Assembly: GCA_001179505.1 (NCBI GenBank)
Contig: CDMY01000405.1
Coordinates: 62,001-126,000 of the forward strand
Source of the DNA: Vitrella brassicaformis CCMP3155
Taxonomy: Eukaryota > Protista > Chromerida
Length of the DNA: 64,000 nt
Reading direction: 5' to 3'
How positions within the stretch are numbered: the stretch's first letter is position 1; each line of letters opens with the position of its first letter. A program made the position numbers and the translations under genes. The notes under the pieces are model-generated. The model searched no databases. It was not told where the DNA came from and saw nothing but the letters and a program-made list of their open reading frames with translations. Of this stretch, positions 1 through 64,000 are shown in pieces.

Positions 1-3000
1 TCACAGGGCTCGCAGCGGCCGTCTCGCCCGCGGCCTTGCTCGGCGCCATCTCGACATCGCCATCTGCATCAACACTGACATCTCCATTTCGGCGCCTCTT
101 GCTGACGGGCTCGTGTGCCCACACACAAACGAGCGAAACAAGACACACAGCAGGCAGCCAGGCAGGCAGGCAGTGAATTGCAACACGCTTTCCATTCCGA
201 CACGGGAGGGAGGGAGGTATATATAGAATCCCTCAGTGACTGACTGACAACAATGAATATCTATATGCCCATTTATTTACTTACCTCTTGGTCGTGCTGT
301 CGGCGGCTTCTCTCTTCACTGCGTCCAGCGCCTCAGGGACTTGAACCCGCACACCGTCGCTGGCGCCACTCGCCTCATAGCGCCGCACAAACTCTGCACA
401 CAACCACACAAGGACACACACACACACACACACACGAGTGCGTGTGGGTCATGCATGTCATGGATCGACGCCTCACCTTCTATCTCGCACATTACCCTGA
501 AGTGCTCCGCCGCCCTGACACATCAAAACATGGGCCGGAACAGTACACGGAGAGGCGCAGACATTCAGGGATGAATGACCCAAGCTCGCGTGTGTGGCGT
601 ATTTTCACTCACATGAGCTGCTCCCTCAGGCCAGCACAGCTGCGGCACACCTGAGGACAGCCGACCAGAAAGTAGCACACAACACAAAACACACGCGTCA
701 AGTCAAGTCAAGTGTGTCTGTCAGGCTGGCTGGCTGATATTCCCTGCTTGGCTGCCTGGCTGGCTGCGTGTGTATGTGTACCTCGGTGTGGGCGGCGGCA
801 GTGGGACTCGTGGTTGATGAGGCGGGGGTAGGGCGGGATGCGCCACCTGATTGATGTATGTGTACACACGTACAGTACCTTGTCTCTCTGTGTGTGTGTG
901 TGTGTGTGTGTGGTCTCTCTGTCTCCCACCCCCACCCCCACCTCCACGCCAAACCACCGCACCGCCCGCACTCACCTCTGTCTGCTGCGCCAGGGGGAAC
1001 GATGGCCATTGCACTCGGGAACCGGAACTTCCGATACCCAGCTGTGACTGCAGATACATACCATACACACACATACAGACATACACGTGTGATTCCGTAT
1101 GCTGTGCTACTGACTGACTGACTGACTCACCATCGGTGACGGTGAGAAAGGCGGCATTGATGGCGGGGTCCAGCACGCCCTCCATCGTCACGACCATCCT
1201 AGTGTCGTCCGCTACGCGCAGGTCGGTCAGCACGTGGCGCAGACAGCCATCGCTGAATCAACAACACACAAGCATCGACAGTTGTGTTGTGTTGTGAGGT
1301 GGCCAGTCAGTTGGTCGGTCCAGCGATCGTCGCTCTCACCCCATCAGCTGCGCCAGAATCGACATCGGGAATCTGTCGGTCGCACACACAACACAACACA
1401 ACACAACACAACACAACACAGCACAAAGGAAGGGATACATACACCGGCATCAGGGAGATCAAGAATGAGTGCACCAAGACGAGCTGACTGACTGACTGAC
1501 TGACTGACTGACGCACACACATCCGACTGGCTGGTATGTATCCTTACAGAGCAGTGAGCCTGGCGCTCTCCAGTGACGTCTTGAGCAAAGATGCGAACCC
1601 AGGATTGGCGAAGATGCACAGACCGCTCTGTTTGTTGGTGACACACACAGACAGACAGAAAGGAAGAACAACCTTGACAGACGAACCAACGCACCATCCA
1701 TCCCTCCCTCCCTCTGCAGTCTGCCTGCCTGATGCGGTCAGTGGCCTGTCCTGTCTGTGCTGTCTCCCATCCCACTCACTCACCTTGACGTCGAACACGC
1801 CGAAGCCATCGACCTGCGTCTGCGCCAGCGTCATGAACCCCCGCCAAAGACCCTCTAGCCCGGGAGGGAGCAGGCCACCCGACATCACGCACCTACGGGC
1901 AGACACAGGACGCCCATGAATGCACCCCATATATCCGCCCCTCGGTGCTCACTCATTCACTCACCCGTGGTCACTGCAGAGAGTGCACCGCACCCACCGT
2001 GGCGAAGCCAAACGAAACGACGAGGAAAGATGAAGAGCTGCAGGCGAGGCGGGGTGACGACAAAGCCCATTCAAGGTGGAAGGAAGGGGTCCTGATGAGC
2101 CTGTAGCTAGCTGGCTGGAAAGGTTGGCCTCCCTGTAGCTAGCCACCACAGGCATCAGTGTTACTCACTGGCCCCATCCCCAGCTCTCCCACAGCCCCTT
2201 CCCCATCCTACAAACTGTCCCTATCACGCTCTCGCCTCTCGGCGCTGCCCTCGTCCTGCGTCCAGGCTGTGAAACGGTCGCAGCAGCCGCCGACCCGCCC
2301 GCTGCAGCGGAATGCTGCTGAGCTGATGCCGTCGATCTAGCTGCGGCTGCAGCCCACTGAGTCTGTGCCGCGGCTGACCCAGCAGTGACGCCCGCACCGA
2401 GCGGCGAGCCCCCACCAGCACCCTTGCCGGTCGTCACAGAGGGAGCCGTCGTGGCAGGAAATAAGCTTGGCAGCCTCCACAGAGAAAAAAAGGAGACTGC
2501 CGTCTCGCCGTTCTCGCCGTCTCGGGTCGCGAATTCTCGTCGCGAATTCTCAGTCTGTTTTGGCCGGCCTCGGTGTTTGGCGATCTGCGTGTCGTGTGTC
2601 CGGCTTTCCTGGTGCGCGCTCACTTTCTTTTGACGAATCGATACAAGGACCGACAAGCACACACACACACACACACAGCCGCCTGTGCACGTGAGGGCCT
2701 ATGTGATGTACACTCATCCCCAAGGCGTAGTCAGTTGGCCGGATGCGAGTACATATACAGTGACTATGAACGATTATAACACGCGCACGTAAGGCAGTTG
2801 ACTGACTTTTGATCATGTTATCATGCAGATGCAGATAGGTCCCTGCATGTCCATAACACAAACAGCTACCACGACAGACACGCACTGACGCGACACCAAA
2901 GCCCCCTCTGTCTCACATCCATCCATCACCGCCGGCAGCCAACACTGCGCGATCGACGTTTGCAGCCCCTTCACCCACACGGTTGTCAGACGCACGCTGC

Positions 3001-3017
3001 TCCACGTGTGCCGACAT
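1..3017 (-). CDS. Multi-exon hypothetical protein with a PAS/PAC-like segment; 3' end runs off the left edge; 5' exons uncertain
   Basis: Phase-compatible GT-AG exons from ~1380 down to 1 give ...GDGCLRHVLTDLRVADDTRMVVTMEGVLDPAINAAFLTVTD|VTAGYRKFRF...AHTE|VCRSCAGLREQLM|AAEHFRVMCEIE|EFVRRYE...|SKRRRNGDVSVDADGDVEM. Upstream exons give GFGVFDVK|SGLCIFANPGFASLL, which resembles a PAS N-terminus. Candidate ATG at 3017 (MSAHVEQRASD). Joins between 1400 and 3000 are not fully resolved. Confidence 0.45.
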
Positions 3018-3117
3018 GCGTGTGGAGGAAGACACCGAAAATATCAGATCGCACTGACTGACAGGGAATCTCTTTTTTCCAAACAACAGCCGCCCCGGCT
3101 GCCGGTCATCTGTTCAT

Positions 3118-3608
3118 TCACTGCGTGGGCCAGTTGATTCTCTTGAGGTTGAGGTTGTCGACACTGATGTTGTGGTTGAGCCACGCCATCTTGGACGCCA
3201 CACCGGTCGACGGCTCCACAAACCCGTCGATGGCCGCCTTGGCGCGAGCGATGATGCTCTCGAACTCACACCGATTCTCGGGCGTCACCTTGACGCGATA
3301 GCCGTCGTCGTTCTTCATCACCACAACGGTCGGCACGTCCTGCACATACGGACCGAACGACAGACATGCATGTCTGCTCTGCATTTCCCCTTCCCTTCCC
3401 TCACATCGACGTCGGCATGGTATGCGGCCCTTGGGCACGCGTCGGTGTCGATGGAGAGGAAGATGTGTTTGGGGTAGGTCTTGGCCATCTCCTCCATCCG
3501 AGGAGCCAGTATCTTGGACCACAGGCTGAAACTCGCCGTGAAGAAACACACCAACAGCTCCGGCCGCTTGTAGAGAAAAAACTCGTAGTCCTCCATACTC
3601 GTGACTCT

Positions 3609-3647
<39 letters not shown>

Positions 3648-4079
3648 CCATCGGTCCCGTCACACATCAAGGATCTGTGCATTCTTGCAGCGTGAGCTCA
3701 CAATCATGCCAGGGTGCCCCTTCATGAGCTCGGCAGCCTTCTCCTCATCGGCCTTGCTCATGGCCTCCTGCACCATCTGCTGCTTGAGCAGGTGCGCCTC
3801 CTTCTCGCGCTCCGTCCGCCACGTCAGATCCCACACGGCCTTGTCGTGCTCCTCCTTGCCGCCCTCAGGGCTGGTCACCTCCACCACCAGCTTGCCGTCC
3901 TTTTCCACAGGCGCAGAGACCACATAGCGCTTGAGCGATGCCGGCACGTCGGGCAGCGGGGCCTTGGGCGGATCAGGCACAAGCACTGTGGAAAAGGCCC
4001 TCACAGAGCCGACAGGCGGACGCCGACGGAGGCATCTGAGCTGGCGCGCCAGCGGTGCTGCAATGGCCTTGCGCATCAT
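3118..4079 (-). CDS. Thioredoxin-fold protein with mitochondrial-type presequence, lacking CxxC (3 exons)
   Basis: Exon 1 begins MMRKAIAAPLARQLRCLRRRPPVGSVRAFST (Arg-rich, ending RAFS). Exon 2 is RVTSMEDYEFFLYKRPELLVCFFTASFSLWSKILAPRMEEMAKTYPKHIFLSIDTDACPRAAYHADV and exon 3 starts DVPTVVVMK. This follows the thioredoxin pattern, including the xPT cis-Pro motif. Stop at 3118-3120. Confidence 0.8.
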
Positions 4080-4260
4080 CTGCTGTGCCTGCCCTCTCTG
4101 GACAGGCACAATGGGCTTCTCTCTTGGCTGTTTTTCCTGCGGCAGCAGCGGTTTGCTTGCGGCAGATCTGCAAGCTCAAATGCGATTCGACACGCAGGCT
4201 TGCAGACAGATCTGCAGCGGAACACTCGTCGCCCTGCATGGAAGATAGCGGCAGTGAGCT

Positions 4261-6640
4261 ATGCGCATGAAGTTGCACTTGATCGTCTCAGTTATCCCGG
4301 TGCTATGGGTGCAATGCATCGCATTCCAAGGCCCTCGGCCTTCCCTTCCGCTGTTTGCCGGTCCTCCCCAGCCATTGCTGAGCAGCAGGCGGCGTGCAGC
4401 GCGCTCACAGATCCTTCAACGATCAACTGCTGTCAAGGAGGGAGGGGAGGTGCCGTCTTCTCCGGCTGCGCCAGCGGCGAAGGTGCCCGTGCCATCTCCC
4501 CTTTCCCCACCCCCTCCCCCTCCCTCTGCCTCACCAAGACCGCAACGCAACGAAGTCGAGATCATCCGGCGGTTCGAGCAGTGGGCGCGAGAGAAGGCCC
4601 GCGTCATGTTCCAGTCTGTGTCACACGGCTACTTCCTGGACAGCAATCGGGGCAAGCCGGCGCTCTCCTTGGCGGCTCTGCAGCGGTGCCGCGGTGTCAA
4701 AGTGAATGCTGACGTCAAGGCGGGCGAGGCTCTCATTGCGGTGCCGATTGACGCGGCCATTGTTGCCACCGCCAACGGGACTCTACCAGAGGAGCTGAGC
4801 GGGTGGCTGAATGCGCCTTACTGGAAGGAGGCCTCTCTGCCCGTGCGGCTGGCTTTGAAGCTGCTGCACGAAAAGGAGAAAGGGGAGGCGTCTGAGTGGG
4901 CTGAGTATGTTGCCTTCCTGCCGCCGGTTGGGTCGTTCCCGACACCGCTGCACTGGAGCGATGACGAGCTGCAGAAGCTGAAGCTGGGTCGGATGATAGA
5001 GATGGTGAAGCGGCAGAGGGAGGGGTGGAGAGGGCTGCACGAAGATCTGCTGCAGTGAGTGAGAATGGGAAGGAGGGAGGGATGGGATGGCGTGGATGAG
5101 ATGAGATGAGCATGAAGGGACGTTCGTGTGTTCCCTGTGTGTGCATGTCAGGAGAGGTCTGAAGGATGCCTCTGGCGGCTCTCTGTCTTGGGAAGACTTT
5201 GCCTGGGCGCTTGAGATCGTCTCCAGTCGAGCATTTGCAGGCAACTTCACACAGGTAAACAACCTCCTTAAGTCAATATGAGCCACACTGCCGCTCCGCT
5301 GTATTCACTCGTCTTGCATCGCTGTCCCTCAGACGTCTCCCCTCTTGCTCGGCGCCCTGCAGCTGGCCTGGGCGATAGCGGTGGCCTTTGCTATTGTCCA
5401 GCTCTACACGTCATCGGGCCAGGCCGACCCCCCAATACCACTCATCGTTGCCGGTGGAGCGGCTGCTCTTCTCCCGGGCATCGCATCGTCGGCCCTCGAG
5501 GGGAGGAGGGGTGCTGACAAGGGCGGGAGTGACCTGGCGCTGGTGCCTGTGCTCGATTCGGTCAACCATCTGACGGTGTCTGAGGCGCAGTTTGGGTATG
5601 ACGGCGTCAAGCGGGCCTTCACACTCACCGCTGACAAGGACCAGGGACCTGGCGACCAGGTAGGCAGGCGAGGAGAAGGGGAGGGAAAAGGGGCAAGGCG
5701 CATACAGCAGGAAACGGCTGCCTGTGTATACGCGCGTTGTCTGTGGCACTCAACATGCAGGTGTTCCTCAACGTCGGCGAGAAGAGCAATGACTACTGGC
5801 TGCAGTATGGCGGGTGAGCAAAGCAGAGCAGAGCCGGGCCGGCCGGGCCGCCGATGCATTCATTGTCTTTGATTGCCTATGTGCCTTACTCAGGTTTGTG
5901 GAGCGTCGCAACCCCAGTGACGACTTCACGTTGGATGTCATCGGGTGGGTCAAGAGGCAGCCGTCCCCGCCGCCCGATGACCGGTTTAGGCTCCTGGAGA
6001 GCACCAACATGAGGCGGTACCTGGACTCGCTGCAGTGCCTCCGCAACGGCCTCGTGCCGGCACTCGAGAAGGCCGTCACAGCACTATGGATACTCGTGGG
6101 GGCGACGCAAGCTGAGGTCAGCAGACATGGGGAGGGGAGGGAGGGAGGTGGCCAGCCGACGGATGTGTGACGGCGATGTACGTGTGTGTGTGTGAGTCTG
6201 CACAGATTCGGTTTGTGGTTGATTGGATTCGCAATGCGAATTTCCGGGTGGTGCAGGGGGTGTCGACGGCCACTGAGATCAAGGCATACGAGACCATCGA
6301 GGTAGGTGGACAGCGCATCAACGGGCACAGGGGGCATCAAACACCCATTGCTGGCCTGGCTCGTGTGCTGTGCAGGGAGCGGCGCAAGACATGGTCGCTC
6401 GGCTGGACCCCACAGACAAGGAGAGGAAGGAGGCCGACAGGTATAGACTACAATACACACAGAGGGAGCAGCTGCACCGGCCGAAAAGTGTGCCCCTTGT
6501 TCAGTTTGCGTGGGATGGCCCGTGAGCGGCACGAGCTGGCTCTCAAGTATCGTGACGAGAAGGTGACGCTGCTGCGGGACGTTGTCAAGAGATGCAGAAA
6601 CGAGAAGCGATTCTTCCAGAGGTCCTTGCAGAACAAATGA
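4261..6640 (+). CDS. Rubisco-LSMT-like SET-domain protein with signal peptide plus transit-like leader (predicted plastid)
   Basis: Leader MKLHLIVSVIPVLWVQCIAF followed by a Ser/Arg/Pro-rich stretch. SET-family motifs: RGVKV, LALKLLHEKEKGEASEWAEYVAFLP, TPLHWSDDEL, WALEIVSSRAF, LVPVLDSVNH, GDQ|VFLNVGEKSNDYWLQYG|GFVERRNPSD. Last exon ends ...RFFQRSLQNK* at 6640. Confidence 0.85.
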
Positions 6641-6953
6641 ATGAGTGACCGACCGTTGCTGTCTATGGTCTGTCTGGGAAATGAAGCTGCTGAGTGAGGA
6701 GCTACGGACGGTCACATGCACACTCAGAGCATGGGAGGGGAGATGTGTGTATGTGATGTGTGTGTTTGACTGCGTACGACGGATGACTGACGCCACTTGC
6801 ACGGGCAACCGATCAGCCGTCGATGTGATCATAATGATTATGTGGCCGGCATGTGATCACCCAGTTCGGCCCCTTCCCCACATACGCACGGCACACCCAT
6901 GTTTGAGCTCATGCGTCCACCTGTCTTCGGAGGACACCTTCCGAGCAGCGAGT

Positions 6954-9900
6954 TCAGACCGGCAGCGCGTCCAGAAACATCTCCTCGCTAAGTGATATCT
7001 GCACACGTACACATACGCACCCCGGCAGATAAGACATACTGTGTTGGTCCGGTCCCTGCATTCATCCCATTGGCGTCTGTCGATCGCCCGGCCAGCAGTC
7101 CGCTCAGCCCTTCTTACCATCCGAGTCTCCTTATGCATGGGAACCGACAGGCTCCACCCTGCACACACCACCAAAAGAGACAACTTTGAGTCAAACAAAA
7201 CAGACAGTTCGTTGAAAAGAACACGCCATCCCCTTTCTGCCGTTCGGCCTGCACGCACAGATGCGCGTACCAGTGCCCTGCATGATGTTGCCGGGCGCCA
7301 GCCGCCCACGGACCCGAAACCGAATGGGCACGGCGGCCGTGGTAGGGTTGGGCAGCGTCAGCAGCACCGCCCCGTGGAACACGCCCTCCCTCGGCGACGC
7401 ACTCGGCTTCAGCTCATACAGCTGCACACAGCAGTCCTCACCCCCACCCACATCGTCGCATTTGACCATGCGAGGCACGCCGACCTCCAGCAGCACAGCC
7501 ATCCCTTTGTCCTTCCACATAGACCCGCCCCCCTCCATCTCCACCTTGACAGACAGCCGCACACCCAGGCAGGCGCGGAGCCGCAGCAGCGGAGCATTAG
7601 CAGGACATGACGTCCCTTTCGGCTTTGACGACGACACAGATGATAAAGATGAAGATGAAGGTGAAGGTGAAGATGCGCAGCGGAGCCCCAGCACCGACCC
7701 CTTTCTCAGTGGCAGCTGGCCCTTCCGCACAGGAGTCTGGGGGGAGGGGGGCAGCGGGGCGTTGGCCAGGGCGACCGTCAGGCTGCACTTGAGGGGGGCG
7801 ACAGAGGGGTCGTCGAGCAGAGAGGGCAGAGAGGTTGGCATCACCGACGGCAGCAGACGGCCGAGCGACAAGCGAAAGAAGTCTGGGGGCTTGGTGGCCG
7901 TGTCGGGCGGCGGCTGGTCCGCATCAGCCCGTGCCGGCAGTGCTCGCGCGGCCCGCATGGCATCCTGACACGCCACATCAGACGCCGGGGGCTCGATGAA
8001 TGCCGCCACCGTCCACACGGCAAGGAGACGCAGACACCCAACAGTGGTCCGCAGGGTGGGGCCGAGATGGAAGCCCACCAGCAGCCGCGTCGTCAGCCTG
8101 TGAAGCTCCACAGCGGTTTTCAACACTGCCGGCTGATGCGTCTTGCCTGTGGCTGGCATGAGGGCGACGCAGGTGATCTCCATGGCCATCTGGAGACCCT
8201 TGAGGATCACGAGAGAAGCTTCGGAGGATGGGGGCAGGAGGGAGGACTTTGGGGGGTCGCCGCTGCTGTCTGGCTCAGATGAGGTCCTCACGGCGCCCTT
8301 GAGGCCTTCAAGGACGCCGACCTGCTCCTTCATGCGTGCCAGCAGGGCCGACAGCCGGTCCTCCTGTCCGTCGGGGGCGGCCTGAGCCATGAGGTGGGTC
8401 ACCTGGTCCTTCATCTCCTCATAGATGGTCCCGACGCTCGTCATCTTGGCCGCCATGCCCTCCCGCACCCTCTTGGCCTCCTCCTCCCTCTCGGCCTTGT
8501 CGTCCCGCACATAGACGCTCACATAAACTTTGCCGAGGCTCCCATTCGCCTCTGGGCCCCCCTGCCCACCGGAGGACTTGTCCACATCCATCGTGACGGC
8601 CTCACCACGGCTACCACCACCACCACTACCACCATTCTCACCCGCGTCGCCACTCACCAGCAGCGTCTTGTCCCGGACCATCTTGGCCTGGTGAGCCGTG
8701 AAGGTCAGCGGGGCCATCTCCTGCGGCGGGGCGACTGGCCGCCACTGCTGGCCCACCAGTGGGGGCGATGCTTCTGGTGCAAAGTGGAAGAGGAGGTGGG
8801 GGATGAAGTGGGGCAGGGCCGACCTGTGGGAGGGGTATGCGGTGAGGAACGACAGGGGCAGCAGGGGGGCGAGGGCTGGGTCGTGGGGGATGGCCGTGAA
8901 CATCAGCACGGCGGCGCACCGGTGGCGGAACTCCTTCTTGAACGACGAGCGGGGCGCAAAACTGACGGACAGACAGACCGGGAGGCGGAGAGCGGAGTGA
9001 TTGTGGTGTGAGGGCGACGGGCCTTTTCCAGTGTGTGTTGGTCTCTCTCCCTTTGACTCACTCACTTGGTATCCCACTTGAGCATCACGTGCAGCTGCTC
9101 CTTGACAAACGAAGCGTGCTCGCGGCCATGGTAGGACATACACCTGCACACACGCACAGGCCACAGGTGCCACTACTCCGTTCCCATTCCATCCTGGCCT
9201 AGCCTAGCCCGCCACCGACACGACCGACATACTTGTAGATGAGAGTGGCGTCTTCCTCTCTGAATGGGACATCCATGAGGGCCTCGAAGGTGGTCTTGAG
9301 GGCCTTGCTGTGTGCGAACTTGCACCGCTCCAGCAGCCAGTAGACGACCTCCCTGTCCTCCACCTTGCGGTCTCGCAGCGCCAGCATTATCCGCTTCATC
9401 GCTCCGTCCTTCAGAGGGGACACGTGAGACAACGCCACCTTCAACTGACCACCAAACACACACACACACACACACACACGCCCACACATGCAGTGCAGAG
9501 ACAGCAGGGAGTGCTGGTTGTGTGGGTGTGGTGTGGTGTGGGTGGGCTACCTCCCCTACCCTACCTCAGCAGTGGCCATCCTGACGCGGACATTCTCCTC
9601 TCCGATGTGGTCGACAGTGCCGATGTGGATGACGTGCACCACGTCCTCTGACAGCCGGGGGACGCGGTGCGGCAGGGCCGACCCATTGCTGGTGGCACCG
9701 GTGGGCGGCTCGGTGTCAGGGGCCTGCGCCCATATGATCTGGGTGAGGGCCTTGATGGTCGCGATCTGCACCTCCGGGCACTCGTCTTCCAACAAACCCA
9801 GGAAGATCCTGCACGCGCGCGCAGACGGCCGGCTGGCCTATTCAGTATGTATCGCGTCTCGTGTGTACCACTCTCCCACGTACGTACCCGCGGAGCCACG

Positions 9901-11423
9901 TGGCCGATCGGTCATTGTCCTGCCAGCCCGCCCAGTCGCGCCGCATCGGCATCTTCTCCTTGGGCATCTGCGGCCGGGCGTTGTCAGGCGGCCATGCTCT
10001 CGTGAACTCGCTACTGGCGTCCACCACGATGGGCATCTCCGCCAGCCCGGCCTCGATGACCTCCTGTGGCGCCATGCGGTGCTCGGGGAAGGGCAGGGTC
10101 TCCCGGGGAGGGAGGAGCGGCAGCGGGGGCGTGTCGACGATCTCCGGCGCCTTGTACTTCTGCACGTGCAGTAGCTTCTGAATGATGAGGTCGAGCTCGC
10201 GGGCAGAGGGGTAGGGGGACGACAGGAGCCGGCCGAAGGCATACGCCACCTCACGACGCACTGACCAGTCCTCGTCAACTGAGTGACAGAAAGAAAATAA
10301 GACAGACACACACAGCCGTGAGTGAGGTGAAAGAGGAGGAAGGAAACAGATTCATTGATATGCATCGGTAGTTGCCCTCACTCACCTGCGAGTATGGCCA
10401 TGGCGTTGCCCACGTTCCGGCACGTGATGTGGTTGTTAACGGCGCTGACCACATCCCCGTCTCTCTGCAGCCGCATCCATAACTCCTCATTATTCTCATC
10501 TCCACCACCCACCTCCATCTTGACCACAACGCCGCCAGGCGCCTCCACACTACTCGCCGCTGCAGCTGCAGCAGCCGCGGGTGGCCTGCTCTTGTCCCTA
10601 ATGACCTCAATCGTCTCGCGATACGCCACATAGACGGCAACGACCGCAGGGATGGCGCGCCGACGCACGACAGTCGACACGTGGCGCAGACACGTCAAGC
10701 CGCATATAACGCACTGTCGCAGGGCCGAGAGGAGGTCACGCAGCGGGGTGTGGGCGCCTGATGAGCCGGGCTGTGTGTCGTCAATGGCTGCCCTGAGGTC
10801 CTGGGGGACTCGCCCTGCGGCCATGACGACCTCACACAGCGCATGGACAATGAGAAGGGGCTGCGACGAGAGATCCTCCACCCTCGAGACCAGACGCCTG
10901 AAGCAGACAGACACACAACCACACAGAACATATTGAACTACCATCCCGGCCGCTCGAGCTGTAAAAGTATGAGTGTGTGATGGACCTACCTGAGTTCGCT
11001 GACAGTGTCGTGCTTGATGGGCACCGCCACCCCGCCCCTGCCATCAGGTGGCAGCGAGGCCATCGGGGCCACCTCCTCCTCGTCATAATTCCTCAGCCTG
11101 TTGTCCATGGTCTGCGTCTTGCGCACCTTGTGTTTGGCCGGATCTGTCTTGACGCGCTTGCTGGTGGGAGCTGGCGACACCAGCCCGCCATGGCCCTGCA
11201 GCTGTGGCATCGGATCACGCCGCTTGACGGGCAGCATCTTCTTGGGCTCCTTTGATTCCATCTCCCGCTTGACGTGTGGTTGCTGCCGTCGCGATGAAGG
11301 GCGGGGAGGTGGACGTGGTGGAGGCGGCGGCGGCGGCGGCGGTGGCCGGCCTCGACTCATCGACGAGTGGCCACGCCACCTTGCCCCAGGAGGAGGCATT
11401 GAAGGATTGGGAGGACCAAACAT
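6954..11423 (-). CDS. INTS4: HEAT-repeat protein resembling Integrator subunit 4 / plant SIEL (multi-exon; 3' end approximate)
   Basis: Segments DEDWSVRREVA, LEDECPEVQIATIKALTQI, IGEENVRVRMA and LKDGAMKRIMLALRDRKVEDREVVYWLLERCKF...FEALMDVP...ATLIYK|...YHGREHASFV parallel INTS4 motifs as recalled (LEDExxEVRIAA; LREDQLDTVLAVLEDSSRDIREALHELL...FLGSRHPTLV). Probable last exon ISLSEEMFLDALPV*. Confidence 0.6.
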
Positions 11424-11497
11424 TCGTCACACGCCAGGAGCTTTGATCCTACGCTACGCTGAGGTTGGCCTGACCGCTTCACGGATTCTCCCCGACC

Positions 11498-11563
11498 TCA
11501 GAAATGGGTTAGAGAGTCCCCTTGTCGAAAAAGGGACAGCAGCAGCGGTTTCGAAAAAGGGAC
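11498..11563 (+). promoter_or_regulatory. Conserved element in the INTS4/DDX1 bidirectional promoter (copy of the 29197-29244 element)
   Basis: 11498-11537 reads TCAGAAATGGGTTAGAGAGTCCCCTTGTCGAAAAAGGGAC. It matches the reverse complement of 29197-29244 with one mismatch and an 8-nt deletion. TCGAAAAAGGGAC recurs at 11551-11563. Confidence 0.55.
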
Positions 11564-11658
11564 AGCACTGCGAGCTTGAAAGTGGCGGGTCCGAAGAAGA
11601 GGATGATTCTCTTTTTCCTTGGCTGTTCTCTTCTGTGGTGAGAGAGCGGATCCGAGCA

Positions 11659-14600
11659 ATGTCGGCGTTTGAGGAGCTTGGGATGTGTCCCGAGATCATC
11701 CGAGCGGTGCAGGAAGACGACTGGCTCCTGCCCACGCCCGTGCAGGCCGAAGCCGTCCCACTCATACTCGGCGTGAGTGATGGATGCATTGCACACTCGA
11801 CATCAATCATCGGACCTTTCTTCGTGTCGATCAATGCATCTGCCTGCGTGTGATCAACGTACAGGGTGGAGATGTGTGTGCTGCAGCTGAAACGGGCAGC
11901 GGCAAGACGGGCGCATTCGGCTTGCCGTGTCTGCAGATCGTCCATGAGGCCCTCCGCAACAAGGCCATCACATCCATCAGTGAAGCCAGGGCAGCCGGCG
12001 GAGGTCAGCCATCCCATACAGACAGTCAGTATCCGTGTTGTCCTCTCCTCTCCATGCCACGGATGGCGTCGATCAATCCATCAGGTGCCGCTGGGTCAGT
12101 GTCGGTTCGGTTGAGTGTGGACGACAAGGATCCGTATGTGTTGGTGACTGAGGACGGGCTGGAGGCCAAGTCGGACGACGAGAGGAGGTGGAACGGCATA
12201 AGGGGGACCGTCGAGATACTCAACGGCAAATACCAGGTACGGGTGGGCGGAGATGAGATGGGTGTCTGTGTGATGTGCACACACACGCAGTCTATGTGTC
12301 TGTCTATGTATGTGTCGGTATGTCCGTTTGTCATGTGTGCCAGTATGAGGTGGAGATCACGACGGAGGGTCTGGTGAGGGTGGGCTGGGCGACCAGCATC
12401 GCGGGCCTGGAGCTGGGCAAAGACGACAAGTCATTCGGATACGGCGGCACCGGCAAGAAGAGCTGGAACAGGTCAGCTCAGCTCAGCTCAGCTCACTGGT
12501 GGCGGCCATGCACAGTCAGGAAGCAATGACAGGACAGTGCAGCCATCTCTCCATCTGTCTCTCGCTCTGTGTCTGTGTGTGTGTGTGGTTTGGCAGGTCG
12601 TTTGAGGACTACGGCGGGCCCTTTGGGAAGGGCGATGTGATAGGCATGCTCCTCGACAGGGACGCCCAGACGGTCGCCTACACCAAGAACGGCAACCACC
12701 TCGGCATTGCCTACAACATCCCCCCTCAGCTGCACCACACCCCTCTCAAGCCTGGCGTCTGCGGCAAGAAATTCCAGGTGAGTGAGGATAGATACCACAC
12801 AGATGCATCACAGATGGACGACAAGACACCAACCCAAGAAAGACATCTTTCTTCCTTTGGTTCTTTATTGCCTGGCTGCCTAGGTTCGTTGTGTGTTTGA
12901 CGCGCTGTCGTACCCCGTGGCTGGCTACACGCCCCTGGCCCAGATAGACCCCTCACACACGACCGAGGGGCTGGCGATGGGGATGGACACGGCCGGCAAG
13001 GGGGCGAGGCCGCCGCTCTGCCTCATACTCGAACCCACACGAGATCTCGCAGACCAGACCTACAAGTGCATGAAGCTCTTCGGTAGACGTCAGACAGACA
13101 CACAGACAGACAGAGTGAGACAGAGATTGTGATGTACACGTGTGTGTCTGTCTGTTGATGTGTTGTTTTGTTTTTCTGTGGTGTGTGGTGGTGTTGTGTT
13201 GTGCAGGCAAGTATCTCGACGCGCCGGCCCCCCGTATCGGTCTGTTTGTGGGCGGCATCGACGAGAAGAAACAACGGGAAGACCTGCAGAAAGGGGTCGG
13301 GTCAGACACCACAACAGCACAGACAGACAGACAGACAGACAGACAAGCGAGCACGTCTCGTCTCGTCTCGTCTCGCCTCAAGCCCCCGCCCCCCCCTCAC
13401 CGCCCCGCACCCCTTCAGGTGGACATATGTGTTGGGACTCTGATGAAGACGATGGACTACGTCCGTCGGGGCCAGCTGGACGTCTCAGGCCTCAAGTTCC
13501 TCGTCCTCGACGAGGCCGACGACCTCATGAAGAACGACGACCGGCGGGACATCCCCAAGCTCAAGAAGATGGCCCAGGAGAGGCAGAAGACCCGAGTGCA
13601 GACCCTCTTCTTCTCGGCCACGCTGCACTCGCCAGAGGTGCGGCAGGCCATCGAGAGCATCACCGTCAGGCCAACCTGGGTGGACCTCAAGGGGCGGCCG
13701 TCCATTCCCGACACTGTCCACTTTGTGGCCTACACGATCGACCCTAACAAGGTGGTGGGCGAAATGAATGGACTACTGGCTGTGGTGTGTGTGTGTGTCA
13801 CTTTCATGTGTGTTGGGTCTTCTGTGTGTGTGTGTGTGTGTGTGTGTGTAGGGTCTTGCGTTTCGGCCAGTGAACGAGGCTGTGCGGCCGACGACAGACG
13901 GTGTGCACGCCCGCGACCCGCCGTCAGGGCCGCTGGGGTGCTCACAGCAGATCAAAGAGATGAAGCCACAGGTAATTACCGAGTGAACGAGATGGAACCC
14001 ATGATGACAGGTACCATATGCAACCTGTGTCGTGGGTGTGCAGGTGTTGGTGAAGCTTGCTGATACGTTCAAGATGGAGAGTTGTCTGGTCTTCTGCCGC
14101 ACCAACGTCGACTGCGACAACCTCGAGAAATTCCTCAACTCTCTCGGAGGCGGCAGGGGATTCGCAGGTACGCGCGATTGCACCGACTGACATGCAGAGG
14201 CGCCTGCCTGCCGACTGATGGATGGATGATGGATGGATGGATGTGTGTGTGTGTGTGAGTGAGCGTAGGCAAGGCTGAGTCTGGCAAGGAGAACCCCTAT
14301 TCGTGTGTGGTGCTGGCCGGCATGAGGGACCAGCAGGAACGACAGAGGAACCTCGCGGTCAGTTACCAGGCCACTGGCCACACGCACATCGGTCACTCCG
14401 CGCCACCCACCGTGTTTGTCCGTCTGTCTCTGTGCGTATTTGCAGCACTTCAAGGCAGGTGATGTGCGTTTCTTGATTGCCACCGACGTGGCGGCGAGGG
14501 GCATCGACATCAGGGTACGTTGGAATATGGGCATAGCGGAATACACACACCAGCAGAGCAGAGCAGCAGCCGACAGACGGGTGTGACCATTGCGCCTCTC

Positions 14601-15728
14601 CCTCCCCCAGGAGCTGCCCTTCTTGGTGATGCTGACGCTGCCCGACGACCCCAACCAGTTCTTCCATCGCGTCGGTCAGTCATCAAGCCAGCAGAGACAA
14701 CACGAGAAACCTCTCCCATGTGTCACTCTGTGTGTGTGTGTGTGTGTGTGTGCAGGTCGTGTGGGCCGAGCTGACCGGATGGGCCTCGCCATTTCTATCG
14801 TCGCCACCGAGAAGGAGAAAGTCTGGTCGGTTCGCCCGATGGATACGGCAGACACCGAGCCACACACACACACACACACACACGTTGTTTGCCTGTGTGC
14901 AGGTACCACAAGTGCCCCAACAGGGGTCGAGGATGCACCAACACCAAGCTGGTGGAAGAGGTAGGTACCCACATACGCGCAGGATGGGCGGCGTGTAAAT
15001 GGTGCTGGGTGGTCTGGTCTGACCTCATCAGGGTGGGTGCACCATTTGGTACGACGAGCCCACATACCTCAAGGGTCAGTCGGTCAAGCCGCCTCATATG
15101 CCTACGATCAATCTACCGACCATCCCTCCCTCCCTCCGTCCTTGGTGTGTCCGTTGTGCAGAGATCGAGGAGCGAGTGGGTCAGAGGATCGCCGCCATGC
15201 ACCCCAGCAACTTCTCCGTCAAGGGCGTACTCGACCCACTCGGCGCCGAACAAGCGCACCACAAAGATGGTCCGCCTGTCGGCATGAGCGGCTTCTCATT
15301 GACCAACAGACACTCTCAGCTCTATGCCTGTGTGTGTGGTGGTGCAGATGGCCGTTCCAAGCGTCACAAGAAGGAGCACGTGAGCGCACCGGTGGCCGGA
15401 CAGGCCGGTGAGTGAGTGAAGCGAGTCAAGTCAAGGCCGGCGACACACAGCCATACACACATGGCTTTGGACGCTCGTGTGTGTGTGTGTGTGTGTGTAA
15501 AGGCGGCATGTTGATGTACGGCAAGATGAAGGACGACCAGAACACCAAAGCCACACTCAAGCACCTGCAGGTCAGCCGGTCGGCCGTCACGACTCCTTCA
15601 TGTGCTCAGCCGTGTTGTTTGTGATCTCTGTCTGTCTGCAGGAGTTGTCGCCAGCAGTGGGCGAGCTGCAGCAGCTGGAACGAGTCATACAGCAGAGATA
15701 CGTCACTCTCGCCGGCAAAGGAATCTGA
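11659..15728 (+). CDS. DDX1: DEAD-box RNA helicase DDX1 with SPRY insertion (multi-exon)
   Basis: [54 protein letters not shown]-type segment (GLVRVGWAT...[11 protein letters not shown]...[12 protein letters not shown]), [28 protein letters not shown] and HRVG|[13 protein letters not shown]. Stop at 15726-15728. Confidence 0.95.
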
Positions 15729-16087
15729 TGGACAGATGCATTGCATGGAGGCCCAGGCAGCAGAAGGATCTATTTGTCGTGTGTGTGCGGTTGGCCATCC
15801 ATGACGCGTGCGTGTCGCTTTATTAATTATCGATAATGTAAGCATCCGAGCGTCTGTCAACATCCATGGTGACAAGAACGTTGATTGAAACGCATTATTT
15901 GTGTCAATAATGTCCGACAGACAGGGCCCATAAAAGGCCCGCACAATCGCCCTCACTGTCATTGACATCCATCCTCCCACTGGGAAAAACCAAACCACTG
16001 ACTCACTGCACTGGCACACCACCACGACAAACCACTCACTCATTGACCACACACCCCACACCCACACGCCAAGTCATCGACCCTATC

Positions 16088-19000
16088 TTATCTGTATTCC
16101 ACCTGCCGCTCTGCAGCGGCCGTGCCCTCCCCTTCCCCCTCGTCGACCTCCCACCGCCAGCCGCCCTCCGGCCCACCAGGCAAATCGTCAGCCCCCTGCC
16201 ACTGCAGCATGCCCCTCCTCTCATCGCCGTTGACCCGAACGAGCATCTCGTCATCGTACAGGTGCATCAGGTCCTCGTCTTCATCCTCAAACCACGATGA
16301 GCCCCTCCCGCTGCGCGTCCGCCCCAAGGGGAGGGTCTCCAGTTGTTGGTCTGTGTCTTCTGTCGGCCACCGACCGGCAGGTATTCCGACAGGCCCCCGC
16401 TGCTGAGGCTGTGGTGGCCGTGGTGGCTTCCGCGACATCATCTCCTCGCCCATCTGCTGCAGGACGACCTCAGCTGCAGCACTGTAGATGTCGTCATAGG
16501 CTCGGTCAAAGGAAGTCGTCTCGCGATTGGCAAGAGCATCAACCCTATCAGCCGCATCTCCGTCAGGGAAGCGGTCGGCCTCCATTGGTGAGTGCGGTCC
16601 AGTCCAGAAGGGCAGAGAAGGTTGGGAAGGCCGGCCGTCTCGTTCCATTATCATCCCCTGCACAAGAACCTCATCCACGTCAGCCGGCTCGAAGGCCGGC
16701 AGAAGCGGGTGGTCATCTGAGTCAGTAGTGGGCGAAGGTTGAGGTGGGTGGGGAGGGGCAGAGGAAGCAGCGACAGTTCTCTTGACAACGGGCGGGAGAT
16801 CCAAGCCGAGCTCCTCGATGTCGTAATCCTCCTCCTCTCGGATGGCCTCATCGTCCGCCTCGCCGCCCTCTTGACCCCCACCAGCTCTCTTCCGTGCGGC
16901 GACTGCAGTCTCCGTCTCGAATGGGTGCGGGTTGCCTTTGCTGAGCTCCTGCTCGACGACGGCGTCCATCACTCCACTCAGGTCGACTCTGTGCTCCGCC
17001 ACCCGGCTGACCACGATGGGCTCCGTACGGACGCCAGAGACATCGACGCCTGCACACCAAAGAGAACCGTGGTGGATACAGGCCAGGCATGTGTCGCCTG
17101 TGCTCACACACGTACCAGTGAAGAAGTCCACTGTCGCATCCGATGACGACAGGATCGCCCTGGCCGGCACGGAGGCCACCTCCCCCCCTGTACCTTGCCC
17201 CTCGACGCCCCCCGCACCCCGCCCCCTCCGTGCGCGCCTGAGGGGGACCTCGTCATCCAGCGCCATGCTGTAGATGCCGTCGCTGCCCACCAGGTCCTCA
17301 TCCTCTAGAGCCGCTGAGGGGGCGGGGGGCGACAGCGGCACGTCGATGGACCCGGATGACGGCTGCGAGAAGGGGGAGGGCGGGAAGAAGTCGGGAGGCT
17401 CGTCAAGGGCGGCCGCCGCCAGGGGCCGCTGAGGCAACACGTCAAAGTGGAGCTGACACAGACACAGAGGGATAGGTGGGTACGTTCCTTCACTGCTGAG
17501 CTGATTGATGTGTGGCCATTGGCGTATATTCATTGTGCTCTCTCTCTTTGGTATACTATGGCTACCGGTGGGTGTTTCCACTTGAGGACGCCCTCTGCCT
17601 CTTTCTCTTTCCGCACTGGCGGTGTGGGGATCTCCGTTGTGTCAGGGGTGGAGGGGGCCTCTCCTGGCGTGGCCATCGCCCACGGCACGGCAGCCATCAC
17701 GTCTGCAGCCGACGGACCGCTGTCACGGTCGCTGTCAACATTTTTGGTGCCGTTCCGTCGTGCAGGCTTCTTCTTGGGTGCAGGGCTCTCTGGTGGCTCC
17801 ATCCGGGCTGCCTGGCTCTTGGCGCTGACACAATGAGCGGCACACACAAACGAGTCAGATGAGTGAGTGTCTTGTGTGCTGGAAGGAGAATGACGAGTCT
17901 CGTGCGTCTGTGTCTTACAGCCGCTGCACAGTTGCTTTGTGGAAGGATGCGGGGTCCGTCGTGACCATGGCTTCGAAGCATGCTTGTGCTTCGAGCGGCA
18001 CTCGCTCCTCCGGGAGACGCCGCATGGCCACGGGTGGCAGCTGGTACATTGCACCCCTGCCGCCCTCTGTGGGCAGCCAAACCTGGGCAGAAACACACAC
18101 ACAGACAGAGAGGGAGATGGGCGCCAGTCTGAAGGCAGCCGGCTGTCTGCTTATTCCATCCTCGGTTCGGTCGCTCACATCTGCGAGAGGTTCGTCGCCG
18201 AGATGTGTGGCTTTGTCGAAGAGGCCGATGCTGCCCTTGTAGGCCTTGGACACGCTGTCCTGCGTCTCGACAATCTCCACATAGCACCCGCACTCCAGCT
18301 CAGAAAGGATGGCCTCGCCTACACGTTGGTTGACCAAACCAACGACACACAGAACTTGGTCTCTCTCACAGACTGCTGTGCGTGTGAACCGGCTTACCGT
18401 CTGACAGTATGGGGCCGTTTTCCACGAGTGCGAGAGTGGTCTCCATCTCATGGGCTGGCACCGGCTCTGGCTGCAGGAAGACATGGCTGCCCCTGATGAA
18501 GTAACAGAATCACACGCACACACGCACACAGGAATGGCATGTGATTCTCTCGTGTGGGTGGTTGTTGTTGTCTGTCTGTCTGTCTTACTGCGTCACATCT
18601 GTTCCCCTGGGCACCTCCCTCTGCTCCATGCCCACCACCTCACGAGCAAACCGCATCCGCAGCAACTCACGGTACACCTCAGGACTCATCAACGCCTTGA
18701 CGTACACCTGACACACAACACACAACACACACACTCTCATTCCATACGCAACGGTCGATCTCTCTCTGCGGACTTACCCGTCCCGGCTCGAACGCCTTGA
18801 GTTGCACTTTCGGTTTGCCCGTCGCCGGGAAGTTGACCCTGCCTCTCGTAGGATAGACGCAGTCAAAGACCCTCTCCTCCAGCAGACTGCCCTTGCGGGC
18901 CACCTCGGCAATGAGCGACTCGCGAAAGGAATTCTCCCGGTTGGCACCCACAGACACGCAATACCACTCCGGCTCGTCAGTGGTCGGGATGAATGGGCTC

Positions 19001-19293
19001 ATGCGGTTCAGAAGGGCGGTGTCGATGTAGTCGCCCTTCTGCTTGCGGGCCGAGAGCACTGACGGACGCCGCCGAGGGTCGCTGCTGAGCCGAGTCGGCG
19101 GGAAGGTGAACGCAGAGCGGCCAGCATGGTCTCTGTGAACGGTGTGCACAGGACCTCGCCGCGTCAGATGTCGCATCCGTGCGCCTCTGGAAGCCACCAT
19201 CCGCCCTTTATTGGTGAGGTCTGCGAGCACCAGCCGTCCGTGGCAGCAGATGATGAGGTGATGGATGAAGATGAGGGCGATGACTAGCAGCAT
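16088..19293 (-). CDS. nusG: Nucleus-encoded, predicted plastid-targeted NusG (NGN + KOW) with a long acidic C-terminal extension
   Basis: Signal peptide MLLVIALIFIHHLIICCHG followed by an Arg/Ser/Pro-rich transit-like region. NGN-like domain: EWYCVSVGANRENSFRESL...VFDCVYPT...KVQLKAFEPG|YVYVKALMSPEVYRELLRMRFAREVVG. KOW-like domain: LECGCYVEIVETQDSVSKAYKGSI. Terminal exon ~17450-16088 encodes ~450 acidic residues. Confidence 0.75.
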
Positions 19294-19702
19294 AAAGGGC
19301 GGCAATCCTGCTGAGAGGATCGGCAGCCACAGTGTGAGCGGATGCAGGATGGCTGGCGTTGGCCTCCTCCTGATGACTCCTGCGGAAGTCATCGATGCAC
19401 GCTGACTCAAACACGCCGCCTTTGATGTGCCGAATTCAGCATGATCCTCCCAGCAGATCTTGAACAGCTACGTTCACTGTACTCTGTCCTCACCATTTCG
19501 CTTCCTCTCCAGCTGGAGCCAAGGCGTCAAGCAAGGCATCCTCCGTTTTGAGCTCGCATGGCTAGAGGACATTTCGTGAAACCGCTCCCTAGCCAAGAGA
19601 ACACATCGTAAGGGGAAGGGAAGGGCGGAGGAGAGGCACGCCAGGTTCATCTTTGTACGTGTGAATGCATTTGCAGCCTTAATTCCACTCCACAGACAGC
19701 GA

Positions 19703-20227
19703 ATGTTCGGCCTGGTAGTGCCGAAGCGTCCCCTCCACACGTCGTTCGTGCAGGAGGGAGAGACCCGCTGGACCACAGACATCCCCAGTCCCCACTCCAT
19801 CGCCGAGTTCGTGATCTTCCTCATGCGAGCGCTTCCCAGCGACAGCCTCGGCGTGGGTGTCTACTGGAGCTTCCCGCCCTTCTCGTCGTGGGAGTTCATC
19901 GGTGTGCTAACCAACAGTCAGCCGAGTGAGCTGTTCGACACCGGCTGGGCTCTGAACCCAGAGGTGCGGGGGGTGCCGGTGGTGCGGCTGGGTCTGTCTG
20001 TTGAGGAGGCCGGGCCGCTGCTGGAGAAGCTGCAGACCAAGCCGCCACTCGACACTAAGCGGGAGTTCGCGCAGAAGGTGGCGTTGAATCTGTACCGGTT
20101 TATTGAGTCGTTCAACCAGGGCATGTCGGACGTGATACAGTGCCCGCAGGACGTGCTCGACAGGTGGTACAGGCGGTTCGAGTCCCGTGCTGCTGTCGAC
20201 CCACTGTTCGTCATGCGCACTGAGTGA
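19703..20227 (+). CDS. HIKESHI: Hikeshi/OPI10 (DUF775) family protein, single exon
   Basis: MFGLVVPKRP..., GVGVYWSFPPFSSWEFIGVLTNSQPSELF, LGLSVE, FAQKVALNLYRFIESF and LDRWYRRFE...DPLF are typical family motifs. Confidence 0.92.
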   Translation: MFGLVVPKRPLHTSFVQEGETRWTTDIPSPHSIAEFVIFLMRALPSDSLGVGVYWSFPPFSSWEFIGVLTNSQPSELFDTGWALNPEVRGVPVVRLGLSVEEAGPLLEKLQTKPPLDTKREFAQKVALNLYRFIESFNQGMSDVIQCPQDVLDRWYRRFESRAAVDPLFVMRTE

Positions 20228-20962
20228 CGGCAGAGGAGGGAGGGTGTGGTGTGCGTGCAGCTGTGTAGGGGGCGTGCCTGGCCTGGCTGGTAGATCCGAT
20301 GTCCGTGACGCGCACACAGTGACGAGGGAGGCAGACACAGACATAGATAGATAGACAGACAGACAGACGTGTGTGGGCGGGTCTCGTCGGGTCGGGTCGG
20401 GTGGGTATGTGGAGAGGTGGACCGACACCTGACTGACCTTTTATATCCTGTGCGCATCGTGTGCGTGTGCATGCGCCTGTAGATAGATAGCCCCGTAATG
20501 AATGGCCTTCTCGTTCGTTCGGACCGAACCAATGCTCGTCTCGCATCGGTGATGACTCTCAATGTCCTCGTGAGTATGTATCCCTGACGAACTACCCCGT
20601 GCTGCCCAGCCGCCCTCACCATCAACACACACCACACTAACCACCCAAGCACTCAGTTCCTGAAACATACAGGCAGGAAGGCGGTAGATAAGTCTCCTTA
20701 GAGCAGTGAATCTCACCCACCCAGACTAAAAACACCACAGCTCGAGCTTACGGCAGCGTATGTGTGCTGCGCGTGGCTGATCGAATCAACGACCGAAACA
20801 GAAAGACAGAAAAGCCCCCTCCTCTCCAACCCTCTCGTGGCCTTATGTTGTCGAAAAGTCAGTCAGTCAGTCAGTCGCTGCGTCTCGGATGCAGTGCACT
20901 CAGCCAGGCAGCAGCCCAGAGTCGGTCTGCCATGGCGGACGTCCATCAGGTCAATCCATCAA

Positions 20963-23160
20963 TCATTTGTTGATTTTGACGAGGTAGTACGAGTTGAGGG
21001 GGTGCTCGAACGGCAACACCTCAAAGTGACCAAACCCCGCTGCCCTCGCCATGCTCTCAGCCTGACACACGCACACACATACACACGGGGCCTGCACGCC
21101 CCCAATGTTGTGGTCGGCTCACCTTAGCCTGGTGGAATCCCAGGGTGCCGAGGGCCTCTCCGCCCTCCTCGCTCATCGCCGCTTGCAGACACAGAGCCAC
21201 AGAAAACGAATAGAGCATGGCGCCCTGCGGATGGGTGTAGTTGTCCGCGGCATGCGACGCGCCCTGCAGGTCGCTTATCAGCCACACGCCGTCTGGAGAG
21301 ATGCGCAGAAATGATGCCACCTGGAAGACGTGACGGGTGCCCAGCTGTCTGTGCGTACCGTACCTGGTTTGAGGGCGTTTCTGATGGCTTTGATGACCTC
21401 CGAGGGAAAGGTCATGTCGTGCACACAGTCGAACGTGCAGATGAGGTCATAGGTCGGCTCCAGGGGCAGCCGCTCAACTGTTGCATCCTTGAAGGCCACG
21501 TGGTCTGCCAATGGACACATGCAGCACGAACGAACAAACACGTGAGATGAAGGACATGCATGGGATATGATGAGTGCTCTGTGCGTGCGGACCCACCTTT
21601 GAGGCCCCACAATGCCTTCGTCTCGCTGGCCACTTTGAGAGCCTCCTGGCTCGTGTCGTAGCCGTCAAAGGTTGAGTTTGGGTAGCGACTGGCCATCACA
21701 CACAGCGCCTCGCCTGCACCGCAGCCAACATCAGCCACCTGACCTCACTCACACACATACCTCATAGGTCATAAGCTCTCACCCTTTCTGCCGCTCACCC
21801 ACCTTTGCCCCCTTATCGAGTCTGTCTTTGAGTCCGTCGACACTCTCGATCAGGCTTGGCAGCGACTGGCGGAACCACGGGGCGAAGAAGCTCTTGATGC
21901 CGCAGGCCACCTGTCGGCCATACGTGTCGTAGCACGGGCCGACCCCTGCACACACACAGTATCACACACGCGCCCACACACGCAGCACACCAAGGTGAGA
22001 AGAGGATGTGGTGTGCATGTCTGTGTTTCTGCCTGAGTGAGAGTGTGACCTGTGCGGAAAGTGTTGGCGAGCCTGTCTTTCAAGCAATAGAAGCGGGGCA
22101 AATACTGAAAATACCCAGCCATACACAACACACGAATCTCACTTATTGTCTGTGCCATCCCCNNNNNNNNNNNNNNNNNNNNNNNNNNNNNNNNNNNNNN
22201 NNNNNNNNNNNNNNNNNNNNNNNNNNNNNNNNNNNNNNNNNNNNNNNNNNNNNNNNNNNNNNNNNNNNNNNNNNNNNNNNNNNNNNNNNNNNNNNNNNNN
22301 NNNNNNNNNNNNNNNNNNNNNNNNNNNNNNNNNNNNNNNNNNNNNNNNNNNNNNNNNNNNNNNNNNNNNNNNNNNNNNNNNNNNNNNNNNNNNNNNNNNN
22401 NNNNNNNNNNNNNNNNNNNNNNNNNNNNNNNNNNNNNNNNNNNNNNNNNNNNNNNNNNNNNNCCCCCTCCCTCCCCCCCTCCATCCCTGCTCACCCACCG
22501 TGAATGCAGCGAGGATGTTAGCTGGCCCGCAGTCAGTGCCGGTCATGACCTGCTTTTGCCCCTCTGCAAGAAAGTACCGCACCTCGTCGGCTTCACCCCC
22601 CCGCCGATGTGAGACCAGCCGTCCACACACCATGGCGTGCAGCCACTCCCGCGTCATGCGCTCGTTGAGGCCGAGGGAAGCCGCCAACTCGGCCGATGTG
22701 GCGCCGGCACATTCGAAATCACCCAGCTTTGTGAAGAGGCCTGAGTGCATGCACCACAGGCCACACAGAGAGAGGGCATACAGGGCTGTGTCGTGCGTGT
22801 TCGTGTCCGTGTACCTAGCTCGATGCCGAGATGAATGTGCAGAGAAAGGAGGCCATCTCTGGCACAATCGGCACACCGCACCGCATTGCAGCAATGCATG
22901 CGCCAGCTGCTTCTGTGATTGATTGCTCACGTGAGGATGTCTTTGAGCTTCAGCGTGTAGTCCTCGGCCAGCTGCGCCGCCACTGGCACCTGCTCCCTCG
23001 GTGCTGGCGGTATGCGCTGCAATGAATTCATCTGGCTCAAAGATGCGGGCAGGGACGAGCTGGTCAAATAGACAGGGGGTAAGGTGGGAAGGGAGAGATA
23101 TCAAGGAGAGCGCAGATCTACCAAAGCCAGGAAGGGCGATGTTTGCCTCTCTCCCTGCAT
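20963..23160 (-). CDS. Class I SAM-dependent methyltransferase with N-terminal winged helix (Rv2258c-like); one intron contains the N gap
   Basis: GLFTKL...ATSAELAASLGLNERMTREWL (wHTH), VADVGCGAGEA (motif I), STFDGYDTSQEAL, YDLICTFDCVHDMTFP...IRNALKPG, HPQGAMLYSFSVALCLQAAMSEEGGEALGTLG and AGFGHFEVLPFEHPLNSYY. Stop at 20963-20965. Confidence 0.85.
22163..22462. other. Assembly gap (300 N)
   Basis: Run of N bases. Confidence 1.
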
Positions 23161-23511
23161 CCTCTCCAGACGAAGTTTAGTGGAGGCTGGGCTCTAGCGC
23201 AAACCATTCTCAGCGCGCGAGGGAGCTTGACGCACGAGTCTCGTTAAACACAATAACCAACCAACCAACCGACGCGTGGCTTATGTCGGCGGCCTTCACT
23301 GCGTCGTTTGTTACGTGACGACGCCTGACGAGTGATGAATGAGGCGATGCTTACTGCATCCACCGCCTGCCACAATACGACGCCGCTGACATGATGCAGA
23401 ACCGGGTGGGTGAACCCGGTGAAGAGCACAGTGCACTGGCCTGCCTGCCTACACATCCTTCTGGTGCTGTTTCATTCAGTTCAGGTTGCCGGGCTTCGCT
23501 CCTCAGCGGGC

Positions 23512-25351
23512 ATGACGACGCCTGGTGGCAGCGGCTCAGCGGCGGCCTCGGCTGCCGGCAGCGCCTTGCCGCATGGCTGGAAACGTGTGGACGAGATAGA
23601 AGGCTGGCTTCATGATAATGCTACTGACGTGACCAGAAGGCTGCGGGACGGCATCATGCGCCGCACCATCACCCATCCAGAGCAAGTCACCCAGCTGATA
23701 CGAGAGCACCGAGCCGACCCGAACGCTCAACCGTCGCTGCGCGTCCTTTCATGCCTGCATTGGGCTGGGAAAACGCTGGTCGTTGGTGGATTTCGGCAGG
23801 AGCCTGACTATGGCATCGCCTATCCGCTGCTCGCTCTATCGATCGACGACATGACAGACAAGACCTTACCGTCCGTCGAGGCGCTAGCGGGCGAAACGAC
23901 ATCCCGTCGCCGTTCCTCGGTGGGCCTCGCCTCAGCTGCAGGACGCCGTCATGAATGCCCTCATTGATGGCGGGGCCGACATCAACGCGGCGGGTCTCTT
24001 CACCTCCCGCTATAGCTGCGCCGAGGACGGCATTACCTTCCCTGACGAGCGCCGGCCGATCCGGGTGGCCATCATGGCGGGCAATGAGGCCGCAGTGCGC
24101 ATCCTGATGCAGCGTCACGTGAACCTGCGCGGGTCGATGGTGATGGAGCTGCTGAGAGTGCCGAGGGCGGTCGATGAGGATCGGCCGCCTTCCCCTGACG
24201 TGGAGCGACAGCTGCTGTTGTTCTACGAGCGCCTCGTTGAGCAGGATACCACACTCGCGACCGAGCAGGACCAGTTCGGCAGGAACCTGGTCCATTCGGC
24301 AGCCTGGACGCTTCCCATCTTCTCCCAGTCCTTCATCGACTGCTACATGGGGCTGCTGGCGGCGAATGGGGCGGACATGACGCAAATCGACCCGCGCTTC
24401 CCACCGGGCCGCACGCCTCTGCAGATGGCGACGTCTCTTGGGTCCTACCGCGTGGCTGCTTTCCTGTGTCGCCAACTGCCTGCTAACGAGATCGACAGAG
24501 GGCTGTGGCAGCAAACGCCCCTGGATGCTGCGGCCGAAGACCTCTACCATCGGACTCGACCTGCGGGGGGCCGTCCGGTGAGCGAGGTGGCGGTCCGGCG
24601 CACGAAGATGACCATCTGCGTCTTGCTGAGAGCGGGAGCAGCCATCAATCGCCTGCCAACAGGCAGCCACATCCCCGCAGTCGCAGAGGAACTCCGCGAA
24701 CGGCGGCAGCTGGTGCTGGACGAGTACACAAGAGTGCTCAATGAGCTGCCCATTGCCACCATGGCTGCGGTGAACGCTGCTCTGCGTCCCCATCGCATAC
24801 TGGCTGCCCTGCTGACACACTTCCTGCCCCTTGTCGACCACAATGACGCCGAGACGCCCCTCCCCTCCCCCCTCTCATTCGGCCACGGTGAGGCCACGCT
24901 CATCGGCTGGCAGATCGCAGCCTACTGCTTCGACACCACTGCTGCCAACCAGACTGTCAATCAGACACTCACCTTCCGACACAGTCGCCTGGCCAGGCGT
25001 GTGTGCGCGGCCATCGACCACTTCGTCACGTCGGCGCTCAAGGCCAGCAGCAATCGGGAGGTGGTGGGGCCGATGGCGATTGTGGGGGAGGAGACAGTGC
25101 GCGTGCCGCTGCAGTGCTTTGTGCTCGGCGGGGTCGACCGCCGTCTGAATGAGGTGGTGCGCACGCGTGGCCGTGTCGGCATTCGGGAGGTGGTCCACCG
25201 AGCACGGCTGGACGAGGCGGCCAGATACCGGCTGACTGGCGTCATCAAGGGCTTCAACACCCACCTCGGCAACGACGACTGTCAATTTTCGTGGGGTCAG
25301 GTGGGACGCATCGATGATGAGGGGCAGTTCGTGACACTGGGGACCAACTGA
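23512..25351 (+). pseudogene. Intronless ankyrin-repeat protein gene of a lineage-expanded family, interrupted by a frameshift (pseudogene or assembly error)
   Basis: ORF1 (MTTPGGSGSAA...ADPNA...YPLLALSID) and ORF2 (MNALIDGGADINA...ANGADMTQ...GRTPLQMA...TPLDAAA...LLRAGAAI) lie in different frames. The ORF2 frame carries TAG at 23885-23887 and there is no plausible intron at the junction. Confidence 0.7.
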
Positions 25352-25444
25352 GAGGGGAAGGCGCATGTGGACAATGTTGATGACTAGTGAGTGAATCGGG
25401 CTGAAAACCGTTTCGTGGCTCAGAAACGACCCCCGTGACTGCAT

Positions 25445-25618
25445 CCCCGTGTGTGTGCTGATCCACTTTTGCGTTCTTCAGTGGCCAGCATAACTCGACA
25501 GGCTGACTTGAAGCGGTTCTCACACACACTTGTGTAAGAAACAGTGATGCCATGGTCTGTGTCATTCATTCCTGCACCCACGCCATACACGTACACGCGA
25601 ACCACATCCATCCATCCA
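25445..25618 (+). repeat. Direct repeat A, copy 1 (partner at 30319-30494)
   Basis: CCCCGTGTGTGTGCTGAT..CTTTTGCGTTCTTCAGTGGCCAGCATAACTCGAC...GAACCACATCCATCC is shared with few mismatches. Confidence 0.9.
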
Positions 25619-25960
25619 CAGACAGACAGACGACAGACAGACAGACAACAGACAGACAGACAACAGACAGACAGACAACAGACAGAGGACATGAAGGAAA
25701 GAGGCGTGTGCATCCATGCGTGTCGGTCATGCTGGTGGACGAACTGCAGTCGGCCGCGCCTGCAAAGCGAAACGTCGCCCTTGGTCCGATGATGGAGGTG
25801 CCCCTCTCTTCTCGACAAATTCACCGGGGCTGACTCTACTGGCTTGCTGGGTCCTGTGGGCAAACAGACGTGACGGTCAGTGCAAAGAGCACTGACGCAG
25901 CATGGCGGAAGTCGTTTCGTCTACATATTGGATTCAGGGTTCACTGGTATATTGGTGGAG

Positions 25961-26634
25961 ATGTCGAAGAGGCCTGTGTTTGTCAGCAAAGTCGCAGCCA
26001 TGAGCGGCAAGGAGGCCAAGAAGAGCGACAAGGTCGGCCAGCCGCACACCCTGCAGATCCCTCCGCCGCAGGACACGTGTGCGCTTTGGTGTGTCTTCCT
26101 GCAGGCGGCGGTCAAGGCCAAGCAGGGGAAGGCCCACGACGAGCTGTCGGAGGTAAGTCTGCTGGGCATACAGATAGATCTGACACAGACAGATCTGCAG
26201 GGAGGAGGGAGGATGGATGGATGGGAGGGAGCACTCACACACGACACACCGCACAAACACATGACGCCCTTTTCTGTCTGTCTGTGCCACATGTGTGTCT
26301 GCCCAGGACGACGGATACGAACTCAAATTCTGCACCGACTCCGACGCCGAGTCCCTGGACGACGAAGCGTACGAGGAATACAAGAAGGGCGGGAGGAAGG
26401 GACTCGAGGCACTCAAGGCCGCCCGAGAGCACGCCGCCGCCAAGAGGGCCCGAGAGGAGGAGGACGAGCGCGTCAGGGCGTGGTACAAGGCCGAGCAGGA
26501 GGCCAAGCGACGACGGATGCTGGACAGGTTCATCGGCGGGCAGCGCCGGCGGGCTGCCCCCCCTCCTCTCCGAGGCGGCCCGCGAAGCCGAAGCCGAGGC
26601 CAAGAAGAAGCTCCGCCCACACAGCCAGCAGTAG
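25961..26634 (+). CDS. Small charged hypothetical protein, paralog A (3 exons; 1-nt frameshift in a C7 run near the 3' end)
   Basis: MSKRPVFVSKVAAMSGKEAKKSDK|AAVKAKQGKAHDELSE|DDGYELKFCTDSDAESLDDEAYEEYKKGGRKGL... The C-terminus LSEAAREAEA is in a shifted frame relative to paralog B. Confidence 0.6.
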
Positions 26635-26796
26635 ACAGACGCGGGGCCGGGCCAGGGAGGGGCGGGGAGGGAGTACGACCTAGGCAGGAGGGATGAATAT
26701 GATGTATTCAGGGCATGTGTTTTTCATCGTTGTACAGTGCACACACACACATACGCCATACTACGTGTAGAGGCCCTTTTCTGCCAACCACACTGC
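25988..26796 (+). repeat. Left arm of an inverted duplication (partner at 30819-31550)
   Basis: Exons, the long intron (GCTGGGCATACAGATAGATCTGACACAGA...) and the 3' flank (...TTTTCTGCCAACCACACTGC) match the reverse complement of 30819-31550. Confidence 0.9.
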
Positions 26797-27271
26797 CACT
26801 GCGATGCTGCAATGCCGACTGACTACACCTCTCTCGGGTCACAAGAGATGCACAGAGATGCTAGTGACCGAGACCACCGACGACCAACACAACCTTTTGG
26901 TGCCACTGGGCGCCACCCTGTGATGCGCACTGAGTGACAGACGGCGGCTCGGCTGCAAACCTAGCTAGCTAGCTAGCTGCAGAAAGGACACTGATGGATG
27001 GTTTGGGTGCGTTTGTTGTTGGGGCGGCCGTCCGTGGCGTGGTGTGGGTGTGGGCTGATATAATCCATCAGGCAGTCATGCATTCACTCACTGACCAACA
27101 TGCACGGTCCACACACACGCATGCACAGGTTGTCCGTCGTGCCACACACAGATGGACGGGACGCCACAGGAAGTCAGGCAGACATATAGACAGCTAAGGC
27201 CTTTCCTTCCGTCCATGCGGATGCACGGGACACACAATCTGATATCCACACGCCAGCCAGCTGTCTAGCTC

Positions 27272-29145
27272 TCAGCGACCCAATCCGCCGCTCAAACGGC
27301 CCCAACGCTCCTCCATGCCTGGCGACAGACAGACAGACAGACAGACAGACGGGCACACACAACAGCACAGTCCGTCGAGGAAGGCCGGCCACCCTGGCTG
27401 CGCGTCTGCCTAACTGCTTACTTGGTTGTCTATTTGTATGTGTTGTCCTTCTCGCCTCATCCCTCCTCCGCTACCGCCATTGCCGCATCCTCTGCGTATC
27501 CATCCACACGACCACACAGACACACAGACAGAGGGAGGGAGGAGTGTGCCGATTGTGTGAAGTGCAGACAGATATACATACACGTGTGGGTGGGTGGGAT
27601 GAATGGTGAATGGTCACACCGCTCACGAACGAACTAACGAACGAACGAACGAACCAGTGTTTGCGATGGCCGAGGTATCGTCGTCTTCGGTGTCCGTGTC
27701 ATGACTCGCGCTGCTGTGGTCATGTGTGGACACATTTCCCCCCCCGCCCTCCGCCGCCCCGCCACCGGGCGAGCTGCTCGTGTCATCGTCATCATCCAGC
27801 CCTATTATGAGACCTAGCCAACGGGAGAGCACTGCACACACACACACACACAAACAGACGGACAGACAGACAGACAGACTCATGAGTCCATGTGTGCAAC
27901 ACATTTCGCGCCCTTCTGTCTGTCTGTCTGTCTGTCTCTCTGTCTGTGTGTCTGTCTGTCTGTGCCCTCGCTCGTGGGGATCCGTGCGTACGGACATGAG
28001 AATGTTTGGGGTTGCGTCTGCGCGAGAAGAAGCTTGTCGTCCGCGACACACGCCGGTGGCTCTGTTGTGACCATCACCACCTCAACTGCACACTCTCACA
28101 CACACAAACAGACAGACAGACAGACAGACAGGCCAAGAGCCAGACAGAGCCAGACATAAGAGCATAGACACACCCGCCCATCAACCCGCCCACCCACTGA
28201 CGGACCTTCTTGATCGTCGAGAGATTTCTCCCTGACGCCGAAGACCGCGGCGAAGGGGTGGTCCAGCGGCGTCAGCACCGCATACCGATGGTACACATTG
28301 GCGGGGTACTCCAGCGCCATGACGGCCGAGGCGCCTCTGACAAACGGACGGTGCACTGACCGGTCGAGCCGGGCCATCACGCCAGCATCTATCATATCGC
28401 TGCAGTCAGCCACCCAGACAATCAGGACAAAGCACCCATGACCAAGGCAGGCATCATTTGCAGCTCCATCCTTTACCCACACCCGCCCACTGACGGTTCT
28501 GATTCGCGTGACCCGGAGACGCCCTCGATTCGCATCGTGATGGTGTGCATGAGGAAGGACGAGAATGACGCCTCGATGACGTCCTCGTCCATCACGTGGT
28601 CTTGAGCCTCGAGGGAGACGTTGATGCGGTGGGCCACGATGGGGTTGTGCGGGTCGGTGTGCTGCTGGAACCGGTGGTCGACGGGGAGGGGCGGGGCCAN
28701 NNNNNNNNNNNNNNNNNNNNNNNNNNNNNNNNNNNNNNNNNNNNNNNNNNNNNNNNNNNNNNNNNNNNNNNNNNNNNNNNNNNNNNNNNNNNNNNNNNNN
28801 NNNNNNNNNNNNNNNNNNNNNNNNNNNNNNNNNNNNNNNNNNNNNNNNNNNNNNNNNNNNNNNNNNNNNNNNNNNNNNNNNNNNNNNNNNNNNNNNNNNN
28901 NNNNNNNNNNNNNNNNNNNNNNNNNNNNNNNNNNNNNNNNNNNNNNNNNNNNNNNNNNNNNNNNNNNNNNNNNNNNNNNNNNNNNNNNNNNNNNNNNNNG
29001 GAAGAGACCCGCTAAGCGAATGCTGCCGAGGTCCGCCATGCTGTACAGGGCATCGCGCTGGTCTTCCGCGATGGATGAAGTCCAGGCACTGGCCACGGAA
29101 CGGGGGCCATGCCCTGTCGGCGCTCCTGCTCTGCGCGTTTCCCAT
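27272..29145 (-). CDS. Hypothetical multi-exon protein spanning the N gap; start, frame and end uncertain
   Basis: Protein-like exon blocks: SAWTSSIAEDQRDALYSMADLGSIRLAGLF, DHRFQQHTDPHNPIVAHRINVSLEAQDHVMDEDVIEASF, DCSDMIDAGVMARLDRSVHRPFVRGASAVMALEYP and DDDDDTSSSPGG. Candidate start MGNAQS at 29145 is in a different frame from the first block. Confidence 0.4.
28700..28999. other. Assembly gap (300 N)
   Basis: Run of N bases. Confidence 1.
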
Positions 29146-29196
29146 CAGTCGGGTGATCAGGAGCTAACTTCTAACCTCTATCTACCTGCGAATGTC

Positions 29197-29244
29197 GTCC
29201 CTTTTTCGACAAGTCGAAAAAGGGACTCTCTAACCCATTCCTGA
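29197..29244 (-). promoter_or_regulatory. Perfect 14-bp hairpin plus flank; conserved element shared with 11498-11537
   Basis: GTCCCTTTTTCGAC-AA-GTCGAAAAAGGGAC at 29197-29226, followed by TCTCTAACCCATTCCTGA. Confidence 0.55.
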
Positions 29245-29448
29245 AATGGGCAATCGAATGCGTGGCGGAAATGGCCAGGCCAAGGTTAGCGGGTCACAGC
29301 TAGCCAGACAAGAATCATCAAAGGCCGACTTTCGCAAACGTGTCTGTCGCGTACACTGTCACTTTCTGTCTCCCGATGTTCGACTGACAGGCATGTATCC
29401 CCCCACACATCCATCTGGCATCCATTTATTCATGTAAATGTCCTCACA

Positions 29449-29664
29449 ATATAAAATGTAGACAGCGATATGGACAAACAGATGGAGACATAAGGTTAGA
29501 TCACTTGAGGCTTTCTGTGGGCGTTGTCGCGCCTACCTGCTGCTCCTGCTCGTGCTGCCGCTCGCTGTGGTTCAGAAGCTGCATCCAAGCTGTCGTGGGG
29601 TCACGATGGAACGAAAACAAAAACTTTCCCTCGAGATATAAAATGCAGACAGCGATATCGACTG

Positions 29665-29700
<36 letters not shown>

Positions 29701-29726
29701 GACACGAGAGGTATAGTCAGTCAGTC
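29449..29726 (+). repeat. Direct repeat B, copy 1 (partner at 30506-30798)
   Basis: ATATAAAATGTAGACAGCGATAT...CTGCTGCTCCTGCTCGTGCTGCCGCTCGCTGTGGTTCA...GACACGAGAGGTATAGTCAGTCAGTC is shared. Confidence 0.9.
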
Positions 29727-29735
29727 AGCACTTAG

Positions 29736-30113
29736 TTAATGTGGAGGTTGGTTCTCCAGGAGTGTGGGGTTGGGGGCAAACAGGACCTTGCAGCCCTCCT
29801 GAGAGGACCAGCTGATGGTGCGACCTAGGTCGCCGCGGCGCCAGCCTCTTGATGACCAGCTTGAGCTTTCGGCTCCTCCTTGTGCAGCCCCTCCTCGCTC
29901 TCCGGATGGATGTGGGTTGCCATGTACAGTACCTGACACCATACACACCCCCACACACGCAGATATTGATGTCCGCGCACCCACCCGGGCCGCGGAGACG
30001 TACCAGTCGATGAGTTGCTTCTGCGTCACGTTTCTGCCCGCTCCCTCCTCAGCGCCACAATACGCGGCCATTCGCAGCGCGATCGTGCGGAAGCCTGAAA
30101 CCGTCATCCTGAT
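29736..30113 (-). pseudogene. MCM6: Degraded two-exon fragment resembling the MCM6 C-terminal winged-helix domain
   Basis: Exon IRMTVSGFRTIALRMAAYCGAEEGAGRNVTQKQLIDW|Y. In the next exon the pieces ESEEGLHKE, RKLKLVIKRL and KVLFAPNP are split over three frames. Together they resemble MCM6 C-terminal motifs (LxxWY...SEEEL...VIxRL...LVVNPN). No AAA+ exons are nearby. Confidence 0.55.
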
Positions 30114-30318
30114 CTGCATACAGACACGGGAGGGACAAATCGGAACACCACGTTTGTTTATCATCCATGCCATGCGTACGCACAGCGCACAGCTGTGATG
30201 ACTGAGTGACTGACCGACCCTCTGGGGCCCTTGGTTGTAGCTATCAAACACTCGGCGACCCGTGCGGTGCAGCACCGAGTGCATCAGGGCCGTCGACTGA
30301 CCACCCCGTCTGCATGTT

Positions 30319-30494
30319 CCCCGTGTGTGTGCTGATGCACTTTTGCGTTCTTCAGTGGCCAGCATAACTCGACGGGCTGACTTGAAGCGGTTTCTCACAT
30401 ACACTTACGTAAGAAACAGTGATGCCATGGTCTGTGTCATTCATTCCTGCACCCACGCCACACACGTACACGCGAACCACATCCATCCATCCAT
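30319..30494 (+). repeat. Direct repeat A, copy 2
   Basis: Near-identical to 25445-25618. Confidence 0.9.
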
Positions 30495-30505
30495 CCATCC
30501 ATCCG

Positions 30506-30798
30506 ATATAAAATGTAGACAGCGATATCTACAACGGACAAACAGATGGAGACATAAGATTGGATCACTTGAGGCTTTCATCGCGCCTTGTCGTGCCTGT
30601 CTGCTGCTCCTGCTCGTGCTGCCGCTCGCTGTGGTTCATAAGCTGCATCAAGCTGCCGTGGGGTCGCGATGGAACGAAAAGAAAGAAAGTCCCCTCGGGA
30701 TATAAAAAGCAGACAGCGATATCGACTGCAGACAGACAGACGGATAGACAGACAGACAGGCAGACAGAGAGAGACACGAGAGGTATAGTCAGTCAGTC
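30506..30798 (+). repeat. Direct repeat B, copy 2
   Basis: Similar to 29449-29726 with scattered substitutions and indels. Confidence 0.9.
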
Positions 30799-30818
30799 GG
30801 CATTGCAGCAGCGCTCTA

Positions 30819-31550
30819 GCAGTGTGGTTGGCAGAAAAAGGCATCTACACGTAGTTGGCATATGTGTGTGTGTACTGGACTGTACAATGATGAAAAACAC
30901 ATCGCCTGAATACATGATATTCATCCCTTCTACCTATTGCATACTCCCTCCCTCCCCTCCATGGCCCGGCCCCGCGTCTGTCTACTGCTGGCTGTGTGGT
31001 TGTTCAGCCGCGGCGGAGCCTCTTGTTGGCCTTGGCTTCGGCTTCGCGGGCCGCCTCGGAGAGGTGGGGGGGCTTCCTCTTGCCGAGCTGCTGGTCATAC
31101 TTCCACCTGTCCAGCATCTGTCGCATCCGTCGCTGCTCGTCCTCCTTCTCGGCCTTGCTCCACGCCCTGAGGCGCTCCTCCTCCTCGCGGGCCTTCTTGG
31201 CGGCGGCGTGCTCTCGGGCGGCCCTCAGCTCGTTGAGCCCCTTCCTCCCGCCGTTCTTGTATGCCTCCTCCTCTTCGTCGCCCTGGAGGGACTCGTCGTC
31301 GGAGTCGGTGGAGAGGATGAGTTCGTCGTTGTTCTGGGCAGACACACATGCGGCACAGACAGACAGAAAGGGCATCATGTGTCTGTGCGGTGTGTCGTGT
31401 GTGTGTGCTCCCTCCCATCCATCCATCCTCCCTCCTCCCCTGCAGATCTATCTGTGTCAGATCTATCTGTATGCCCAGCAGACCTACCTCCCAGTGGTCG
31501 TCGTGGGCCTTCCGTGTGTTGGCCTCCTCGCCGCTCATGGCTGCGACTTT
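30819..31550 (-). repeat. Right arm of the inverted duplication
   Basis: Reverse complement of 25988-26796, lacking the first intron region. Confidence 0.9.
31004..31538 (-). CDS. Small charged hypothetical protein, paralog B
   Basis: MSGEEANTRKAHDDHWE|NNDELILSTDSDDESLQGDEEEEAYKNGGRKGLNELRAAREHAAAKKAREEEERLRAW...PPHLSEAAREAEAKANKRLRRG*. Further 5' exons are possible. Confidence 0.6.
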
Positions 31551-31850
31551 CTTGCTGTCCAACACGTGGTTCTGCCCAGATAGGTGGGGGGAAGCGGGCA
31601 GCCTGATCGATAGCCACCCTGAGGGAACAGAGTGGAGTGATCCACTGTAGGAGCCGAGCCAATAAGTGATCCACTTACTGGCGCGCGGCAATGGGTTTGA
31701 CATAGCGTAGCTGAACATATAGAGACATCCGCAGTATACATACACGTCGCTCTTCGCACACAACAGTGACATACGCTCTCTCGGCCTGCACTCTTCGCTT
31801 TGTTTACACTCTTTGCTTGGCGTGGGTCCTAATGGTGTAAAGCATGCTCT

Positions 31851-32560
31851 TCATCCATGTCTCGAAAGCTCCGGGAGTGTAAATGATTGAATTGCAATCT
31901 GCCTGAAAAGCTGAACTCTGACACAAGAAAGGCGGCATTGCCGCGGCAATCGATCTAGGGAAGCGGCTGTTTGTACTGGTGTTGTGTCCTTTTGCTTACG
32001 CAGCTGGTCGAGTGGAGCGTTTTGATTCGGTAGGCTTGACAGGGAGAGGTCCTGGCCACTAGCAGCTATTCCCTTGATGTGATTAAATGCGGCCGATAGA
32101 TATCTCTGCGCCGCGTCACACGTGTTGGCGAACTCAAACAGCTTCGGCATCTCATCAATGAGCTCCTCAATGTTGCGCACTAAGAGACATCCAACAAGGG
32201 AATCAATGCACGCCGTGCGCAGCACTTCGTCGCTCACCACACATGCGAACGGTCTCCGGACACGGGCCATAGAGTATCATCGCCAGCTTGCCTTCGATCT
32301 TCTTGATCTCGCCGACTGCACACAACGAAGACACAGGTGCGGATGGTGTCAAGCATGGATTGTCTCTTACGGATCATGCACTCGCACATTTTGATATACC
32401 CGTCTGAAGGAAATCAATATATGCATAAACAAACAATAAGCGTGGCTGCCTCTCACCAAGGCGCGTATGCAGCCGCGTGAGCAGCTCATGAGCTTGAGCA
32501 GGGTCAGGGGGGCCTAGCCGGAACTCGTCGTCCCACTGACGCATCTCGATGGGCAGAGAG
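31851..32560 (-). CDS. Hypothetical protein, several short exons; ends uncertain
   Basis: Phase-compatible exons ...PAQAHELLTRLHTRL|DGYIKMCECMI|LGEIKKIEGKLAMILYGPCPETVRMC|VRNIEELIDEMPKLFEFANTCDAAQRYLSAAFNHIKG. No domain recognised. Confidence 0.35.
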
Positions 32561-33276
32561 CTTTACACAAGCAAACACACATACACACACGTTTGTCTGT
32601 CAATTTGTTTGTTTGTGTATGGAGCCAATAAGTGATCCATGAGGGTGCGCTGCTGGTGGTGTGGCGTCGGCGTGGGTGTGGGCAGAGCCCGGTTCTGCCA
32701 GCACTCCCAGAGGCAGACATGGATGTACGGCTTCAAACTCTCTTTTCTCTCGCTCACCGTGTGTGTGGTCTTGCTGCTGCTGCAGTGCCTCGGGCGATGA
32801 TATCTCCATCCCTTGCGCAGCCAGATCGTCCTCCTCCGCAGCACGCAATCAGCAACTCCAATTGGCGAGTTCCAGTGGCCCATCGCCCGCTGCTGCTCCC
32901 ACTTGCTGGATCTGGCGGCAGCGGTGTTGAACAGCACGAGTGCTCGAACATCCTCACACAGCGGCCGAACGAACACAGAAAAGAAGGACATATGGTGGAT
33001 CCCATTTAAAAATAAGAAAAACTTTTCGCCGTCTCGGATTGCTGCCGTCTCAAATTCTCGCCGTCGAGCTTTCTGGGTGTTTGCCTCTTCCGTGGCGCAG
33101 GAGCAACAGCATGCTTGCCTGTTCGGTTTCTGTTCCCCGCAGTCAAATTTCCGCCACTTCTCACGCACACGTACACACCTCACGTGCAGCACAGACGTAC
33201 ATGATAAGTACAGAGAGGCATCCGTTCACTCCATGCACCCACGCCACACGCACGCAAAGCACATCAACCGAAACCC

Positions 33277-36200
33277 TCAGGCCTTACTCGTGGGCACACC
33301 GCCCTCCTCACCACCACCACCCTCCTGCTCATTGTCGTCATCATCCTGGCCGCCCGCATCGGGCGACACTTCAAGTGCCTCGTCATTCGCTGGCTGCTCC
33401 CTTGGCTGCCCATTGCATGATTCAGCAGGCTGCTCTTCCTCTGCTGCTGCTGCTGCCTTTGCTGCTGCTGCCTCTGTTGCCTGATGTTCGCCCTCCTCCC
33501 CTGTCTCCGGGTGGTTCGTCTGGGCTGGCTGGGTATGCGTGTCATCTGGTGGAGGGGGTGGAGGTGGGGGAGGTGGTTGTGCCACAGGGCTAGCGGGGCT
33601 GGGAACGGCTGCCAGCTCTTCTCGGAGCCTCTCGAGCTCTGATTGAGTGCAGCACCACATACACATAAGAGGGCAAGAAACGACGCACCAGTGGATGTGG
33701 GGAGGATGCGTGTGTTGTGAGGCCTGTGTGGCCACGCTGACCTGTTTTGATGTCGCTGATCTGTTCGTCGATCTCAGCGGCCGCGTCGAAATCCTCACCG
33801 GCCACGGCCTCTTCCAGGCGCCCCTCGTGCTCAGCGACCGACCTCTCACGCTCAGCGATGGCCGCCTCAATCTCGCCCCTGCGCCGCTTCACCTCATCCC
33901 AATCAACCACTGCACCACCTTCGGCATCGGTCTTCTCACCCTCCTCGCCTGCTGCTGCTGCTGCTGCTGGTGCTTCTGCTGGTGATGGTGCTGGCGGTGC
34001 AGGCTGCTGCTGCTCCTTTGACTCTTTCCCTTCCTCTGCTTCTCCCTCCTTGTCTTTTTCTTCAGTATCGGCCTCTTCTGCATGAGTCTCCTCCATGAGA
34101 ACGTCCACACGGCTGCCCCCGTGCTGAGGCGAGTGCGATGAGGGCGATGGCGTCCTGTCGTGCTCACTCGGCGTCCCCTCGTCGGTCATGTTGTACTTCT
34201 CGGCCAGCAGCCGGATGGTGGTGCGACAGACGTCCACCTCTGCCTCCAACGTCTGTTTCTCCAGCGGGTCGGGTGATGTCCGGATGAGTGACAGGAGGCC
34301 GCTCCAGCGCTTCTTGGTGACCTCGATCTCCAGCCGGTCGGCGCGCTCCTCTGCCTCAGCCAATTCAGACTGTGCACGCTCCTCGCGCTCGCGACACGAA
34401 CGCAGGTGCTGAAAGGATGAAAGGAAAACAGGAGGCACAGAGGGAGGGAGGGAGGGAGGGGTCGTGTCATGTGTGTGAGAGGGATGAGGGTGTGTGTCGT
34501 TGCTCTCGTCTCACTGCGTACCTCTCTGAGGCTTTCGATGTCGTCTCCCAGACCGGCCAGCTCTGTCTGAATCCGCTGCTGCTCCTCCTCCAGAGACTGG
34601 ACACACACAGACACACACAATGAATGAGCCGACGGGCACTCGGTCTCTGGTTGGTGTAGCGCTGACCTTGATTTCGTTGGTGATGCGGCCCGCCTCCTTG
34701 AACGCCCGCTGAGACACCGCCACCTTCTTCTCAGCATCCAGGATCGGCAGACGCGCAGTAATCGTGCTCAGCTGACTCCTGCACCCGGTGCACACACACA
34801 TGAATGTACACACATACGCACCACGCGACACTGCAATTCGCACCTGAGGTTGGTGGAGAGTGCCTCCTGTTTGCTGAGTGCTGCGGCGAGTTTCTGCGCC
34901 TCCGCGGTGGACTGCTCGACCTTTGATCGGACGGCGGCCAGCTCCATCTGGTGCTTGGCGCCCTGGCTCAGCCACCGCCGCCGGTGCTGCAGGTGGGTCG
35001 ACAGATGGGAGGCACGCTTGCACATCGACAGGCCCTCTGAGCGGAGCCGCTCGAGATCTGACTCAAGCCTGCACACACATACATGGGGCAGGGGGGATGG
35101 GTGTGTCACGCCATCATGCTCTCTACCTTACCTTTGTAGGTTTTTCTTGGACATGGCCCGGTCGTTCTCGAGAGCGGCCTTCTGGTGCTCCAGCTGCAGA
35201 CAGAAACCACCACACACATCCACCACCCACAGATCCGACGCACATCGACAGGTGTGTTTGTTGGTTGCCGCAGTGACCAACCGGCCGACCGACCTGCGCC
35301 TCGTCGGCCTTGAGGTCCTCCTTAGCCTCGAGTATCCTCCGCTCGTTGTCCTGTATGCGGTGGAGCTGCTTCTCAAACTTGGAGCGGATGGCGTGGATAC
35401 GGATGTCGCACGCCTCTATCACCTCGCCCAGCTGCTTCTGATGCGCACGCTTCTCGGCCAACTGACGCTCCAACTCGATGATCTCCGCATCGACCGTCCT
35501 GCAGACAGAGCAGCCAGGGGGTTTTTGTGAGTGTGTGTGTGTGTGTGTTGTTGTTGTTGTCACGTGTGGTGTGTGTGTGTGTGTCGGGGCACCTCTTCTG
35601 TTCAGCTGCGTCATCTCTCTCTTTCCGGTGGTCGCCCGTCTGGGAGTCGATGGCCGCCTCCACCTGATCACACACACGGAGAAGGGACGGTTGTGCGTTT
35701 CTTGTCCTGGCCTTTCCATGCCGCAACTTGGCACCTGTGCGATTTCCTCCTGGCTGTGTGTGTGGTCCCGCTCGATGTGCCCCCTGGCCATTGCGATCCG
35801 CTGCTCCTCAACCTGGATGCGGTGCGCCTCGCCAGCCAAACGCTCCTCATCACGCCCACCCTGGGTCGACAGATCAGCCTCCTCCTGAACCAACAGCTCC
35901 TTCAGACGGGACTGGGCACGCTCTGTCAGCTGTGGGCAAAGGCAGAGAGGGAGGGAGGGAGGGAAAGATTGGAATGGTTGTGCTCTTATGTGGTTTCGTG
36001 CGCCGGTCGCTCACCTTGAGTTGTGCCTCGGTGATCTCGAGCAGCTGTGAGGCGATGCGTTGCTGCGCCTCGGATGCGCTCGCCATCGAATCAAGCTTGG
36101 CAGCAACCTGGGGGAACAGCAGACAGACAGGGGTGTGTGTGTGTGTACGTGTGTCTGGTTGTCGATGTCCGTCCTACCTTTGCTTTGATGTCGATGATTT

Positions 36201-38146
36201 TGGCGTCAAGTTTCTCGGCCTCCTCGAACTGCTCCTCCTCCACCAGTCTGTTCTGCTCCACCTCGGTCTGACCCACCTGCTCCTTCAGAGTCGCTATCTC
36301 CTGCACATACGCACAGCCATCCATCCACACACTGACACATTGACACACAGACAGACGGACGGTACCTAGGTACCTACCTGTGTGAGTGTGTGGTTCCTCA
36401 TGGCCTGCTGTTGCTGCTGCTGGATGAGGTCCTGGTGCGCCTTGAGGCTCCTGGCCGTCCGGGCCTGCATCCAGTACTGCACACCCGCCAGAGTCGCCTC
36501 CTGCTCTACCTCCCTCGCCCTTCCACCACCACCACCACCCCAAGAGCCACTCTCCGTCCCTACACACACGTACACACATGTCACTGATTGATGCACTCCC
36601 TCGCTCATCAACAAGGGTGTCTGTGGCGTGGGGTACCCTCTTCTCTGGGCAGTGGGCTGGCAGTGGGGGATGACGTGCGAGACGTGATAGAGGGAGGGGG
36701 TGGTGGTGGCGGGGGCGGTGGGGTGGGCGGTGGCTCCGACTGCTGTGAGGTGCTCTCGGAAGGGGGCACCACGGCAGGCTTCACTGCGGTCGGTTTCACC
36801 TGCTGCTGCTGCTGCTGCTCTGGCGGAACAGCGGCGCTCAGAGAGGGAGAGCTCATGGGAGACGGATGCTGAAACACAAAACCCAACACCAACAGAGCAT
36901 CATCAATACCACCCCAGACGGTCTCACCTGTGGTGGTTGTGGCCGGCTGTGTGTGAAGGTGAGGGGCGTCACGGACATGGACGCCACTCTGGGAGGGGGA
37001 GGGGGCGGGGGCCTTCCACCAGCACCCCCTCCCTGGTCGCCCCTGTCGTCACTCTTGACGCTGCTCGTGTCGAGAGTGTGTGTTGAGGCTGCTGACGGTG
37101 GTGGCTCCGGGTGCAGCTGGGGCGATGTGGATGGCAGGGAGGGTGGCTGTGACGATGGCAGTGATGGCGGCAGCGAGGGGGGCTGGGAGTGAGGGGCGCG
37201 CGCCGCATAGCCAGGCAGGTTCGCACGGCGCGTCTTCTTCCGCCTCTGCAGGGGTCCGTCCAGTACACACAGGGAGATGGACGGACACCACACTCATGTC
37301 AAAGCCTACTAGTGTGGGGCCCACCCCATACTTCACTCTCCCTCCCTCACCGTATCTGTGGCGTGTGGATGCGTCTGAGGGATCACCCCGTCAGCCGCTG
37401 GCGTGGGGCGCGCAGCGATGGTGGCTGCCGTGGCGAAGGAGAAAGGGGATGGACGCTCATCGCCCCTCGAATCACTCGCCGAAGCAGAAACAGCAGCGGG
37501 AGCAGGAGGAGGGTGATCTGACCACACACAAACACACACACGCACCATCCGTCTGACGATAGATATCCATGAGACCTAATTATTCATCATTCTCTCACCC
37601 TGGCCAGCGCCTTCCGCCTCCCCGTCTGCAGGAGTGTCTGTCCGCCCGTTGGCCTCACTGCCGCCCGCCCCCGACAGAAACGAGAAGGCAGACGATATCA
37701 GCGACTGTCGCCCAACCGTCTTGTCCTTCTCTGGCGCGGGTGTGGGTGGCGGCGGCTGCTCGGCTGCCGTGGGAGCCACGAAGGAGAATGCAGAGGAGCT
37801 GCTGGGCGGGGCCGCATCTGCTGCAGATGAGATGAATGGTATCAGGCAAGAACTCGTTCGTCGTGTGGACGAATGTGTGTGTGTGTGTGTGTGTTTGCTG
37901 GTTGTTTCCTGTCAGTCAGTCACCTGTTGGCTTCTTGTGTGAGAGTGACAGTCCTGAGAAGAGGAAACCGGCAGCTGAGCCGCCGCTGCTCTCGGCCGGA
38001 GATGCCTCTGGAAACCACAATATCATGACAACACAGCGCACCTTGTGGAGTGAGTGGTGATCTCCCTGCGTGTGTGTGCCGGGACACTCCGCTGCCTCAC
38101 CTGGCGTCGCAGATTCGCTCGTGTTGTCAGCGCTTGGATCTTGCAT
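33277..38146 (-). CDS. Large coiled-coil protein with three UVR (UvrB/UvrC-type) motifs
   Basis: Start MQDPSADNTSESATP with a low-complexity N-terminus. Motifs: NRLVEEEQFEEAEKLDAKIIDIK, EKKVAVSQRAFKEAGRITNEIK and EEAVAGEDFDAAAEIDEQISDIK. Long heptad-like exons. Stop at 33277-33279. Confidence 0.75.
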
Positions 38147-38257
38147 CGATCTTTCGTCAAAATCAAGCTAGAGCTGCCGTCGCCGTGAGTGAACACTCAC
38201 CAACTATCAAAATCGCAAGAGGAGCGGCAGCTTTCGCGCCAGCCCTGCGAGCTTTGT

Positions 38258-38280
38258 AAGCCCTAACCCCTTGAACCCTG
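38258..38280. promoter_or_regulatory. Degenerate telo-box-like motifs in the divergent UVR-gene/MIOX promoter
   Basis: AAGCCCTAACCCCTTGAACCCTG. Confidence 0.35.
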
Positions 38281-38488
38281 CTCTGTCTTGGTCCCCTTGT
38301 TTCAGGGGGGGGAAACTGTCATTAACCGTAACACTCGTCTGTGTGTCCGTGATACTCATACAAATACAGTCCCATCAGCACGCAGACTCAAACAGGCTCA
38401 AGGGGAGGAGGGATCAATCCCCTTGTTTCTGCTTCTCTTCTCGGCACAGCTGTCTGGGTATCCTTGTTGTCTCGTCTGAAGCAGAAAA

Positions 38489-39042
38489 ATGCCCTGCCTT
38501 GGCGCGACTGGCACAGCGGCGGGTGTGGAAGAGGCGAGCAGGCCAAGGGAGGAGTACAGGACCTACGAGTTGGTGCAGGGAGACGCCACGAGCGAGAGGG
38601 TCTACAACCACTACAGGTCAGTGAGATGAGCAAAGGTCACTGATGAGTCTCTGCGCACCTATGTTGTGACTGTCTGTCTGTGTCTGTCTGTCTGTGTGGG
38701 TCAGGGAGCAGCACGAGAAGATGACGTTGGATTACGTGCGTCGGAAGAAGGCCGAGTACGGTTGCCTTGATGGATTGGGGAGCTACCAGCCCAAGGCCGA
38801 GTGGACCATCCCGGAAATCATCCAAAGACTCGACTTCTTTGACCCCTCTGACCCTGGTCGGTGCGCTGGTTTGTCACTCGCACAATCGCGACAATCACAG
38901 CGCCGACGGGCCAACATGAGCAGGGTTGACAAGTGGTCGTTGTTGCGTGCAGACTTCGAGGACAACAATTTGTTCCACTGCTACCAGGTGAGGGAGGAGG
39001 AGACCAATCCGGTCATTCTCACGACGTGCCCTTGCATGGCTT

Positions 39043-39073
<31 letters not shown>

Positions 39074-40003
39074 ACTCATGGATCAGACAGCGGAGCGCGC
39101 TCGTGCCCGCTACCCCGAGGAGCGCTGGCTGCACTTTGCCGCTCTGGTCCATGACCTCGGCAAGATCCTCTTCATCTGGGGGGAACCCGCTTGGGCCGTG
39201 TGCGGCGACACCTACCCTGTAAGCTCACCACACCACACCCTTCCTTCACTTGGGGTGGGTAGGTATGCTCTCGTGTGCAGCCAGCTAGCTCGGTGTGTGT
39301 GTGTGTGACTGACACACAGGTTGGTTGCCGGTTCCAGCGGGAGAAGATAGTCTTCCCCGAGACGTTTGATGGCAACCCTGACGAGATGGATGCGGTCTTG
39401 TCGAGCCCCCTTGGCATCTACCAGCCGGGGTGCGGACTCATGAACCTTCACATGGCATGGGGGTGAGCGTAGCGTGCAGCACACACACACACGCACACAC
39501 ATTGACACGCATTGACACACACGACATCCTCCTTGTTCTGCGTCTGGATGACTTCTCCTGGTCTCTCAGGCACGATGAGCTGTTCTACTGGGTGAGCAAG
39601 AACACACGCACTGAGAGGATGGCAAAACGAACGAACACGTGTGTGCGTGTGTGCCCAGGCTCTGAAGCGTGCCGATGAAGAGCACCATCTCCAGCTGGAC
39701 CCCCGCATCCCGTACATTGTGCGGTTCCACTCCTTCTACCCGTGGCACAGCGGCGGCGCCTACATGGAGTTCGAAGACGACCTCGACAGACAGATGCTGC
39801 CCTGGATCAAGAAAGTCAGTCACCACACAAAGCACAACGCGCCTTCATTGATGGAATGTGCGTGTGTGGTTCAGTTCCAGGAGCTAGACCTGTACTCGAA
39901 GGACGGTGCCGAGAGCGCCCTGCCGGACATTGAGAAGCTCAACAAGGAGTACTACGACCAACTCATTGGCGAGTTTTCGCACAACGTCAAACTGAAGCTC
40001 TGA
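38489..40003 (+). CDS. MIOX: myo-Inositol oxygenase (multi-exon)
   Basis: YR|EQHEKMTLDYV, DPSDP|DFEDNNLFHCYQ|TAE, ALVHDLGK, WAVCGDTYP|VGC, GIYQPGCGL...MAWG|HDEL, IVRFHSFYPWH and DLYSK. The di-iron ligand His/Asp motifs are present. Confidence 0.95.
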
Positions 40004-41049
40004 TGCGGTGAAGTAGGTCAGAGGGGAGGGAGAGGAGGGAGGGAGGGAGGGAGGGAGTGATGTCGACATGCACTGACTGAGCAGCAATGGGTAGGCGGGT
40101 CAGCCCCCTTGCTGCAGTGCATGCTATGCTACGCTATGGTGCTTCTCCGTTTCTCCCGTTGGTTGCTTCATTAGCTATTTGTTGGTGCCGTGCCTTGCCG
40201 TGCCGGTGTAGCTGCCAGACGTGATGGTGATATGACGTAACATGCTCATTTGTTGTTGTCTCCCTGACCACTACTGTGGTCGCACTCGCTTCATACACAC
40301 ACACATACTATCAGGACACCTGGCTGCCTACTTGCCGGTCGAGCGGTGGCGTGCTGGTCTGTGAGTGAGTGAGAATGATGTGATGGCTGGGTAGCTGTCG
40401 CACGGGCGATGTCCAAATGCTGTCTGTGAGGCAGGCCTACATGGGTGGTTATTGGGTGGTGGTGGTGCGTCTCTGTCCCTCTCTCCCATCTCTCTTCTGT
40501 CACTTGTCCCCACAGGAAAAAGAGGGTCGTGAGAGAGTTTGACTAGTTAGTGCTGCCATGCCCAAGACAAACAGACCCGTGCATGACGATGCCAATCGGT
40601 TCATGACAACTACACTCACACAGTCAATCTGCCATTCCTAGCCAGCCACTTGCCCGCCCCCCTCCCCCGACAAAAAGACTCAACAGTGTGTGTTGCATCG
40701 TATCCTCAGCGAGCCACAGGGCAGCCGCAGTTAACCAGCGCATGCACACGTAGGTACATGTAAGTACCAAAACGCCCTCATGCACGTCACGTGTGCAATG
40801 CACTGCACGCATGGGACTTAACCACACTGATAAAGCTCTTGTCGCTAACCATACCGATAAAGCTCTTGTCGTTCTCTCGCACAGGAAGGCACTCAGACGA
40901 TGGATGACGATGACACACAAGACGACAAGAGACGACAAGATGCAACACATCCGATGAATGCAAGGCATGAAGTCCATTGCACATCAAGGCCGTGGGGACG
41001 AAGTTCCGTCAACACCTGTCTGCAGACCATTGCAGACCGTCATCCACCC

Positions 41050-44000
41050 AACGGAGAGGACCCAGTGGGCTCCCGTCTCGAATCCAAGTAGGGCTGTCTG
41101 CAACTGAAGTACAACACACACACACAAACGGACACACACTTGACTTGACTTGACCGTAGGAAGAATTATCTGGTGGGCTCCGACATTAACTGCGTACTTA
41201 CGTGTGTTCTGGGCAGATTTTGTCTTCCGTCGGCATGGGGGCCATCCACTTATCAAAACACTCCCCACACACAACCTGCATTCACCGCACCAACAGACCA
41301 ATCCATACCAGCCAACACACACACACACACATCATGTGACACACAATTAAAGGCCGGCCGCTGAACTGAAGGCGTCTGTGCTGTCGATCAACATGCGTCT
41401 CACTTTGTGTCGGCAGGGAAGCAGGATGACGTTTGGCTCATTTAGCAGACACACACAGCACTTGACCTCCTTCGTCTCAATGACACCGCCGATGGATGCA
41501 GCAGCAGCAGCAGTAGCAGCAGTAGCGGCGGCCGACGGGCCGGCAGGCGGCTGAGCATGAGACGATGCACTGGAGGCACCCACGGCAGCGGGCGCATGGC
41601 GGACAGGTGGTGCCGTGGGAGGCTGGAGGGGAGGGGTCAGTGGGACGGGCGGCTCGTGGTGGCGGAATGATGAAGACGATGACGGACGGCTGGGTGCTGA
41701 CGCTGGACCGGGGAACGACCATCTGACCACACACAGCCGCATACACATATACATACAGGCAGGCATGCAAGACAGACAGACAGACAAATGAAAGGGCCGA
41801 TAGGTGCAGTGCATGACAGGTGACCTTTCCTTCTGCCGCCCGGGCCAGCTGGCTTTTCTTACTGGTCTTGGAGAGGCGATGCCACCTGGTCTGTTTGGGC
41901 CGCCTTGCCTCTCCTCTTTCGGCCGACGCGCATGAATGGGCCCGCATCATCACTCGACCCTTGCTGCTGTTGTGGCACAGTGCTGCGATCCATTGGCGGC
42001 ACCGACGGCTCATTGGACGACACAGAGGAAGGTGGACATGCGCCTAAGGGGGGGCGCTGGGGAGAGGGGGATGCTGGGCGGGGGAGAGAGTCATGGCCAT
42101 CTTGGACCTTGTCGGCATGGCCAACACTGCCAGCCCAGCCAACAGACAAAGCAACAAACAAAGCACCATCACTGCATGTGTAAGTAGTCGGCTGGATACT
42201 AGAGAATACACACCTACCTGGGCAGGTTCTTGTCGGCAGCTTTGCTGCGCTTCTTGGCTTTGGATTTCTTGCTGCTCTTGGAGCTGCTGGGCGTCTCTTT
42301 GTTGCCCTCATTGATGTCGAATTCGGCCAACTCCGCTGCCAGCTGTGCATCGGCCCGCTCGTTGGCCGCCCTCTCTATCTCGGCAAAGAAATCCAGCAAC
42401 TGCAACGTATTATTCACACCACGCATGGCATGCCAATATGTCTAGGTGTGCCGTGCCCATGTGGCATGAATAGCTCAGCTCCCTCCCTCACCGACCTTAC
42501 CTTCTTGGAGGCATCGAGTTGAGTCTGCTGGTGCCCCTTTCTCCTGGCCGGCTGCCCGGCAGCCCGCAGCGCCTTGACCGCCTCGTTCTGCAATATCGCT
42601 CGGGTGACGGTATTGGCCCGCAAAGTGCCGCGCTTGTTGGTGCTCACTCTGTCGCCATACCTGCAGGCAGGTGCAGAAAGGAGGACGCGTCACGTCACCT
42701 GTGCTAGGCGCACATGGATGGATGCGTTGCAGGCACACTTACGCGACGAGTGCGCGGAGAGTGGCGATGGTGAAGTCGACAAACTGTGCGCACATGTCAT
42801 CGGACAGGCGCTTGGGACACATGGCGACCATCTCACAGAGAGAGGCGGGGAGGCCTTCACGCACAGCAATCTGACACACAGGCAGAGACACGGACAAAGA
42901 GAGAGACAAGAGGATCACTGCACTGCGTGTTGCCGGCGACAGCTCACTGCGCTCTCTCGCCTAGCTACCTTAGCGCGGGCATCCGTCATGTCGCCAGACT
43001 CGGTGCCAACCATGTTTAGGAAATGGGTCGTCCAGTAGCGCACGTCATCCTCTGGTGAGTGTGGCAGCCTGGCCCTGTGCTCGCTGATGCCCCGCATCAG
43101 GGAAATGCAACCCGAGCTGTACACCTCATCTCTGTACCCACACCCTGCAAGCCAAGCCAAGCCAAGCCAAGCGCATGCAATGGAACACACAACACGCAAT
43201 CAGTCTGGACAGCCACTGGGGTGTCGTGCACGTGTCGCTGTGTATGTGAGCAAGCCCTTACTTGCGACGAGTGAAGGGATGACGAGTGCCAAGAGCCCGT
43301 CCCCGCCTTTTCTCATGTGCTGGGTGAACGCCTCGAGAGATCCGGGCGAGCGCATCAGACGCTGGACAGGTCCGTTGGGCATATTTGCAAAGTAGGGATA
43401 ACCTGCATTGCATACGCACAGCCAGCACCGACATGCAGCCAGCGATCCGTTCACCGATCGGTGTCATGTGTCGTATGCATGATGTCGATTAATGGCGGTA
43501 GGGAGCATTGCACTCACTCACGAACAAGACCCCGACAAAATCGTAGCAGCAGCGGAAGATGAACTCGAGGCAGAGGGCGGCACTGCTGCGCAGCTCCTGC
43601 CGAGCATCGGGCGACGTCAGGATAGTGGCCAGTGTGTCGATGTGGGGGTAGACTTGGTGGTACAGGACATCGAGGCACTCAAACTTGTCTTTGTCCGACC
43701 CTGACCGAGTCATGACCACAGAATCACACCACACCACACCACAGGCACATGCAAACGGACTGACACACGAACCCCTCTCCCTCTCTCCCTCCCTCCCTCC
43801 CTCCCTCCCTGTCGGCCTGTCTGTCTGCCTGTCTGTCGTAACTCACCTTTGCTTCGCACCCAGTCTGTGGTGGTAGAGAGGAGCGAAACAATAGAGGTCG
43901 AGGGGGTCCCCAGTAGGCTCCCCAATATGCTGCACAAAAAAGGCATCACACAGACAGACATACACCCTCCCTGATGCATACGAACGGCCGCTTACTGTTG

Positions 44001-44790
44001 TTGCTCGTGGGCCGTTCGATGCCGGGTCATGACCTGGACCAGCAGTTTCCACAGGCCGCCCCAGAGGAACATCGGCATCCCAGTGGGCGGCAAGGGCTGG
44101 CCATATTCCTCGCCTATGCTGTACATGTTGTTGAGCAGCACCATCGTCAATCCGAATGCAACGTTGTCACCCACGTGCCGCTCCGCCCACGACAGAGCCC
44201 TTCTCAGCGCCCCTGGGTGGCGCTGCACGAGGTAGTCGCGGGACTCGGCTCCATCGCCGCGTTGCCTGCCTTCGCCCATGGCCTCCGCGAGCAGCATCAA
44301 GGTGAACGACTCCATGTGCTCCTCCATGCTGTCGGCTTCTGCGAAGACGCGCGACAGGGACGCAATGAGGTCACGGGGCGACCCCGATACCGAGATGAGT
44401 TTGCGGGCGAGGCGGTGGGTGCCGGACTCGTCGCCCAGCCGCCAAATGGTCAGGAGCAGATCCGCCGCCCTCTCCTGCCGCCAGCTGTCGCTGACATCCG
44501 TGAAGACCGACAGCACACGCCGAAGCAGGTTGTCATTGTGGAGCGATTGAAGGGCTTCTGCTTGCAGCTTCCGCTTGCAATTAGCGCAATGCTGTTGGTG
44601 TTGGAGACGATTGGCTCTCTCGAGGTAGTGCTCGGCGAGGATGATCATGTTCAAGTCCGTCTGTTCTCGTGAGAGGGGTGCCGACGAGGAGAGGTCATCA
44701 ATCGCCGACCGGACGGAGAAATGGACCTGGAGAGGGGAGCAGCTCTTACCACACTCACTCCTCGTCGTCATTCTCAGAAGCCTTTCCACC
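41050..44790 (-). CDS. Helical (ARM/HEAT-like) protein with C-terminal RING finger; both ends approximate
   Basis: Long exon ORF 43992-44792 plus several helical exons, then AERADAQLAAEL and a Lys-rich linker. C-terminal RING: CCVCLLNEPNVILLPCRHK|VVCGECFDKWMAPMPTEDKICPEH. Confidence 0.7.
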
Positions 44791-44926
44791 AAGGGCTGAC
44801 TCGTTTCGTCAACGTCGTAGCTTGCCGTCCGGCGTCATGCGCGACGGGGAAAAAAGAGCACCATTTGCGAGCTCGAGGGAGGGATCGTTTGACGGGGAGG
44901 GAGGGAAGAGGAAGCCTGATCTGGCC

Positions 44927-47518
44927 ATGACATCCAAGCGGGCATTGTCGCAGCCATCTGGTTCGGCATCATCATTGCAGAAGGCCCGGCGCGTAGAGGG
45001 CGGCAGTTCCGCCGCAGCCGTACTGCACTTCGGCTCATCGCAACTGCGTATCGGGACCAGCGGATACAATGCTGATCACTGGGTCGGCTCGTACTACCAT
45101 GCCGTCCTGGAGAAGGGATCCAAGCAGCAGTTTCAGAAGTACACAGACAGATCCACGCGCACATCACATGCATGTCTGCGTGTCACCCGTGTGTGTGTGC
45201 GCGGTGCGTAGGTATTCTTCCGAGTTCGATTGCGTGGAGATCAACGCCACCTTCTACAATCTCCCAGTCGACAAGACGTGGCGCGGCTGGAAGGTAACCT
45301 CACAGCGCAGCGGCTGCCATGATTCCTTCGTTCGGTGTGAGGGTCCTTCCTTGCCTGATGCACTCACTGCACCTGCATCTCAGGCGCAAGCTCCTCGGGC
45401 GTCCTTCACGTATGTCATCAAGGCCAACCAGTACTTCACGCACACCAAGAAGCTGATTGTGGACGACAACTTCAAGAAGCGGTGGGGGATCTTCTGGGAC
45501 CGCTGTCAGCTGCTGGGAGAGCACCTGGGGCCCATCCTCTTCCAGCTCCCGCCCACATTCAAGTGCAACGCCCAGCGACTAGCTAACCTCTCCACCGTGC
45601 TGCCCAAAGACGGTACGCGAGCAGGCACCTGACACACACAGACAGTGACCGGTCTGTCTCTCTCTCTCTCTGTGTGTGTGTGTGTTGGGTGTGTGGTGTG
45701 CAGGTCGTTTCGTGTTTGAGTTCCGCCACCCGTCGTGGTTTTGCGAGGAGGTGTACCGCGTGCTGCGGGCCCACGACTGGTGCCTGTGTCACATCCACCT
45801 CGTCAACTGCATCAACTCCCTGGACGACAAAAAGAGCAAACAGAAGTGGGCTGGCCATATGCAGGACGGTGAGATGTCATGTCATCTGGCGCATCGCATC
45901 GACCGATCAGAATGTGCGTGTGGTGTTTATTGCAAAACTGTCCCCCTCCCCCTTCAGGTTGGCACCGGCCGCTTGATGCCGACTCGTGCTGCTCCTGGGG
46001 CGTGTACATCTGGCTCCACGGGACGCTGGGGATGTACCTCGGCTGCTACCCTTCGAGCGACCTGCAGGCGGTGGCGAATCGTATGCGGGCCTTCACGAAG
46101 GGGCCCGAGAACCGACATCGCACGACCTACTACATGCTCAACAACACTGACGGGGGGCTGCACACGGCTGACGGGGGCTGCGTGCAGGAGCCCTCTGCGG
46201 TCGTCGACGCGCGAGCCGTCGACGACCTGTTGGCAGGGCGGCAACCCTCCTTTGGGTTGCACCCCCAACAGACCTTCATGCCCGGTGAGTCAGAACCTCG
46301 CCACAACACGGCCACAGATGCGATGCGTGCCTTGCCTTGACCGATCCTGATGCCCACTCCCTTGTGTGTGTGTGTGTGTGTGCTGTGTGTTCAGGTGAGG
46401 ACCTTGAGCTCGCTGAGGCGATTCGCCTGTCGCTGCAGGCAACACACCAACAGGTACACAGGACGGTCTGTCTGTCTGTCTGTGTGTCCGTTGCTCACGT
46501 CAATTCTGCGTGTGTGTCAGGCGCCTGACATAGGTGAGTGCCGCCCTGCCTTGTCTGTCTGATAACTCACTCAGTGTTGCCGACGTGTGTGTGTACGCGG
46601 ATGTGTGTACGCAGCTGAGGAGAAGGAGGACCCTGATCTCGCGAAGGCGCTGCGTTTGTCGCTGCAGGAGACACATGAGCAGGTAAGGTACCCAGCGCGC
46701 GTGTCACACGTACACACATACACATGTCTGTGTGTCTGTCTGTCGTGCGTGTGTATGCCAATGATTGCACTGCATGCGTTGGATGGGATGGCATCCCATG
46801 CAGGCTCTTCCCCCTCCCCCCGACGAGCCCGCGTCTGGCGACCCCACCTGTAGTCTGCAGGTAGGAGGGAGGGAGGCCCAGCCAGCACTTGCCACACCAC
46901 AATATATGTATGGTATCTTCACTCTATGTATGCTGTCAGGTCCGTCTGCCTTGGGGCGCCCGCATCACTCGCAAGTTCGCGCCGTCACACACCATCAAGG
47001 TACGCTCGTAATTGTCGACGGGATGTTGCACACCACACAGACAGACAAATTCATTCCCTCCCTTTCGATCCATCGATGTGCGTGTGCGGGTGTGTCTTGT
47101 CGTGTGTTCGGTGACTGGCTGACAGGACGTGTTCCATTGGGTGGAGTGGGAGCAGCTGGGCGGCATCGATCCCAAACTCAGCCAGAGGGACAGATGGTCA
47201 CTTGTTGCGTTTCCCAGGTCAGCCCACACAGAGGGCGCTGAATAGAGACAGAGAGGGAGAGAGAGTGGACAGACTCATTCTTTCTGCAGGAAGAGATATG
47301 CAAGCGAGAAGGGTCGCCGGATTTTCGCGTACGAAGGCGCCGAGGTGAGCGGCGGCTGACAGCAGCACATCAGCCAGCCAACGTTTGTGTGCCTGATAGA
47401 TGTGGAGTGTGGTGTGGTGTGGTGTGTGTGCGCGCAGGACCTCGTGTCTGACGTGTCGGATTCCACGCTGCAGTCGCTGGGTTTCCAGACGCAGGAGACT
47501 CTCAACCTGCAACCATGA
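44927..47518 (+). CDS. DUF72 (UPF0759/YecE-like) domain fused to two UIMs and a C-terminal UBX domain
   Basis: DUF72 motifs: RIGTSGY, FDCVEINATFY, YVIKANQYFTH, LGPILFQLPP, FVFEFRHPSW, YIWLHG and YYMLNN. In-frame downstream exons: 46395-46453 (EDLELAEAIRLSL), 46521-46533, 46615-46682 (EDPDLAKALRLSL), 46804-46860, 46940-46999 (VRLPWGARITRKF), 47126-47217 (DVFHWV...VAFPR), 47290-47344 and 47438-47518 (STLQSLGF...*). Alternative ATG at 44837. Confidence 0.85.
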
Positions 47519-47910
47519 TTGATCAAGCTGCCTTCCTGCCTGCCTGGCTACGTGTGTGCGGACTACCACTGTGTGTCTGTGTGTGTATATATGTTTCTCC
47601 AACAGACAGACAGACAGACAGACATCGATGTGATGGGCATGCGGAGAGTGCGTGTCATTAACCAGCCTGTGGTGGATGGGGGGAGATGGATGTCCGATCT
47701 TGAGAGAGCATGGAAGCTTCAACTAACGGACGGCACCAGGCACCACACCCCTTCCATCCATCCATCCATGCATTCACGTAAGCACACACACACCCACAGC
47801 CACATGTACCCTCCCCTTTCAGTCGTTGGTGTTGGATGCTACATCAGCCCACGATCCGTCAGTCAGTCAGTCGTTCGCTCACTCACTCATTCCCCCATCC
47901 ACTCGGTCAG

Positions 47911-50210
47911 TCACAGTCTGGTCTCCCTGCCCTTAGCTTTTGCCCCTCTGCCCAGCCCAACCCCATCCTGCAGAGACGCCCTCGCCGCCCCCTGCTTCTG
48001 ACGCTCACGCTGACCCTCCCGCAGATAGCCCGTCGACCGCTTGGCCGGCGGACCGGGCCCACGCCCCACGCTGGGGGGGGCCACTGGGGACTGTTGCTGC
48101 TGCTGCTGCTGCTCGTCGTCAGATTCACGCAGAGAGGGGGGTGACGGGAGACATATGTCCATCCCACTGCTGCTGCTGCTGGTGTTGTTGGTGTTGTTGT
48201 GGTGGTCTTCTTGCCCGGGGCCCCCACCTCCACCTCGCCCCCCTCCCCCGGCAGTGTCAGGGCTGATATCATCGCTCTTGCGTTTGTTGGACGACGGGTG
48301 CTCGATCATCGAGGCCAATGGGCGTCTCTGCGGCGTCAGCTGGTGCTCCCTCCGTGCTTTGCGATTGGCCCTGCCCCTGGCCACCCCACTGACGCGAGGC
48401 GGTGCCACAGACTGCCGCGGGTGGCCCCGGCCCCCCATTATCTTGCCCATGAGTCCCCCCGCTCCGGTCTTCCTCTTTTTGCTGTTGATGGACAGGCGGC
48501 GCATGCCCTTGGCTGGTATGCTCTCCTCGTCGCTGGTCTCCTGCGACCGGGGCTGCTGCTGCTGCTGCTGGCGGTGGGGATGGGGGTGTTGGTCGCCACT
48601 CTGGTCAGGGGGTGGCATGGCAGTGTTGGTGTTGCGCGGAGGGGCTGTGTTGGCCGGGGCGACGGGCGGCGCCACAGGCGGGGAGATCACCTGATGCATC
48701 CAAAAGAAGAGAGACAGCGGTGTGTTTCGGTGGGTTCTGCTATGTGTGTGCGTCGGTGGCTGCGTACGGGCGTGTACCTGTAGTTGCAGGTCCATGTCGG
48801 GCATCGATATGCCGAACGACTCCAACGTCAAACGATCATGCTCAGACACTAGCGCACGATTAGCAGGGTCATCCTGACACGGACGCACACGCACAACGAG
48901 CCAATGCTCACCAAACCCCATACATACGGAACACGGAGCAGCATCTCTCTCAATGCTTTCAGAGCTTACACGCAGGATGGTCTCCATATTCCATGAAGTC
49001 TTGTCGGTGTCGGGTCTGACCACCTCCGCAAACAAAGACTCCAACGCCTCCAGTTGCTGGCGTGGGCAGGGCAGGGCACGGCAGCCTTCATGGTTGTTGA
49101 CGGATGGGATGGCTGGGGTGGGTGCGCTACCTACCTTGATGAGCATGGCTGTGAGTTGGCTCGACGCGAACTTGACAGTCCGGCCTGACATGTAGTCAAG
49201 AAACCTGCACAAATATCACATCACACCACACCCACATGGCATGTGATGGCATATATGTGAGGCCTGGTCTTTCTCTCCATCTCATCTCACGTGGTGACGT
49301 GGCGGACGGCGTCGATATCAGTGAGGTCATCCCCCACGCCAATGAGTGTCATGAACCGGCCCCTCGGAAACATCCGGATCTCCTCACCCACTACCAACGC
49401 CTGCACACACACACACACACACCATGCACTCATTGCATTCCACCCACATCCATCCTTTCTGTCTGTCTGTCTGTCTGTAGGTCTCTCCTTCTGTCCCTTG
49501 TGTGATATCTATCACCCCCACACACAGCCCCACCTTCCCCCCCACCGCTCTCTCACCTTCCACAGATCGGGGTGCCGCCACTGCCGCTTCCTGACCGACG
49601 CGTGCACCACGTCGATGCCGCACTCGTCCACAACACGGTGCATCTCGGGGAAGTGCCTCAACACACTCTTATCCCACGCCCTCTCACTCAAGTTAGTCAC
49701 CGCCACCACCTTGCCAGCCCGCCCCGCCCCACACAGGATCCGACACATGGCGCCATCCAGCCGACGGGCAGCCGTGGCGGCCGCGTCGGCATCTGCAATG
49801 CCCTCCGGGTGGCTGAGGACGCCGTCCCAGTTGAAGAAGATGAAGGTGCCGGACTGCTTGCAGGGGGTGAAGGTCTGTTCGGGCTCTCCTCCCAGGGCGC
49901 GTCCTTGGTCGTAGCGGAATGCCTTGACGTTCTTCCGCCTGCGCTGCTTCGCATGGAAGGACTGCTCCTGCTCGTGATGCTGGGTGTGGCGGGGAGGGGC
50001 GGAGTGGGCCTGGCCGGTGGGGCGGGGCTTGGGCGGCGCCTGCGGTCTGTCGGACGAGCTGCCATCATGATCATTGTGTTGGTGCTCCAGTGCATCAGAC
50101 GGCTTGGAGGGGGAGAGATCTCGACCTTCAGGCCCATCCACGCCACTGTCCGATGGCAGGCATATCGCCTTCTTCGACGGTGAAAAGAAGAACGAAAACA
50201 TCCCGGCCAT
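47911..50210 (-). CDS. HAD-like superfamily protein (alveolate/protist type) with low-complexity C-terminal tail
   Basis: TFIFFNWDGVL (motif I region), VVAVTNLSERAW (motif II), PDLWK (motif III Lys) and LIGVGDDLTDI (motif IV), followed by a TVKF segment. Confidence 0.7.
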
Positions 50211-50304
50211 CCCTTATCTTTGGCCGATTGCGGCCGGGTCACTGCGAGCTTTTACCAGATCTGAGTCCTTCTTTTCTGACATCTCCCGGCATCAGGGCAT
50301 TAGG

Positions 50305-53300
50305 ATGGGTCAGAGTCAGTCGGATATTGGCGAGATCGTGGGCTTCGAGACGCTGCAGAAGCTCACGGAGCCCGCACAAATGCCTATCGATGACCACGTG
50401 TGGCTGGAGCTCCTCAAAGGTGCGCTGCGCACACAGACAGACACACAGACAGATACACGACGCCTGAGAGCCATGGCGCACACCAGACGCAGGCAGACAC
50501 ACTGTTTGTTGTGTGTGTGTGTCTGTGTGTTTGTGCTTGTTTTGTGTCACTCAGTGCGTGTGCCGCCCCTGCAGCCCGTGGATCTGGACAACATGATCCG
50601 GCACGCCATGTTCCTCAAATTCAGTACGTAAACAGCAAGACAAACAAAAGAAACACGGAGCGAGCAGGGCAGGGCCTGCAGTCTGGGACCATGCGTGTGT
50701 GTGTGTGTGTCTGTGGTCCGTTCATTCAGTCACGACGAATGAGGTGTCGGGGAACTTCCGGAACTTCCTGCGCTTCCTGACACGACTGCTCACTGGTGGG
50801 AGGGGAGGGGGAGAGGACGCAGCCACAGAATCCCATCCACAGACAGATCTATGGGCAAACGGAACGGACCCTTTCCCTCTCTTGTCCCTCCCTGCTTCAT
50901 TCAGCCTTCCGCAACAGCAACCCCGACGCCCTGCCCTGCTCCCCCACCTCCCTGGCCTCGCTGGCCCTCATCGCTCGTGTGCTCCTCAAGCAGTTTGTCG
51001 AGGCCTACACCGCACCAGAGCTGCTCTACCACCTCGAGCACGTCCCCCAACACACTCATATGCACACACACGCACAACCACCACCAGCAACATCGACATC
51101 AACATCATCAGCAGCCCATTCGACCACACACAAGTACGATCCGCAGGGCGGCGTCTTCACGTCAGACGAGGAGCGGGAGATGGGGGTGGGGGGGCGGCGG
51201 TGCGAGGTGGTGCCTGATGGGTGCATCAAGGTCACCTACAGGGGCAAACACGCGGTCGTCATCAGTGTGGAGAGGCCGGAGGGGCAGCGGCAGGAGGAGC
51301 AGACGACAGAACACATGGCGGAATACATCAAGTGAGAAAGATCTCTAGCCACACAGCACAGCATGGGTGTGGTGTGGTGTGTGGTGTGGTGTGTGTGTCA
51401 GAGGTCAGGTGGTCGAGTGGTTCGTCAATGACTTCCCAGAGGACGCCGACATCCTCACAAACAGGTAGGTCACGACAGACACCTGCACACTGGCAAGGCA
51501 ACGCCCTTCTCTCTCCCACGACGTAATCTCTCACCACCTCGTCCTTTACATTACAGGGGTTTCGTGTTCCGCGAGCCGACTGCGGGCATCCTGACGGGCT
51601 ACGACCTCGCCATCCGCATGGGCACCGCTACCGTCACACCCGCTGCCGCCAGCAGCAGTGACACCCAGGGGCCCACCACCAGCAGCAGCAGCAGCAGTGA
51701 GGAGGGGCCGGCCGAGCTGGGCAGGACCGTCGCAGTCATACCCAATGGCGTTCCGCGCAACAACTCCATCCTCGTCAACCTTTTCTTAGAGGTGGGTGGC
51801 TGGCTGGATGGGTCGGTGGCTGAGCTGACTTGACAACTCCTCTGTATGTTGGGGTGTGTGTGTGTCTGTGTCAGATCTGCGAGTTCTGCGTGACCACCCA
51901 AGTCGACTTCTACGGCCACGCTGAGGTCTTGCGCGTGCAGACGATCCTGCTGGAGGTCCTGCTGACGCTCTTCGCCGTCATCTGCCCTGACTTCGAGCAT
52001 ACGGCCAGGGAGGCCATGATGCAAGACGATTCCCAACGCGACAAGGCCAAGGCCTGCACCAGCGACGCATCGACGTCCGCCAGCACCTGCACCACCGTCA
52101 GTGACGGCAGCAGTGATGGAGGGGGCGGGGCGGGTGGTGGTGTCGTCAACACGGAGAAGGAGAGAGAGAGGGAGAAGGGTGGAGGAGCTGCTGAGGGTGC
52201 GGCGGCGAGGGAGGAGGATGTGGGCAGCCCGTTACCGCCGATATCGTCTAAGGCGGCCCACAGCGCCCCCCTCTACTACATCTACCTGCAGTCACAACAG
52301 CCACACCCTCAAGTCAGTCAGAGCGACCAGACCAGAGCGCCCAGCAAACCCCCTCCATCCAGTGCCATCCCGTGTGTGTGTGTTGGCTGTTGCTTGGTTT
52401 GAACAGATCATGTGCCCCATGACGACGGCGTACCCCCTTGAGCCCTACCTGCTGTTCCTTGATGCCTTCCTGGAGGCGCTGGGTGCCGGTGTGCAGCCGT
52501 CCAAGAGCCCCCTCCATCGCAGCAGCGTGGCCATGAACCACCATGCTGCTGAGGGCGGCATGAACGACGCCCCAGGGCCGCCACAGGTGGTCCGCAGGGA
52601 GGGGCCCAGGGTGCTGGGACCGTCACTCTCCGCTGGTGAGTCGAGAGAACACACCTCAACAAACACAACAGACAGAGACCTGAGATGGGATGATTGGGCG
52701 ATGTCACTGCCTGCCGCAGAGTTCCTGACGTATTTGCTCAACACGCTGACGCTCAAGGGGCCCCCCAACGAGTCGTCGAGTAACCCCGCCCTCATCCCCA
52801 AGGCCCTCTTCTACCGCAGCCTCTCCATACTCATGCTCACCAACTTCTACAAGGCCTACCACCACACACACAGCCAACCCAATGCCACGGTGCAGCCCCC
52901 CACCAGCACCCAGCCCCCCCAGCTACGCGGCAACCCCTGTGTGGAGGCGTTTGCGGCCGTCTGCGACCCGCGCTATGTGCTGGAGGAGCCGCAGGGAGGG
53001 GAGGGTGGCGAGATGCCGCCAGTGAGGTGTCTGCCGCTGGACTTCCCCGGCCTCTTGGCGGTGGTGTGCAGCGATCGGCTGCAAGAGCACCTGTTTGCGG
53101 TGCTGCTCTACGCCCTGGTGTACCGGAATCGCACTTTTCGGCTGTTCCTTCTCTCCCAGACAGAGCCAGAGAGGTGAGTGAGGTCAGTGAGGTGTGCGAC
53201 AGCGCTTCCCTTCCTGTGTGTGTGTGTGTGTGTGCCCGCACAGGACGCTTCTGCCGATTCTCGACATTCTCTACCGACTCCCCTCTCTGTGTGGCGGCAG

Positions 53301-55501
53301 CTACCCTGCATTGGGTGCTAAGGCAACCGGCCGTGCGGACGAGGTAGCTGAGGAGGAGGGCAAGCCGGTGCACCCGTCGTGCTACCCCGCGCCGCCCGCC
53401 GCCACGGTGCTACTGCTGGTGCTCCTCATACTCAGCAAGGACAAACACCTCTGCGAAGCCATGCACAAAACGGTCAGTCAGTCAGTCAGTCGGGTCGGCG
53501 GTAGAGGCTGGGTTGGCCACACCTTCATTGGTGTGTTGGTGTGCTTGTTTCTATCAATCAGAGTGTCGAGTGGCAGCGTTGGTTTGACCACAATGGGTTG
53601 AAGGCCCTCACCCTCGGCAGCCTCGTCGTCGTCACAGTCCTGCGACTGGCGCACTGGTGGGTGGGAACAAACTAAGCAATCTATCAAGCGGGCGACGTGC
53701 CTTTATGTGAATCCATCCTTTGTGTCAGGAACTTCGGGCACAGCCGCGACTCGTTTCTGCACGACATCATCGCAGCCATCGTCACCAACCTCGCACCCAC
53801 ACTCGAACACCTCAACTGGTATCTATCTCGGCAGGCACAAACAAACCGGCAGGCAGGCCACACAAGCCAAGCAATGGACACGCAATGCTCTTCTCACTGT
53901 GTGCTCCCTCCCTCCCCTCATTCAGGTATGCCTCTGACCGTCTGCTGGACTTCGTGTCTCTGCTGGCCCGCAGCTACACCAGGCAGGTGTCACAGGCGCT
54001 GAGGGAGGTGCGCAGCATGGCCAAGGAGCACCAGAACCAGCAGCAGCAGCAGGCGGCCGCGTCTGGTGGTGGTGGTGGTGGCGAGGAGGGCGGCGCAGCG
54101 CCAGTCAGCCCCCAGACGCCCAGCATCGGCAGCAACACATCCATCACCAACGCTGCCAAGCCAGTACAACGAAGCAAATCATCGCAGATATCGCAACCCG
54201 ACCCCAAGGCACGTCCAAACGCACACGCCCAACACGCCACAACACCCACTCACTTTTCTGTCCTCTCCTTCCACCCCACCCCACCAGGCCGTGAGTGTGC
54301 TGCTACGGGGCGGTCTGAGTCTCCTGTGCGGCGCCCTGGTGCCCCCCCGCATCGCCCGCAACGTCCACCTGCTCTACGCAGTGGTGCGGGCATACCCGTC
54401 CTCGCTCCAGTCGCTCGAGAGGAAGCTGTCCGATCTCCAGGACGCGCTTGCCGATGTGTCCCGGCTGTTTGCCGACCCGCAGGAGGACGGCGGCCGGCTG
54501 GCCAAGGAGTATGGGCGGCTGAGCGAGGTGCTCGCCGGGGCTGACTTGGAGGCCTGGCGGGATAGGAGCGCACTGCTGTCGCAGCTAGAGTACCTGAGAG
54601 AGGTGAGTGAGAGGGAGAGAGATGTGTGTGGTGTAGGGGAGAGGGAGAGGGAGAGGGAGCGGTGTGTGACGATGTGGGTGTGGTGTGGTGTGTGCAGTTG
54701 GTGGAGTACTGCCACCGTCAGTGTCTGTGGGAGAGTCAGGAAGACAACGAAGACGAAGACCTCTCCGTAAGGCCTAGGCGACACCCACACATGTCTTGGA
54801 GCATCGCATACACACATCGATGGACGGATGGATGGATGGATGGCTGCCTGCAGGTGGAGAGCAACCTGCGTCAGTTGGAAGAGGTGGCCCTCAAGGTGCC
54901 GTCGAAGCGCCCCACCGCTCCATCCACACCCCTTCTCAACAACAAGACACCCACCATACACCACTCCCCTCAGTCGCACACTCCCCCCCAGACAAACACC
55001 ACTGACGCCCCAGCGGCCCCCCCACCGAACCCCCCACAGATCGCCAGCCTGCCGCCGGCCCCAGCCACGGCGGCCACCTCGGCTGCTGTCGCCCTTGAGT
55101 CCGGGCTCATGTATCCCGGCGTCATTGGTGTGAGCGGCTTCAGTGGCCAGGAGGGCGACAAAGGGAGGGAGAGCAGCTCTGCTAGTGCTGCAGGGGTGGG
55201 GGGCGGTGGTGATGAGAAGGAGTCGGAGAGGCTCGTGCTGCCGCCTGACCCGTCGCTTGTCGAGGTGAGCAGCGAGAGGGAGAGGGAGGGAGAGTATTGG
55301 CGACCGTTCAGTGCATCCATCGATTGTGTTGTGTTGTGTTGTGTGGTGTTGTGTGTCATCCATCAGATATGTAGTCCTGGTGTCGAGTACGGCTACCGTG
55401 AGACCCACGAGACGCCCAGCTATTTTTTGCCGCTGATATGGAAGACCATCTTCTACCTGCAGCCGGACCACCTCTGCTGGGAGAAGGAAGCACTCGTGTG
55501 A
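50305..55501 (+). CDS. DYM: Dymeclin (Golgi; N-myristoylation-type start)
   Basis: MGQSQS start, DDHVWLELL, SGNFRNFL, LLYALVYRNRTFRLFLLSQTEPE|RTLLPILDILY, LLVLLILSKD, RDSFLHDIIAAIVTNLA, ASDRLL, NVHLLYAV and YGYRETHETPSYFLPLIW. Confidence 0.9.
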
Positions 55502-56355
55502 TCGATCTAGTCAGACAGCAGCCAGCCAGCCTGTGCATACCAGGGAGGGAGAGAATTAGAGAGGAGGGCGGGGGAGGGAGGGGAGGGGGCGATCGAGGGA
55601 GCGTGGTGCCCCTCTGCTCTGCTCGTACGTGGGGGTGGGGGGTGGGTGGGCGGCATCTGACTGACTGCCTGCCTGCCTGTCTCGCTGTTTAGACGTTTGC
55701 GAACTTGGTGTGTGTCTGGATAATAAGAATACCTGCCGTGCATTTTCGCCCACCGCATGGCACACACTTACTTTCTGCTGCGGCTTCTCTCCCTCTGCCT
55801 GTCTGTCTGTCTGTCTGTCGGTGGATTGCCTCCCGAGCTGTTGACAGGGTCTCTGTCTGTCCTTCCTGTCTTGACGGGTCCATACGCTAGGGTGGAGTGT
55901 GGGGCCAGCTAGCCATCTGCCCCACCGATGTCACCCCGCCCAGCCATGTGGGCGCTCAGAGACAGGGAGGGACAGACAGGACACCACCCCCCATCCATGC
56001 AGCCTACCGAGAGAGGGAGGGCAAGTCTGTGTGTGTGTGTGTGATTGAGTGATGTGGATGCTGCTGTGCGTGCGCCTGCTTTATTTCATGTGCTTAGGCA
56101 GGCGTCTGGCGGGGAGAGCGCACCACACCTCATTCCGCCAACACGGAAAGACGGTGTGGTGCGGCTTTTCTTCCAGACCTCTGCCAAATCACACGAAAAG
56201 GCCGCAGTTGCACAGCGATTGACGTCCAGACGGACGTTTGACGTTGTGTTTGTTGTGATAATAATTCAAGTACATCCCCTCCTTATACGAGCCTTTACTC
56301 GTACGTCAGTCACATGGGTTCCTCCCCCTTCCCTCCATCCGACCAAGTAGGTCTC

Positions 56356-58116
56356 TTAGTTCCCAGCAGTGTGTGTGAGCGTGAAGTCATAGAAAGGCAG
56401 TGCCTGGGTCAGGCAGCTGTACACGTCATCCCCCTCTACATCGACATACACACACTTCACATCAACACGCACACCACCAACACTGCCATCACTTTCGCTG
56501 CCAGACAGCCACCTCAGCTCGCTCTGCTCCCTGGCCCGCCATGTGATGACCTTCCGAGCCGCTTGATCGCTAGGCAGACTCACAATCGACGAGACAGCCT
56601 CATGCACAGCATCAGCAGGTGTGTCGACTGTGGGGAGGTGGACCCGCAGCTCTCCTCGTATGTGCAGGTCGCTAGGCAAACGACGCGCCAGCAACGGCAG
56701 CAGGGCAAAGGTTGAGCAGTGCACTTGGAGCACTGACAGCGAATGCGGCGGCAGACACGCCAGAGCAGACACCACACTCTCCCCCACCCGCCCTGGCCTC
56801 TTCACACAGCTGAGGCTGTCCACTTCGCGGAGCACTAGATGAGTCAGCGACGTTCCTCCCACTGCACCAAATAGCGTCCTCAGCCCGTCTGTTCCTCCGT
56901 GTTCGCCTTGCCCATCCTTGTAGATGACTTCCAGCCGGGCAAGTGAAGGGAAGAGCGTCTTGGCATCGTTGCTGATTAGGAAAGCCGGCAGCGGCGCCAC
57001 AATGTCGCTGTAGTCGATAGTCATGGAAGTCGCCCCGCCGAATGACATCCCTTGCCACCGGCTCCTCGCTGCTGAAACGCCCTCCGTCTGCAGCCGATGC
57101 AGCCTCGCCATGTCTGCGCCCCTCATGCTGATGTGCACGGCCTGCGTCGCCATCCAGCGGATGAAGCCGATGACATCAGCATCTCGCTGCTCAAAGGGCA
57201 GCACCAGCAGCGCCGACACCATCTCCGGCACTGCCAGGTTCAGGACACACCTGGCATGTCTCGCCCCCATCCACAGCGCCGCCATAGCGCGGCAGAACGA
57301 CAGCAGCTGAGTCTCGCTATACCGGCAGCTGCTGAAGTCCGTCTCGATGTCGATCTCCTTGATAGCCGAGCCGCTGCTTCGACATCTGTTCGCTAGTTTT
57401 GCGATCTCGCCATCATCGATGGGGGCCGCTCGAATGCGGCCGATCTTGCGCAGATGACGTAGCTGCCAGAGGCCATTGAGCAGCGGCACGGGCGCCGGTC
57501 GGTGCCGCATCCGCCCGTCCTTGCCCACCTCAGCCGTCTCAGCCACCGCCACCTCCAGCACCGGAGCGTGAAGAGCACCAAACAGCCGCCCGTCCAACGA
57601 CGGAACGGCTATGTGAGTTGCAGCGGGCAGCCTCCACCGTCGCAGCAGAATGACCTGCCGCCACCCACGGCCGTCCAGATGCAGCGTGTGCAGCTTGGGG
57701 AAGACCACCTCTTCTCCCGCCACACAGGTGGTCGTCAAAGTGCCGAGAGCGGCCACCGAGTCCACAACGGTCACAGAGAGCCGCTCAATCGAGGTGGCGG
57801 TCTTCTCAAGCACCATGGCAAGCCACAGAGGGAATGAGGGAATGCGCAGATCTCCCCCAACACCATTGTCACCTCTAGTCAGTGGCAGCTTCAAACGAGC
57901 TTCGGTCACGCGTGAGAGAGGCAGTCGCTGGCAGCGGGGCCCGTCGATGCGCTGCCACAGACGGATCTCATCTTCGGCTATCCATAAGAGGGCAGGATTG
58001 AGGTCAGGTTGGCGGACAGACAGAAGTCGGGATGCATTTTCCAGCCGGATGGACTCGCACGTTGATAGGAACTTCAGCACAGACAGCAGAAGCTCACGGG
58101 CCAGCCTCAAAAGCAT
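56356..58116 (-). CDS. Intronless 586-aa protein with F-box-like N-terminus and degenerate LRR-like body
   Basis: Long uninterrupted ORF. MLLRLARELLLSVLKFLSTCESIRLENASRLL resembles an F-box. LRR-like units include FPKLHTLHLDG, FPSLARLEV and LTHLVLRE. Confidence 0.65.
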   Translation of the reverse strand: MLLRLARELLLSVLKFLSTCESIRLENASRLLSVRQPDLNPALLWIAEDEIRLWQRIDGPRCQRLPLSRVTEARLKLPLTRGDNGVGGDLRIPSFPLWLAMVLEKTATSIERLSVTVVDSVAALGTLTTTCVAGEEVVFPKLHTLHLDGRGWRQVILLRRWRLPAATHIAVPSLDGRLFGALHAPVLEVAVAETAEVGKDGRMRHRPAPVPLLNGLWQLRHLRKIGRIRAAPIDDGEIAKLANRCRSSGSAIKEIDIETDFSSCRYSETQLLSFCRAMAALWMGARHARCVLNLAVPEMVSALLVLPFEQRDADVIGFIRWMATQAVHISMRGADMARLHRLQTEGVSAARSRWQGMSFGGATSMTIDYSDIVAPLPAFLISNDAKTLFPSLARLEVIYKDGQGEHGGTDGLRTLFGAVGGTSLTHLVLREVDSLSCVKRPGRVGESVVSALACLPPHSLSVLQVHCSTFALLPLLARRLPSDLHIRGELRVHLPTVDTPADAVHEAVSSIVSLPSDQAARKVITWRAREQSELRWLSGSESDGSVGGVRVDVKCVYVDVEGDDVYSCLTQALPFYDFTLTHTAGN

Positions 58117-58223
58117 TTTCCTCTTTTCAAAAGGCGTGTTGCACTTTCTGGGTGTTGGAAATGGTGTGTCGGCCCGGGATAACCTCGGCTTAACCGGTTT
58201 CTCCCGCGAAGCTCGCCAGAGCG

Positions 58224-58260
58224 AAACCTAGGACCCCAAACCCTGAGCCGGCAAAACCCT
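58224..58260. promoter_or_regulatory. Telo-box-like motifs in the divergent F-box/YIPF promoter
   Basis: AAACCTA, AAACCCTG and AAAACCCT within 37 bp. Confidence 0.4.
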
Positions 58261-58281
58261 TCACTTCTCACCGCGGCAGCC

Positions 58282-60234
58282 ATGAAGCTTGAGGATGTGT
58301 CGCTTGACGACGGAGATCACCTCTACGATATGGACTTTCAGAACATGACCGATGGACACAATTTCTTCTCCGCCAAGCCGGCTGCCGGCCTTCAGGGCGG
58401 GCAGCTTAATGGCGTCGGCTCGAGCCTGTCGGCCTCCATGACGCAGACGCAGCCCAGCAGCATACAGCCGCCGAACGGTGCTGACCAACTGCAGTTCCAA
58501 AGTAAGCAGGCCAGGACAGATCACACACACACACACAGGGAGTCTCGTCTCTGTCTGCAACTGTCCGTCTGTGTGCGCTGCTGTGTGTGCGCTGTGCAGC
58601 CTTCCCCAGCACGCAGAATGGCTACCTGCCACAAGACGACGAACTCACCCGAGGTGGGCGGAGCGGCTGCTGCAGGACCACCCACCATCTGTCTGTCTGT
58701 CTGTCTTGAACGGTGTCTGCTGCTGTGCAGATGGCGCCAGCGAGCGCGGCGGCCTCTTATCCGAAATGGATGGGGGAAAAGGTGACTGACGCTTGGACAC
58801 ACCCACCATTGGACGAGCTACGCACATTTGATATCGGTGTGTGTCTGTGTGGCCCGTCCGTCGTATGCAGGAGGGTCGCTTCTTCCCGGCGGAGCGTCCT
58901 CGGGGGCCGCCTACCCGTGGCAAGTGCACTACTGGACGGTAGCTGACACACACGCACCGACACACACAAAGACAGACAGGCAGCCGCTCACAGGCTCTCT
59001 GACCGACCGACGCATAGCTGCTCTTATGTATCTATGGTGTGTGTCATATATGTGTCTGTCGTGGCTACTTTTCCTTCTTGCAGGCTTACTTTGACGTGTC
59101 GACCAAAGACGTGTTGGAGCGCGGCAAGCTGGTGCTGACCTGGCCGACGCACCAGCGGACGTTCTTCTCGACACTGATATCCTACCCCGAGCTGTGGGGA
59201 CCCACATGGATATCAGCCACGCTCTCACTCGCCATCGGTGCGTGAGGCAAGGCGGAAAAGGCGGAGACAGCGTGCCTGTAAGTAGCGTGTGTGTGTGTGT
59301 TTTTCTTGTGAGTGCAGCTGTGTCGAGCAACTGGGCGGCGTTCCTGATGTTTGTGCCTGACCGGACTGACATCCACTCCAACATCGTCTACTGGACAAAA
59401 GACTTCAACGTGCTCTGGGTGAGCGACTGAGATGAGTCAAGGAGAATATACTCTGCAGCTGCCTAACCGTGTCTGTCTGTGTGTGTCTGGCTGTCTGTGT
59501 GCGTGTGTACGATACGTATCACCCAGGGCAGTGGCGTGTTGATATTTCTGTGCCTGTTGGGTCATCCCCTCTTCGTGTGGACACTCATGCTGCTCAAGGG
59601 TGACTGAATGAGATGGCTTGGCTTGGCACGGCCGCGGGCACATGTGTAGATAGCTGCTGCACCTGTCTGCCAGGTCGGCGCATTGGGTACATCAGGTTGG
59701 TGTCGCTGATGGGCTATGCCCTCCTGCCGATGCTCCCAGCAACGGTGGGTGCGTCAGTCAGAGGCAGGCAGACAGGCGCGGTCGAGGGCTGGCTGTCTCA
59801 CTCACTGTGTCTGTCCTTCATTCACTATCTTGGTGTGCAGCTGTTTTGTTGGGCGCCTGTGCTGCTGTCTTCTTTTCGCCTGACGTCCACCTACCCGGTG
59901 GCAGCATTGCAATGGGTACACACACACACACAGAGAGAGAGACATCCGACGGCACATAAGGAGGTGGTGTATGTGTGCAGGTGCTCCTGTTGGCGGGCTG
60001 TGTGTATTCTGGCGGCTTCCTCGTCAAGAACCTCAAAGCAGACCTCGACAAGGAGGGCGACAACACACTCCAGTGAGCAATTGCTGCCTCCAGATAGATC
60101 GCCTCACCATGTTTCTGTCTTGTCTTGTGTGTCGCTGGATTTTGGCGTGTGTCAGGTTCAAGGTGCTTGGGGGTACTGCGGTCATGTATGTGCTGATGCT
60201 CCTCCTGCTCAAGTTTTATTTCTTCGCCTTGTAG
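58282..60234 (+). CDS. YIPF1: Yip1-domain Golgi membrane protein (YIPF1/YIPF2-like)
   Basis: AYFDVSTKDVLER, PELWGPTWISATLSLAIG, DFNVL, LVSLMGYAL and terminal LLLKFYFF*. Confidence 0.85.
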
Positions 60235-61879
60235 GGGCGAAGGTCTGCCTGTGTTGATGTGTGGCTCGGCTGGGGCAGGTGTGTGTCAATGTCAATAGGT
60301 GACGTCACTGACGGAGTGATCAGCCAGTTGGATGCGACAACTGGACATGACCGTGGCTGATCCGTGTGTGTGTCATGTGAATTAAAAAAGGGACGGTGGG
60401 AAGGACACCAGTGCTCTGTATGGTGGTGGGTAAAGGCATGCATTGCGAGAGGGAACCCGGCTATTTTGACCCTCAGCAGCGTTAGTTAGGATGTGTTTGT
60501 AGCAGTGCATCACACTACCACTGTCCGCATGCAAATGCCGGCAAGAGCCCACCACACACACACACAGGCGGGCCGCAGACCACCAGCGACAACACAGGAG
60601 TCCGACGCAGCCCTCACACTTTTCCACCCCCATGGATACATGTGGGCAGAGGAGTGCGCAGGCAGCGAGAGAGTCGTGTGTATCACGCTATGACGGCCCG
60701 CCCCCCATGGTCGAAAGAAGGCAGTCTGGTGAGGCCAACAAAAACGGAGACACAGTTGTGGAAAAGAAGAGAGTGCGGCCAGGGAAGGACAAGAGTCCGT
60801 GTCAGAGATAGATCGGTCAACGGCATTCGGTTGCCGTACTCTCAGCATCAGTCAGTGAGTCAGTGAGAAAGGCGAGACATCATTGTGTCACAGATCGGCC
60901 CACCTATGCACACACCACACCTGTCTGTCTCTATGCATCCCCACCTCTCACATCCCGCCCAGACATGTGTGTCGCCATCGCTCACTCATCGTCAGCACTT
61001 CCCGCTGACTCCCTTCTGCCTACGCAGACGGATCGTCATAGTGAGCGTCTCCCTGCTGACGGGAGACGCTCACTACAGCCACCCGACAAGCCCAGGATGA
61101 AAGGGAACCAACAGAGAAGACACAACGACTTTTTGTGTCAGTGCACTACGCAGCCCCTCACGCTGGCCCAACACGCGCCTCTCGCCTCTGTGTCGACCGT
61201 CTCTGAAGCCAAACCACTTGGTTGCCCCATTCCGTGTTTTAGACGAAACAGTGCCGCCAAGATGCACGGCTTCGCAGACACCCGTACACACTTGAGAGGA
61301 AGGCAGAAGGGCAACACTCCATTGAACAGACACCTCTCCATCCATGAGCCTTAGCCTAGATCCCGCCACCCCAAAATTCCCGACCCACAACACGCAACAC
61401 AACGCCGCCATCTTGTTGCCACCCCTTCCCCCTCTCCGTTTGGCAGGTGAGAACGCTCCAGACCACAAAGTGAAGACGAGGTCAGACAGGCAGCCAGACA
61501 GCCAGTGTGAGTAGCAAGTAGGAGGGCAGCCAGACGTGTGTCGTCTCATTTGGTGTGGTGCGGTGCATGCCATGCTAGAAGGCTCAAACGAAACGGCCAC
61601 CACACACGCAAGAGAAATACTGACCCCCTGAACCGAACCCCTCAACCTACCCACTGCACCCACTTCGTAAAACAAAAAACTTGGAATGAATCGAACCAGA
61701 AGGTTGCTAGTGACCCCCCCTGTGGGCCATCCCCCCATCCCTCTCACTGTACACAGCCACATACACACATGACGTCCATCCCCTACCCCACTCTCAGTCA
61801 CTCACAGCGCTACGAATTGCCCGCCGAATGTGTGTCTGTCTGTGTTCCCCTGCTAGTGGTGTGGTGACGTGTGCGGTGC

Positions 61880-62712
61880 TCACTGCCGGCCCTCGATGAT
61901 GTCCTTGACCCTCCACCAGGCGCCTCCCAGCTTGACGTTGTTGTAGCCAGCCTGCTGCAGGGCCTTGGTCGCCATCGACGAACGCACGCCCTCCCTGCAC
62001 ACAGCAACCACACAAACAACGGGCATTGGGCGTCCCCAGCGTCTTGGATGTCAGGTGCTGAGGCGGGGCCCACCAGCAGAAGACGACAATCTCGGTGTCC
62101 TTGTCAATAAGGGGCCCCCCCGAGGCGGCCGCCACGGGCTGGTGGGCGTTCAGGGTGCTCACCAATACCGGCATGGGCATGTTCAGGGCACCCGGAGCGC
62201 TGCACGCAACACACACAGAGTGGACAGTCAGAGCTCTTGTGGCCGTGTCTCCGCTTCCTGTGGGCGCCTCACCTGCCGCGCTGGTACTCGCTGGGAGTCC
62301 TGACATCCAGGAGCACGGCGCCCTTCTCGTAGTCCTTGAGGATGTCGTCAGCAGTGGCCACGGGCGGCGTCCAGAGGTAGAGTGCCATGGCGGTAGCGAC
62401 GGCCATGAGCGGCAGGTAGTCCATGTAGGAGGCCTTGCCCGTCGTCAGCTGGTAGGCGTCCCACTCGGGCGTGTAGGGCTCGAAGGTCGGGATGGCGCTC
62501 TCGAGGCCTGGCTTGGGGAACATGATGGTCTCGGTGCTGGACCAGGGGTGGTACATGGTCATGCCCTGCCGGCTGCTGGGGGGGGCGTGGCGCTTGTGGA
62601 GGCGCTGGAGCGGCTTGCTGACGGGACTCACAAACGCTGCATCGTCAAGGACAGCCGCACGGCACGCCAGCGGAGAGATCAGCAAGATGGCAGCGAGCAC
62701 GGAAGTCATCAT
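61880..62712 (-). CDS. Single-domain rhodanese with signal/transit-like leader and a hydrophobic segment (3 exons)
   Basis: MMTSVLAAILLISPLACRA...AAFV leader, YLPLMAVATAMALYLW, AVLLDVRTPSEYQRG|SAPGALNMP and IVVFC|WEGVRSSMATKALQQAGYNNV...GG. Stop at 61880-61882. Confidence 0.85.
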
Positions 62713-62820
62713 GATGTACGAGAATGAGGCGGAGTGGCGGAGGAGGCTGACAAACTATTCCCAAGTGGCGATTCCGGTTCTGTCTGCTGACCAGTGATTG
62801 TGGGTGTTTCCGCGGATATG

Positions 62821-62842
62821 AAACCCTAGACCCTAAGCCCTA
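62821..62842. promoter_or_regulatory. Telo-box cluster in the rhodanese/secreted-protein divergent promoter
   Basis: AAACCCTAGACCCTAAGCCCTA contains a canonical AAACCCTA and two further CCCTA units. Confidence 0.55.
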
Positions 62843-62852
62843 CGGATCTGCG

Positions 62853-63519
62853 ATGTCGTTGATTTTCTGGATCCTTCCAGTGCTGCTACTGCTCTCTCGA
62901 TGCGCTGCCTTGCAGCACGCGAAGGTTCTGCACTCGAAATCGCTGTTTGCAAAGGTACTAGTACTCAGCGTGATGCCATATGATGCCGCTCTTTTGTGGT
63001 GTGTTCGCAGGCCCAGGGGAAGATCAATGACACTACAGGCACCGATGGCCGATGGAAGCAGGCCCCCGGTGACTTCCACAGTGCGGTCCAAGGAATGGTA
63101 TGTACGATTGCAACAGACACGGAAGACACGGACAGTGTGGGACATCCCTGCCTTGTCGGGCGTGTGTGTGCTTGATAGACAGGTGCGTTTGAGGGAGACC
63201 GCCCTTCACAGGTCTGGCAGGGCGATGGCTGGCTCGTCGATGGCGAGAGAGTCGGCAACACATGCACGGTAATCAAGAAGGACGGGCAGGCGTAGATCTA
63301 CTTAACCAATTCCTGGCGTAGATGTGGTGACTGTGTTCGGTTCATATTGTTTCCCCAGCTGCCTCGCTGCATGGTGGAGTGCATTCAGTCCGTGTCGTGC
63401 CTCGAGAGCATGTGCAGCAGTCCCACATACAAGTGCAAGGACTCCGACTACAACACACCCTACGACCGGTGCTGCAAGGTACCCAATGCATCCATCCATC
63501 CATCCATCCATCCATCCAT

Positions 63520-63552
<33 letters not shown>

Positions 63553-64000
63553 CTGCCCATCTGCCCAGCGTTCGAGCGCACCAGCTGTCCCTGCATCCAC
63601 GGCCCCTCCGACGCCCACAAGACCACCTCCAAGTCCGTCTGCAGGCCCGATTGTGACGGCACCGCCTGTGGTCGATAAGGCCCCTCCTGCGGTCACCACG
63701 GCTGCCCCCTTGGTCATTGGGATTGGAGGGACAAGAACGGTATCAGGCCAGAGCAGCCAGAGCATGATGACAGATGACGTCATGTGTTGCTCTGTTATTC
63801 GGTCTCGTCAGGGCGGAGGGAGGCCCATCCATCGGGCATTGTCAAAGCGTATGGGGCACTTAGAGCCATTGCAGGTGGAGGGGAGGAGGGGCAGGATGGT
63901 AAACAATGGATAGATAGTTCAGCATTGCCTGACTGTCTGCATCCATACATGCATGGCAGACAGGCAGGCACATGGCCAATCCTTCGAGGAGACAGGGAGA
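62853..64000 (+). CDS. Predicted secreted Cys-rich protein with Pro/Thr-rich region; 3' partial
   Basis: Signal peptide MSLIFWILPVLLLLSRCAA. Exons include AQGKINDTTGTDGRWKQAPGD, AFEGDRPSQVWQGDGWLVDGERVGNTCT, LPRCMVECIQSVSCLESMCSSPTYKCKDSDYNTPYDRCCK and a PAST-rich segment. Confidence 0.6.

What the first reader, a model, noticed from the sequence alone, without database searches (positions are those of the whole stretch)
16088..19293. Nucleus-encoded plastid NusG with a ~600-aa acidic extension
A bacterial-type NGN+KOW transcription elongation factor sits behind a bipartite leader. This implies NusG acts with the plastid RNA polymerase of a secondary plastid, analogous to plant pTAC13. After the KOW domain the ORF continues for roughly 600 Asp/Glu/Pro-rich residues containing a compact hydrophobic patch (DFFTGTCVSTGDTCLACIHHGSLWCAGVDVSG). 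Such an extension is not part of canonical NusG.
Basis: partly seen in the sequence, partly recalled or inferred. Interest (0 to 1): 0.7.

Follow-up and report, generated by a model that had tools for sequence, protein, structure and literature searches.

The report
Divergent plastid-type NusG with orphan tail

Summary
The gene is real. It lies on the minus strand, has 8 exons, and its CDS runs from 19392 to 16088. Spliced RNA contigs from two studies cover the whole CDS. The resulting 896-aa product is identical to the database protein CEM10686.1 / A0A0G4FBV3 (Vitrella brassicaformis, "uncharacterized").

- **NGN domain (aa 141-245):** a remote but consistent match to bacterial NusG. Pfam PF02357 gives E 4.5e-4 and TIGR00922 gives E 3.4e-5, both below the curated cut-offs. 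All four PDB sequence hits are bacterial NusG, and there is no Spt5-NGN hit.
- **KOW (aa 277-345):** looks like a degenerate KOW. This rests on structure and pairwise alignment only; Pfam KOW does not hit.
- **Leader (aa 1-140):** a hydrophobic signal-like segment followed by a basic, Ser/Thr-rich stretch. This fits a bipartite plastid leader, but no predictor was run.
- **Tail (aa 348-896):** joined to the core in the mRNA, net charge -49, 11% Pro. An exhaustive HMMER search of aa 465-896 against 1.84 billion proteins found only the protein itself.
22 of its 32 residues come from a 66-nt in-frame intron (17050-17115) that is spliced out.

Nuclear-encoded plastid NusG is already known in plants (pTAC13/AtNusG) and reported in photosynthetic chromists. 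I rate this a new variant of a known kind, of moderate interest. The scan has no earlier NusG note on this genome.

The parts
15900..19538 (-). Transcribed span seen in spliced RNA contigs. The 5' end is at or below 19538. The 3' UTR runs below 16088 and is assembled together with the convergent neighbour.
   Evidence: table 8: X6 record 7 and X7 record 9
18778..19392 (-). CDS exon 1 (aa 1-205): leader plus the N-terminal half of the NGN domain. ATG at 19392; second in-frame ATG at 19293 (M34).
   Evidence: in-frame upstream stop TAG at 19470
19240..19338 (-). Hydrophobic signal-peptide-like or signal-anchor-like segment, aa 19-51 (19-residue Kyte-Doolittle mean up to 2.54). Small residues at -3/-1 (C-H-G|R) around aa 52.
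   Evidence: sequence read directly
18973..19236 (-). Basic, Ser/Thr-rich transit-peptide-like stretch, aa 53-140 (K+R 20.5%, S+T 17%, pI 11.8).
18589..18972 (-). NGN domain, aa 141-245, interrupted by intron 1 (18708-18777). Motifs: WYCVSV, and FEPGRVYV corresponding to E. coli FFPGYVLV.
18589..18707 (-). CDS exon 2 (C-terminal half of NGN).
   Evidence: joints 18705/18776 and 18491/18588
18398..18492 (-). CDS exon 3: acidic NGN-KOW linker.
18017..18318 (-). KOW-like five-strand region, aa 277-345 (exon 4 is 18179-18318, followed by the start of exon 5), interrupted by intron 4 (18083-18178). Y288 and F310 align with E. coli NusG F144 and F165.
   Evidence: no Pfam KOW hit
17919..18082 (-). 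CDS exon 5: end of the KOW-like region and two predicted helices (aa 353-385).
17566..17824 (-). CDS exon 6: Pro/Lys/Ala-rich, charge-neutral segment (aa 379-464).
17116..17452 (-). CDS exon 7: first part of the acidic tail (aa 465-576).
17050..17115 (-). Intron 7: 66 nt, GTACGT..GTGCAG, in frame and stop-free.
   Evidence: joint 17048/17115 in X1, X6 and X7; absent from P0001
16088..17049 (-). CDS exon 8: rest of the acidic/Pro-rich orphan tail (aa 577-896) and the TAA stop (16088-16090).
19407..19496 (-). Out-of-frame uORF in the 5' leader (uATGs at 19496 and 19442, shared stop TGA at 19409-19407, 14 nt before the main ATG).
   Evidence: transcript coverage (X6 to 19538, X7 to 19455)

Best explanation
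This is a nucleus-encoded, very divergent bacterial-type NusG homologue of Vitrella brassicaformis (CEM10686.1, 896 aa).

Shown here: it is transcribed and spliced as one 8-exon mRNA, and it carries an NGN domain related to bacterial NusG.

Inferred:
1. The N-terminal hydrophobic segment plus basic S/T/R-rich stretch acts as a bipartite leader that takes the protein through the ER into the four-membrane plastid.
2. There the NGN domain binds the plastid's bacterial-type RNA polymerase (beta' clamp helices and beta gate loop, as in all NusG/Spt5 proteins) and supports processive elongation of the long polycistronic plastid transcripts.
3. The degenerate KOW keeps the aromatic pair that forms the S10/Rho-binding patch in E. 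coli NusG. Together with the 550-residue acidic, proline-rich, probably disordered tail, it serves as a tether for partners such as the ribosome, RNA-processing or nucleoid proteins. This would be functionally comparable to the extra regulatory regions of Spt5. The tail is lineage-specific.
For: - Gene structure and expression: spliced contigs from 3 runs, full length in 2 studies. The model is identical to the database protein. The coding GC1/2/3 pattern holds throughout.
- NGN: Pfam NusG E 4.5e-4 over profile positions 2-80 of 93. TIGR00922 nusG E 3.4e-5 and LoaP E 2e-3. The only PDB sequence hits at E<=10 are four bacterial NusG chains. The exon-1 half alone already gives NusG as the top hit in Pfam, PDB and Atlas.
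- NGN plus KOW together: the Atlas model of aa 139-345 against a bacterial NusG cluster gives TM 0.61/0.70 with 177 aligned residues. Both family sets among the 30 nearest models carry PF02357.
- BLASTP against E. coli NusG: 21% identity over 180 aa, running into the KOW, E 0.006.
- Single-sequence AF2 secondary structure fits NGN plus five strands. The Foldseek top 3 hits are NusG, at weak E values.
- Leader: hydropathy and composition. Phe at +1 is weakly conserved in Vitrella (PMC6668581).
- Context: the Vitrella plastid is transcribed only by a bacterial-type RNA polymerase (PMC5404108). Plant pTAC13/AtNusG binds PEP and plastid ribosomal proteins (PMC9262611). Nuclear NusG genes are reported in photosynthetic chromists (PMC7593976).
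Against: - All family scores are below the curated cut-offs (21.1 vs 22.2 bits; 23.8 vs 135.7 bits).
- Pfam KOW does not hit.
- BLASTP and MAFFT disagree on the register of the last KOW strands.
- AF2 without an alignment gave a poor model (pLDDT 37), and searching the Atlas with that model was uninformative.
- No targeting predictor was run, and the predicted +1 residue is Arg, not Phe.
- No orthologue was found by word searches or a metagenome scan, so conservation of the core and selection on the tail are untested.
- The conserved Tyr of FPGYV is Arg here.
Confidence: 0.65

Rival explanations
1. A NusG relic with a new role. The NGN fold survives, but the protein no longer works as an elongation factor on RNA polymerase. 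The fast-evolving tail, or a membrane-anchored N-terminus, defines another function, possibly outside the plastid stroma (ER, secretory route or periplastidial space).
For: Sub-threshold family scores and changed motifs: FPGYV becomes FEPGRV, and the KOW GPF loop is lost. No detectable orthologues. The hydrophobic segment is long (about 33 residues), so it could be a signal anchor. There is no Phe after the presumed cleavage site.
Against: The whole NGN-linker-KOW architecture, with about 177 superposable residues, is retained. Aromatic residues align with the E. coli KOW binding patch. The basic S/T-rich stretch after the hydrophobic segment is typical of transit peptides. The only bacterial-type polymerase in the cell is in the plastid (PMC5404108).
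Confidence: 0.2
2. A nuclear Spt5-like elongation factor, or another KOW protein, for RNA polymerase II rather than an organellar NusG.
For: Feature-based Atlas hits for aa 135-350 include an archaeal Spt5-NGN cluster at 0.84. The Foldseek list contains Spt5 chains after the NusG chains. Long acidic regions are a feature of Spt5.
Against: No PF03439 Spt5-NGN hit at E<=1, while NusG models do hit. PDB sequence hits are bacterial NusG only. There is a single KOW-like region. An N-terminal hydrophobic leader is incompatible with a nuclear factor.
Confidence: 0.03
3. The tail belongs to a separate gene or is untranslated, and the long ORF is an annotation or read-through artefact.
For: The tail has no relatives and no recognisable domain. 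GC-rich genomes give long chance ORFs.
Against: Single spliced contigs in two studies join exons 1-8 in one frame with canonical GT..AG introns. There are 550 stop-free codons. The tail has the same GC1/GC2/GC3 pattern as the core. The independent NCBI model is identical.
Confidence: 0.04

Closest known systems
Arabidopsis AtNusG / pTAC13 (AT3G09210) and the nuclear-encoded NusG homologues of Plantae and photosynthetic chromists (PMC9262611, PMC7593976)
   Same: Nuclear gene. Organelle-type leader. Bacterial-type NGN plus a single KOW. Presumed partner is the plastid's bacterial-type RNA polymerase.
   Different: AtNusG is about 37 kDa with no long C-terminal extension, and its NGN and KOW are readily recognised. 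The Vitrella protein is 896 aa and scores below the family cut-offs. It has a bipartite (ER-type) rather than simple transit leader and a 550-aa orphan acidic tail. Orthology to pTAC13 was not tested here.
Bacterial NusG (E. coli b3982; Thermus thermophilus 1NZ8; Aquifex aeolicus 1M1G; chain 8EHQ_G)
   Same: N-terminal WY(V/C)V strand, F-x-P-G-x-V-x-V strand, NGN-linker-KOW order, about 21-25% identity to E. coli NusG over the core. Aromatic residues align with F144 and F165.
   Different: Bacterial NusG is 170-250 aa. Its extra parts, where present, are folded insertions (for example Aquifex or Thermotoga domain II), not a long disordered C-terminal tail. The Vitrella KOW has inserted loops and lacks the GPF motif.
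Eukaryotic/archaeal Spt5 (DSIF)
   Same: Same superfamily (NGN plus KOW). Eukaryotic Spt5 also adds long, charged, low-complexity regulatory regions to the core.
   Different: Spt5 has the Spt5-NGN signature, binds Spt4, has several KOWs, an acidic N-terminus and a C-terminal repeat region, and is nuclear. None of these was found here.
Diatom cluster of about 728-aa proteins with SAP plus NusG domains (ESM Atlas cluster, 88 members)
   Same: Eukaryotic (complex red plastid lineage). A long protein that embeds a NusG NGN domain. Second-nearest family set by structure (TM 0.52 by query, 142 aligned residues).
   Different: It carries a SAP DNA-binding motif that Pfam does not find in the Vitrella protein. 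Its sequences could not be fetched, so the relationship is an untested lead.

Membership tests
NusG superfamily, bacterial-type branch (Pfam PF02357 / TIGR00922) | NGN domain homologous to the NusG N-terminal domain | tested here: met
   PF02357 E 4.5e-4 covering profile positions 2-80 of 93. TIGR00922 E 3.4e-5. All 4 PDB hits are bacterial NusG. Atlas structure TM 0.61/0.70. This is a remote homologue.
NusG superfamily, bacterial-type branch (Pfam PF02357 / TIGR00922) | Score above the curated family cut-offs (Pfam gathering score; TIGR00922 equivalog cut-off) | tested here: not met
   21.1 vs 22.2 bits. 23.8 vs 135.7 bits. It is therefore NusG-like, not an equivalog of bacterial NusG.
NusG superfamily, bacterial-type branch (Pfam PF02357 / TIGR00922) | C-terminal KOW domain (five-strand barrel) after a flexible linker | tested here: inconclusive
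   No PF00467 hit. Support comes from the 177-residue superposition on a whole NusG, five predicted strands at aa 279-336, and the BLASTP/MAFFT alignments to the E. coli KOW, which differ in register at strands 4-5.
NusG superfamily, bacterial-type branch (Pfam PF02357 / TIGR00922) | Binds the RNA polymerase clamp helices and modifies elongation | not testable with these tools
   Needs biochemistry or a complex model with Vitrella RpoB/RpoC1.
Plastid NusG (pTAC13/AtNusG type) | Nuclear-encoded, with a plastid-targeting presequence | tested here: inconclusive
   Nuclear and spliced. Hydrophobic aa 19-51 plus basic S/T-rich aa 53-140 fit a bipartite signal, but SignalP/ASAFind were not available and Phe is absent at the presumed +1 position. 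Phe is weakly conserved in Vitrella (PMC6668581).
Plastid NusG (pTAC13/AtNusG type) | Orthology with plant/algal plastid NusG sequences | not tested
   No plant or algal NusG sequence could be obtained. Word searches returned only the protein itself.
Spt5 | Spt5-NGN signature, several KOW domains, nuclear protein | tested here: not met
   No PF03439 hit at E<=1. One KOW-like region only. N-terminal hydrophobic leader.

The most novel reading that the evidence does not exclude
Chromerid plastids use a NusG whose NGN-KOW core has been extended by a lineage-specific 550-residue acidic disordered tail. The tail would act as a scaffold on the plastid RNA polymerase, convergent with the regulatory regions of Spt5. 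It could recruit RNA processing or poly(U) tailing, ribosomes or nucleoid proteins, and so stand in for part of the PAP shell of plant PEP. Together with the diatom SAP-NusG proteins, this would mean that complex red plastids commonly use enlarged, multi-part NusG factors. It would also give a handle for looking for an equivalent factor in apicoplast transcription.
Probability: 0.15. Interest if true: 0.6.

Novelty: new variant of a known kind. Interest (0 to 1): 0.35.

Why it matters
Transcription elongation in the plastids of chromerids, dinoflagellates and apicomplexans is almost uncharted. The library held no paper that links NusG with the apicoplast.

A NusG-type factor in Vitrella, the closest photosynthetic relative of apicomplexans, gives a concrete candidate partner for the plastid RNA polymerase. 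It also gives a starting sequence for profile searches in Chromera and apicomplexans.

The orphan acidic tail, three times the size of the conserved core, is an unusual elaboration of the only transcription factor family shared by all domains of life. The basic idea, nuclear-encoded NusG serving plastids including those of chromists, is already published, so the gain is incremental unless the tail proves functional.

Tried and rejected
- **Tail word search:** the 497-aa genomic tail ORF found nothing. The full-length protein lies outside the tool's length range.
- **Core word searches:** aa 130-360 searched alone found nothing, and searched as a region of the full protein found only the protein itself.
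- **Exhaustive phmmer of the tail:** only the protein itself. This used the only job of that kind, so the core could not be searched exhaustively.
- **Metagenome scan with aa 135-350:** 138 pattern matches, none confirmed.
- **AF2 without an alignment:** poor for the core (pLDDT 37) and for the tail (pLDDT 43, mostly coil with a few helices). Low confidence here does not prove disorder.
- **Fold searches with the poor core model:** Foldseek against PDB put NusG chains on top, but only at E 0.02-0.06. The Atlas shape search with the same model was uninformative (TM below 0.4).
- **Bacterial NusG set:** fetched via E. coli nusG, it returned only 92-100% identical Enterobacterales. That is too uniform to serve as an alignment for folding, and an alignment made of NusG would have biased the model anyway, so I dropped it.
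- **Atlas search of the tail:** no usable hit.
- **Other checks:** Rfam on the window gave nothing. There are no tandem repeats in the tail.
- **Supplements:** PMC7593976 and PMC6668581 held no entry for Vitrella NusG or this accession. Data Set S1 of PMC7593976 is not held.
- **Rejected readings:** Spt5, and a separate tail gene.
Full report
**What is in the sequence**

The finding lies on the minus strand of a GC-rich (about 60%) eukaryotic window with short GT..AG introns. Reading the three minus frames gave a candidate multi-exon gene.

Public runs settled the structure. Contigs of runs X6 and X7 (two different studies), and fragments of X1, lie on 15900-19538 with seven skipped segments. 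All seven have CT..AC ends on the plus strand, which is GT..AG on the minus strand.

The CDS exons, in plus-strand coordinates, are:
- 19392-18778
- 18707-18589
- 18492-18398
- 18318-18179
- 18082-17919
- 17824-17566
- 17452-17116
- 17049-16088

The introns are 66-113 nt and about 50% GC, against about 63% in the exons. The spliced product is 896 aa.

An exhaustive HMMER search with the tail returned one protein, P0001, also 896 aa. It is letter-for-letter identical to my spliced model. It is CEM10686.1 / UniProt A0A0G4FBV3 of Vitrella brassicaformis CCMP3155, named only 'unnamed protein product / uncharacterized protein'. This confirms the organism named by an earlier scan note.

The joint 17048/17115 is present in X1, X6 and X7. 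It removes 66 nt (GTACGT...GTGCAG) that happen to be in frame and free of stops. The mature protein reads ...DFFTG-VDVSG.... Run X8 covers introns unspliced and looks like DNA or pre-mRNA, so it says nothing about intron retention.

**The core (aa 141-345)**

*Exon 1 alone.* The half-NGN in exon 1 already gave NusG as the best hit in three tools:
- Pfam: E 0.086.
- PDB: Aquifex 1M1G at E 0.066 and Thermus 1NZ8 at E 0.44.
- ESM Atlas features: 27 of 30 nearest clusters carry NusG.

*The spliced protein.*
- PF02357 NusG reaches E 4.5e-4 at 21.1 bits, with aa 142-235 matching profile positions 2-80 of 93. This is just under the gathering score of 22.2.
- TIGR00922 nusG gives E 3.4e-5 and LoaP gives E 2e-3. 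Both are far below their equivalog cut-offs.
- Spt5-NGN does not appear at E<=1.
- The only four PDB sequences at E<=10 are bacterial NusG proteins.

*Structure.* The Atlas's own ESM model of aa 139-345 superposes on a 183-aa bacterial NusG cluster representative, with TM 0.61 by query and 0.70 by target over 177 aligned residues. That length requires both the NGN and the KOW part to match. Both family sets represented among the 30 nearest models carry PF02357. As a control, the same search with the tail gave only unrelated families at TM 0.21 or below.

*Pairwise alignment.* BLASTP against E. coli NusG, fetched from NC_000913.3, gives 21% identity over 180 residues at E 0.006 and runs into the KOW. 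MAFFT gives 25% identity. The conserved positions are:
- W-Y-x-V, the first strand.
- F-x-P-G-x-V-x-V, corresponding to E. coli FFPGYVLV.
- F310 opposite E. coli F165, in both alignments.
- Y288 opposite E. coli F144, in the BLASTP alignment only; MAFFT places a gap opposite Y288.

From my own knowledge of the E. coli literature, F144 and F165 lie in the KOW surface that binds S10 and Rho. That point is recalled, not tested here.

*Weak points.* Pfam KOW does not hit, and the two alignments differ in the register of strands 4-5. AF2 without an alignment was poor (pLDDT 37), although its secondary structure is beta-alpha-...-beta-alpha followed by five strands at aa 279-336. Foldseek with that model put three bacterial NusG chains first, at non-significant E values of 0.02-0.06.

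My reading is that the NGN is a real, remote, bacterial-type NusG domain (about 0.85). The KOW is probable but degenerate (about 0.7).

**The leader (aa 1-140)**

- aa 19-51 is strongly hydrophobic, with a 19-residue Kyte-Doolittle mean up to 2.54. It is the only such segment in the protein.
- It ends in C-H-G, small residues at -3 and -1.
- aa 53-140 is basic and Ser/Thr-rich (K+R 20.5%, pI 11.8).

This is the pattern of the bipartite signals that chromerids use for plastid import. The missing Phe at +1 is not disqualifying, because Phe is weakly conserved in Vitrella (PMC6668581). No predictor could be run, so targeting remains an inference.

The 5' leader holds an out-of-frame uORF that ends 14 nt before ATG 19392. 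Which ATG is used is open.

**The tail (aa 348-896)**

The tail is joined to the core in the mRNA. It shares the coding GC1/GC2/GC3 pattern of the core: 0.73/0.51/0.72 against 0.66/0.43/0.75.

Its composition is D+E 18.8%, P 11.3%, net charge -49, with an almost normal residue entropy. It has no tandem repeats.

It has no detectable family or relatives:
- No Pfam family at E<=1.
- No relative of aa 465-896 among 1.84 billion representative proteins.
- Nothing in the word search.
- No Atlas match.

AF2 without an alignment predicts mostly coil, with helices at about aa 353-385, 603-612 and 742-780 and a small hairpin near aa 855-877. Since the core also folded badly in this mode, this is only weak evidence for disorder. 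The tail is a lineage-specific, probably largely disordered acidic extension. Its function is unknown and my scaffold proposal is inference.

**Context and mechanism**

The Vitrella plastid genome is transcribed only by a bacterial-type RNA polymerase, and transcription is polycistronic (PMC5404108). A phage-type polymerase serves the mitochondrion. The plastid is therefore the only compartment where a bacterial-type NusG has a partner.

In Arabidopsis, pTAC13/AtNusG is a nucleoid protein that associates with PEP and with plastid ribosomal proteins S5 and S10 (PMC9262611). Wang et al. reported nuclear NusG genes in Plantae and in 'various phyla of photosynthetic chromists', and proposed that they serve PEP (PMC7593976). 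Their species table is not held in the library, so I cannot say whether Vitrella was included.

**Comparison and novelty**

The kind (nuclear-encoded plastid NusG) is known. This member is unannotated, unusually divergent, uses an ER-type leader, and carries an orphan tail nearly three times the length of the NGN-KOW core.

The Atlas lists a diatom cluster of about 728-aa SAP plus NusG proteins as the second structural neighbour. This hints that enlarged NusG proteins may be common in complex red plastids. I could not fetch those sequences, so this is a lead only. No paper in the library links NusG with diatom plastids or the apicoplast.

I rate the finding a new variant of a known kind, interest 0.35.

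**Limits**

- The core was not searched exhaustively, so absence of orthologues in Chromera, dinoflagellates or apicomplexans is not shown.
- Targeting and all interactions are inferred.
- All laid runs were contigs, so they cannot give transcript ends, strand or expression levels.

Noticed in passing
window 11700-15400 (+) and 15400-16088: A DDX1-like helicase gene (DEAD box with an inserted SPRY domain) converges on the NusG-like gene. The RNA contigs of X6 and X7 run on for about 2.5 kb past 15900, so the two convergent 3' ends overlap or abut and were assembled into one contig.
   Followed up: partly
window 19594-20300 (+): A Hikeshi-like gene (PF05603 plus PF21057) diverges from the NusG-like gene. 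Its contigs start at about 19594-19596, only about 55 bp from the 5' end of the NusG-like contig (19538). This suggests a very short bidirectional promoter region.
   Followed up: partly
window 19407-19496 (-): An out-of-frame uORF (29 codons, with an internal second ATG) in the 5' leader ends 14 nt before the annotated start codon. It could shift initiation to the next in-frame ATG at 19293.
   Followed up: no
window 17050-17115, 18493-18588, 18083-18178 (-): Three of the seven introns have lengths divisible by three (66, 96 and 96 nt). The 66-nt intron is also stop-free, so its retention would give an in-frame 22-residue Cys-rich insert. Whether it is ever retained is unknown.
   Followed up: no
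ESM Atlas cluster, not in the window: Diatoms have a cluster of 88 proteins of about 728 aa that combine a SAP motif with a NusG NGN domain. I found no paper describing it.
   Followed up: no
same genome, other pieces (scan notes s1-218422 and s1-227160): Earlier scan notes describe a sigma-70/AP2/ferredoxin-reductase-like fusion and a leader plus KOW plus helical-repeat protein in Vitrella. Together with this gene they suggest that the plastid transcription and RNA machinery of this alga is built from unusual fusions.
   Followed up: no
window introns, e.g. 18711-18734, 18511-18530, 18085-18121: Short (AC)n/(TG)n-type microsatellites sit in several introns. They produce the CVCVCV/THTHTH runs seen in many spurious ORFs across the window.
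   Followed up: no

What the first reader, a model, noticed from the sequence alone, without database searches (positions are those of the whole stretch)
44927..47518. DUF72-UIM-UIM-UBX fusion: candidate p97/Cdc48 adaptor carrying a prokaryote-type enzyme
All eight exons after the DUF72 region join in frame via canonical GT-AG sites from the donor at 46284/46285, and they have no start codon of their own. The product is a DUF72/UPF0759 domain followed by two UIMs (DLELAEAIRLSL, DPDLAKALRLSL) and a UBX domain (VRLPWGARITRKF...VAFPR...TLQSLGF). DUF72 is a mostly bacterial/archaeal family of unknown function, often suggested to act in DNA repair. UIMs bind ubiquitin and UBX domains bind p97/Cdc48 (established). 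Inference: the enzyme is recruited to ubiquitylated substrates together with p97, possibly to process DNA-protein adducts or damaged nucleic acid. I do not know this architecture from characterised proteins.
Basis: partly seen in the sequence, partly recalled or inferred. Interest (0 to 1): 0.92.

Follow-up and report, generated by a model that had tools for sequence, protein, structure and literature searches.

The report
DUF72 enzyme fused to UIM-UBX tail
A transcribed gene of the alga-like alveolate Vitrella brassicaformis joins an uncharacterised TIM-barrel enzyme (DUF72) to a ubiquitin-binding motif and a Cdc48/p97-binding UBX domain; this pairing was found only in this species and hints that DUF72 works on ubiquitin-marked, possibly DNA-linked, targets.

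Summary
All 13 exons (44927-47518, + strand) join through GT..AG sites into a 499-aa frame. One cDNA contig in each of three public RNA runs runs from exon 4 to past the stop, with the letter count expected for exon 5->6->7->8.

The window is Vitrella brassicaformis CCMP3155. The public protein P0151 (UniRef 'UBX domain-containing protein') is my model plus 30 upstream residues, so the gene and both domains are already annotated, though I found no paper on them.

Pfam on P0151 gives DUF72 3e-45, UBX 3e-9 (7e-11 for the domain alone) and one UIM above threshold. The first 'UIM' is only UIM-like.

A 54%-identical paralog on another contig has the same architecture, with DUF72 and UIM in a single exon. 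This scan noted what is probably that paralog before (s1-242743). No other protein among the 150 nearest DUF72 representatives has the tail.

The DUF72 part belongs to a eukaryote/giant-virus clade, not a recent bacterial import.

The Cdc48 and ubiquitin link is a well-founded inference. A DNA-repair role is weaker: fold scores do not separate nucleases from sugar isomerases, and 80 bacterial neighbourhoods gave nothing. The best clue is a giant-virus-like DUF72 fused to an EndoIII/MutY glycosylase.

Verdict: real, uncharacterised, lineage-restricted, moderately interesting.

The parts
44927..47518 (+). Whole coding region: 13 exons, 499 aa (start codon at 44927, stop at 47516-47518)
   Evidence: Identical to residues 31-529 of public protein P0151 (Vitrella brassicaformis CCMP3155).
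44837..44926 (+). Upstream in-frame extension used by the public annotation (30 aa, ATG at 44837); probably 5' UTR or not used
   Evidence: P0151 starts MRDGEK.... The cDNA contigs that carry exon 1 begin at 44902-44928. The paralog's N-terminus aligns with the ATG at 44927.
44927..46284 (+). Exons 1-5 (44927-45138, 45212-45293, 45384-45612, 45704-45868, 45958-46284): short N-terminal peptide, then the DUF72 TIM barrel (model residues about 38-325)
   Evidence: Pfam PF01904 at 3.1e-45. AF2 pLDDT above 90 over residues 40-330. VIA-align Z 25 to 1ZTV/1VPQ/1VPY. 26 of 28 family-conserved positions are kept.
46285..46394 (+). Intron 5 (110 nt), the joint between the DUF72 part and the tail; read through, it gives a stop at 46340
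   Evidence: GT..AG. Spliced out in the cDNA contigs of X1, X7 and X8; no depth at 46307-46352.
46395..46453 (+). Exon 6: UIM-like helix (EDLELAEAIRLSLQ), a copy of exon 8
   Evidence: 65-68% identical to the exon 8 peptide. No Pfam UIM match. Predicted helix at residues 341-357.
46521..46533 (+). Exon 7: 13-nt micro-exon that keeps the frame after exon 6 (59+13 = 72 nt)
   Evidence: the 65 letters between the flanks fit only if it is included. Also present in the public model P0151.
46615..46682 (+). Exon 8: UIM (EEKEDPDLAKALRLSLQE)
   Evidence: Pfam PF02809 at 27.5-28.1 bits, cut-off 21. With the linker it aligns to the helix-linker-UBX region of FAF1 (E 7e-6).
46804..46860 (+). Exon 9: Pro-rich linker (ALPPPPDEPASGDPTCSLQ) leading into UBX strand 1
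   Evidence: Aligns with FAF1 'EQALPPEPKEENAEPVSKL'. Joints at both ends appear in cDNA.
46940..47518 (+). Exons 10-13 (46940-46999, 47126-47217, 47290-47344, 47438-47518): UBX domain with Arg in VRLPWG and the FPR loop
   Evidence: Pfam PF00789 at 42.6 bits, 7.1e-11, for residues 425-529 of P0151. PDB sequence matches to the UBX of FAF1, p47, PUX5 and UBXN2B. An AF2 model of this part alone was too poor to use.

Best explanation
This is a genuine, expressed nuclear gene of Vitrella brassicaformis. Its product is a single polypeptide with three parts:
- an apparently intact DUF72 TIM barrel, of the xylose-isomerase-like superfamily that also holds endonuclease IV and UVDE;
- a UIM-like helix followed by a true UIM;
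- a C-terminal UBX domain of the FAF1/UBXD7/PUX7 type.

Shown: the splice chain, the transcript, the three domains, and a second diverged paralog with the same architecture. Both copies being sister, the fusion most simply predates the duplication, and the tail has been kept in both.

Inferred from established knowledge of UBX and UIM: the UBX docks on the N domain of Cdc48/p97 through the Arg/FPR signature. The UIM binds ubiquitin, or a ubiquitin-like modifier, on a substrate. The DUF72 active site would thus be brought to the place where Cdc48 works on a ubiquitylated target. That is the same design logic as SPRTN/Wss1, ataxin-3, YOD1 or PNGase, which are enzymes hard-wired to p97.

More speculative: the target is damaged DNA or chromatin, with DUF72 acting as a phosphodiester- or AP-site-processing enzyme next to a ubiquitin-marked protein that Cdc48 extracts.

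My odds: real fusion protein 0.97; binds Cdc48 0.75; UIM binds ubiquitin or a ubiquitin-like protein 0.6; DUF72 moiety acts on nucleic acid 0.35.
For: - Splice chain and frame.
- cDNA contig bridging exon 4 to exon 13 in three runs, with 65 letters between 46289 and 46613 as predicted.
- Identical public model.
- Pfam DUF72, UBX and UIM all above curated cut-offs.
- DUF72 fold at Z 25 to solved DUF72 structures.
- 26 of 28 conserved positions kept, including E80, N82, K111, H118, Q152, E180, R182. In the AF2 model they sit at or within 2 residues of the C-terminal ends of strands, except H118, which lies in a helix after strand 3.
- Tail matches FAF1 helix-linker-UBX (E 7e-6) and p47 UBX, with FPR aligned on p47's FPN loop.
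- Paralog P0001 (locus L001) has DUF72 and UIM in one uninterrupted exon and an open UBX to a stop codon.
- The two copies are sister (SH-aLRT 99).
- For the DNA idea: a DUF72 in a single ORF with an EndoIII/MutY-type glycosylase on a giant-virus-like contig. Many eukaryotic relatives carry basic, NLS-like N-termini.
- Papers: Tm1631 predicted to be endonuclease-IV-like, with a phosphate site (PMC3828134). DUF72 enriched beside polB2 together with SRAP (PMC11791011).
Against: - No binding or activity has been measured for any DUF72.
- Fold scores do not separate nucleases (ASFV AP endonuclease 14.3, UVDE 13.2, EndoIV 12.6) from MbnB (14.1) or sugar epimerases (13.5).
- My sample of 80 bacterial DUF72 loci, mostly Acidobacteriota and Bacteroidota, shows no recurrent repair neighbour. 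The best cluster is an S9 peptidase in 6 of 80.
- The Arg of the YxRxHG motif, conserved in 93% of relatives, is Trp here. The paralog has lost H118 and Q152. Catalysis may therefore be altered in both copies.
- The UBX could not be modelled with confidence (pLDDT 45).
- The first UIM fails Pfam.
- The paralog's FPR loop reads MPK.
- The fusion was found in one species only.
Confidence: 0.55

Rival explanations
1. The protein is a Cdc48 cofactor whose DUF72 barrel acts on a sugar, a glycan or another small group on proteins that Cdc48 handles. It would be analogous to PNGase, which binds p97 and strips glycans from ERAD substrates. It would have nothing to do with DNA.
For: After the DUF72 structures, the next fold matches include D-tagatose/psicose 3-epimerases, rhamnose and xylose isomerases, keto-glucoside lyase, C-glycoside deglycosidase and MbnB, at the same Z (12.5-14) as the nucleases. 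Bacterial neighbours include a glycoside hydrolase, peptidases and an aminotransferase, but no repair genes.
Against: A DUF72 is fused to an EndoIII/MutY glycosylase in one ORF. Eukaryotic relatives have NLS-like basic N-termini. Tm1631 has a sulfate/phosphate site with a Tyr/His/Arg/Glu/Arg pattern (PMC3828134). The protein has no signal peptide or membrane anchor that would suggest ERAD.
Confidence: 0.2
2. The DUF72 barrel in the Vitrella copies has become a binding module or pseudo-enzyme. The protein would then be simply a substrate-recruiting Cdc48 adaptor, like FAF1 or UBXD7 with another recognition domain, or the two paralogs may work as a pair.
For: Unique substitutions at highly conserved positions. 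R248W in this gene is the only Trp among 91 residues in that column. H118D and Q152V in the paralog: Q152V is the only exception among 94 sequences and H118D one of two. Tm1631 is predicted to form a homodimer (PMC3828134).
Against: This copy keeps 26 of 28 conserved positions, which is within the normal range of the family: 13 other sequences also miss two, and 25 miss more. Both barrels are well conserved overall and model with pLDDT above 90.
Confidence: 0.15
3. The UIM-UBX tail works as in plant PUX7/8/9/13. The UIM binds ATG8 and the UBX binds Cdc48, so the protein would be an autophagy receptor or adaptor. Alternatively the UIM docks on neddylated cullins, as in UBXN7.
For: UIM-UBX C-terminal modules of this kind bind ATG8 in Arabidopsis (review PMC8181520, citing Marshall et al. 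2019). The UIM of UBXN7 binds NEDD8 on cullins (PMC3349548). The tail's best match is the FAF1/UBXD7-type region.
Against: Nothing in the sequence tells ubiquitin, NEDD8 and ATG8 binding apart. This reading does not explain why a conserved enzyme barrel is attached.
Confidence: 0.08
4. It is an artefact: two neighbouring genes (DUF72, then UIM-UBX) joined by a wrong gene model or by read-through transcripts.
For: The unspliced frame stops at 46340. The letters of exons 6 and 7 in the cDNA contigs were not displayed. Contigs carry no strand or molecule information.
Against: - A spliced joint removes intron 5 in three runs, with the exact letter count.
- The tail has no Met at all.
- The paralog has DUF72 and UIM in the same exon.
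- Exon phases match between the paralogs' UBX exons.
Confidence: 0.02

Closest known systems
FAF1 / UBXD7 (UBXN7) / plant PUX7-type UBX cofactors of Cdc48/p97
   Same: A C-terminal module of acidic helix with AxxLSL (UIM or UIM-like), a Pro-rich linker, then UBX. The best PDB sequence match of the tail is exactly this stretch of FAF1 (E 7e-6). The UBX carries the Arg and the FPR loop.
   Different: Those proteins have UBA, UBL and UAS domains upstream and no enzyme. Here the upstream part is a DUF72 TIM barrel, and there is no UBA or UAS.
Enzymes hard-wired to p97: SPRTN/Wss1 (protease with SHP/VIM and UBZ/SIM), ataxin-3 (Josephin, UIMs, VBM), YOD1/OTU1 and VCPIP1 (UBX-like plus OTU), PNGase (PUB)
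   Same: The same design: a catalytic domain, a p97-binding element and a ubiquitin-binding element in one chain. This rests on my own knowledge of these proteins and was not tested here.
   Different: The catalytic domain here is of another fold and unknown activity. The p97 binder is a canonical C-terminal UBX rather than an SHP, VIM, VBM or PUB element.
DUF72 / UPF0759 family (T. maritima Tm1631 1VPQ, E. faecalis EF0366 1VPY/1ZTV, E. coli YecE)
   Same: Pfam PF01904 at 155 bits. Fold Z 24-26 with 228-240 residues aligned. The conserved GTSG, VExN, K, TH, Q, EFR and HG motifs are present.
   Different: It belongs to a eukaryote/giant-virus clade with inserts and an N-terminal extension. The Arg of YxRxHG is Trp. 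It carries the UIM-UBX tail, which none of the 148 other nearest representatives has.
Endonuclease IV / UV-damage endonuclease (UVDE) / ASFV AP endonuclease
   Same: The same TIM-barrel superfamily: Z 12.6-14.3 over about 225-237 residues. Papers propose a related function (PMC3828134, PMC11791011).
   Different: Sequence identity is 9-12%. The three-metal His/Asp/Glu set of EndoIV was not shown to be present. Sugar isomerases score equally well, so membership is not supported.

Membership tests
DUF72 (PF01904) | Match to the family profile above the curated cut-off, over most of its length | tested here: met
   155.3 bits against a cut-off of 25.3, covering profile positions 7-205 of 217. Exon pieces match the profile in order.
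DUF72 (PF01904) | TIM-barrel fold of the solved members | tested here: met
   AF2 model with pLDDT above 90 over residues 40-330. Z 25.6, 25.0 and 24.4 to 1ZTV, 1VPQ and 1VPY.
DUF72 (PF01904) | Family-invariant polar residues at the barrel's C-terminal face | tested here: inconclusive
   E80, N82, K111, T117, H118, Q152, E180, R182 and H250 are kept, but R248 is Trp (Arg in 85 of 91 sequences).
UBX domain (PF00789), Cdc48/p97 cofactors | Match to the family profile above the curated cut-off | tested here: met
   37.5 bits in the whole protein and 42.6 bits (7.1e-11) for the domain alone; cut-off 21.
UBX domain (PF00789), Cdc48/p97 cofactors | Conserved Arg in strand 1 and the F-P-R/N loop that inserts into the p97 N domain | tested here: met
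   VRLPWG and AFPRK align with p47 IRLADG and TFPNK. In the paralog the loop reads MPK.
UBX domain (PF00789), Cdc48/p97 cofactors | Beta-grasp fold | tested here: inconclusive
   AF2 with only two sequences gave pLDDT 45. The order of strands and helix is compatible, but the model is not usable.
UBX domain (PF00789), Cdc48/p97 cofactors | Physical binding to the Cdc48/p97 N domain | not testable with these tools
   No complex prediction or binding assay was available.
UIM (PF02809) | Profile match above the cut-off; acidic run, then h-x-x-A-x-x-x-S-x-x-acidic | tested here: met
   Exon 8 motif: 27.5-28.1 bits against a cut-off of 21; EEKEDPDLAKALRLSLQE.
   No Pfam match at E up to 1. The core LAEAIRLS is kept but the closing acidic residue is Ala. 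It is best called UIM-like.
Endonuclease IV / UVDE nucleases | Closer in fold to these than to non-nuclease members of the superfamily; metal-ligand set present | tested here: inconclusive
   Z 12.6-14.3, against 13-14 for MbnB and sugar epimerases. The ligand set could not be mapped with the tools.

The most novel reading that the evidence does not exclude
DUF72 is a lesion- or AP-site-processing nuclease. In Vitrella it has been welded to a ubiquitin reader and a Cdc48 handle. The result would be a one-chain 'extract and incise' repair factor: Cdc48 pulls a ubiquitylated protein (a stalled polymerase, a DNA-protein crosslink or a damage sensor) off DNA, while the barrel cuts the exposed lesion. 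That would give the first cellular role for a large family that has had solved structures since 2004 but no known function. The giant-virus DUF72-glycosylase fusion would be the second, independent pointer.
Probability: 0.2. Interest if true: 0.8.

Novelty: new variant of a known kind. Interest (0 to 1): 0.5.

Why it matters
DUF72 (E. coli YecE, Tm1631) is a widespread family with solved structures but no assay-backed function. Among the 12 papers in the library that name it as a word, none that I read reports an experimental test of its function (most were seen only as listed).

Domain fusions are among the few handles on such families. This gene ties DUF72 to the ubiquitin/Cdc48 system. The viral DUF72-EndoIII/MutY fusion found on the way ties it to base-excision repair. 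Together they turn 'unknown' into two concrete, cheap experiments: binding of the tail to Cdc48 and ubiquitin, and nuclease or AP-site assays of the barrel.

For the p97 field it adds a new class of catalytic cargo to the UBX cofactor repertoire.

Limits: one species, two paralogs, no functional data, and the protein is already present (unnamed) in public databases.

Tried and rejected
- **Spliced protein as a query.** The spliced protein has no reference, so I searched exon pieces. I then recovered a full-length id through a search of protein representatives with the exon 2-intron 2-exon 3 open frame. The first job was lost and was re-run.
- **Relatives of the tail.** Two searches with the tail alone (residues 369-529 and 395-529 of P0151) found only the protein itself and its paralog. 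No alignment could be built for the UBX, and its AF2 model failed at pLDDT 45. I did not run a fold search on that model.
- **ESM Atlas.** Only plain bacterial DUF72 clusters came back; there is no DUF72+UBX cluster of 50 or more members.
- **Metagenome scan for close relatives.** None found.
- **Bacterial gene neighbourhoods.** With a 9-sequence alignment I obtained 80 loci. Clustering of 387 neighbouring ORFs gave no family in more than 6 loci, and the top ones are peptidases, an AMP-binding enzyme, an aminotransferase, DUF892 and a TonB receptor. This gives no support for, and no strong evidence against, a repair role. The sample is biased towards Acidobacteriota.
- **Other long DUF72 proteins for further fusions.** Only DUF892 (in bacteria) and a probable gene-model fusion with a mannosyltransferase turned up.
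- **Run X2 (another organism label).** It held nothing on the 46100-46760 stretch.
- **One literature hit** for 'DUF72' turned out to be DUF723.
- **Plastid (SELMA-type) Cdc48 role.** Rejected because the N-terminus has no hydrophobic signal sequence.
Full report
**1. What is there**

Reading 44500-48000 and joining the candidate exons in a script gives 13 exons on the + strand. All 12 introns are GT..AG and 67-126 nt long. The frame is 1500 nt (499 aa), from the ATG at 44927 to the TGA at 47516-47518. Read through, the frame stops at 46340. The 161 residues after that joint contain no Met, so the tail cannot be translated on its own from an in-frame AUG.

**2. Is it transcribed as one unit?**

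Eight public runs hold the stretch. On 44400-48100, runs X1, X7 and X8 each have one contig that covers:
- exon 4 (45703-45867);
- exon 5 (45957-46289);
- then, after a gap in the laying, exon 8 and exons 9-13 up to 47565.

GT..AG joints are reported for introns 1, 2, 4, 8, 9, 10 and 11. Run X6 shows no joints and looks like DNA.

A second laying on 46100-46760 states that the contig has 65 letters between 46289 and 46613. The model predicts 54 (exon 6 minus the GTGAG it shares with the intron start) + 13 (micro-exon 7) - 2 (the AG shared with the acceptor) = 65. No depth falls on 46307-46352. A spliced joint cannot arise from two merely adjacent genes, so exon 5 and the tail are on one RNA.

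Caveats:
- The letters of exons 6 and 7 were not printed, because the tool masks a repeat at 46353-46495.
- Contigs are assemblies, not single molecules.
- The exon 3/4 joint is not bridged. Contigs end exactly at the exon borders there, beside a second contig that shares 45703-45786 with four differences.

**3. Identity of the genome and the public record**

The spliced protein has no reference of its own. I therefore searched the protein representatives with the open frame that runs through exon 2, intron 2 and exon 3.

The best hit, P0001, is a Vitrella brassicaformis CCMP3155 protein. A search with it brought P0151 (529 aa) from the same organism, which UniRef names 'UBX domain-containing protein' and which carries precomputed PF01904 + PF00789. 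From residue 31 on, P0151 is letter for letter my model.

So the window is Vitrella, a chromerid alveolate, and the public annotation already has the same splice chain, micro-exon included. It starts 30 codons further upstream, at the ATG at 44837. The cDNA contigs that carry exon 1 begin at 44902-44928, and the paralog's N-terminus aligns with 44927. The shorter start is therefore more likely.

**4. Domains**

Pfam on P0151:

| Family | E-value | Bits | Cut-off |
|---|---|---|---|
| DUF72 | 3.1e-45 | 155 | 25.3 |
| UBX | 2.8e-9 | 37.5 | 21 |
| UIM | 6.4e-5 | 22.9 | 21 |

Taken alone, the UBX part gives 7.1e-11 and the exon 8 motif gives 27.5 bits. The exon 6 motif gives no match. It is a copy of exon 8 at 65-68% identity that keeps LAEAIRLS but ends in Ala instead of an acidic residue, so it is UIM-like.

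Against solved structures by sequence, the tail matches the helix-linker-UBX stretch of FAF1 (E 7e-6). It then matches the UBX domains of p47, PUX5 and UBXN2B. Our VRLPWG...AFPRK aligns with p47's IRLADG...TFPNK.

**5. The barrel**

An AF2 model built on 94 sequences is confident over residues 40-330. VIA-align gives these Z scores (Foldseek agrees):

| Structure | Z |
|---|---|
| DUF72 structures 1ZTV, 1VPQ, 1VPY | 24-26 |
| ASFV AP endonuclease | 14.3 |
| MbnB | 14.1 |
| Tagatose epimerase | 13.5 |
| UVDE | 13.2 |
| Endonuclease IV | 12.6 |

The fold thus places the domain in the xylose-isomerase-like superfamily, but it does not tell nuclease from isomerase.

Of 28 positions that are at least 90% conserved in the alignment, this protein keeps 26. 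The exceptions are R248W, in the YxRxHG motif, and F290L. The paralog misses four, among them H118 and Q152, which are otherwise nearly invariant. The RNA contigs show no differing letters, so W248 is not an assembly error.

**6. The paralog**

P0001 lies on CDMY01000312.1 (locus L001). There the last DUF72 exon runs without interruption into '...VDPELAEALRLSLETHQQ' before its donor. In that copy the DUF72-UIM junction therefore needs no splicing at all.

The public model stops early, at 'SFAGWAT'. Downstream GT..AG exons, in the same phases as here, complete a UBX that ends '...ATLQSLGFHCQETFNLQL*'. That copy has one UIM-like motif (no Pfam UIM match), and its FPR loop reads MPK.

The copies are 54% identical overall and 73% identical in the first half of the UBX. 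The most parsimonious reading is that the fusion predates the duplication and has been kept in both copies.

**7. Where the barrel comes from**

The nearest DUF72 representatives that carry a source name are:
- Spongospora;
- two trebouxiophyte green algae;
- a liverwort;
- a bdelloid rotifer;
- a chytrid;
- a trypanosome;
- Edafosvirus, a giant virus.

In a quick maximum-likelihood tree of 94 sequences the two Vitrella copies are sister (99). They sit in a 43-sequence clade (100) that holds every named eukaryote placed in the tree (the chytrid and the trypanosome were not in the alignment). The two named bacterial sequences in the tree fall outside it. So this is a eukaryote-type DUF72, not a fresh bacterial import.

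None of the other 148 nearest representatives matches the tail. Two searches with the tail alone found only the two Vitrella proteins. The Atlas has no large DUF72+UBX cluster, and a metagenome scan found no close relative.

**8. What the barrel may do**

No paper in the library holds both DUF72 and UBX. Twelve hold DUF72 as a word, and none of those I read reports an experimental test. Tm1631 was predicted to be endonuclease-IV-like, with a phosphate site of Tyr/His/Arg/Glu/Arg (PMC3828134). DUF72 genes are reported enriched beside polB2 together with SRAP (PMC11791011).

My own test of 80 bacterial loci found no recurrent repair neighbour.

The strongest new clue is P0072. It is a single 1509-nt ORF on a contig with Rpb2 (carrying an intein), an Arf/Ras-family GTPase and DUF2738, which looks like a giant virus. 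It joins DUF72 to an EndoIII/MutY-family glycosylase. That domain matches 1P59 at E 2.4e-15. It keeps the Asp and the four Cys, while the catalytic Lys position is His, as in monofunctional enzymes that leave an AP site.

Many eukaryotic relatives begin with basic, NLS-like stretches (my reading, not a prediction tool).

**9. Verdict**

The architecture is real and expressed, has been conserved through a gene duplication, and is uncharacterised. It is already visible in public databases and is restricted, as far as these searches reach, to one species. The Cdc48 and ubiquitin link is a sound inference from the defining features of UBX and UIM. The DNA-repair role is a reasonable but unproven reading, at about one in three.

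Interest is moderate (0.5). It is a new variant of the UBX-cofactor kind, and one of two fusions that make DUF72's function directly testable.

Noticed in passing
L002:4001-5509 (ENA ERZ26869290 ctg358499): A single ORF (P0072, 502 aa) fuses DUF72 to an EndoIII/MutY-type HhH-GPD glycosylase with a 4-Cys cluster. The contig also has Rpb2 with an intein, an Arf/Ras-family GTPase, TspO and DUF2738, so it looks like a giant virus. This is a Rosetta-stone hint that DUF72 works in base-excision repair.
   Followed up: partly
L001:7808-8148 (Vitrella CDMY01000312.1, paralog P0001): The public gene model of the paralog stops early by reading through a donor (ending '...SFAGWAT'). Two further GT..AG exons complete its UBX. 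Its FPR loop reads MPK, and its barrel lacks the otherwise near-invariant H118 and Q152.
   Followed up: yes
L001:1-2670: The gene two positions upstream of the paralog (a RING-finger gene lies between) encodes a BRCA2-type OB-fold protein (PF09103). This may be coincidence, but it is a DNA-repair gene close to a DUF72-UBX gene.
   Followed up: no
window 45703-45786: A second cDNA contig in X1 and X7, and a 209-letter contig in the DNA-like run X6, shares these 84 bases with four differences. It then diverges (in X7: ...DWCL AQIHLHNCSE against CHIHLVNCIN). That points to a third, closer DUF72 paralog that did not appear among the annotated Vitrella proteins.
   Followed up: no
window 44927-44980 and L001:6001-6050: The first 16 residues, M[T/A]SKRALS[Q/E]PSGSASS, are almost identical between paralogs that are only 54% identical overall. 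This suggests a short functional motif (targeting, degron or phosphosite) ahead of the barrel.
   Followed up: no
window 46521-46533: A 13-nt micro-exon, supported by the letter count in cDNA. Exons 6+7 add exactly 72 nt relative to the paralog's single-UIM layout. This looks like an exon duplication of the UIM with a frame-restoring micro-exon.
   Followed up: partly
window 47565-48100: In run X8 the same contig goes on past the stop codon with further skipped parts (47565->47633 and 47742->47811), reaching into the region of a minus-strand ORF (47911-49212). This could be spliced 3' UTR or overlapping convergent transcripts.
   Followed up: no
P0161; L013:3072-3572: In bacteria DUF72 is sometimes fused to, or next to, DUF892 (YciE-type ferritin-like stress protein): one fusion protein and 3 of 80 loci.
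   Followed up: partly
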